From an uncultured Methanospirillum sp. (GTDB lineage: Archaea > Halobacteriota > Methanomicrobia > Methanomicrobiales > Methanospirillaceae), in assembly GCA_964637135.1 (NCBI GenBank), contig CAZWTX010000007.1:62001-94857 (forward strand): a stretch of DNA of 32,857 bases. Direction: 5' to 3'. The notes beneath the pieces were generated by a model. That model made no database searches and had not been told where the DNA came from. It saw only the letters and a list, made by a program, of their open reading frames with translations. A program made the translations under genes and the position numbers. Of this stretch, positions 1 to 32,857 are shown one piece after another (position 1 is the first letter of the stretch; each line of letters starts with the position of its first letter).

Positions 1-135
1 ATTACCAGACCTCACGATATCCGGATATAAGTGAAATCATCCCTTGTGAATACTATACTGAAGAGATTGCAACAGACCGGGTAAGAATATCACAAAAAAT
101 TTTTCAGCACAATATCCAGGGGAAATGTCAGATGA
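1..135 (+). CDS. 3' end of HEPN-domain protein (HEPN-MNT module), truncated by window edge, probable 1-nt indel near its end
   Basis: Frame from nt 3 reads YQTSRYPDISEIIPCEYYTEEIATDRVRISQKIF, which has the Y..RYPD...Y.EE.A C-terminal signature of archaeal HEPN proteins paired with MNT. The frame has no stop before ATG 132. A one-base shift in the A/T run at 94-104 would end it at TGA 133-135, overlapping the MNT ATG. Confidence 0.75.
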
Positions 136-449
136 GTGATCCGGTTCTCGATACATTCAGAAGGGAGATTGTTCCGAAGATCATGGAACTTTTTCATCCG
201 GAAACAGTGATCATCTTTGGATCCAGGATCTCCGGGAATGCACATGAAGATTCTGATCTTGACATCATTCTCGTATCAGAACAGTTTGAACATGTACCCC
301 AGCATCAGCGCCTCCCTCTGGTTCGAAAGAGTATCAGAACACCATTCTCCCTTGATTACCTCTGTTACACGCCGGATGAGTTTGAACGGATGAAGACCCG
401 GTCAAGTGTTCTTGCAAGTACATTATCCGGCCCCCATCTGGCAATATGA
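132..449 (+). CDS. Minimal nucleotidyltransferase (MNT), putative antitoxin
   Basis: 105 aa with FGSR..G.AHEDSDLD (GS..DxD Pol-beta motif) and a C-terminal DYLCYTPDEF segment. Directly follows the HEPN fragment. Confidence 0.9.
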   Translation: MSDPVLDTFRREIVPKIMELFHPETVIIFGSRISGNAHEDSDLDIILVSEQFEHVPQHQRLPLVRKSIRTPFSLDYLCYTPDEFERMKTRSSVLASTLSGPHLAI

Positions 450-601
450 GAGGCCGGAATTTCTTTATTAACCCTGGAAATCCAGTACTCCCAAATCAGA
501 TGGTTGATTTGTACAAGGATATTGCTGAAAAAGGGTTCATCAAGTAATTTGATTCACTCCAGTTGTACTTCGGATATTTCATCGTCTGTTAAAACAGTTT
601 A

Positions 602-614
602 AATCGCTATCCTC
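602..614 (+). repeat. Possible degenerate IS5-family terminal repeat fragment
   Basis: aatcgctatcctc is identical to the last 13 nt of the IS end at 9912-9929. The match is short. Confidence 0.35.
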
Positions 615-655
615 TGGTGTTAATCATTAGTTTTTTGGAGATGATGTAAAAACCG

Positions 656-808
656 ACGGGAGATATTATAACCTCAACAATATCATCGGAGGACAATTTT
701 CCACACTTCTTCTCGTTACCTGTCGTAAAAGAATGATATCAGATTGAAAAATGAGTTCTCTCTGGTTCCATGCCCGGGTGATGACCGAAAAAATGGTGAT
801 ATTGAATA
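656..808 (+). pseudogene. Highly degraded 5' half of an MNT gene, diverged copy of 3472-3628
   Basis: Collinear nucleotide similarity: tgtcgtaaaagaatgatatca (721) vs tgtcgtaaaagaacgatatca (3538), and ctctctggttccatgcccgggtgatgaccg vs ctctctttggttcccgtgccaagggtgatgaccg. The ATG has become ATA. Confidence 0.7.
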
Positions 809-859
809 TATAAAAAAGATGACCAATAGGTATAAGTAAAGAATCGGCCCTGTAACTGT

Positions 860-2548
860 GTGAAACCAGTGTTACCAGTTGGAATACTCCTTGCAGTATT
901 CCTCATGATAGCAGGAGCAGGAGCCTATCCAATAGATTCCACAGTAGTAACAACCCTTGATCGCACGGTCATTCCTGTCGCCGTACCTTCAACTTCTCCA
1001 ACAATTCTTCCGTATGAAGTTTCTCAATATTCTGATTATGGATATGGGAACTGGGAGTTTGGTGAGGGGCTCCGATATGAAAAAAGGCTTGACCTGTTAT
1101 CTCCGGAAAATAACAGCAGCTCGGCAACGATATCCGGAAAACTCCTGCGTTTCTTTGACATGACAGATATTCACATATCAGACGAAGAAACTCCTACCCA
1201 GGCGATTTTTTTTGGCTACCTAGGTGGTCAGTCTTCAGGGTATTCACCGGTTATGCTCTCTACCACCCAGGTTCTCGATGCTGCCGTTCAGACGATAAAC
1301 GCTCTGCATAAAGAAGACCCCTTTGATTTCGGTATCAGTCTCGGTGATGCAGCAAATAACGAACAATACAATGAAATCCGGTGGTACATCGATGTGCTCG
1401 ACGGGAAGACCATCAACCCGGATTCCGGTGCGAAGGATAATCCGGTTCCCGGTCCGCTCAACGATTATCAGGATTCATACAAAGCAGCAGGACTGAATAC
1501 ATCAATACCCTGGTATCAGGTAATTGGAAATCATGATCATAACTGGATAGGGACGAATCCGCCTGATGAGTACCTGAAGGCGAACTATACCGGGAAATAC
1601 ATCCTCAATATGGGTAATATCTTCACTGATCCGCGAGGAATAGCGGGACGTGGATATTACATGGGGGCAATCGATGGCCGGACCGTGTATGGAGATATCA
1701 TCGGTGTCGGAAATGTCTCTGACTTTGAGACCCCTCCAACAGTTCTGGCTGCTGATCCGAATCGCCGGGCTTTATCGGTCCCGGAATGGATGGGTGAATT
1801 TTTCAAAACCACTTCTCATCCGAAGGGCCACGGATTTAATCAGACTGATGCAGAAGCAGGAATCGCCTATTATTCATTCGAACCGAAGTCTGATGTGCCG
1901 ATCAAAGTAATTGTTCTTGATACCACCCAGTCATCGACCGACGCTGATGTCGGCGGGTATGGACACGGTTCCCTTGATAATGCACAGTTTGACTGGCTGT
2001 TCAACGAACTTGATCAGGGCCAGGCTGAAGGGAAATTGATGATCATCGCTGCACATATACCAATTGGGGTGGAAGACAGTGGTTCTTCACTCGATGAATA
2101 TATGGCCTGGAGTTCGGTCGCAGAGGTGTCCGAGCAGCAGCTCCTTGATAAACTCCATGAATATCCGAATCTTATCCTGTGGCTCGCGGGGCATCGCCAC
2201 TATAATACCATCACCCCCCAGGTGTCACCCGATCCTGAACATCCGGAACTCGGTTTCTGGGAGGTTGAGACCTCATCGTTACGTGACTTCCCCCAGCAGT
2301 TCCGGACATTCGATATCGTCCGAAACAGTGACAATACTATCTCGATATTTACAACCGACGTTGATCCGGCAGTAAAAGAGGGAACGATAGCAGCTCAGTC
2401 ACGTTCGTACGGAGTTGCAGCAATGCAGATATTCAACAATTCGCTCCCGTATCCACCGAATTATTCGTATAATGCAGAACTTCTCATACAACTGACTCCT
2501 GAAATGCAGGAGAAAATCCAGAATTACGGCACTCCGGTGGTTTCGTAA
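860..2548 (+). CDS. Secreted calcineurin-like metallophosphoesterase (resembles TIGR03768/RPA4764 family)
   Basis: N-terminal signal peptide and the five metallophosphoesterase motifs: DxH (TDIH), GD (GDAANN), GNHD, H (AAHIP), GHxH (GHRH). A T-rich tract follows the stop. Confidence 0.85.
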   Translation: MKPVLPVGILLAVFLMIAGAGAYPIDSTVVTTLDRTVIPVAVPSTSPTILPYEVSQYSDYGYGNWEFGEGLRYEKRLDLLSPENNSSSATISGKLLRFFDMTDIHISDEETPTQAIFFGYLGGQSSGYSPVMLSTTQVLDAAVQTINALHKEDPFDFGISLGDAANNEQYNEIRWYIDVLDGKTINPDSGAKDNPVPGPLNDYQDSYKAAGLNTSIPWYQVIGNHDHNWIGTNPPDEYLKANYTGKYILNMGNIFTDPRGIAGRGYYMGAIDGRTVYGDIIGVGNVSDFETPPTVLAADPNRRALSVPEWMGEFFKTTSHPKGHGFNQTDAEAGIAYYSFEPKSDVPIKVIVLDTTQSSTDADVGGYGHGSLDNAQFDWLFNELDQGQAEGKLMIIAAHIPIGVEDSGSSLDEYMAWSSVAEVSEQQLLDKLHEYPNLILWLAGHRHYNTITPQVSPDPEHPELGFWEVETSSLRDFPQQFRTFDIVRNSDNTISIFTTDVDPAVKEGTIAAQSRSYGVAAMQIFNNSLPYPPNYSYNAELLIQLTPEMQEKIQNYGTPVVS

Positions 2549-3483
2549 TTTTCCTCTTTTTTGGTTCAGTAGAGCTCTGTTGAGATCCATCCGGAAGATA
2601 CCGAGAGGAATTATCCCCATACCCGGGGTTCTCTTTCAGTCTTTTATATGTAACCTCCTGATTCTCCCGATAGGGCGTAAATCTCCTCTCATACGATACA
2701 AGTTTTCAAAAGATCCACTAAATGGACCCTGCCGGGATGAGTGCAAAAAAGGGGTGATGATCATCAGGACTCCATTGCAGACTATCTCCTTAGGATAGTG
2801 AATAAATCCTGTAAATACTATAAATATGGCTCTTAATTGACTAATGAGGCCGTTTGGATGATACTTATTCAGTATTTCAGATGAAGCATAGTCCCAACCA
2901 CTGACATTCCAGATTACAGCCGGTTTTGATATTTACCCTCAATCCTTCGAAATTATCACATCACATCTGGATATATGATTCCCAGGATTCTGGCGGTTCA
3001 AATACCAAAACCGCGAATATTTTCAACCCTATAATGAGGAACTATTGAGTAACCGAATTCACCCCTTACATTGCTTGCCAGAAGAGGATATCCGGGCTCC
3101 AAGGCCACATATAACTCGATGATCTGGGCTTCTTTACCAGGACTTATAAGCACCTATCTGTATCTCCCGGTTTAGATGGAAGGTAAATCCGATTGACCGG
3201 TGAAAACCACCCGATCTGCCGGGATCCATTTAAGGGACTGTTCTCCGTGTATCACCAGCGACCGGATATACCGGTTCCCGGATTGCCATATCCACTATTG
3301 CTATTGTTCCATAGTATCAATCACAGCCTGAACATCAAATTTTGTGAAATGATCTCCATGTCCAATCAGGTCATGATGGACAGATCAGTATGGAAGAGAA
3401 AAGGAAATAGAGAGCATTTCATAGAATGAAAAAGAGATCCTGAAAGTCATTAATAACTTCAGGGCATTCAAACGGCAGATATC

Positions 3484-3784
3484 ATGACATCAGCAGTACC
3501 ATCGAAGAATATTTCTTCCACGATTCATCTCACAGCATGTCGTAAAAGAACGATATCACGGAGAATAATTATCTCTCTTTGGTTCCCGTGCCAAGGGTGA
3601 TGACCGGGAAGACAGTGATATCGACATCCGGGTAGAATTTCAACCCGGTGCTGATCTCCTTGATCTCTCCGGTCTGAAACTCTACCTGGAGGATGTATTT
3701 GGCAGGACGGTTGATGTCGTCCCCCGGCGGGCGATTCGTGAGGAACTCAGGGATGCAATCCTTGCGGATGCGATTGAGCTATGA
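3484..3784 (+). pseudogene. MNT nucleotidyltransferase pseudogene
   Basis: Hand translation: VVKERYHGE*LSLFGSRAKGDDREDSDIDIRVEFQPGADLLDLSGLKLYLEDVFGRTVDVVPRRAIREELRDAILADAIEL*. There is an in-frame TAA at 3566-3568, and ATG 3484 is out of frame with the conserved part. Confidence 0.85.
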
Positions 3785-3920
3785 GAACCTGGATTCTTTA
3801 TCTTCATGATATCAACGAATTACCCTGGAAATAAACTCGGATCTTGATTATCGATCTCATTATTGAAGGTTTTTCAGTAGTCATAATACGATCCCGGCAA
3901 ATCACCAGGGTATACTGAAA
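3781..3920 (+). pseudogene. DUF86/HepT-type HEPN toxin relic with large internal deletion
   Basis: ATGA overlap with the MNT stop. Reads MRTWILYLHDI-NELPWK*, joining the typical DUF86 N-terminus (LYLxDI) directly to the E.PWK motif that normally lies much later. The downstream sequence is degraded and the end is approximate. Confidence 0.65.
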
Positions 3921-3963
3921 AAAACAATATGTACCGGGATCATATAGAACACAGAGGAGTCTT

Positions 3964-4182
3964 GTGACACAAGCCATATCCCCGATTGAGCACATCCTGC
4001 AACAGATCGGCGAACTAGATCGGGAGGAGAAGGAAGTTCTTTATGAAGTTCTTGAGAAACGACTCATCGAAGAACGACGGAATGAACTCGCGAAAGTCCG
4101 GGATAAAACCATTCAGGAATACCGCAATGGAAGATTAAAATCCGGCACCCCGGACGAACTCTTTACTGATCTTGACATATAA
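3964..4182 (+). CDS. Putative type II antitoxin
   Basis: 72-aa charged helical protein ending in ..EYRNGRLKSGTPDELFTDL. Overlaps the start of the RelE-family toxin. Confidence 0.75.
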   Translation: MTQAISPIEHILQQIGELDREEKEVLYEVLEKRLIEERRNELAKVRDKTIQEYRNGRLKSGTPDELFTDLDI

Positions 4183-4450
4183 TCTCATCTGGAGCGAACA
4201 TTTTCGGCGTAGCTTCAAAAAATGGCTCCGGAAATATCCGGCTATGAAAGAGGCTTTCAAACAGACAATCCGGATGCTCGCAGAAGATCCTTTTCATCCA
4301 TCTCTAAAATCCCATACCCTCTCCGGCCAGCTGCATGGTATATGGGCTGCCCGGATATCCTATCAACACCGGATACTCTTCATCTTCGAGCAGACGACAT
4401 CGGGTGAAATACTTCTCATCGATATTGGCTCACACGAAGAAGTTTACTGA
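4172..4450 (+). CDS. RelE/YafQ-superfamily mRNA interferase toxin
   Basis: 92 aa with F.R.FKK, DPFHPSLKSH.LSG.L.G.W, RILF and a C-terminal IDIGSHEEVY. Confidence 0.88.
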   Translation: MTYNLIWSEHFRRSFKKWLRKYPAMKEAFKQTIRMLAEDPFHPSLKSHTLSGQLHGIWAARISYQHRILFIFEQTTSGEILLIDIGSHEEVY

Positions 4451-4607
4451 TAAGAACGAGAAGATGTCAAATCAGTTTCTTTTTCCAGTTAAAAAACAGT
4501 TGATTGATACCATTTTTCCATTCTCACATCTCCCCTTCTCTGGACCATCGGGAAGAAAACCAAACGAGAGATATTTCTCGATCATCCCGCTTCCCGACTT
4601 CCTCCCC

Positions 4608-5660
4608 CTAATACTCCTGAAACATCCTGGCAATCTCGTCCCGGTTATTCGTCCTGGTCAGTGCCAGCATCAGGAGGACCCGGGCTTTCTGGGGGGTAAG
4701 CGTATCGGCCGGGATAACCTCCGGATCATCCGGTGAACAGACGCCGGTCCCAGTCCTCGAGGAGAACACCACAGGAATGCCCTGGTTCATGACGTCAAGC
4801 AGGGCAGGACGGATCGATTCGGAGTACCCTCCGTTTCCCATCGAGGCGACGACGAGTCCCTCGGTCTTGTTTGCGGCAAAGGCATCTATCGCGGTCCGGT
4901 CCATACCCGGGTAGAGCAGGACGATGTCCACCTTCGGCAGGGAGGTCCTGCCGGATACATCGAATTCGGTCCCCGATGTGTGACGTTTCAGGCTCTCGCG
5001 GTAGAATTTCGGAACTCCGTTATCCATGTAGCCGAGCAGGCCGAAGTCGGGTGACCTGAACGTCTCGACCATCTCCGTATTCGTCTTCGTGGTATCCCGT
5101 GCCCCGTTGATCTCCCCGTTGAGCTGGATCAGGACCCCTTTCCCGGCTGCATCCGGGCTCCCGGCCAGGATGACGGCATTCAGGAGATTGAGCGGCCCGT
5201 CTGCCGAGATGGCGGTTGCCGGCCGCATCGCCCCGGTGATGACCACGGGCTTGTCGCTCTTCACGGCGAGATTGAGGAAGTATGCGGTCTCTTCCAGGGT
5301 ATCGGTTCCGTGGGTGATCACAACCCCGTCGATATCAGGGGATTTTAGCAGTTCATTCACCCGGTTTGCCAGTGTGAGCCAGATATCCGGGGTTATCTCG
5401 TCGCTGTTCACGTTGCAGATCTGCTCGCCGGTAACCCGGGCATAGCTGCTCATCTCTGGAACGGACGCGATCAGGGTCTCCACGCTCAGGTTCCCTGCCT
5501 GGTAATGACCTAGTTCGCTCGCATTCTCTGCGGTTCCGGCGATCGTTCCACCGGTTGCCAGGATATAGATATCCGGGAGATCGGCAGCGGAGACGACTGA
5601 CAGGGATCCTGCAATCAGGAGCAGGAGAACGATGTTGGACAGGGTATATCGGAGTCTCAT
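4608..5660 (-). CDS. ansB: Secreted type II L-asparaginase/glutaminase
   Basis: Signal peptide, ATGGTIA and HGTDTLEETAYFL catalytic Thr motifs, and VVITGAMRP..SADGP.NL. GGAGG RBS at 5666-5670 (minus strand). Confidence 0.92.
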   Translation of the reverse strand: MRLRYTLSNIVLLLLIAGSLSVVSAADLPDIYILATGGTIAGTAENASELGHYQAGNLSVETLIASVPEMSSYARVTGEQICNVNSDEITPDIWLTLANRVNELLKSPDIDGVVITHGTDTLEETAYFLNLAVKSDKPVVITGAMRPATAISADGPLNLLNAVILAGSPDAAGKGVLIQLNGEINGARDTTKTNTEMVETFRSPDFGLLGYMDNGVPKFYRESLKRHTSGTEFDVSGRTSLPKVDIVLLYPGMDRTAIDAFAANKTEGLVVASMGNGGYSESIRPALLDVMNQGIPVVFSSRTGTGVCSPDDPEVIPADTLTPQKARVLLMLALTRTNNRDEIARMFQEY

Positions 5661-6021
5661 GATATCCTCCCGGAAGGGCGGGCATCCCGTCCGGTTCCGG
5701 TTGCGGGCCGGACTGTCGGGGATGGTACACAGACCGGCCTGTCTGTAGTGACCGATCTCATGAAGGTATGTATCCTGCCGGAACAGGTATGAGTTGTGAT
5801 CTGATCCGGGAGTTCATACTCATCCGGGGAGACTGGTTGATCTGATGGAGTGGCGAAGATTCAGAACTGTTCTAGCCTGAACTGAATATGATCTCCGAAT
5901 ATTTGAGAGAGCGATACTTCTTCACCTGATATGCCCTCCTGCCCTAAAAAAATTCCATGATCACCAGACCGGCAGGGAAAAAACTATCATAGCTGGAGAT
6001 GATTCTCAACAGATATATCTT

Positions 6022-6990
6022 TTGGAAGGAATGGAATATTTAGAATTCTCTAAAGGTTCCCCGACAAACCAACAACATCCGATAGAATCACGTACGATCC
6101 GCTATTTCGATATTGCCTGGCTCTCCTCCTGTGACGGTCCCGGTTACCGGGTCGTTCTCTTTCTGCAGGGCTGTCACCTGCACTGTCCCTGGTGTCATTC
6201 GCCTCACTCCCATCCTTCAGAATCGCCAATTCTTTTCTTCAAAGCACGGTGTCTCTTATGCGGCCGTTGTGAAGAGAGATGCCCCTGTTCCGTCCATCGG
6301 ATACGGCCCTCGGGGCACGAACTGTTCCGGGAACAATGCTGCCGTTGCGGGAGATGCATTGATGCCTGCCCGGTCTCCGGGAGGGAATGTTCAAATGGTG
6401 CATTATACCTGCCCACAAAGGAAACCACGATTGATACTCTCTGGGATTTGGTATACCCTCAGATAGATCTTCTGCGTACCATCGGGGGCATCACCTTCAG
6501 CGGAGGAGAAGCATTGCTCCAGGCAGAAGCTCTGAAATCATTACTTCTCTTATGCCGGGAGGAGGGAATTCACACAGCCATCGAAACCTCTGGAGCATTA
6601 CCCCGCCAAAATCTGGCAGAAGTAGCAGGAATAGTCGATTGTTGGCTTTACGGTCTCCGGCCAACACAATACTATGTACCCCCGTATGCCGATCAAATCG
6701 AGAAAAACCTCACTTTTCTGACCGGATTCAAAACCCGGATCATCATCCGGACACCGGTTATCGCCGGTATCACGGACCTGCCCGAATCCCTCGAACGCAT
6801 CGCATCGAATATGCAGGCAAATCACCTGACAGAGATCCAGTTATTGCCATTCCACCAGGGAACTTCTCACTACTTTGACGCAATAGGAATACCCTGTCCC
6901 ATCGGTCCTGAAGCAATTCCTTCGGCAGAACGCCTGGAAACGATCCGGGACTTTTTTCAACAAAAAGGATTTGAGGCAAGGATCATGTGA
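6022..6990 (+). CDS. Glycyl radical enzyme activating enzyme (radical SAM with ferredoxin insert); start may be ATG 6031
   Basis: DGPG.R...FLQGC then CxxxCxxC (CHLHCPWCH), two CxxCxxCxxxCP motifs (CLLCGRCEERCP, CCRCGRCIDACP), GGITFSGGE, GIHTAIETSG, IRTPVI and LLPFH. Confidence 0.93.
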   Translation: MEGMEYLEFSKGSPTNQQHPIESRTIRYFDIAWLSSCDGPGYRVVLFLQGCHLHCPWCHSPHSHPSESPILFFKARCLLCGRCEERCPCSVHRIRPSGHELFREQCCRCGRCIDACPVSGRECSNGALYLPTKETTIDTLWDLVYPQIDLLRTIGGITFSGGEALLQAEALKSLLLLCREEGIHTAIETSGALPRQNLAEVAGIVDCWLYGLRPTQYYVPPYADQIEKNLTFLTGFKTRIIIRTPVIAGITDLPESLERIASNMQANHLTEIQLLPFHQGTSHYFDAIGIPCPIGPEAIPSAERLETIRDFFQQKGFEARIM

Positions 6991-7017
6991 CGAACAAGAA
7001 ACGAATGGAGAAGAATC

Positions 7018-9630
7018 ATGGCTACAAAAAAAGAATCAACCGTATTACCTCCGCTGCCCGATACGATGACCAGCAGAACCCGGCTACTCCGGCAAATCCT
7101 CTGGGATCGGGCACTTGAAAACCGAAAAGACGACTGGGTCGACAAGAATACTCTTCCGGATCTCTCAAAACCCCTCCCGGGTCAAACGAACCTGGAAGCA
7201 ATTATTGTCAGACGGGCCAGAGGAATTGCCGCGATGCTCAATGCATTAACCGATCCCAAACTCTCAGTGAAGACAAACTCGTTTAAAATTTTCCCGGGAG
7301 AACTTCTCGTAGGCATCCCCCCTATGGGTTCCAATGGTCTTGGAAAGATATTTCCGGAGTATCTCGATCATGAGGAGCGGCACATGGCCAGTATTGCAAA
7401 TCGTTCTGAACTCTCTGTGCTCGGCCATAATGTTGCCGATTACCAGAAACTGGTAACCCGGGGGATCGATTCGATCCTCGTTCACTGCGATACTGAGATC
7501 GCCAAGCTCCAGAAACAGATTCAAAATTCTCCTCAGAAATCGATGGGCCAGAGCAGTTATGACGATCTTCTGGACAAGAAGGACTTCTTTGAGGCGGTAA
7601 AAATCAGTTGTGAGGCGGTGGTCGAATACGCCAACCGTTACGCTGATCTGGCCGATCAGATGGCAAAATCAGAGCCAGACACACAGAGAAAAGTGGAACT
7701 GCTTGAAATTGCCAGAATCTGTCGTAAAGTCCCTCTAAAACCAGCCGAGACGTTTCAGGAAGCCCTTCAGAGTATCTTATTTCTCCATATCGGCCTTCGG
7801 GCCGGTATGGATCAGACCTCATTCGGGCGATTGGATCAGACACTTCAACCCTATCTGCAGAATACCGTCCGGCCGGGTGTCAAAGATCCGGTAAAGGCAG
7901 TTGAGCTGGTCGAGTGTTTCGTGATGAAAGCGGCTTCACCGCTCAATTTAACCACGGATCACCTGAATGATCAGGACCATGTCGACTATGGAATCAGCAT
8001 GGGCACTCAGGCCTGGTACGCAGATCAACGGGGAAATGTGAATCAGTTCCTGCAAAATGTTGTCGTCGGTGGAAAAGACCAGAAAGACCATGATGCAACC
8101 GTAGAGACTACCCATATCCTGATCCAGGCGTGGGCTAACGTCAATCTGCCAAGTCCTGGCCTCTATGTCCGGTTACACAAGAGCACTCCACAGGAACTGA
8201 TGGATCGGGTGGTATCCTCGATTACCCGGACCGGGATGATCCCCTGCCTCCTCAACGATGACATTATCATTCCCGGCCTGGTCAATGCCATGACCGAGGA
8301 CAAAACGGTGAAAAAACCCGAAGCCAGTAAAATGGCCTATGATTACTGTGTTGACGGGTGCTGGGAGCCGATTCTGAACGGTCAGTGCGACTGGACCTTC
8401 AATATGATTAACGGGCTTTTGATCCTCGAGTGTGCATTAAACGAAGGAGCCACGCTCGATTCAAACCCGATGTTACTCCGGGGCGGGAAGAGCAGTTACC
8501 GTACATCTCCGGTCCGGAACTCGAAAGACCTCAGGGATGCACTCAAGACCCAGATGGATTTTTTCGTCTTCAAATCTGCGGTTGCGATGTATAATTACTA
8601 CCTGCTTGATGAGTTTGTCATCCCTTCTCCCCTGCTGTCAGCATTCCTTGGCACCTGTCTTGACCGGGGGAGGGATAAATCCTGGGGCGGAACGAAGTAT
8701 ATCTTCGGGGGAACCCTCCTTTCCGGTCTCCCGAACATGGTGAATAGTATCGCAGCTCTCGAAAAATGGGTGTTTACGGCTAAAAAATACCAGATAAACG
8801 ATGTCCTGGGAGCATTCAGGTACAACTTCAAAGCCCCCGGTTCTGCCCCACAGATGCAGGCGGTGTATGCCAATATTCATTATGACTTCCTCTGCAACAG
8901 TCCGAAGTTTGGCAACAATGATCCTGCAACAAACAAAATAGCCAGGGACATCACCGATATCTTCGAGAAGTCTCTTATCGATGCAAAGAAGTTCGCCGAT
9001 AAAGTGTACCGGACTACTCCGGGTCATCCTGATGAAGCCAGGCATATCAGACGCTTACGGATGACTGCAGGGTATTACGGTCCCTCCTTGCAGGAACACA
9101 TGAGTACAGGAGACATCAATGTTTCATATGTCGCCGGTCTTGGAACGTTTGCAACCTATGCATTGATGGGCCTTGGAAGGGCTGCGTCTGCTGATCGTCT
9201 CGTAAACGAACCGCTTGCCATGAATAATACACCGCCACCCGGTACGGTCAGCGGTGGAGTCGGCCATATACTGGCTTCTTTCAATTCGTTGGGACTGGAA
9301 CGGTTTCCCGCCGGTGCCCCAGTCGACCTCTGCATCGAGGCGAAGACAGACACCTCTCATGGGCGGACAATGGCAGGTAAATTGATTAATGCAGCCATAT
9401 TGGATTTTCTGAAAAATAACGGGAGTATCCTGTCCATCACCCTCGGTGATACAGAACAGTACCGCAGGATTTACGAACTGGCAGTCAGGGCCAGTATGAA
9501 TGATCCACTGGCTGCCGAAGATCTGCTGAAATACGGCAATGTATGTGTTCGTGCAGGTGGCTGGCAGACCCCGTTCATCACGATGTCGCTTGCACAACAG
9601 GAGCATTATACTCATGCACCGATCACATGA
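7018..9630 (+). CDS. Glycyl radical enzyme (PFL-like superfamily, not PFL), substrate unknown
   Basis: 870 aa with GELLVG, P.KPAETFQEALQ, SFGRLDQ.L.PY, Cys loop DGC448WE450P, PKFGNND, and C-terminal Gly loop VR845AGG848W. Starts 27 nt downstream of the activase. Confidence 0.9.
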   Translation: MATKKESTVLPPLPDTMTSRTRLLRQILWDRALENRKDDWVDKNTLPDLSKPLPGQTNLEAIIVRRARGIAAMLNALTDPKLSVKTNSFKIFPGELLVGIPPMGSNGLGKIFPEYLDHEERHMASIANRSELSVLGHNVADYQKLVTRGIDSILVHCDTEIAKLQKQIQNSPQKSMGQSSYDDLLDKKDFFEAVKISCEAVVEYANRYADLADQMAKSEPDTQRKVELLEIARICRKVPLKPAETFQEALQSILFLHIGLRAGMDQTSFGRLDQTLQPYLQNTVRPGVKDPVKAVELVECFVMKAASPLNLTTDHLNDQDHVDYGISMGTQAWYADQRGNVNQFLQNVVVGGKDQKDHDATVETTHILIQAWANVNLPSPGLYVRLHKSTPQELMDRVVSSITRTGMIPCLLNDDIIIPGLVNAMTEDKTVKKPEASKMAYDYCVDGCWEPILNGQCDWTFNMINGLLILECALNEGATLDSNPMLLRGGKSSYRTSPVRNSKDLRDALKTQMDFFVFKSAVAMYNYYLLDEFVIPSPLLSAFLGTCLDRGRDKSWGGTKYIFGGTLLSGLPNMVNSIAALEKWVFTAKKYQINDVLGAFRYNFKAPGSAPQMQAVYANIHYDFLCNSPKFGNNDPATNKIARDITDIFEKSLIDAKKFADKVYRTTPGHPDEARHIRRLRMTAGYYGPSLQEHMSTGDINVSYVAGLGTFATYALMGLGRAASADRLVNEPLAMNNTPPPGTVSGGVGHILASFNSLGLERFPAGAPVDLCIEAKTDTSHGRTMAGKLINAAILDFLKNNGSILSITLGDTEQYRRIYELAVRASMNDPLAAEDLLKYGNVCVRAGGWQTPFITMSLAQQEHYTHAPIT

Positions 9631-9686
9631 AAAAAACGATGAACGATTGTATTCGAGCCGGATAATCAGAAATTGAAGGGATCGGA

Positions 9687-9710
9687 AGAAGAGGACAATC
9701 TCCTCTTCCC
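9687..9710. terminator. Hairpin downstream of the GRE operon
   Basis: gaagagga-caatc-tcctcttc inverted repeat about 60 nt after the stop. Function is inferred only. Confidence 0.3.
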
Positions 9711-9911
9711 GGAAACCCGATGATCAATCTTCACGGAGATACTATATCCGATACCCGATTTTGCATAATCTCTATCCAACAGAGAGAATCCCTCTCTCAG
9801 ACTCATCCGGAGTAAGAATCCCAGCCGGGATATCCGGATGAAATGCTCATCCCGGTATTCTTCCCGGAGGAGGATACAGATCAGGATGAACAGACAGATC
9901 TCCGCTGAAAT

Positions 9912-10226
9912 GGGTTAATCGCTATCCTCAGCAATTTCAAAAGTTAGATCTCTCGTAGAACGGCCTTTTGCTGTTATGAAAAGAATCTTTCACGCGGGTC
10001 ATGTTTTGGTAACAACAGTTGCCCGGGTTCATATCAAAAATCTCTTTTCCTGCTTCTCATACAACCTTTACCGGTTATTTAGCCTTTGTAAAACAAATTA
10101 GGATAGCGGTAGCTATCGTATTTGGATATAAAAGAGGAACAAAAAACAGCATTACTCAAGCATAATCGATCATAGCCTTTATCCGAGGTACTTTTTTTCT
10201 TTTGATATGGGTTAATCGCTATTCTC
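9912..10226 (+). mobile_element. IS5-family remnant: transposase C-terminus plus right end, preceded by a second copy of the same end
   Basis: 9931-10101 translates AISKVRSLVERPFAVMKRIFHAGHVLVTTVARVHIKNLFSCFSYNLYRLFSLCKTN* (R...ER.F helix with the third DDE residue, YNL). A gatagc-ggta-gctatc palindrome follows the stop. gggttaatcgctat(c/t)ctc occurs at 9912-9929 and 10209-10226. Confidence 0.85.
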
Positions 10227-10731
10227 TTGAGGCTAAATAAGTACCATAATAATGAAAATCCTTGTACTTTTTTCCTCCAACGAGGCAGATTAATTCCATC
10301 AGGAAAGTCCACAGATCTCCGTTCATCTGTTGATTTAGGAGAAGACCTTCTCAGTTGTTATGAAGAGATTTCTGCGATTTATACGTACGTCATTGAAAAA
10401 AAAGACGATGATTCATTAAAATTAATGATGTTAAAAATTTTAACAGGATGAATTTTTTTTTCTCTCTTGAGTCTGGATGGATATACTAATCAAAAATTGA
10501 ATTGAAATTTTTTAAATTAATATTTTACTATAAATATAAAAACAAAAATGGTCCATATCATCCGGATGAAATGAAGATACAATTATTGAAGGTATTGTTT
10601 ATCATAAATTTCATTGCGAATATACAGATTCATCCCATTCAGTCCGAATATCAACTATAATCAAGAAAATCCCCGGATAAACGGGCATATTAGATAGAGA
10701 TATATATCAGGCTGCCGAATAAAATGGTTCC

Positions 10732-12156
10732 ATGATATCCATCACCTCCAATCACCTCCAGTATCGCCTTCTTCTTGTGGCAGTCGCCATCGGGATGTTC
10801 CTTGACGGGCTTGACGGTTCGATCGTGATGATCATCCTTCCCGGCATAGCAGAATCATTCGGCACCGATACCGGGACGGCTTCCTGGGTCATCATCACCT
10901 ATCTCCTCATGATAGCAGGACTCATCCTCATCGTTGGAAAAACCGCCGAACGGGGCCATACGAAGAAGATATTTCTCTGCGGTCTCTGTGTATTCACCCT
11001 TGGATCTGCTGCATGCGGATTCTCTCCCGACCTGCAGACCCTGCTTGCATCACGGGTTCTCCAGGGGGCCGGGGCTGCCATGATTGCGGCAACTGCATCG
11101 CTGCTCTGTGTAACCTACCTCCCGAAAGACATGCTCGGGATGGCGCTCGGGACCATATCCATGTCAGTATCGGTGGGGGTTGCCGCTGGTCCGGCCATTG
11201 GCGGATTCATCGCCGAGTACCTCTCCTGGCACTGGGCCTTCCTGATCAATGTCCCGATCGGACTGCTCATCCTGCCATTCGCAATGCATGCCATTCCGCC
11301 GGACACCCCCCGTGAAAAACTGCCATTTGATGGCATCGGGGCAGTTCTTCTCTTCGGAATGATGGGATCAGGAGTATACCTCCTCGAACGGATTCCCCAC
11401 CAGGGATTGAGTAATATCTCAATTCTTCTCTCCGCGGGTCTGTGTATCTTCTGCCTGATGGCATTTGTCATCCGCGAACAGACGTTCAAAGCCCCCCTTA
11501 TGAACCTCCGCATATTTACATCGGGGAGATTTACTGCGACACTTGGTGCCTTTCTCCTATTCGGATGCGTTTATATGGGTGTCCTCTATCTCCTCCCGTT
11601 CTTTCTTCAGGCAGGAATGGCGCTTGATCCTGCCATGAGCGGATTGTATCTCCTTATCCCGCCGGTCCTCACCGCGATCATCGGCATCCCCATGGGGCGA
11701 TGGTCAGATCGAATCGGGAGAAGACCGTTTGCCATTGCAGCGGCCCTCTCCGTGATCCTGGCTACCGGCATCCTCATGGTAATCCTCCCTGACACTGCGA
11801 TGGTTCCCCTTCTTGTCGCTCTTATCTCCCTTGGAATCTTCTGGGGATGTGCCGGGGGGCCGGTCGCCAGCCGGGTGGTGGAGACTGCTCCGGCTGGAGA
11901 AGAAGGCACCGGGTCAGCGTTGATGGTTACAGTAATCTACCTCGGAAGCGTGCTTGGTACCGCCCTGTTTGCCACGGTTTTTACCCTGGGAACCGCAGGC
12001 GAAGGCATCGTTGCCTTCAGCGGGATGGATCAGGCTGCATTCATGCACGGGTTTCATCTCGCCATGGCAGCTGGTTTGCTGCTCTCCTGTATGGCCCTTA
12101 TCGCATCAGCACTCGTGCGGGAGCAGGATAACGGGACGGTCCAAAAAGAGGAATAA
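10732..12156 (+). CDS. MFS transporter, DHA2 (EmrB/QacA-like) efflux family
   Basis: About 14 hydrophobic segments, LDGSIV...LP.IA..F, SRVLQGAGAA, GPAIGG, W.W.FLINVPIG and GRWSDRIGRR. Confidence 0.92.
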   Translation: MISITSNHLQYRLLLVAVAIGMFLDGLDGSIVMIILPGIAESFGTDTGTASWVIITYLLMIAGLILIVGKTAERGHTKKIFLCGLCVFTLGSAACGFSPDLQTLLASRVLQGAGAAMIAATASLLCVTYLPKDMLGMALGTISMSVSVGVAAGPAIGGFIAEYLSWHWAFLINVPIGLLILPFAMHAIPPDTPREKLPFDGIGAVLLFGMMGSGVYLLERIPHQGLSNISILLSAGLCIFCLMAFVIREQTFKAPLMNLRIFTSGRFTATLGAFLLFGCVYMGVLYLLPFFLQAGMALDPAMSGLYLLIPPVLTAIIGIPMGRWSDRIGRRPFAIAAALSVILATGILMVILPDTAMVPLLVALISLGIFWGCAGGPVASRVVETAPAGEEGTGSALMVTVIYLGSVLGTALFATVFTLGTAGEGIVAFSGMDQAAFMHGFHLAMAAGLLLSCMALIASALVREQDNGTVQKEE

Positions 12157-12294
12157 AACGTCCCGTGATCTGATAGGGGATCAGGCATTTCATACCCAAA
12201 CTCTTCATTTCCCGGTCGGGAAAGTCGCCGGAAACCCAGGTTGAAACGAACATCATCCGGCCCGGATTCAGATTGTGCAGATGACCATCGGTGT

Positions 12295-13467
12295 TCATGT
12301 CCGGGATCGTTTCCGGCTTTCCTCGATCTCCTTGCCAAGGATGCTGATCTCCTTGAACCGTTTCTTTTCGAACTGCTTGAGCCCGATGATTGCCTTTTGA
12401 TGCTCGAATGCCAGTTCCCTGAGGAGTTTCTGGTATCGTTCGAGGCGTTCAGGCCGGAGAATGCCATCGGCTATAGCCTTCCGGACGGCACACCCCGGCT
12501 CTGTGGTATGCGAACAATCTGAAAACCGGCATTGCACGGCAAATTCCTGAATGTCCCCGAATGACTCTGCAACATGTTCTTCGGCGGTCCAGATCCTGAT
12601 CTCGCGAAGACCAGGGGTATCAATGAGAGCGGTTCCATCTGCAAGGATGGAGAGATGGCGGGTTGTTGTCGTGTGTCTGCCTCTTCCGTCGTCTTCCCGG
12701 GTTGCTCCTGTTTTCCGGAGATCGCTTCCCGATAGTGCATTCATCAGGGTAGATTTCCCAACGCCCGATGATCCCAGGAATACGATTGTTTTCCCGTTCC
12801 CAAGGTACGGCGTAAGTTCTCCAAGACCGGTTTTTTGCATCGCACTCACGGCAATGACCGGGATATCCCCAAGCTCTTCGCCGATCTGCCTGACCCGTGA
12901 TTCACTATCACCTTGGATATCAGTTTTATTGAGGATGATGACGGGTTGTGCACGGGCACTCCTGACGATCAGGAGGTATCGTTCAAATCGTGCAATATTG
13001 AAATCATTCGCGGGATCGGTGACGATAAACGCGGTATCGATATTCGCTGCAAGGTGCTGTTCCCCCCCGGATTCTCCTGCTTCTCCCTGGGAAAGCGTGG
13101 TCATTCTCGGGAGAACGGCTACGATCATCGATGTGGCCTGTTCCGGCTGGTGAAGGATGACGACAAAATCGCCGACGACCGGAAATTCCTTTTTTGCGAT
13201 TAATGCCCCGGATATGGGGAGGGTCATCGTCCCGTCCGGGATCAGAACTTCATACCGTGTTTTATGCACGGTAGAAACTCTCCCGGGAATGTAGGGGCCC
13301 TCATATCTGAGGAAGAGATCCTGCCAGTGCTGGTTCCATCCAATCTGATCGAGGGTATGGGGAGATGATACTGAAAATTTATCATGATAAGAAGGGTTGG
13401 AGAGGGAGTAATAACTGATTTGTATCAATTGCAGCGAATGATGCCCCTTTAATTGTTTCCTTAACAA
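12295..13467 (-). CDS. rsgA: RsgA-family circularly permuted GTPase, copy 1; probably frameshifted just after its true ATG (13385)
   Basis: OB-fold PVVGDFV, G4 NKTD, G5 VSA, G1 GSSGVGKS, G2 GRHTTT, G3 DTPG and Zn motif CRFSDCSH..EPGC. The ATG homologous to copy 2 is 1 nt out of frame. Confidence 0.88.
   Translation of the reverse strand: MLRKQLKGHHSLQLIQISYYSLSNPSYHDKFSVSSPHTLDQIGWNQHWQDLFLRYEGPYIPGRVSTVHKTRYEVLIPDGTMTLPISGALIAKKEFPVVGDFVVILHQPEQATSMIVAVLPRMTTLSQGEAGESGGEQHLAANIDTAFIVTDPANDFNIARFERYLLIVRSARAQPVIILNKTDIQGDSESRVRQIGEELGDIPVIAVSAMQKTGLGELTPYLGNGKTIVFLGSSGVGKSTLMNALSGSDLRKTGATREDDGRGRHTTTTRHLSILADGTALIDTPGLREIRIWTAEEHVAESFGDIQEFAVQCRFSDCSHTTEPGCAVRKAIADGILRPERLERYQKLLRELAFEHQKAIIGLKQFEKKRFKEISILGKEIEESRKRSRT
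13409..13423 (-). promoter_or_regulatory. Conserved upstream element of rsgA copy 1 (candidate BRE/TATA)
   Basis: taataactgatttgt is identical at 13409-13423 and 19373-19387, each 23 nt upstream of the homologous ATG. Confidence 0.5.
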
Positions 13468-13579
13468 AATTCGTAGATCTTACCGACCCCTGGATTGTAT
13501 TCACACAGTGAGCCGGAGAGGGGTGGTTTTGGAAACGCGTGATTCTTTCATCCGGGAATCCGGATACAAAAAAGGGAAT

Positions 13580-15151
13580 TCAGGAGGCAATCACATAAGA
13601 GCGGTCTGCATATGTCTTCTGCCTGATGAACCGGGAACCACCTGTTGAAGATCCGGTTGTGGTCACCGGTTCATCCCCCTGGGAAGCCATACTGTCCCAG
13701 TTCATCGGGGTTCCTCGTGATGCGTCGGCATAAAAGAGGCTCTGCATGGAAGATGCCGGATTCTGACCGGGGCTGATCTGATGTTGGACATATCCTTTCA
13801 GGGATACCGGTTTTTTACCGGTCTCATCTCCGATCACGAGGTTTCCATCGGTTCTTACATTCCCGTTTACGTTAAAAGCATTCCGGTTGATATGCGGGGA
13901 AGTGATATCATAATTTCCGGAGAATGAAAGGGTCTGATCGCGGGTAGTAAGGATATCCTCACCTGAATAGAGAGAACTTCCCTGTTCCGGATTGACCGGA
14001 GAGGAGCCTGTTTCCTGATTATCTGACAGGTACCTGTTATCTTCATCCTGATAGTAGATACGCCGTAATCCTTGCGTACCTGATGAGAAATCGTACCTCA
14101 CAGCCAGTTGGGACTCCTCACCCGAGTATCTGCCAGTCCCATAGTACCACATATCAGAAATTTCTTCTCCCTCTATCTGGTGCTCTGAAATATCTGAATT
14201 TTTTTCATTTTGGGTTATGGTAAATAAGGAACCGGCCGCTGCCTCCATCCCGGTTACATATTGAAAGGAGAACGCTTCTGTTGGCAGTTTGTACGCATTT
14301 CCAAACCGGACATCAAGAACGCCTCTATTGAGGTCCATCCAACTTACAGTCATCGGGTTATCAGTTACTCCTGAACTCTGAACCCGTCCAGATGTGGTAT
14401 TCCGGATGAAATATGAGAGGATATCAGTACTTTCTTCCGGTGTTATATCCTCCGGTGAAGATGATATCAGATCGGGGAGATCATCTGATATTTCATCTCC
14501 GATTTGAACAGGAAGGGATGATGCCATGGTATCCCCGTCAAGGGATCCAAATGAGATCTGGCCGTCAGGTTCTGCGGTATCAATTATCCTGATTTGGGCT
14601 CCAGTTAAGGAATCAACCAGGCTGAGACTCACCGGGTACCGGTCACCCGTATCTATATCAGTACTGAATCCGGACTGGAGATACATGTTTCCGGTGATCT
14701 TTTTCGTTTCAGAATAACCCCTCCCCATTGCCAGCGATTGAGCGATATCCCCGTCATTGCGACATGCCACCGATCTCACATTCAACCGCTCGGCATTCTC
14801 GACTTCCACGGTAACTGCAGTCGCGATATTTCCGGTGGTCTGGTTTTGAAACTGATACCGCCAGACCGTCTCATCGGTCCCGATGATTTCAAGGGTTGAG
14901 ACGGTGACATCCCCGTATTCATCGGTCACCCGGATTTCGTCTGACACACTCCCGATTCCTGAGATCATTCCGGAGTCATCCGACACATCGATCTCTGCTC
15001 TGACCGTTTCAATCGCATCAGGAGCATTTATTTCGGAGAGCGTAAACGTCTTCGGATCAAAGGAAGAGAGATTATCCGGTATAGCCGCAGAACAAAACCC
15101 CACCACCGTAATGAGGAGAAGTATGCTGAGAATTATTTTCCCCCAAATCAT
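13580..15151 (-). CDS. Secreted hypothetical protein, acidic and Ser/Thr/Gly-rich
   Basis: 523-aa ORF with signal peptide (MIWGKIILSILLLITVVGFCSA). No family recognised. Confidence 0.8.
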   Translation of the reverse strand: MIWGKIILSILLLITVVGFCSAAIPDNLSSFDPKTFTLSEINAPDAIETVRAEIDVSDDSGMISGIGSVSDEIRVTDEYGDVTVSTLEIIGTDETVWRYQFQNQTTGNIATAVTVEVENAERLNVRSVACRNDGDIAQSLAMGRGYSETKKITGNMYLQSGFSTDIDTGDRYPVSLSLVDSLTGAQIRIIDTAEPDGQISFGSLDGDTMASSLPVQIGDEISDDLPDLISSSPEDITPEESTDILSYFIRNTTSGRVQSSGVTDNPMTVSWMDLNRGVLDVRFGNAYKLPTEAFSFQYVTGMEAAAGSLFTITQNEKNSDISEHQIEGEEISDMWYYGTGRYSGEESQLAVRYDFSSGTQGLRRIYYQDEDNRYLSDNQETGSSPVNPEQGSSLYSGEDILTTRDQTLSFSGNYDITSPHINRNAFNVNGNVRTDGNLVIGDETGKKPVSLKGYVQHQISPGQNPASSMQSLFYADASRGTPMNWDSMASQGDEPVTTTGSSTGGSRFIRQKTYADRSYVIAS

Positions 15152-15535
15152 AGAATAAAATATTCTCTTAAAAATATAATGGTATGTTTATAGCTAGACT
15201 AATCAGGGATAAAGAAATGAAGTAAATGTTCGATGAAATCTCTTTCCCGGATTTTTACCATTCTTCAACAATTCTCATAACAATTATTTCTCATCTCCGA
15301 TTATTTCATATTAATTCCCTTATTGGGGCGATTTATCCTTAAAACACATTATCTCCTCGTTTATCATGTTTCTCCATGAAATGGATGAAAGGTCTTTCAG
15401 GTGAATTTCAGGTCTGTACCTGGAAAAAATGGATAGATCGCCGGTTTTTTCTGATGGTATGGAGTGATAATCAGAAGTGCCTATAAATAAGAATCATTCA
15501 GGGCAGATAATCCTTATATCCGGGATCAGTTCATT

Positions 15536-17992
15536 TCATGTCCTGATATGAGCAACTTGTTGTGAGATCTCCCCGACTGATACGGCTACATCGGCGACCA
15601 CCTGGTTGATCTTGCTCATAGCCGATGAAGTCTCCTGCGAAGCGGAAGCGACCGATCCAGTCTCTTCGGTGATGTGATGGGTAATATCACTAACCTCCTG
15701 CATACTGGCGGTAATCTCCTCCACCGAGGCTGCCTGCTCTTCGGTGGCCGAAGCTACTTCGGTGATATGATGATTAATCTCCTCGATTGCTCCGGCAATC
15801 TTTGTAAAAGCATTCAGAGTCTCACCAAGCGAAGCACTCCCTTCCTGGACAACCTGGTTTGACTGTGACATTGCCACCGTAGCCGATTCTGCACGGGTTT
15901 TCAGGGCAGTGATCAGATCAGATATTTTTTCCGCGGAATTCTTGGAATCCTGGGCCAGAGATTTTACTTCCGAGGCTACTACTGCAAATCCCCTTCCTGC
16001 CTCACCGGCACGGGCAGCCTCGATAGCGGCATTGAGGGCGAGGAGGTTGGTCTGGTTGGCAATATCGGTGATTAATTTCACGATCATCCCAATCTGATTC
16101 ATTTCATCATTAATTCCGGCAATGATCGAACCTACCTGCTCTGATGACTTCTTGATATCGGTCATTGACTGTTCAGAGGCCTCTGCAAGTGTTATACCGT
16201 TTTTCGCAAAATTATTTGCATCATGAGAGAGGGATGCAACCGAATCAGCCTTTGATGACACTGCACTCACCACGGTGATGAGATCATTCATTGCGTTAAG
16301 GATCTGAACAATACTGTTGTCTCCGTTTTTCAGGTCTGAACTGACAACCTGCATACTGGAAGTGATCTCTGTGGTAGAGGATGTGATCTCCTCGATGGAT
16401 GCGTTTGCATCCTCGGTATTCTTCATGAGATCGTCCAGTTTCCCGGTGATCTGTCGTATTATTGATGAGACCTCAACCCCGATCGTATCAAGAGCATCAC
16501 GGAAGGCAATCCAGTCTCCTTTCACGGCATATTCACGGGAGAACCGTGCATCAAAGGAATATCCGGCATATTCATGGGAGACCCGCATTGCTTCCCTGAG
16601 GGGGATAACAATACTGTCCAGGGTCTGGTTGAGCCCTTCAATGATCCGGCGGTACTCGCCGGTATGGTTTCCCGGGTCTGCCCGGAAAGCCAGATTCCCG
16701 ATTGATGCTGCCTCTGAAAACGCTATTGAATCATGAACCAGCCGCTCAATGGCCGAACGGGTCACCTCCAGTGATTTGTTGATACTGACAAACTGTTGTT
16801 CTGCAGAACGGGTATACTCGTCAGCCGGAAGAACCGCAGGGGAGAAATTCGTTTCCCCCCGGGCAAGATCTCCGATATGTTCCTCGAGGACCTTTACTGA
16901 TTGATCGAGGTAATCAACAAGACGGTGAACCGGGGTCACATCGATGTACTGGGCGATGATTCGGGTGATTGCCCCGTCAGTATCCGGGAGCGGAATATAG
17001 CAATACTCGAGGATCTTTTGATCATACCCGAAATCCACCGTCAGTTTCCCTGTCGACGGTTTCTTTGACTGGATCGCTTCCTGCAGGGATCCCCCGCTTC
17101 GGGAGAGAATTGAGAATTCCTTGATATTAAGTGAGGAGAGGGCTTCCGGAGTAAGATGGGATATTGCAGCAAAGGCAGGGTTAGACGAGAGAACCTTCCC
17201 GGAGAGATCGACAATCAGGATTGATGCCGGGGAATGGGTGATCAGAGTCTCCGATTCGGTGAGTTTATTCACGAGGCCGGTCTGGTCAACCATGATGTAA
17301 TAGACCTGAAGGATCTCCCCGAGATGGTCGACGACCGGGACGTACGAGTAATCGATATGCCTGATACCTGATGCAAACCTACAGATCATCTTTCCCTGTA
17401 GGGTTTTTCCGGTTTGAAATGCTTCCCGGATAGATTTACCATCCTGTTCGAGAACCTGGTGATCCTCCAGGCGCTGATGATCCGCCTGTTCCTTCGTATA
17501 CCCGGTGACCGCAAGATATGCCTGGTTGTACGAAGTGATCGAGAGATCTGGCGCAACGGTCAGGATCGGGAATGGTGCATCCCGGATCAGTGCTGACATC
17601 GCATTTTTCTGCCTGACCTGACCGGTCAAGTCAATCACCGATGCCATCAGCGAGGGCTGTCCCTCGTACTGGATCAGGTCCAGGGTCACCTCCGCCGGGA
17701 ATATCTCACCCGTTGCTTTCAGGTGTTCCCAGGCAAACACCACCGTTTTTCCGGTGAACGCCTGTTTGATCATCTCCATGGAGGCCTCACCCGAATTGTG
17801 TCCGCTGGATTGTACCCGGGGAGAGAGAATCCCGGGAGGCTGACCGATAACCTGATCCGGCGAGCCATACCCGAACATCTCCACCGTTTTCTGATTGCAG
17901 TCAATGAAGGTCCCTTCAGGCCCCACAACCTGAATCGCTACCGGGGCTTTATCCATCATCTCCCGGAGCGTATTGGTATCCTGAGTTCGCAT
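15536..17992 (-). CDS. Soluble methyl-accepting chemotaxis protein with three PAS domains
   Basis: Three PAS-like repeats (AP..I..V..., N..F/Y....G), HAMP-like segments and the hairpin tip [34 protein letters not shown]. No TM helix. Confidence 0.95.
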
Positions 17993-18257
17993 ACACTATT
18001 ACCTACAGGGTAAAAGGAAAAAAAGGTATGGTGTCGAATTTAGATTTTACCTCTTTAAAAGGTAAAAAGAAAAAAAATAATATATATTAATTCCAAAATC
18101 ATTCCCTCCGAGTGATGAATATGTAGAGAAGATTAATCCACCGGGATGAATGAGCGGTTCCTCATCAGGAAGTTGACCGATCACCAGACTTTTCATATGA
18201 TGTACCTGGCGACAGACGTGCTCATCCATCCGGATCATGATCCTAAAAAATGCCGAA

Positions 18258-19349
18258 TCAATCCTGGAATTTTCTCCGGTTCTCTACAATCTCCTTACCC
18301 AGTATACTGATCTCCTTAAAACGCTTCTTTTCAAATCGTTTCAGCCCGATGGTTGCCTTGTCACGTTCAAATGTAATCTCTTTCAGGAGTTTTTGGTACC
18401 GGTCCAGTCGTTCGGGATGGAGGATTCCGTCCCCGATTGCCTTCCTGACGGCACAGCCGGGTTCGGCAGTGTGCGTACAGTCAGAAAACCGGCACTGCAT
18501 GGCAAGATCATGGATATCTCCGAAGGTTTCATCAACACCCTCTTCAGCGGTCCAGATCCGGATCTCCCGAAGGCCGGGGGTATCGATCAGGGCAGTTCCG
18601 TCCGGGAGGACAATAAGATGACGGGTCGTCGTCGTATGTCTGCCCCTCCCGTCATCTTCCCTGACGGTCCCGGTCTTCTGGAGATCGGTACCCGATACAG
18701 CATTCATCAGGGTGGATTTACCCACTCCTGAGGATCCGAGGAAGACCACCGTTTTTCCGTTTCCGCGGTAGGGATCGATATCGCTCATACCGGTTTTATT
18801 CATTGCACTGAGCGCAATGACCGGGATATCACCGATCTGATCGCGAATCATCGCAATCCGGGAAGCGATATCATCACAGAGATCGACCTTATTGATGATG
18901 ATGACCGGCAGGGCCCGGGCACTCCGGACAATGAGCAGGTACCGTTCAAGTCGGGCAAAATTGAAGTCATTCACGGGATCGGTAACGATGAATGCCGTAT
19001 CGATATTTGCTGCGAGCTGCTGCTCTCCCCCTGACTCTCCGGCTTCACCCCGGGAAAGCAGGGTCATTCTCGGAAGAATGGCAACGATCATGGATGTGGC
19101 CTGTTCTGGCTGGTGCAGGATGACCACGAAATCGCCGACCACCGGAAACTGTTTCTTTGCCTTCATGGCTCCTGATACGGGAAGCGTCATTGTTCCCTCA
19201 GGAATCAGTACTTCGTACCGTGTTTTCTGGACGGTGGAGACCCTCCCGGGAAGGTAAGGACCTTCATACTTGAGAAACAGGTCTTCCCAGTGCTGGTTCC
19301 ATCCGATACGGTCAAGGGAATGCGACGATGATTTAAAGGAATTCATCAT
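18258..19349 (-). CDS. rsgA: RsgA-family circularly permuted GTPase, copy 2 (intact; start set at MMNSF)
   Basis: NKVD, LSA, GSSGVGKS, GRHTTT, DTPG and CRFSDCTH..EPGC. Highly similar to copy 1. Confidence 0.92.
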   Translation of the reverse strand: MMNSFKSSSHSLDRIGWNQHWEDLFLKYEGPYLPGRVSTVQKTRYEVLIPEGTMTLPVSGAMKAKKQFPVVGDFVVILHQPEQATSMIVAILPRMTLLSRGEAGESGGEQQLAANIDTAFIVTDPVNDFNFARLERYLLIVRSARALPVIIINKVDLCDDIASRIAMIRDQIGDIPVIALSAMNKTGMSDIDPYRGNGKTVVFLGSSGVGKSTLMNAVSGTDLQKTGTVREDDGRGRHTTTTRHLIVLPDGTALIDTPGLREIRIWTAEEGVDETFGDIHDLAMQCRFSDCTHTAEPGCAVRKAIGDGILHPERLDRYQKLLKEITFERDKATIGLKRFEKKRFKEISILGKEIVENRRKFQD

Positions 19350-19717
19350 GATGAGGAGCGTTGGGGCGGGAATAATAACTGATTTGTCAAAGGAGCGGTC
19401 ATACCGGATGCAGGATGTATAAACCAGCGGTGAACGGATCGTGAATGTATCATCTGTCGACAAAGAGAGAGACAAGAAACAAGGAAAAAATGAACGGGAT
19501 CTGCACCCGGCAGGATTGCAATGCTTTCATCCGGAGGATTACATCGTGCGACTCCGGTTTGTATATCGATGAACGGATAGAATACTTCTGGTTTTCCCGG
19601 ATAGTCTATTCACCCGGTTTCGACCGGGTTGATCTCCCCGTATCCGATCCAGATAAGGAACGATGAGAATCAGACAACCCATCGTTCCGATGTGTGCGCT
19701 AAAAAAGGGGACAATAA

Positions 19718-20182
19718 TTACATCCAGAGGCGGAAAATGGTGTTATCGATAACTTTTAGGCTATCGACAAAAGGATTCCCCTTTTCAGGTCCGTAAACAC
19801 AGGTAACATACCGACCATTTGAGGCCTTTAGGGTAATGAGATCCGGTTCAAGAAAAGTAACTTCAAAAAGTTCTTTCTCTCCAATTGTCGCGACATTTGC
19901 CATCATCCACCCGTCATCATCCCGGTAGGTCAGGTATTGCCCTTTTTTTGTCTTTAATGCACATTTTGAGGTAACACCGGGAGTAATATTGGCAGTTAAT
20001 GTTGTTTCCGGAATACCATATCTGCCGGATCTTAATTCAATAACTTCCCCTTCACAATGCGGAATGTAAACATAATGCGTATTCTTTTGGTTTGATAATG
20101 AAAAACTGATGGTTTTTTCTTGAGGGATTACCGCAAGCATCATGGCTAAAAGACTACGAAACAGACTAAATTCTCGAATCAT
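19718..20182 (-). CDS. Small protein with fascin-like (beta-trefoil-type) C-terminal repeats
   Basis: ALKTKKGQYLT...MANVATIGEKELFEV...ITLKASNGRYVT matches the fascin-repeat pattern. GGAGG RBS before ATG 20182, which is preferred over the track start 20266. Confidence 0.65.
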   Translation of the reverse strand: MIREFSLFRSLLAMMLAVIPQEKTISFSLSNQKNTHYVYIPHCEGEVIELRSGRYGIPETTLTANITPGVTSKCALKTKKGQYLTYRDDDGWMMANVATIGEKELFEVTFLEPDLITLKASNGRYVTCVYGPEKGNPFVDSLKVIDNTIFRLWM

Positions 20183-20455
20183 TATACCTCCTGATGGATT
20201 GAGAATACCTATCGGGTTTTTTCCGATCCTCCCCGGTTGGAAAACACCAGGAAACTGAGGATCCAATCCCTCGTCTTCTCAGGATCCTTTCATCGCAGAA
20301 GCGACAGAATTTCTTTCTCTTTAACTATAAATTTTAATTTTTAGAATTCTTTTCAACAGAATTGATTAATTTAATGACATTAAAAAAACATCCTGAATTA
20401 TAAAAAATTCGGGAACGGATATCTCGGAACGAAAAAAATCGGGGGAATTTTCGGA

Positions 20456-21532
20456 TTATATTAGTAGTCCGGACGCAGTCAACAGATCTTCTGCCTCGTT
20501 ATCACTCAAATCGTAATAATAGAACTTTGAATAGAACTCCCGGGTAAGGGCTTTCAGATCCATGTCAGCAAACAGGTCCGGATACAGGATCTTTGCCGTC
20601 CAGGGAATACCCATGACAATGTTCACTCCGGGAGACCGGTCATACCAGCTGAATGGATCCTTTGGAACAAGATAGACCTGTTTATCCTTGACAGCCTTGA
20701 TATCTGCCCAGTTGGGATCAGAATAAACCTCGCTGTAGAACTGCTTGTCTGTCGCTATGATCACATCAGGGTTCCATTTCATGATCTGTTCGATGGAAAC
20801 CGGTGTATTCCCCACCATGGTAGTCCATTCAATATCTGCAACATTGGTTCCATGGGCCACATTCAGGGGTTGTGCATGGAGAGAGACCGCGGGATCCGTT
20901 TTCAGACCTTCCTGCCCTTCTGCATAATATACCCGTTTTCTCTCTGATTCAGGGATGGATGCGGTTTTATCGTTTACTTCATTATAGATATCCTCGTAGA
21001 AGGTAACGAATTCTTCAGCTTTTTCCGGATTTCCGTATAATTCACCTAAAAATCTCATTCCCGGGGCAAAATTACTGATGTCGGTAACATCTCCCACGGC
21101 GACGACCGGAATAGGGATTAACTGGCTCTGGATCTCATCGGTACTCGTTGACGTAAATGGAGATTCCACGACACCATTAATGATAACATCCGGATTGTAC
21201 GAGAAGAAACTTTCAGCATTCAGCTTGCTTTGTCCCTGGGTCCCTCCGGCATTGGGAAGGTTTTTATATTTTTCCGGGAGGTACTTTGAGGTGTTATACG
21301 CGGAATTAAAGCCGATTAACTTCTCCGGGGCGATGATATAGGTCATCACCGTAACCGGCGGAGCGGTTCCCAGTGCTGAGTTGATCGGGTCAGGAACAGT
21401 TACCTGACGGCCGTCCATATCGGTGATTGTTTTTGTGGATTCTGCTGCTGTTGGAACGCAAGCAGTACAACTCATCAGGAATGTTGCAATAACTGCAATA
21501 ATTGTCCAGATTTGTATCTTTTCTCGATTCAT
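20456..21532 (-). CDS. ABC transporter substrate-binding protein, iron-chelate/cobalamin (FepB/BtuF-like) class
   Basis: Signal peptide with Cys (LMSCTAC), TITDMDGRQVTVP, RVYYAEG..GL.TDP, VSIEQIMKWNPDVII and W.DIKAVK.K.VY.VP. Start set at MNREK. Confidence 0.9.
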   Translation of the reverse strand: MNREKIQIWTIIAVIATFLMSCTACVPTAAESTKTITDMDGRQVTVPDPINSALGTAPPVTVMTYIIAPEKLIGFNSAYNTSKYLPEKYKNLPNAGGTQGQSKLNAESFFSYNPDVIINGVVESPFTSTSTDEIQSQLIPIPVVAVGDVTDISNFAPGMRFLGELYGNPEKAEEFVTFYEDIYNEVNDKTASIPESERKRVYYAEGQEGLKTDPAVSLHAQPLNVAHGTNVADIEWTTMVGNTPVSIEQIMKWNPDVIIATDKQFYSEVYSDPNWADIKAVKDKQVYLVPKDPFSWYDRSPGVNIVMGIPWTAKILYPDLFADMDLKALTREFYSKFYYYDLSDNEAEDLLTASGLLI

Positions 21533-21804
21533 ACTCTCTACCCATCCCTGACGGGAACATTCACATTTCCCTTCAGGTCTTGACATCCGGAGATCCGGAT
21601 ACACATACGTTGAAACAGATTCATGATGAATTTAACTTCTCTTTAAAAATTACATTATTTGATTTACTCGGGGTGGTGAAAATGAATACCTTCCTTCTTT
21701 CATATCGCATGATTGCCGGCATTATCTGGATATACTACAATGGATGGTGGTATCTTCATCACTGATCGTATGACATGCCGAAAAAAACTGTGGGAGCTGG
21801 CGAC

Positions 21805-22560
21805 TCAATTCTTCCGGTCATTGCAGTACTCATATAAATCACGGACTGCAGAAAGCACCCTGAATCCTTTTTCGGCGATGATATAATCGCCCCGTTCATG
21901 CCGTTGCAGTACCATCCCGGCATCCTGCAATTTTTTGAGATGGAAAAGCAGATTCCCTCCCCTGAGTTTTGTCAGCCCGGAGAGATCGGTGAAGGTCTTT
22001 GTTCCGGAAGAGACCGCCTGGAGGATCTGAAACCGGGTAGTATTGGCTACCGGTTCAAGGATCTCTCTGACAATCTCTTCGTCCGGGTACGAAACCGGCG
22101 GAACTGTGCATTCCTGCTGGCTGATGATTCCCAGAGACTGGAGAAGATCGACCTGTTTTTTAAATAACCGGGTGACCTCGGTGAAACAGACCTGACACTT
22201 CTCAAAACGGCCATTATTTTTAATCTTCTCAAGCTGTTCATCATAGGATCTGATGATCTCTTCGGTGATGCTCCCGTCCCGGATATGATTCGCAGTAGCA
22301 GTAAGAAATTCAAGAAAGACCTGATAACAGGTATCATGCATGGAACAGTCGCTAATCATCCGGTCAGTTAGGCATTCACCGGCCCGTTCTACCTGGTGCT
22401 TTGCAAGGAGGTCTAAATAGTCCTTTTTCAGGTCTGATACAATAGCGTTAATGTGTACCTGGTTGGTCTGCTCCATGAACCTGAGAAGATCGATTCGCAG
22501 GGATCGAATCTCCCGGATCACCGGATCTGATTGCTGACTGGACGGGGAATGTTCTTCCAT
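21805..22560 (-). CDS. ArsR-type C-terminal winged-helix regulator with Cys-rich N-terminal domain (Methanosarcina Msr-like)
   Basis: C-terminal LEPVAN..RFQIL...KTFTDLS.LT.LRGGNLLFHLKKL...Q.HERGDY...KG. N-terminal Cys pattern C-x7-CSMHDTC...CQVC. Confidence 0.8.
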   Translation of the reverse strand: MEEHSPSSQQSDPVIREIRSLRIDLLRFMEQTNQVHINAIVSDLKKDYLDLLAKHQVERAGECLTDRMISDCSMHDTCYQVFLEFLTATANHIRDGSITEEIIRSYDEQLEKIKNNGRFEKCQVCFTEVTRLFKKQVDLLQSLGIISQQECTVPPVSYPDEEIVREILEPVANTTRFQILQAVSSGTKTFTDLSGLTKLRGGNLLFHLKKLQDAGMVLQRHERGDYIIAEKGFRVLSAVRDLYEYCNDRKN

Positions 22561-22694
22561 ACTGGTATCCTCACTCTTCTGTCTTAACACAAATAACCCT
22601 TAGAGTTATTGTAATGTACCAGGATCACCTTAAGTTATAATAATAACGCTCAAGTATATTTTCCAAACTGTTGATTGTTATATGGTGAAGCATA

Positions 22695-22856
22695 ATGCCA
22701 ACCTGGAACTGTACACAGACCGAAGTATCCCCCGAAAAAGCCAGAGAATCACTGGAGAAAATCAAGAACGCCTGCTTTGGGTGTTCCACCCACAGTGCCG
22801 ACTGCCCGATTGCCCATGCCGCCGTAGCGGTTTCTTCCCTGCTTGACGGAGCATAA
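22695..22856 (+). CDS. 53-aa Cys/His microprotein (absent from the ORF track)
   Basis: MPTWNCTQTEVSPEKARESLEKIKNACFGCSTHSADCPIAHAAVAVSSLLDGA*. GGTGA RBS at 22684-22688. The stop lies 3 nt before the MTH865 ATG. Confidence 0.75.
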   Translation: MPTWNCTQTEVSPEKARESLEKIKNACFGCSTHSADCPIAHAAVAVSSLLDGA

Positions 22857-22859
22857 GGT

Positions 22860-23102
22860 ATGGCTACAATCAGGGAAGAGATTCATACTCAGATTTCCAG
22901 AGCCCTTGCCGCGGCCATCTTTCCAATCGATACCCCGGAAGCATTACTGGCAGCCTTCCCGGCCGGAGCCGGTACGACCTGCCAGGTTGGAAATGTAAAA
23001 ATGACCGCTGGAGAAGCAGGACAATTGCTGAAACCAACTGATTTCCCATTCAGGAACGCCCGGCAGGTAGCCGATATTATCGTGGAACGGGCCGGACTGT
23101 AA
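22860..23102 (+). CDS. MTH865-family protein
   Basis: 80 aa with FPI.TPE.LL.AFP.G..TTC....MTAGEAG.LL...DFPF..A..VAD.I...AGL. Followed by T-tracts. Confidence 0.85.
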   Translation: MATIREEIHTQISRALAAAIFPIDTPEALLAAFPAGAGTTCQVGNVKMTAGEAGQLLKPTDFPFRNARQVADIIVERAGL

Positions 23103-23363
23103 ATTTTTCTCTCCAGTTTCACTTTTTTTTTGAGATATTTTCCCGGGATACTAATAGGGGCATGATCGATAAGCACTTCCGATACATCAATAGCATCCAT
23201 TCCCTGTCGATGACCCCAAACCGGAGTCATTCATGAACCGGCGAGACAGGAACACATTTCATCGACCGGCTTTCTCCAAAGTAATACCCATTTCCTGGAT
23301 ACCATCAATCACAGGGAAATTTTCCTACAAATCCCCTGTTTTTCCGGTTTCAGGATAAAAAAA

Positions 23364-24539
23364 TCAGGGAAAAGTGACGATAACATCATTTTCCATGAGC
23401 CGGTCACTCTGTGGGATCGGTTCATCGAAGAACGTGGCAGAGAAATTATCCTCGTCAAACTTCCCGGTCACATCGAACGAGTGGTACACGATCGGATACC
23501 CTTCGCCTCCCAGGGGTGACGGGTTGTCGGTAATGACCTGGAAGTGGAGGTGGGGAGCATCGGAATTGCCGGTGTTGCCCATCAGGCCGATCACCTGGCC
23601 TTCCGTAACCGCATCGCCTACCTTCACCCTGACCGATCCATTGATCATGTGGCCGTAGCAGGCATATTTGTCGTTCCCGAGATCGATGACAACACCGTTG
23701 CCGAGTGCGGTTTCAAAGCTCTTCGGAGGTTTCTGGGTCGTTATTTCGATGTCAGGGATGCCATCCCGTGCATAGACAACCGTTCCCTTGCCGACAGCAT
23801 AGAGTTCTTTTCCAAATCCGTAATAATCCCTGGAAATCGTTTCGTTGCCGGAGAAAAGAGTTCCATTCTCCGGATCAAGATACATGAAGTCCTGTGCATA
23901 TCGCTGCGGTACCCGGGTTACGTTGGATATGGTTACCTGGGAAGTGATATGGTGTACTACCGGAGAGGTCGTCTCCATGATAACCCAGCCCGGGCCCTTG
24001 ACCGGAGATCCGACCACAACCGGAAGGAGGTCTTTTCGTACGGTTACTTCCCCGCCGGTTATAACGAGCGGTTCGAGTCCTTCTTTGGTCCGGTTCAGGA
24101 TCACCCGGTGGGTGAGTTGGTTAGGTACATCAGCGGGGGGTACCGTGAACCAGATGGATATCCGCGGGCTAGATAACTTCGGAGTCCCATTCTGCCGTTC
24201 TTCCATCGTTGGTGGCGGAACGCTGACCGGGTAAGAGGTCCTGGCTAATACCGAAGCGTCCGGCGAGTAGAGGATCGCTCCCGTCGTGGCATCGAGTACC
24301 TCGACGGTTTGCGGCACAAATGAGGTATTCCCAAGGCCGGAAAATTCGAGTTCATAGGCGATATTGGTCCCGTTCATACTCTCAACCGGAATAGGTCCGA
24401 ACGGGACGGTCATGATAACAGGCTGCGTTGCCTGAACCGGTTCAGAACCGGTAGCAACCGGGGTTTCCTGAGCAAACCCCGCAGAGATGACAAAAATAAT
24501 CAATGTGATCAGAATAATCGGCGCAGTCTTCAGCAACAT
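23364..24539 (-). CDS. Secreted M23-family zinc metallopeptidase
   Basis: Signal peptide, HH...QRYAQDF (first Zn ligands), GNGVVID....YACYGH, V.VGD.V..GQVIG.MGNTGNS.APHLHFQ (HxH). Start set at MLLKTA. Confidence 0.9.
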   Translation of the reverse strand: MLLKTAPIILITLIIFVISAGFAQETPVATGSEPVQATQPVIMTVPFGPIPVESMNGTNIAYELEFSGLGNTSFVPQTVEVLDATTGAILYSPDASVLARTSYPVSVPPPTMEERQNGTPKLSSPRISIWFTVPPADVPNQLTHRVILNRTKEGLEPLVITGGEVTVRKDLLPVVVGSPVKGPGWVIMETTSPVVHHITSQVTISNVTRVPQRYAQDFMYLDPENGTLFSGNETISRDYYGFGKELYAVGKGTVVYARDGIPDIEITTQKPPKSFETALGNGVVIDLGNDKYACYGHMINGSVRVKVGDAVTEGQVIGLMGNTGNSDAPHLHFQVITDNPSPLGGEGYPIVYHSFDVTGKFDEDNFSATFFDEPIPQSDRLMENDVIVTFP

Positions 24540-24684
24540 GATGTAACATGAAATAGTTCCCTGCAACCGTCAAAAATATATGGATTGATCGATCGAAGCC
24601 GAATGCTCATCAGGGCCGATGGGCCTGTTTTTGATTCAGGTAAAAATCATTTCAGATCTTTTATGATAACTTGCAGGAGAGGTA

Positions 24685-26267
24685 ATGTCTGATGCTATGC
24701 TTCCAGATCTCCCCAGCCGGTACCTGATCGGCATGTTGATCGGGCTCCTGTTCATCGCCATGACCGGATGTATCAGTATTGCAGCCCAGACAACGACCTC
24801 TCCATCTGAATTTGAGAATAAATTCGTGGCACTTATCTCACAGCCCCGGTATGATCATGCCAGCTGGGGTTTTATCGTCGTCGATCCGGAGACCGGAGAA
24901 CCACTCTTTGCGAAGAATGCCGATGAAATGTTCACCCCTGCGTCGACCACGAAACTCTTCTCCTCGTCAGCAGTTTTTGACGCTCTCGGCCCGGATTACC
25001 GGATTAAGACCCCGGTGTATGCAGTCGGAACAATAGACCCGGCTGGAACCCTTGACGGAAACTTCGTACTGGTTGCCAGCGGTGATCCGACCATGGGCTG
25101 GCGGACACTCCCTGATGGAACCATTGAATTTACCAATATTGACCATTCAGAGTAAAACGCTCTCCTCACGAAGACAGAACCGGTTGCCGGTCTGAATGAT
25201 CTTGCAAAACAGGTCAAAGACGCAGGGATTTTGCAGGTGTCAGATGTCATCATCGATGACCGTCTCTTCCAGAATGTCAAGGGAGAGTTTTGGCCCTCCT
25301 TTCCCCGATTGTCATCAACGAAAACATCGTCGATCTCACGATAACCCCTGGGGCGCCCGGTTCTGCCCCAACCGTCATAATGCGTCCGGAGACCGCCCTG
25401 TATACCCTCAATAACCTGGCCACTACCGGGCCGGCAGGAAGTTCTACCCTCCTGGATGCCGGGGAAGAACCTGCCGGAACGATAGTTCTTGTCGGGACGA
25501 TTGCTGCCGATGCCGGCGAGGTCAACAAATCGGCCTCTATTATGAATCCTGCAGTATTCGCCCGTACGCTCTTTATCGAAGCCCTCACCCGCCAGGGAGT
25601 CGAGGTTTCAGCGACAGCGACCGGCGAGAATCCCACCGAACAGCTGCCGTCTACAGAAGAATACAATACTGCAAAGAAGGTTGCAGAACTCACCTCCCCG
25701 CCCCTATCCGAGGACGTGAAATTGACATTGAAGGTCTCGCAGAATATGCATGCCAATTATTACATCATACTTCTCGCCCTCTCTGAAAACAAGACGTCCT
25801 TTTCCGACGGCATGATAAAGGAAGGTGAAGTGCTCCGATCTCTCGGTCTCGACACTACCGACGTAGCACTCGGTGACGGTGCCGGCGGTGACCGGGTCGA
25901 TCATATCTCACCCAGGGCCCCAGCCCAGCTCTTAACGCTGATGAGCAAACAGCCGTATGCCGATCAATTCATACGTGCACAACCGGTTCTCGGGGTCGAC
26001 GGGACAACCGTCGATCATTGTGCACCCGGCAATCCGGCCTGTGGTCATGTCTACGCAAAGACCGGGAGTTATTCGTATCCGGATCCCCTCAATGGACGGA
26101 ATATACTGATCTCCAAAGGACTTGCCGGATATGTTGATACAAAAAGCGGAAAACAACTCGTGTTTGCCGAATACGTAAATAATGTTCCGCTTACAGACAA
26201 TCTCACCGAAAACGATGTCTGAAAGGATCTCGGGAGTATTGCAGGTCTCATCTACGAGTACTACTAA
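24685..26267 (+). pseudogene. dacB: PBP4/DacB (peptidase S13) D-Ala-D-Ala carboxy/endopeptidase pseudogene
   Basis: SxxK (PASTTK), SxN (VSQN) and KTG motifs are present. The gene is broken by an in-frame TAA at 25153-25155 (frame continues NALLTKTEPVAGLNDLAKQVKDAGI..DVIIDDRLF), a frameshift near 25280-25290, and TGA 26220-26222 (continues KDLGSIAGLIYEYY* to 26267). Confidence 0.9.
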
Positions 26268-26413
26268 TCCCTTCTTCTCTTTTTCAGATAGTGCAGATAT
26301 CCCTCCCGATTCGTCTGTATAACGGGATAATGGCCCCCCTCCCGGCAAAATAAAATCCGTATATTTAACATCTGAAAAATCCGTGTTACAATAGTAGCAT
26401 TCGCAGGTGGACA

Positions 26414-27925
26414 ATGAGACGGACATTTCTGGTATCAGTGATCGGAGTAATTCTCGTAGCAATACTTACTGTCGGAATCGGGTCCGGCACAGAAACGGAT
26501 CCCCGGTCTGAAGGCGATGCCCTTTTTGCAGAGGGTATGGACGAATTTAACAGCAGTAATTTCCTTACCGCGTTCGATCTGTTTACAAAGGCCGGGGAGC
26601 GGTACGTAACGGCTGGTGACCAGGCTGCATATATCCTGGCCCGGGACATGGTTTTTAAATCCAGGGGAGCCGGATCGAATTTTCCCTATAACCGCACCGA
26701 GATAGAGGCCGAGATGGCCCTGGCATTCCCCAATGTATCGGCCGAACAGCGGACATTGTGGCTCGATGCTCCGATGACGGCAACGCTTGAGAGTGAAGGG
26801 GAGACCTGGTATTTCGAAGAGACGATCCATAACATCAGGAATCACAATCCTTCGATTCTCAGGGAGGAGAATGCTCAATCCGGCCATACTCCTCTGTATG
26901 ACGAACTGATGCCCCTGATCACTGCTCCCTGGGAGAACGAATCCGCAATCTATGGCCCACCGGTTCATTACGTGGGATCCACGAAACTTGACATCCCCCA
27001 GGGAGAACTCCCGTCAAACGGGACACTGAAGGTTTGGCTACCGGTACCTGTCGAGTCCGGTTCCCAGACGAATGTAACGATCCTCTCCGTCGAGCCAGAG
27101 CAGTTCCTGAACTCCTCGACCGGTACAAATGCAGAGATAGGTCTGGTATACCTCGAGATCCCACTCGAAGAGATAACCGGTCCTTCCCTGAATATCTCTG
27201 CCCGCTACCGCTTTGATCAGCACGAACGGAGATATACCATCGATCCGGAAGCGGTGAAACCCTACAACACGACTTCTCCCGAGTACCTGAAATATACGGG
27301 GTCCACGCAGAACATCCTCATTACGCCGGAGATAACAGAAAAAGCCCTTTCCATCGTGGGGGACGAGACAAATCCCTACCTGCAGGCAGAGAAGATCTAC
27401 TGGGATGTCGTCAATACCCATCCATACAGCCATGCACCACATATCTGGCTTGATGCAACCGGTACACCCGAGTCAGAGTATGTCTTTGAGACCGGTATCG
27501 GTGACTGCGGAACCCAGAGCATGTACTTTGCTGCCCTCTGCCGGTCGCTCGGTATCCCGGCACGGGCAACCGGCGGGTACCAGATGATCGAAGGAACGGC
27601 CGGTACCCATGTCTGGGCCGAGTTCTACCTGGAAGGCTACGGCTGGATCCCGGTGGACGTCACGGCAGCCGAGGGCGGGGATGCATCGTATAACGCGACC
27701 GAGGATGACCTGCACCGGTACAAGTCGTACTACTTCGGGAATCTCGACCCGTACCGTTTCATCATCCAGGAAAGCATGGATCTCCCGGTAATCCCCGATG
27801 CAGGCGATGCAGTGATCTCACCGTTTGGATGGGTCCAGTTCCCCAAGCTGGTCTGTGATACCTGTCCGGATAACCCGATGCCGTTATCGTTTACCTACGC
27901 AACTATCGCGGTCACGAAGGAGTGA
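26414..27925 (+). CDS. Secreted/membrane-anchored transglutaminase-like protein (putative Cys protease)
   Basis: N-terminal hydrophobic segment, KVWLPVP and catalytic triad GDCGTQS..FAALCRSLGIPAR, HVWAEFY and GWIPVD. Confidence 0.9.
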   Translation: MRRTFLVSVIGVILVAILTVGIGSGTETDPRSEGDALFAEGMDEFNSSNFLTAFDLFTKAGERYVTAGDQAAYILARDMVFKSRGAGSNFPYNRTEIEAEMALAFPNVSAEQRTLWLDAPMTATLESEGETWYFEETIHNIRNHNPSILREENAQSGHTPLYDELMPLITAPWENESAIYGPPVHYVGSTKLDIPQGELPSNGTLKVWLPVPVESGSQTNVTILSVEPEQFLNSSTGTNAEIGLVYLEIPLEEITGPSLNISARYRFDQHERRYTIDPEAVKPYNTTSPEYLKYTGSTQNILITPEITEKALSIVGDETNPYLQAEKIYWDVVNTHPYSHAPHIWLDATGTPESEYVFETGIGDCGTQSMYFAALCRSLGIPARATGGYQMIEGTAGTHVWAEFYLEGYGWIPVDVTAAEGGDASYNATEDDLHRYKSYYFGNLDPYRFIIQESMDLPVIPDAGDAVISPFGWVQFPKLVCDTCPDNPMPLSFTYATIAVTKE

Positions 27926-28216
27926 CCGTTATCTTTTTTCCAACTTCCCAGTGTTTGATCAATGGTTATTTCGTTATCAGGGAAGATTTGTCGTTCTCGG
28001 GAGTTTTTATGGGAGTTAGAGGCCTTGGAGCGGCTGGTTGGTCCTGGCAGATTCTCCCTCAAGAATGAGGGGGGAAGGGGGAGTTACTGAGTACAGGGAC
28101 CTATATTCCAAACAGATACCGGAGTTTATCACATCGTTATCAATCTGAAGGATGTACCGGGTTTAGGATGAAGATAAAATGAGAGAAAGGGGCCGGAACC
28201 TTGATTTACTTTCAAC

Positions 28217-28337
28217 GGGGCGGTTTGCGGAGGAGCGAAGCGACGGGGTGCGAGCCGAGCCGAAGGCGTCCCCGGCTGAAACGGATTCTCCCTCTCTCCT
28301 GGGGTTTGGCCTGGAGAGAGGGGTTAGGGGTGAGAGG
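28217..28337. repeat. GC-rich palindromic element with GAA mini-hairpins
   Basis: gcGAAgc at 28235-28241, gccGAAggc at 28259-28267 inside agccg...cggct, and a 10-bp stem ccctctctcc (28290-28299)/ggagagaggg (28313-28322) followed by ttaggggtgagagg. Confidence 0.65.
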
Positions 28338-28389
28338 CAAGATCGCAGGGGCGAATTATTATTTGGACATCAATTCATACTCATAAAAT

Positions 28390-28992
28390 ATGTCATATAT
28401 TTCTGAAAAATTAGAAGAAACCGATTATTTTTTAATGCAAATGATAATTATTGAAAACTTATTAATACGGCCACACTCTCTACAAAATCGAAACAGGTTT
28501 GTTAAATTTTTTATCTCAACTCATATAAGCATAGAAAAAATTTTTTTAAAAAATAATTCCATAGGTAGAATTACTCAATTACAAAAATATTACCAATATA
28601 ATTTTAGTGCCTTTTTACATGCCTCAAATTCTGTTCTTGATTATGTGAAGGAAAATGATAAACAACTGTTTAGAAATTCTATTAGTAATAACTGTAATTT
28701 AATTTTTATGAGGAATATAAGAAATATTAATACTCACCATAAACCACAAAAGGGAAAGATGCTGCAAGTATTACATCTAGGAAGCAATGAACCCTATGTA
28801 GATAATCACTTTTTTTTTGAGGGAATTAATTGGAATTTATTAGGGTCTCATATATTTGATCATTGTAAAAAAAGATGTTGTAATTCTAATAACACATGCC
28901 CTGATTGTATCAAAAATAAATTTGTTACAGATTCTTCAAGAATTTTTTTAAATAACTTGAAAAATTTTATTAAATCAAATAATATTAGTTAA
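28390..28992 (+). CDS. AT-rich foreign gene, candidate HEPN-superfamily nuclease
   Basis: 200 codons stay open despite roughly 20-25% GC (eye estimate). Helical pattern YNFSAFL.A..SV.DY followed by RNINTH (Rx4H), and a C-terminal Cys cluster. Confidence 0.6.
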   Translation: MSYISEKLEETDYFLMQMIIIENLLIRPHSLQNRNRFVKFFISTHISIEKIFLKNNSIGRITQLQKYYQYNFSAFLHASNSVLDYVKENDKQLFRNSISNNCNLIFMRNIRNINTHHKPQKGKMLQVLHLGSNEPYVDNHFFFEGINWNLLGSHIFDHCKKRCCNSNNTCPDCIKNKFVTDSSRIFLNNLKNFIKSNNIS

Positions 28993-29117
28993 ATTTTTTA
29001 ATTCAGGAGTTATGTCGAGGCACACAACCCCTAAAGCGGTGATCGGATTGATCCGCTGAAAACAATCCCCGCCGCTTTCACGGCACTACAATATCCGCTC
29101 TGCTCTGGCATAAGTGC

Positions 29118-29306
29118 TCACCGGGAAATCCCGGACAGACTATCAAGCAGATCAACAATTTCCACTTCTCCGGCTTTGGTTGCCTTCACCGTCATGATAA
29201 CGTCCCGGATAACCTGAGCATATCGCCAGTACATCAGTATCATCCCGATACGGTTCCCGATTGTAAGAACCAGGGATACAACGGTAACGATACTCATGAG
29301 ATTCAT
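29118..29306 (-). CDS. Small hypothetical protein with hydrophobic N-terminus
   Basis: 62 aa. GGGGTGA RBS, and ATGA overlap with the upstream ORF stop. Confidence 0.45.
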   Translation of the reverse strand: MNLMSIVTVVSLVLTIGNRIGMILMYWRYAQVIRDVIMTVKATKAGEVEIVDLLDSLSGISR

Positions 29307-29587
29307 GATTCACCCCCGTATTCTCCGTACTCACTCACATTCATCCTGCCTGCAGCAACAGACCGCTCTTCCTGTGTCCAGTTTACGGTCCCGGTCTTCT
29401 TACTCAGTGAAACCAGCCCTGATCCGGTGATGTCAACACCTTCGGCTGTCAGATCCTCTGACATTCCCCGGACTGCAGTATAATTCCCTGATGCCAGGAT
29501 TCCCCGGGTCGTCTTACACCACTCAATCAGCGGCTTTCGCATCGGCAACGTCCCGGTGCCTGGGAAGATTCTCGAAGCAGATCTCAT
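29303..29587 (-). CDS. Small hypothetical protein (possibly degenerate)
   Basis: 94 aa. GGAGG upstream, and translationally coupled to 29118..29306. Confidence 0.4.
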   Translation of the reverse strand: MRSASRIFPGTGTLPMRKPLIEWCKTTRGILASGNYTAVRGMSEDLTAEGVDITGSGLVSLSKKTGTVNWTQEERSVAAGRMNVSEYGEYGGES

Positions 29588-29716
29588 AGATTATACCTTT
29601 CCTCCAGTTCAGATAGTGAAAATTAAATTTGTGAAATTAGATGTCAGTTCTTTTTGAAAACAGTAGACTTGTCCGATTACAGAAAAAAGAATTACCCGGA
29701 TAAAATCCGGTGATAT

Positions 29717-30940
29717 TCAGCCTTTCCCGTCCCTGAACAGCGGAGGGAGGTGTACGTTCTGCCATTCTTTATCCATGACATTCACCCAGAGGTTCAGAGT
29801 CTTCGGTTCAAAGACAACCTGATGGTTGCTTGAGAACAAACCGCCTCCAAGGTCCGAATGACAGAACTTGGAGCCCCCATCCTCGATGCAGACATCCCGG
29901 ATATCCATCATCTTTTCAGCATCGATCGATCCTTTTGCTTCCTCTGCCTGGCTGAGGAGATTGTTGTACCGGGAGAGCGTATGCTCAGCAGGAGCAGGAA
30001 GGTTCCAGGACGAATCCACGAAATGGTTGGCAGCCGCAACAATTCCGTCGCCACTCCTCTGCACGGTCCGGTTGGTGGATTTCTCGTAAACATACGCCTT
30101 ATCCGGACCGGCGACATCCACGATCCAGGCAGCGTCAGGGAGGGTTCCCCGTATCGCTGCATCGAGAGCAGTCAGGTCAGAATAATCGAACATGAACCTG
30201 AAATATTCGGTGATAAATTCAGGAACCGGTTCCTGTGGATTATCATTGAGGCCTGAGTTATCATCGGCGATGAAGAGACCCTTATCGTTCACAAAGGTTT
30301 CCGGTCTGACTCCGGCCGGGCTCCAGGTTGCAATCGCATTGCTGCCGTCAGTCGGGCGGTAAATGGTAAGAACATACCATTCCGTAAACGGCAACAAAGA
30401 ATCAGCAAGATCCCAGTTACGGGAGACGACCGGAGATCCGTCGGTCGTGTAATCTCCCCAGGTTGCCAGGTACGAGCACTCGACCGGTGCAGCCTGGGTC
30501 TCGGAAGAGGCAATTATCAGGAAGATAGGCCCATAATAAATGACTGCTACCTCATCAGGCGAAAGCCCGGAGGTCTCTGACATGCCGGTCAGGATCTCCT
30601 TTACCCGTTCCGGGTAATTCACGGTGACATTTCGGGCGAGAGTCTGTATCTCGTCCATGGTCATCCCCTCCCCGGTAACGGTGTCAATGATGAAGGTATA
30701 CTCATCATTCAGTTCGGTTTTCATCAGGCCGCCGTACTGCCGGCCCATCTCGCGGTATAAGCCGGTAAGCACGATGACCGGGTAGATTCCGGCCTGGTAC
30801 CGGTATCCATCCTCGAACGTGGCAACGAGGGGGAGATCAGGTCCCAGGGTCGCGGCAGGAGATGTATTCTGCGATACGGACAGCACTGATGCCGGGATGA
30901 GCAGCATACAGAGCAGCAGAAGAAGGGGATACACTCGCAT
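29717..30940 (-). CDS. Secreted peptidase C45-family Ntn hydrolase
   Basis: Signal peptide, G.YREMGRQYG, E..GM.E.SG, autoprocessing Cys in VECS, SRNWD, VNDKGL, ANHF and SRY. Confidence 0.85.
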   Translation of the reverse strand: MRVYPLLLLLCMLLIPASVLSVSQNTSPAATLGPDLPLVATFEDGYRYQAGIYPVIVLTGLYREMGRQYGGLMKTELNDEYTFIIDTVTGEGMTMDEIQTLARNVTVNYPERVKEILTGMSETSGLSPDEVAVIYYGPIFLIIASSETQAAPVECSYLATWGDYTTDGSPVVSRNWDLADSLLPFTEWYVLTIYRPTDGSNAIATWSPAGVRPETFVNDKGLFIADDNSGLNDNPQEPVPEFITEYFRFMFDYSDLTALDAAIRGTLPDAAWIVDVAGPDKAYVYEKSTNRTVQRSGDGIVAAANHFVDSSWNLPAPAEHTLSRYNNLLSQAEEAKGSIDAEKMMDIRDVCIEDGGSKFCHSDLGGGLFSSNHQVVFEPKTLNLWVNVMDKEWQNVHLPPLFRDGKG

Positions 30941-31046
30941 AATGATACCAGGATATTGAAGTATATAATCCCGTGGAAATTATCAATTGAAACTCATGTC
31001 GGTTTCAACAATGCCCGGATTCCTTTTTAGTACTCCCAGATAGAAC

Positions 31047-31646
31047 TCAGGCATCCCCGGTGATCTTCATCTCAAAAAGGGTGGAACAGATCGTTTCAAA
31101 CTGGCACCTTATCTCGTTGGGATCCATTCCCCGCATGATCGAGCTGCCAAGCCCGCCAAGGATGTTAAACATGGCAAAGGCAAGAGTTCGGGGTTCGCAA
31201 TCAGTCCGGATATTTCCCTGTGCCTGCTGAACTTCGAAACAATGGGTCATCTTCTGGATCGCTTCGTTGGCGAGATCGGAAAAGATCTGGTTTATCTCCG
31301 GTTTCCGAAGTGAGACAGCCCTGACTTCGTGTATGAAAGCAACCTGTTCCCTCGATCTGCCAAGAAACCCTTCGAGAAAGCCACGATAGATCTCATAGGG
31401 ATTTGTTCCGGATGAAAATTTTATGGCGGTATCATGGAGGTCTTCGTGAACCAGCCTGATGATCTCTCCGACAAGGTCATCCTTGTTCTTGAAATAGATA
31501 TACAGGGCTCCTTTACTGACACCGATATGTGAGGCGATGTCTTCGAGGGTGGTTGCATAGTACCCTTTCCGTGACATAACCTCAAGGCCTGCCTGGATGA
31601 TCTTCTTCTTTGCTTCTTCACGGTATTCCGGAATGACCTTCGGCAT
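31047..31646 (-). CDS. TetR/AcrR-family transcriptional regulator
   Basis: IIQAGLEV.SRKGY..TTLEDIA.HIGVSKGALY.YF.NK.DL HTH signature. Confidence 0.95.
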   Translation of the reverse strand: MPKVIPEYREEAKKKIIQAGLEVMSRKGYYATTLEDIASHIGVSKGALYIYFKNKDDLVGEIIRLVHEDLHDTAIKFSSGTNPYEIYRGFLEGFLGRSREQVAFIHEVRAVSLRKPEINQIFSDLANEAIQKMTHCFEVQQAQGNIRTDCEPRTLAFAMFNILGGLGSSIMRGMDPNEIRCQFETICSTLFEMKITGDA

Positions 31647-31769
31647 CGTTATCTACCATCTGTTCTCAGGAACTATAAATCTTCAGTAATAATAGTGACT
31701 CTTTGGTTAATTTTATTAAAATATGGTTAGTAATATGGCTAAGCAGCTTTTACATATCCAGGTATTCTT

Positions 31770-32857
31770 ATGAGTCAACATCAGCACGATTCCGGTGATC
31801 AGGGATCGGTTTCCTCCTATCAACCCCCGAAACTCTCTCCCTCCGAGATTCCCTATATTCTCGGGGGTATCATGCTCGGCCTTCTCGTCGCAGCGCTAGA
31901 CGGGACGATCGTCAGTACCGTGATGCCGACAATCATCCGCGATCTCCATGGTGCTGAGTTCTATGTCTGGCCGTTTACCTCGTACATGCTCACGTCAACG
32001 ATCTCGATTATCCTGTTTGGTAAAATCTCAGATCTCTACGGAAGAAAGAAGATCTTTCTCCTCGGGATCGGGGTATTCCTTGCTGGATCTATCCTCTGCG
32101 GCTTCTCTCCGGATATGCTCTCCCTAATCGTTTCACGGGCAATTCAGGGAGTAGGCGGTGGAATTATCATCACCCTCTCATTCATCATGGTTGCAATCCT
32201 CTTCCCGGTCTGGGAGCGGGGGAAGTATATCGGGATCCTGGTATCGGTCTTCGGGATTTCCAGCGTAGCAGGTCCGTTACTTGGAGGTCTGATCACCGAT
32301 ATCGCCGGATGGAACTGGGTATTTTTCATCAATATCCCAATCGGCATTCTTGCCATCCTGCTGGTCACGAAAAAGTATCCGGAAGTGCGATTCAGAACCA
32401 GAGTTCCCCGGCTCGATCTCGCTGGAATGGTGACCTTTGTCTGCCTGATGATTCCGCTCTTCCTAGCCCTCTCCTGTGCCGGAGTAGTATATACGTGGAC
32501 ATCACCTGAGATTCTCGGTCTTGCAGGACTCGCAGTCGTACTGATTCCGGTCTTTCTCTGGATCGAGAAGAGGGCCTCTGATCCCCTGATTCCTCTGCAT
32601 TTTTACAAGAACACGGTCTTTCAGATCTCGGTGATCGTCTCATTCCTCACGATGGGACTGATGTATGCCTGCATCATCTACCTCCCCCTCTTCATGCAGG
32701 ACGTACAGAAGTCAACCGCTTCAGAGTCAGGGATGGTTATCACCCCAATGGTCGTCTCGATGATCATCGCCTCCTATATTGCTGGACAACTCGTCTCCCG
32801 CATGCGTCGGTACAGAATCCTTGCCATCCTGAGTGTAACAATGATCCTTATCGGATT
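31770..32857 (+). CDS. MFS DHA2 (EmrB/QacA-like) transporter, truncated by window end
   Basis: Hand translation from ATG 31770: AALDGTIVSTVMPTI, GKISDLYGRK, SRAIQGVGGG, GPLLGG, W.WVFFINIPIG. Still in frame at the window end. Divergent from TetR. Confidence 0.92.
   Translation, partial: MSQHQHDSGDQGSVSSYQPPKLSPSEIPYILGGIMLGLLVAALDGTIVSTVMPTIIRDLHGAEFYVWPFTSYMLTSTISIILFGKISDLYGRKKIFLLGIGVFLAGSILCGFSPDMLSLIVSRAIQGVGGGIIITLSFIMVAILFPVWERGKYIGILVSVFGISSVAGPLLGGLITDIAGWNWVFFINIPIGILAILLVTKKYPEVRFRTRVPRLDLAGMVTFVCLMIPLFLALSCAGVVYTWTSPEILGLAGLAVVLIPVFLWIEKRASDPLIPLHFYKNTVFQISVIVSFLTMGLMYACIIYLPLFMQDVQKSTASESGMVITPMVVSMIIASYIAGQLVSRMRRYRILAILSVTMILIG

Follow-up and report, generated by a model that had tools for sequence, protein, structure and literature searches.

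A glycyl radical enzyme of an uncharacterised DGCWE/RxGGW clade and its dedicated activase in a methanogen genome

A contig of an uncultured Methanospirillum sp. carries a glycyl radical enzyme (GRE) with a dedicated activase that belongs to no characterised class. Within the window, the whole 32,857-nucleotide stretch analysed here, the activase open reading frame (ORF; 6022–6990, plus strand, 322 aa from a TTG) lies 27 nt upstream of that of the GRE (7018–9630, plus strand, 870 aa), and neither gene is disrupted, every residue needed for radical handling being in place. An earlier note, made from the DNA letters alone, had described this two-gene unit, activase first, exactly as it was found. 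It had also presented the pair as an isolated oddity without context, but the family proves to be widespread and mostly bacterial, with its usual partners missing at the window locus, and the host is apparently a rare recipient.

The GRE matches PF02901 (340 bits) alone among Pfam models, and has no DyP-peroxidase domain. Its Cys loop, DGCWEP (residues 446–451; 8353–8370, plus strand), aligns with GCVEP of 1R8W and 9F3W, making C448 the predicted thiyl radical and E450 the predicted base, with W449 as a clade-specific aromatic between them. The Gly loop, VRAGGW (residues 844–849; 9547–9564, plus strand), aligns with RVAGY and places the predicted radical site at G848. All six DGCWEP residues occur in 120 of 120 top homologues, and R845, G847, G848 and W849 (RxGGW) in 119, the single miss being a fragment; these unusual loops are thus a clade signature and no one-off quirk. 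Position 846, Ala in the window GRE, is variable (V in 73, A in 42 and I in 4 of 120). The enzyme deviates at four of the 167 near-invariant columns (median, one), and one of these departures, K519, is common to its closest relatives. Both motifs and their key residues had been read correctly in the earlier note, as had two apparent insertions, around residues 660–700 and before the Gly loop; against 1R8W and 9F3W both are real (~38–39 positions in the profile region 645–710 and ~16 positions before the Gly loop). Its view that the loops match no characterised class holds in that none fits, but Trp after the radical Gly is also found in Archaeoglobus fulgidus PFL2.

An AlphaFold model of the GRE (pLDDT 91, pTM 0.93) matches all PFL-like GREs, with their ten-stranded barrel fold, in both Foldseek and VIA. 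The best VIA match is 2F3O (Z 35.5, rmsd 2.4 over 697 residues), tied with several eliminases; PFL2, eliminases and isomerases score Z 31–35.5, pyruvate formate-lyase (PFL) 27, and class III RNR 16–18. Fold, Cys and Gly loops, and the dedicated activase all place the enzyme in the PFL-like GRE superfamily. Within that superfamily it falls far below every class cut-off, with a best score of 239 against 678 (TIGR01774). The CutC model (TIGR04394) gave 197 bits against 1050, the C–S lyase models (IslA/IseG/HpsG) 198 and 189 against 1000 (NF048011 and NF048009), and those for GRE decarboxylases and X-succinate synthases 140 against 1100 (NF033718) and 105 against 1150 (NF033715). No conserved Arg that could match the Arg/Gln/Arg sulfonate anchor of IslA/IseG/HpsG occurs at 133–137 or 705–711, by a tentative mapping to IslA numbering, and the ESM Atlas returned generic GRE clusters and nothing more specific. 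An adjacent Cys-Cys pair on the Cys loop marks PFL (PMC13450708, section 5.3), whereas the DGCWE loop has one Cys, and PFL is the weakest of the PFL-like fold matches. CXE is described as the mark of eliminases and isomerases, with His164 as the acid of glycerol dehydratase (PMC13450708, sections 5.6–5.7), and that review also gives the CXE Glu to the decarboxylases HPAD and IAD. The motif C448-W449-E450, present in 120 of 120 homologues, is accordingly not exclusive to eliminases and isomerases; combined with His137, it points to eliminase- or isomerase-type chemistry, much as had been suggested earlier from the single Cys and Glu.

In quick tree runs that included YbiW, glycerol dehydratase and a CutC-like sequence, these references fell in a separate clade (SH-aLRT 100), and the expectation that the enzyme would not cluster with a characterised class survived this comparison. 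No description of the DGCWE/RxGGW family was found in the literature covered, largely open-access papers.

The activase is a GRE-activating radical SAM enzyme with an auxiliary two-cluster ferredoxin insert (TIGR02494, 204 bits against a cut-off of 174), the sole such match above cut-off in the genome, and it passes none of the class-specific activase models. Its start is probably the ATG at 6031 (319 aa), which is preceded by GGAAGGA. All 63 family activases compared keep C51/C55/C58 and the eight auxiliary Cys. The gene adjoins the GRE in 70 of 80 loci, several of the remaining 10 ending at contig ends, and 27 of 35 GRE splits recur in the activase tree, with 20 of 22 recurring in the reverse direction. 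The GRE family has a dedicated, co-evolving SAM activase.

The region around the cap helix, an element placed between strands 2 and 3 (PMC13450708, section 4.1), has been rebuilt through the deletion of ~55 residues and the insertion of ~19. The segment from K110 to H137 (7345–7428, plus strand) spans 28 residues, compared with ~80–84 in canonical GREs, and the enlarged cap-helix region (residues 304–346; 7927–8055, plus strand) spans 43, compared with ~24. The latter, a candidate specificity element, contains the conserved residues Q319, D320, H321, D323, Y334, D336, Q337, R338 and N342, and is the lowest-confidence part of the model (pLDDT 64–67 over 321–340). The invariant H137 aligns with glycerol dehydratase His164. 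Alignment to Clostridium butyricum glycerol dehydratase and YbiW also locates a GLGTF motif (9136–9150, plus strand), whose G709 and F711, kept in 119 of 120 homologues, align with Tyr640 and Ser642 of the former. Together these two residues predict a larger pocket, and G709 in place of Tyr640, along with the 55-residue deletion, suggests room for a larger substrate, all pocket residues being placed by alignment alone. By the same placement, the aromatic position of strand 3 falls on Leu345 (120 of 120), with Phe or Tyr one residue earlier. Around the predicted site the conserved residues are chiefly acidic (D265, D320, D323, D336, D446, E450 and D770). A strand-3 aromatic packs on the substrate in both CutC (F395) and IslA (W374) (PMC8473560).

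That the host is a methanogen, as the earlier note stated, is borne out by McrA in the genome, an archaellin-like gene (recognised by eye) on the same contig, and the failure to find MttB or MtaB in the genome, which is 97.7% complete. Mis-binning of a bacterial contig is unlikely given the archaellin-like gene, a phosphoesterase on the contig that is 77–86% identical to the copies of congeners, and nearest named GRE relatives in the Methanosarcinales. This TIGR03768 phosphoesterase (860–2548) was rejected as a member of the module, as it occurs in 14 of 24 congeners that have no GRE, clusters with no neighbour at 104 other loci, and lies 3.5 kb from the pair with an opposite-strand asparaginase between. 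Among the 21 window ORFs scanned there is no dehydrogenase, microcompartment or small-subunit gene, in line with the earlier note, and an Rfam scan of the window gave no match. Elsewhere the genome encodes two aldehyde dehydrogenases, one Fe-ADH, a 5'-nucleotidase and a PLD-like protein, with neither an aldehyde:ferredoxin oxidoreductase (AOR) nor, in a search run without a positive control genome, the HAD partner being found. Around the pair lie toxin-antitoxin and nucleotidyltransferase genes, and downstream a repeated element (9993–10226, no strand assigned) with 93% identity by blastn to a stretch of contig C51. In translation, the opposite strand of this element resembles a possible C-terminal fragment of a transposase.

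The spread of the GRE family is very patchy; searches of 24 congeners and 400 other genomes of the order did not turn up the gene, and the pair was likely acquired horizontally. Its protein is 76% identical to the nearest relative with synonymous sites near saturation, which points to long separation under constraint; dN/dS is 0.08 to the nearest archaeal copy, with dS near saturation, and 0.16 between two Methanosarcinales copies. Among viral contigs, none of 23 pattern matches was confirmed and no relative was found, a phage collection gave only four partial, distant matches, and no PADLOC model matches the GRE. Nothing seen here marks this radical chemistry as special to methanogens.

Across 80 non-redundant loci, a phosphoesterase or nuclease lies within two genes of the pair in 50, and none of the former in 30; the window's own subclade (L004–L009, L059–L062, L097) is poor in phosphoesterases. 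Within the same distance, a lipoprotein HAD is found at 29 loci, always adjacent, and AOR, although absent from most loci, at 12, with 5'-nucleotidase at eight, calcineurin-like proteins at six and PLD-like proteins at five. Of the genes adjacent to the pair, 51 of 121 are phosphoesterases or nucleases, against 1–3 of 130 genes at positions at least four genes away, a contrast in which the category was defined after the data were seen and related loci do not count as independent. Separate tree branches repeatedly show partners of unrelated folds, and the commonest partners look exported, with export signals judged by eye. Neighbours directed at nucleic acids (5'-nucleotidase, non-specific endonuclease, endonuclease I, RNase T2, adenosine deaminase, HD/Ham1) outnumber those directed at lipids (PS decarboxylase-like, patatin, sphingomyelinase-like), and the PLD-like partner, which weakly matches Nuc endonuclease and MitoPLD, may therefore be a nuclease. 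In three loci the gap from GRE to AOR is -3 to 15 nt. Beside the pair there is no recurring transporter, kinase, aldolase or nucleoside phosphorylase and, among ORFs of at least 90 aa, no recurring small conserved gene.

The family is placed by tree between two lineages of DyP-peroxidase–GRE fusions (AU p=6e-5), which carry PF20628 or PF21105 and keep the same partner genes as the activase-paired family. In one Methanosarcinaceae genome, activase and GRE precede a broken DyP-GRE remnant and the same AOR. Such fusions have been classed as DyP subclass P2 (PMC9719856) and termed 'DyP B-PFL' (PMC5041501); they have been noted since 2016, with no function assigned, and the name PFL is unsupported because the loop has a single Cys. 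Searching 400 genomes from the phylum of genome G404 with a DyP-fusion profile gave no full-length fusion, so the sharing of partners rests on four loci (L135–L138). In the search for longer fused forms, of 1620–4625 aa, the only one was a eukaryotic C2-DyP-GRE. The idea that the two Trp form a DyP-specific electron relay is weakened by an unfused clade of ~750 aa that also has DGCWE and RxGGW.

We tentatively favour, at somewhat under even confidence, a CXE-type eliminase whose substrate would be a hydroxylated, dephosphorylated compound, most likely derived from a nucleoside or sugar, and whose product would be an aldehyde; within that reading, a nucleoside- or pentose-type substrate is a little more likely than not. 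Exported nucleases and phosphatases would release dephosphorylated products, and the activase would install a radical on Gly848 that relays to Cys448, which would abstract H from a carbinol carbon. Glu450 would then deprotonate the hydroxyl as a neighbouring C–O or C–N bond is cleaved, His137 and Asp265 perhaps donating protons. The aldehyde product is suggested by the AOR linkage only, and AOR would oxidise it and reduce ferredoxin; in this host, partners encoded elsewhere would act in trans (the 5'-nucleotidase, PLD-like gene, two ALDHs and Fe-ADH). Counting against this reading are the lack of a recurring transporter, kinase, aldolase or nucleoside phosphorylase, which a catabolic route would usually show, the occurrence of CXE in HPAD and IAD, the partner-poor loci, the absence of AOR from most loci, the failure to find an AOR or HAD partner in this host, and the four departures of the window copy from near-invariant columns. 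In this host the pair is an orphan, with no copy found in the 400 other genomes of the order. A broader proposal, which we consider doubtful, is an undescribed GRE class acting on nucleic-acid breakdown products with two interchangeable means of ignition: anaerobes would use a SAM activase and other hosts a fused haem peroxidase, the two having swapped before the same AOR in methanogen-family genomes. The haem domain would be the radical source in the fusions, possibly by hole-hopping via the conserved Trp/Tyr beside Cys and Gly.

Whatever the chemistry, the window copy may have been left stranded in a mobile hotspot and serve no function in the methanogen, a somewhat unlikely state in keeping with the missing AOR and HAD partners, the lack of hits in the 24 congeners and 400 genomes of the order, a region not syntenic with six congeners, and a frameshifted GRE copy in another methanogen-family genome (G562); both frames are intact here, however, the 76% identity at near-saturated synonymous sites implies constraint, and the GC content of the pair (0.505) matches the contig (0.504). 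It is unlikely that the GRE serves a mobile stress or conflict module as its effector or damage-control enzyme, modifying or destroying a nucleotide-type metabolite once the activase (in anaerobes) or peroxide (in DyP fusions) sets it off. Patchy spread, the toxin-antitoxin, nucleotidyltransferase and repeated elements of the window, the lack of a conserved transporter, and further neighbours (trypsin-PLD, patatin, HD, Ham1-SIR2, HNH, MBL hydrolases and DUF2278) would suit such a module, as would a fungal DyP-PFL gene whose induction is 3-fold with H2O2 and 18.5-fold with peroxyacetic acid (PMC5041501), but the most frequent partners seem to be exported, AOR belongs to metabolism, and the PADLOC, viral and phage searches speak against it.

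Quite unlikely is a phospholipid head-group lyase acting on ethanolamine, choline, glycerol or serine-derived alcohols, for example a B12-independent ethanolamine ammonia-lyase yielding acetaldehyde and ammonium, the latter useful to a methanogen. PLD-like, patatin, PS-decarboxylase-like and sphingomyelinase-like neighbours, acidic residues that suit an amine, and an AOR that suits acetaldehyde are set against His137 where the CutC-like sequence has Asp, Leu345 at the aromatic before QN (glycerol dehydratase Tyr339), a G709 suggesting a pocket too large for a C2 substrate, and the possible nuclease identity of the PLD-like partner. Release of phosphorus by radical elimination from a phosphatase-resistant phosphate ester or phosphonate, as a scavenging kit for any host, would account for why a hydrogenotroph lacking AOR has kept the pair; every partner liberates phosphate, and locus L015 comes directly after a pst-like operon. 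It is nevertheless very unlikely, as K110 and R338 are the sole candidate basic residues, and a scan for Pho-box-like repeats with three consensus patterns showed no upstream enrichment (3/68 against 13/160, 2/68 against 4/160, 3/68 against 15/160). The anion-binding positions of IslA (Arg189, Gln193 and Arg678; PMC8473560) have no evident Arg counterpart by a tentative mapping, and the same paper reports no IslA turnover of hydroxyethylphosphonate. That the GRE is a divergent glycerol/propanediol dehydratase, CutC or PFL is barely credible: databases call it 'formate C-acetyltransferase' or 'pyruvate formate lyase family', and its best sequence and fold matches are glycerol dehydratase, propanediol dehydratase and CutC, yet identity is only 20–28% with all classes tied, every class HMM is far below cut-off, the loop has a single Cys, the references stand apart in the tree, and Tyr640, Ser642 and His281 are not kept.

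According to a 2026 review, all characterised PFL-like GREs are bacterial and whole clades are without experiments, a gap clearest for archaea (PMC13450708, section 7); the DGCWE/RxGGW clade fits none of its seven classes, and the review makes no mention of DyP (0 occurrences). As an activase-paired sister should be activatable by standard methods, the substrate question becomes testable for both forms, and this would then allow a test of whether the haem domain can replace the SAM activase. If the two-ignition proposal is true, the window pair offers a tractable route to the substrate of the class and a first test of peroxide-started glycyl/thiyl radical catalysis. For the methanogen itself, with one orphan copy, the importance is modest.

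Compared with known systems, the GRE resembles glycerol dehydratase (1R8W) and 1,2-propanediol dehydratase (5I2A/5I2G, 9RCO) in fold (Z 35, rmsd 2.7–2.9), CXE, H137 as the His164 equivalent, and an activase with auxiliary clusters, but at ~25% identity its cap region is rebuilt and its locus has no ADH, ALDH or microcompartment genes alongside. Of His164, His281, Tyr339 and Tyr640 only the first is kept, with His281 replaced by D265 (D or N in the family), Tyr339 by L345, Tyr640 by G709 and, in addition, Ser642 by F711; apart from His164 and Glu435, the roles of these dehydratase residues are ones that we assume. CutC (5FAU, 9F3W) shares the fold, CXE and a WT segment after the Cys loop (T460 in the window GRE), but the CutC-like P0180 has Asp at His137, and the window GRE has Leu at the aromatic position before strand 3. 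The YbiW/PflD sugar isomerases (8ID7, 8ID0), which set a precedent for opening a sugar ring by radical chemistry, share CXE and the His137 equivalent, with H321 aligning with YbiW His334; at ~22% identity, Arg453 and Ser662 of YbiW, which we take to bind phosphate, are replaced by T460 and G709, and no aldolase or PTS genes lie near the pair. A. fulgidus PFL2 (2F3O), archaeal and the tied top structural match, reads DGCVE and RVAGW, sharing DGC and the Trp after the radical Gly, but is 27% identical, with Val at Cys+1, a canonical RVAG loop and no enlarged cap region. The DyP-PFL fusions share an aromatic-X Cys loop (GC[WYF]E), RxGGW, GxGTF, the 55-residue deletion, the enlarged cap region and partners (AOR 93%, calcineurin-like 45%, PLD-like 44% and DUF2278 38% identical), whereas the window GRE, ~26–37% identical to the fusions tested by tblastn, has no DyP domain and is paired with a dedicated SAM activase.

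On re-reading of the window sequence, the two open reading frames described in the earlier note stand as read there, with their loop motifs and residue numbers: an activase at 6022/6031–6990 and an 870-aa glycyl radical enzyme (GRE) at 7018–9630, both on the forward strand and both intact, the latter retaining all of its radical residues (C448, E450 and G848). Profile searches identified the upstream protein as a GRE activase (TIGR02494, 204 bits; cut-off 174) that contains a CxxxCxxC motif plus a pair of auxiliary ferredoxin motifs, and matched the downstream protein to PF02901; none of the GRE class models scored near its own cut-off against it. The AlphaFold model of the GRE is confident (pLDDT 91) and has the GRE fold, and structure comparison placed it about equally close to all PFL-like GREs at 23–27% identity (A. 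fulgidus PFL2, Z 35.5; propanediol dehydratase, Z 35.0; glycerol dehydratase, Z 34.9; CutC, Z 34.8). The suggestion that no known type accommodates this enzyme was upheld, in that it is a GRE superfamily member outside every characterised class tested. No description of the family was found in a literature search covering few subscription papers.

The loops, which the earlier note described as atypical, are a clade-wide signature. A total of 623 homologues was obtained from 8000 scored candidates, and among the best 120 of these DGCWEP is present in all 120 and RxGGW in 119, the sole exception being a fragment. Screening 1.84 billion representatives with a profile, together with a tree that took in 107 of 145 candidate rows after random thinning of the distant ones, revealed a superclade whose loops read GC[WYF]E and RxGGW, separate from the canonical GCVE/RVAGY enzymes. 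An additional unfused clade of ~750–820 aa (proteins P0134–P0164, P0171, P0185, P0218 and P0252) carries DGCWE/RxGGW loops, and its cap length is highly variable.

The nearest lineages are fused to a DyP haem peroxidase domain, found at the N-terminus of 19 of the 21 long homologues scanned; the remaining two are the CutC-like P0180 and P0262. The activase-paired family groups with the DyP lineage P0126/P0128 (SH-aLRT 99–100) and next with a second DyP lineage (98–99), and the family and the DyP lineages stand apart from three reference GREs (SH-aLRT 100). A tree uniting all DyP fusions was rejected (AU p = 5.9e-5; 16 rows, quick tree, the fusion group having been named only after inspection of an earlier tree), so the family has either lost its DyP domain and works with an activase, or DyP fusion took place on two occasions. 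One eukaryotic protein of 1621 aa (P0220) is a C2-DyP-GRE fusion.

In relatives, the pair has recurrent neighbours. Fifty-four loci from genomes and 51 from metagenomes were collected, one of them lacking a recognised GRE ORF, and were reduced at 90% identity to 80, the window excluded. The activase adjoins the GRE in 70 of the 80 and co-evolves with it, 27/35 and 20/22 well-supported splits recurring between the two trees. A phosphoesterase or nuclease lies no more than two genes away in 50 of the 80 loci, most often a lipoprotein-type HAD protein (29 loci; nearest structure 4OVY, an unassigned entry), followed by 5'-nucleotidase (eight), calcineurin-like (six) and PLD-like (five) proteins, with alkaline phosphatase, non-specific endonuclease, EEP and HD proteins in single loci or a few. 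These types are enriched beside the pair, at 51 of 121 adjacent genes versus 1 of 130 genes at least four positions off (rising to 3 of 130 with TatD and a PD-(D/E)XK protein included), the control being sampled from 241 distant genes under a stricter E-value and the category being defined post hoc, with the data already seen. None of the 241 belongs to the HAD, calcineurin-like, 5'-nucleotidase or PLD clusters. An aldehyde:ferredoxin oxidoreductase (AOR; best PDB match 1AOR) is present in 12 of the 80 loci, and a divergent AOR-like gene lies on the opposite strand in two further loci. In L049 the pair is accompanied by an AOR; this record is labelled Mycobacterium leprae, probably through a binning error. 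In two Peptostreptococcaceae loci (L054:11066–18590 and L055) the pair is followed by an HD hydrolase, a Ham1-SIR2 fusion and a 1285-aa protein, a block resembling a nucleotide-centred defence block.

Partners are shared with the DyP-fused forms. At DyP-type loci of Asticcacaulis, Ralstonia and Hymenobacter the neighbours include DUF2278, PLD-like and HAD proteins, with 38–44% identity to the partners at activase-paired loci, and no activase is annotated within the stretches examined; the Hymenobacter record has the GRE annotated as two pieces and DyP as a separate gene. Among 177 genomes of one methanogen family, the GRE family gene is intact in two and frameshifted in a third, and a fourth carries a DyP fusion. 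The fusion genome (G568; contig C150, locus L135) has the gene order DyP-GRE, AOR and exported calcineurin-like phosphoesterase, on a contig that stops ~600 bp upstream; its assembly contains no activase over the TIGR02494 cut-off, and each of four family-gene carriers has one. The host of this peroxidase-fused GRE is likely to be a strict anaerobe. In G402, a Methanosarcinaceae genome with McrA, the activase and the family GRE are followed by a DyP-GRE 3'-end remnant (L004:10796–11394) and then by the same AOR as in G568 (93% protein identity; 89% at the DNA level over 3,074 bp). Two readings fit this arrangement: an in-place replacement, or an ancestral tandem that has decayed. The frameshifted GRE in G562 (its contig C7, L134:9066–12546) has an RVGGF loop, and its activase lies downstream rather than upstream.

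The host genome (2.8 Mb, 97.7% complete) contains McrA, with neither MttB nor MtaB found in it, and an archaellin-like gene is located on the same contig (C7) as the window. The pair is rare: it was not found in 60 relatives, nor in 400 genomes of the order, five of which carry only a distant, different GRE. Within g29, another genus of the host's family, a distant, different GRE of ~900 aa occurs in 5 of 13 genomes (L120–L124), with an RVAGF loop in L120. The closest named relatives of the window GRE come from two Methanosarcinales assemblies (75–76%), and in the tree these are nested among bacterial sequences, a placement that points to horizontal gain.

The surroundings of the pair are unstable. 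Beyond the phosphoesterase there is no synteny with six congeners, and a repeated element lies nearby, as do two short MNT-type nucleotidyltransferase ORFs that share 74% DNA identity over 153 bp, together with a YafQ/RelE-type toxin gene preceded by a small partner (132–449, ~3490–3780 and 3970–4450). A TIGR03768 metallophosphoesterase (860–2548) is resident in 14 of 24 congeners and patchy in the order. Elsewhere in the window are RsgA-type GTPase paralogues 5 kb apart (12295–13467 and 18258–19475), which in this archaeon represent a ribosome GTPase family of bacterial type; a small FRG1/fascin-like protein (19718–20266); an M23 peptidase and a D-Ala-D-Ala carboxypeptidase (S13) at 23364–26222, peptidoglycan-type enzymes in a methanogen, the latter split over two ORFs (24685–25155 and 25290–26222); and ORFs of 523 aa (13580–15151), 200 aa (28390–28992, within a 35% GC stretch) and 407 aa (29717–30940) with no Pfam match.

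In the mechanism we propose, the radical would be relayed from Gly848 to Cys448, a hydrogen would be abstracted from a carbinol, Glu450 would assist elimination, and the aldehyde product would be handed to AOR. The weakest part of this scheme is the substrate. More of the partners at the neighbour loci are directed at nucleic acids than at lipids, and the pocket appears to be larger than that of diol dehydratases; together these favour a nucleoside or its sugar. Ring opening might, for example, start at a 5'-hydroxyl that is free, in a manner analogous to YbiW, which would explain a prior phosphatase step. The conserved residues are mainly acidic, disfavouring a phosphorylated substrate; an amino alcohol would be compatible with them.

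A simple pathway is disfavoured by the lack of any recurrent transporter beside the pair among the loci compared, by the 30 of 80 loci without a phosphoesterase/nuclease partner and by the post hoc nature of that category. A role for the GRE in stress or conflict is a real rival to the proposed elimination chemistry, and one we consider rather improbable. DyP-GRE fusions are already in print, as an unexplored arrangement: PMC9719856 suggests a role for DyP in protecting 'PFL' against H2O2, and PMC5041501 calls the significance of the DyP-PFL fusion elusive and reports peroxide induction. The window copy may be idle in its host, though we judge this less likely than not. Neither AOR nor the HAD partner was found in the host genome; a 5'-nucleotidase, a PLD-like gene, an Fe-ADH and two ALDHs are present on its other contigs. 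The dN/dS of 0.08 to the nearest copy (dS ~2) shows constraint along the path to that copy and is no proof of current use.

No GRE class of the DyP-fused kind is listed in the available part of PMC13450708. The family was aligned with E. coli YbiW, the CutC-like P0180 and a 787-aa C. butyricum GRE (Cys433; activase then ADH downstream), which is taken to be glycerol dehydratase. The family has further shared features that the earlier note did not pick up. Relative to canonical GREs, the span from K110 to H137 is 28 residues rather than ~80–84, and the cap region (304–346) is 42–43 residues in the family and the DyP fusions versus ~24. The GxGTF motif places Gly and Phe at the positions of glycerol dehydratase Tyr640 and Ser642. 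His164 of that enzyme (His137 in the window GRE) and the CXE Glu are retained.
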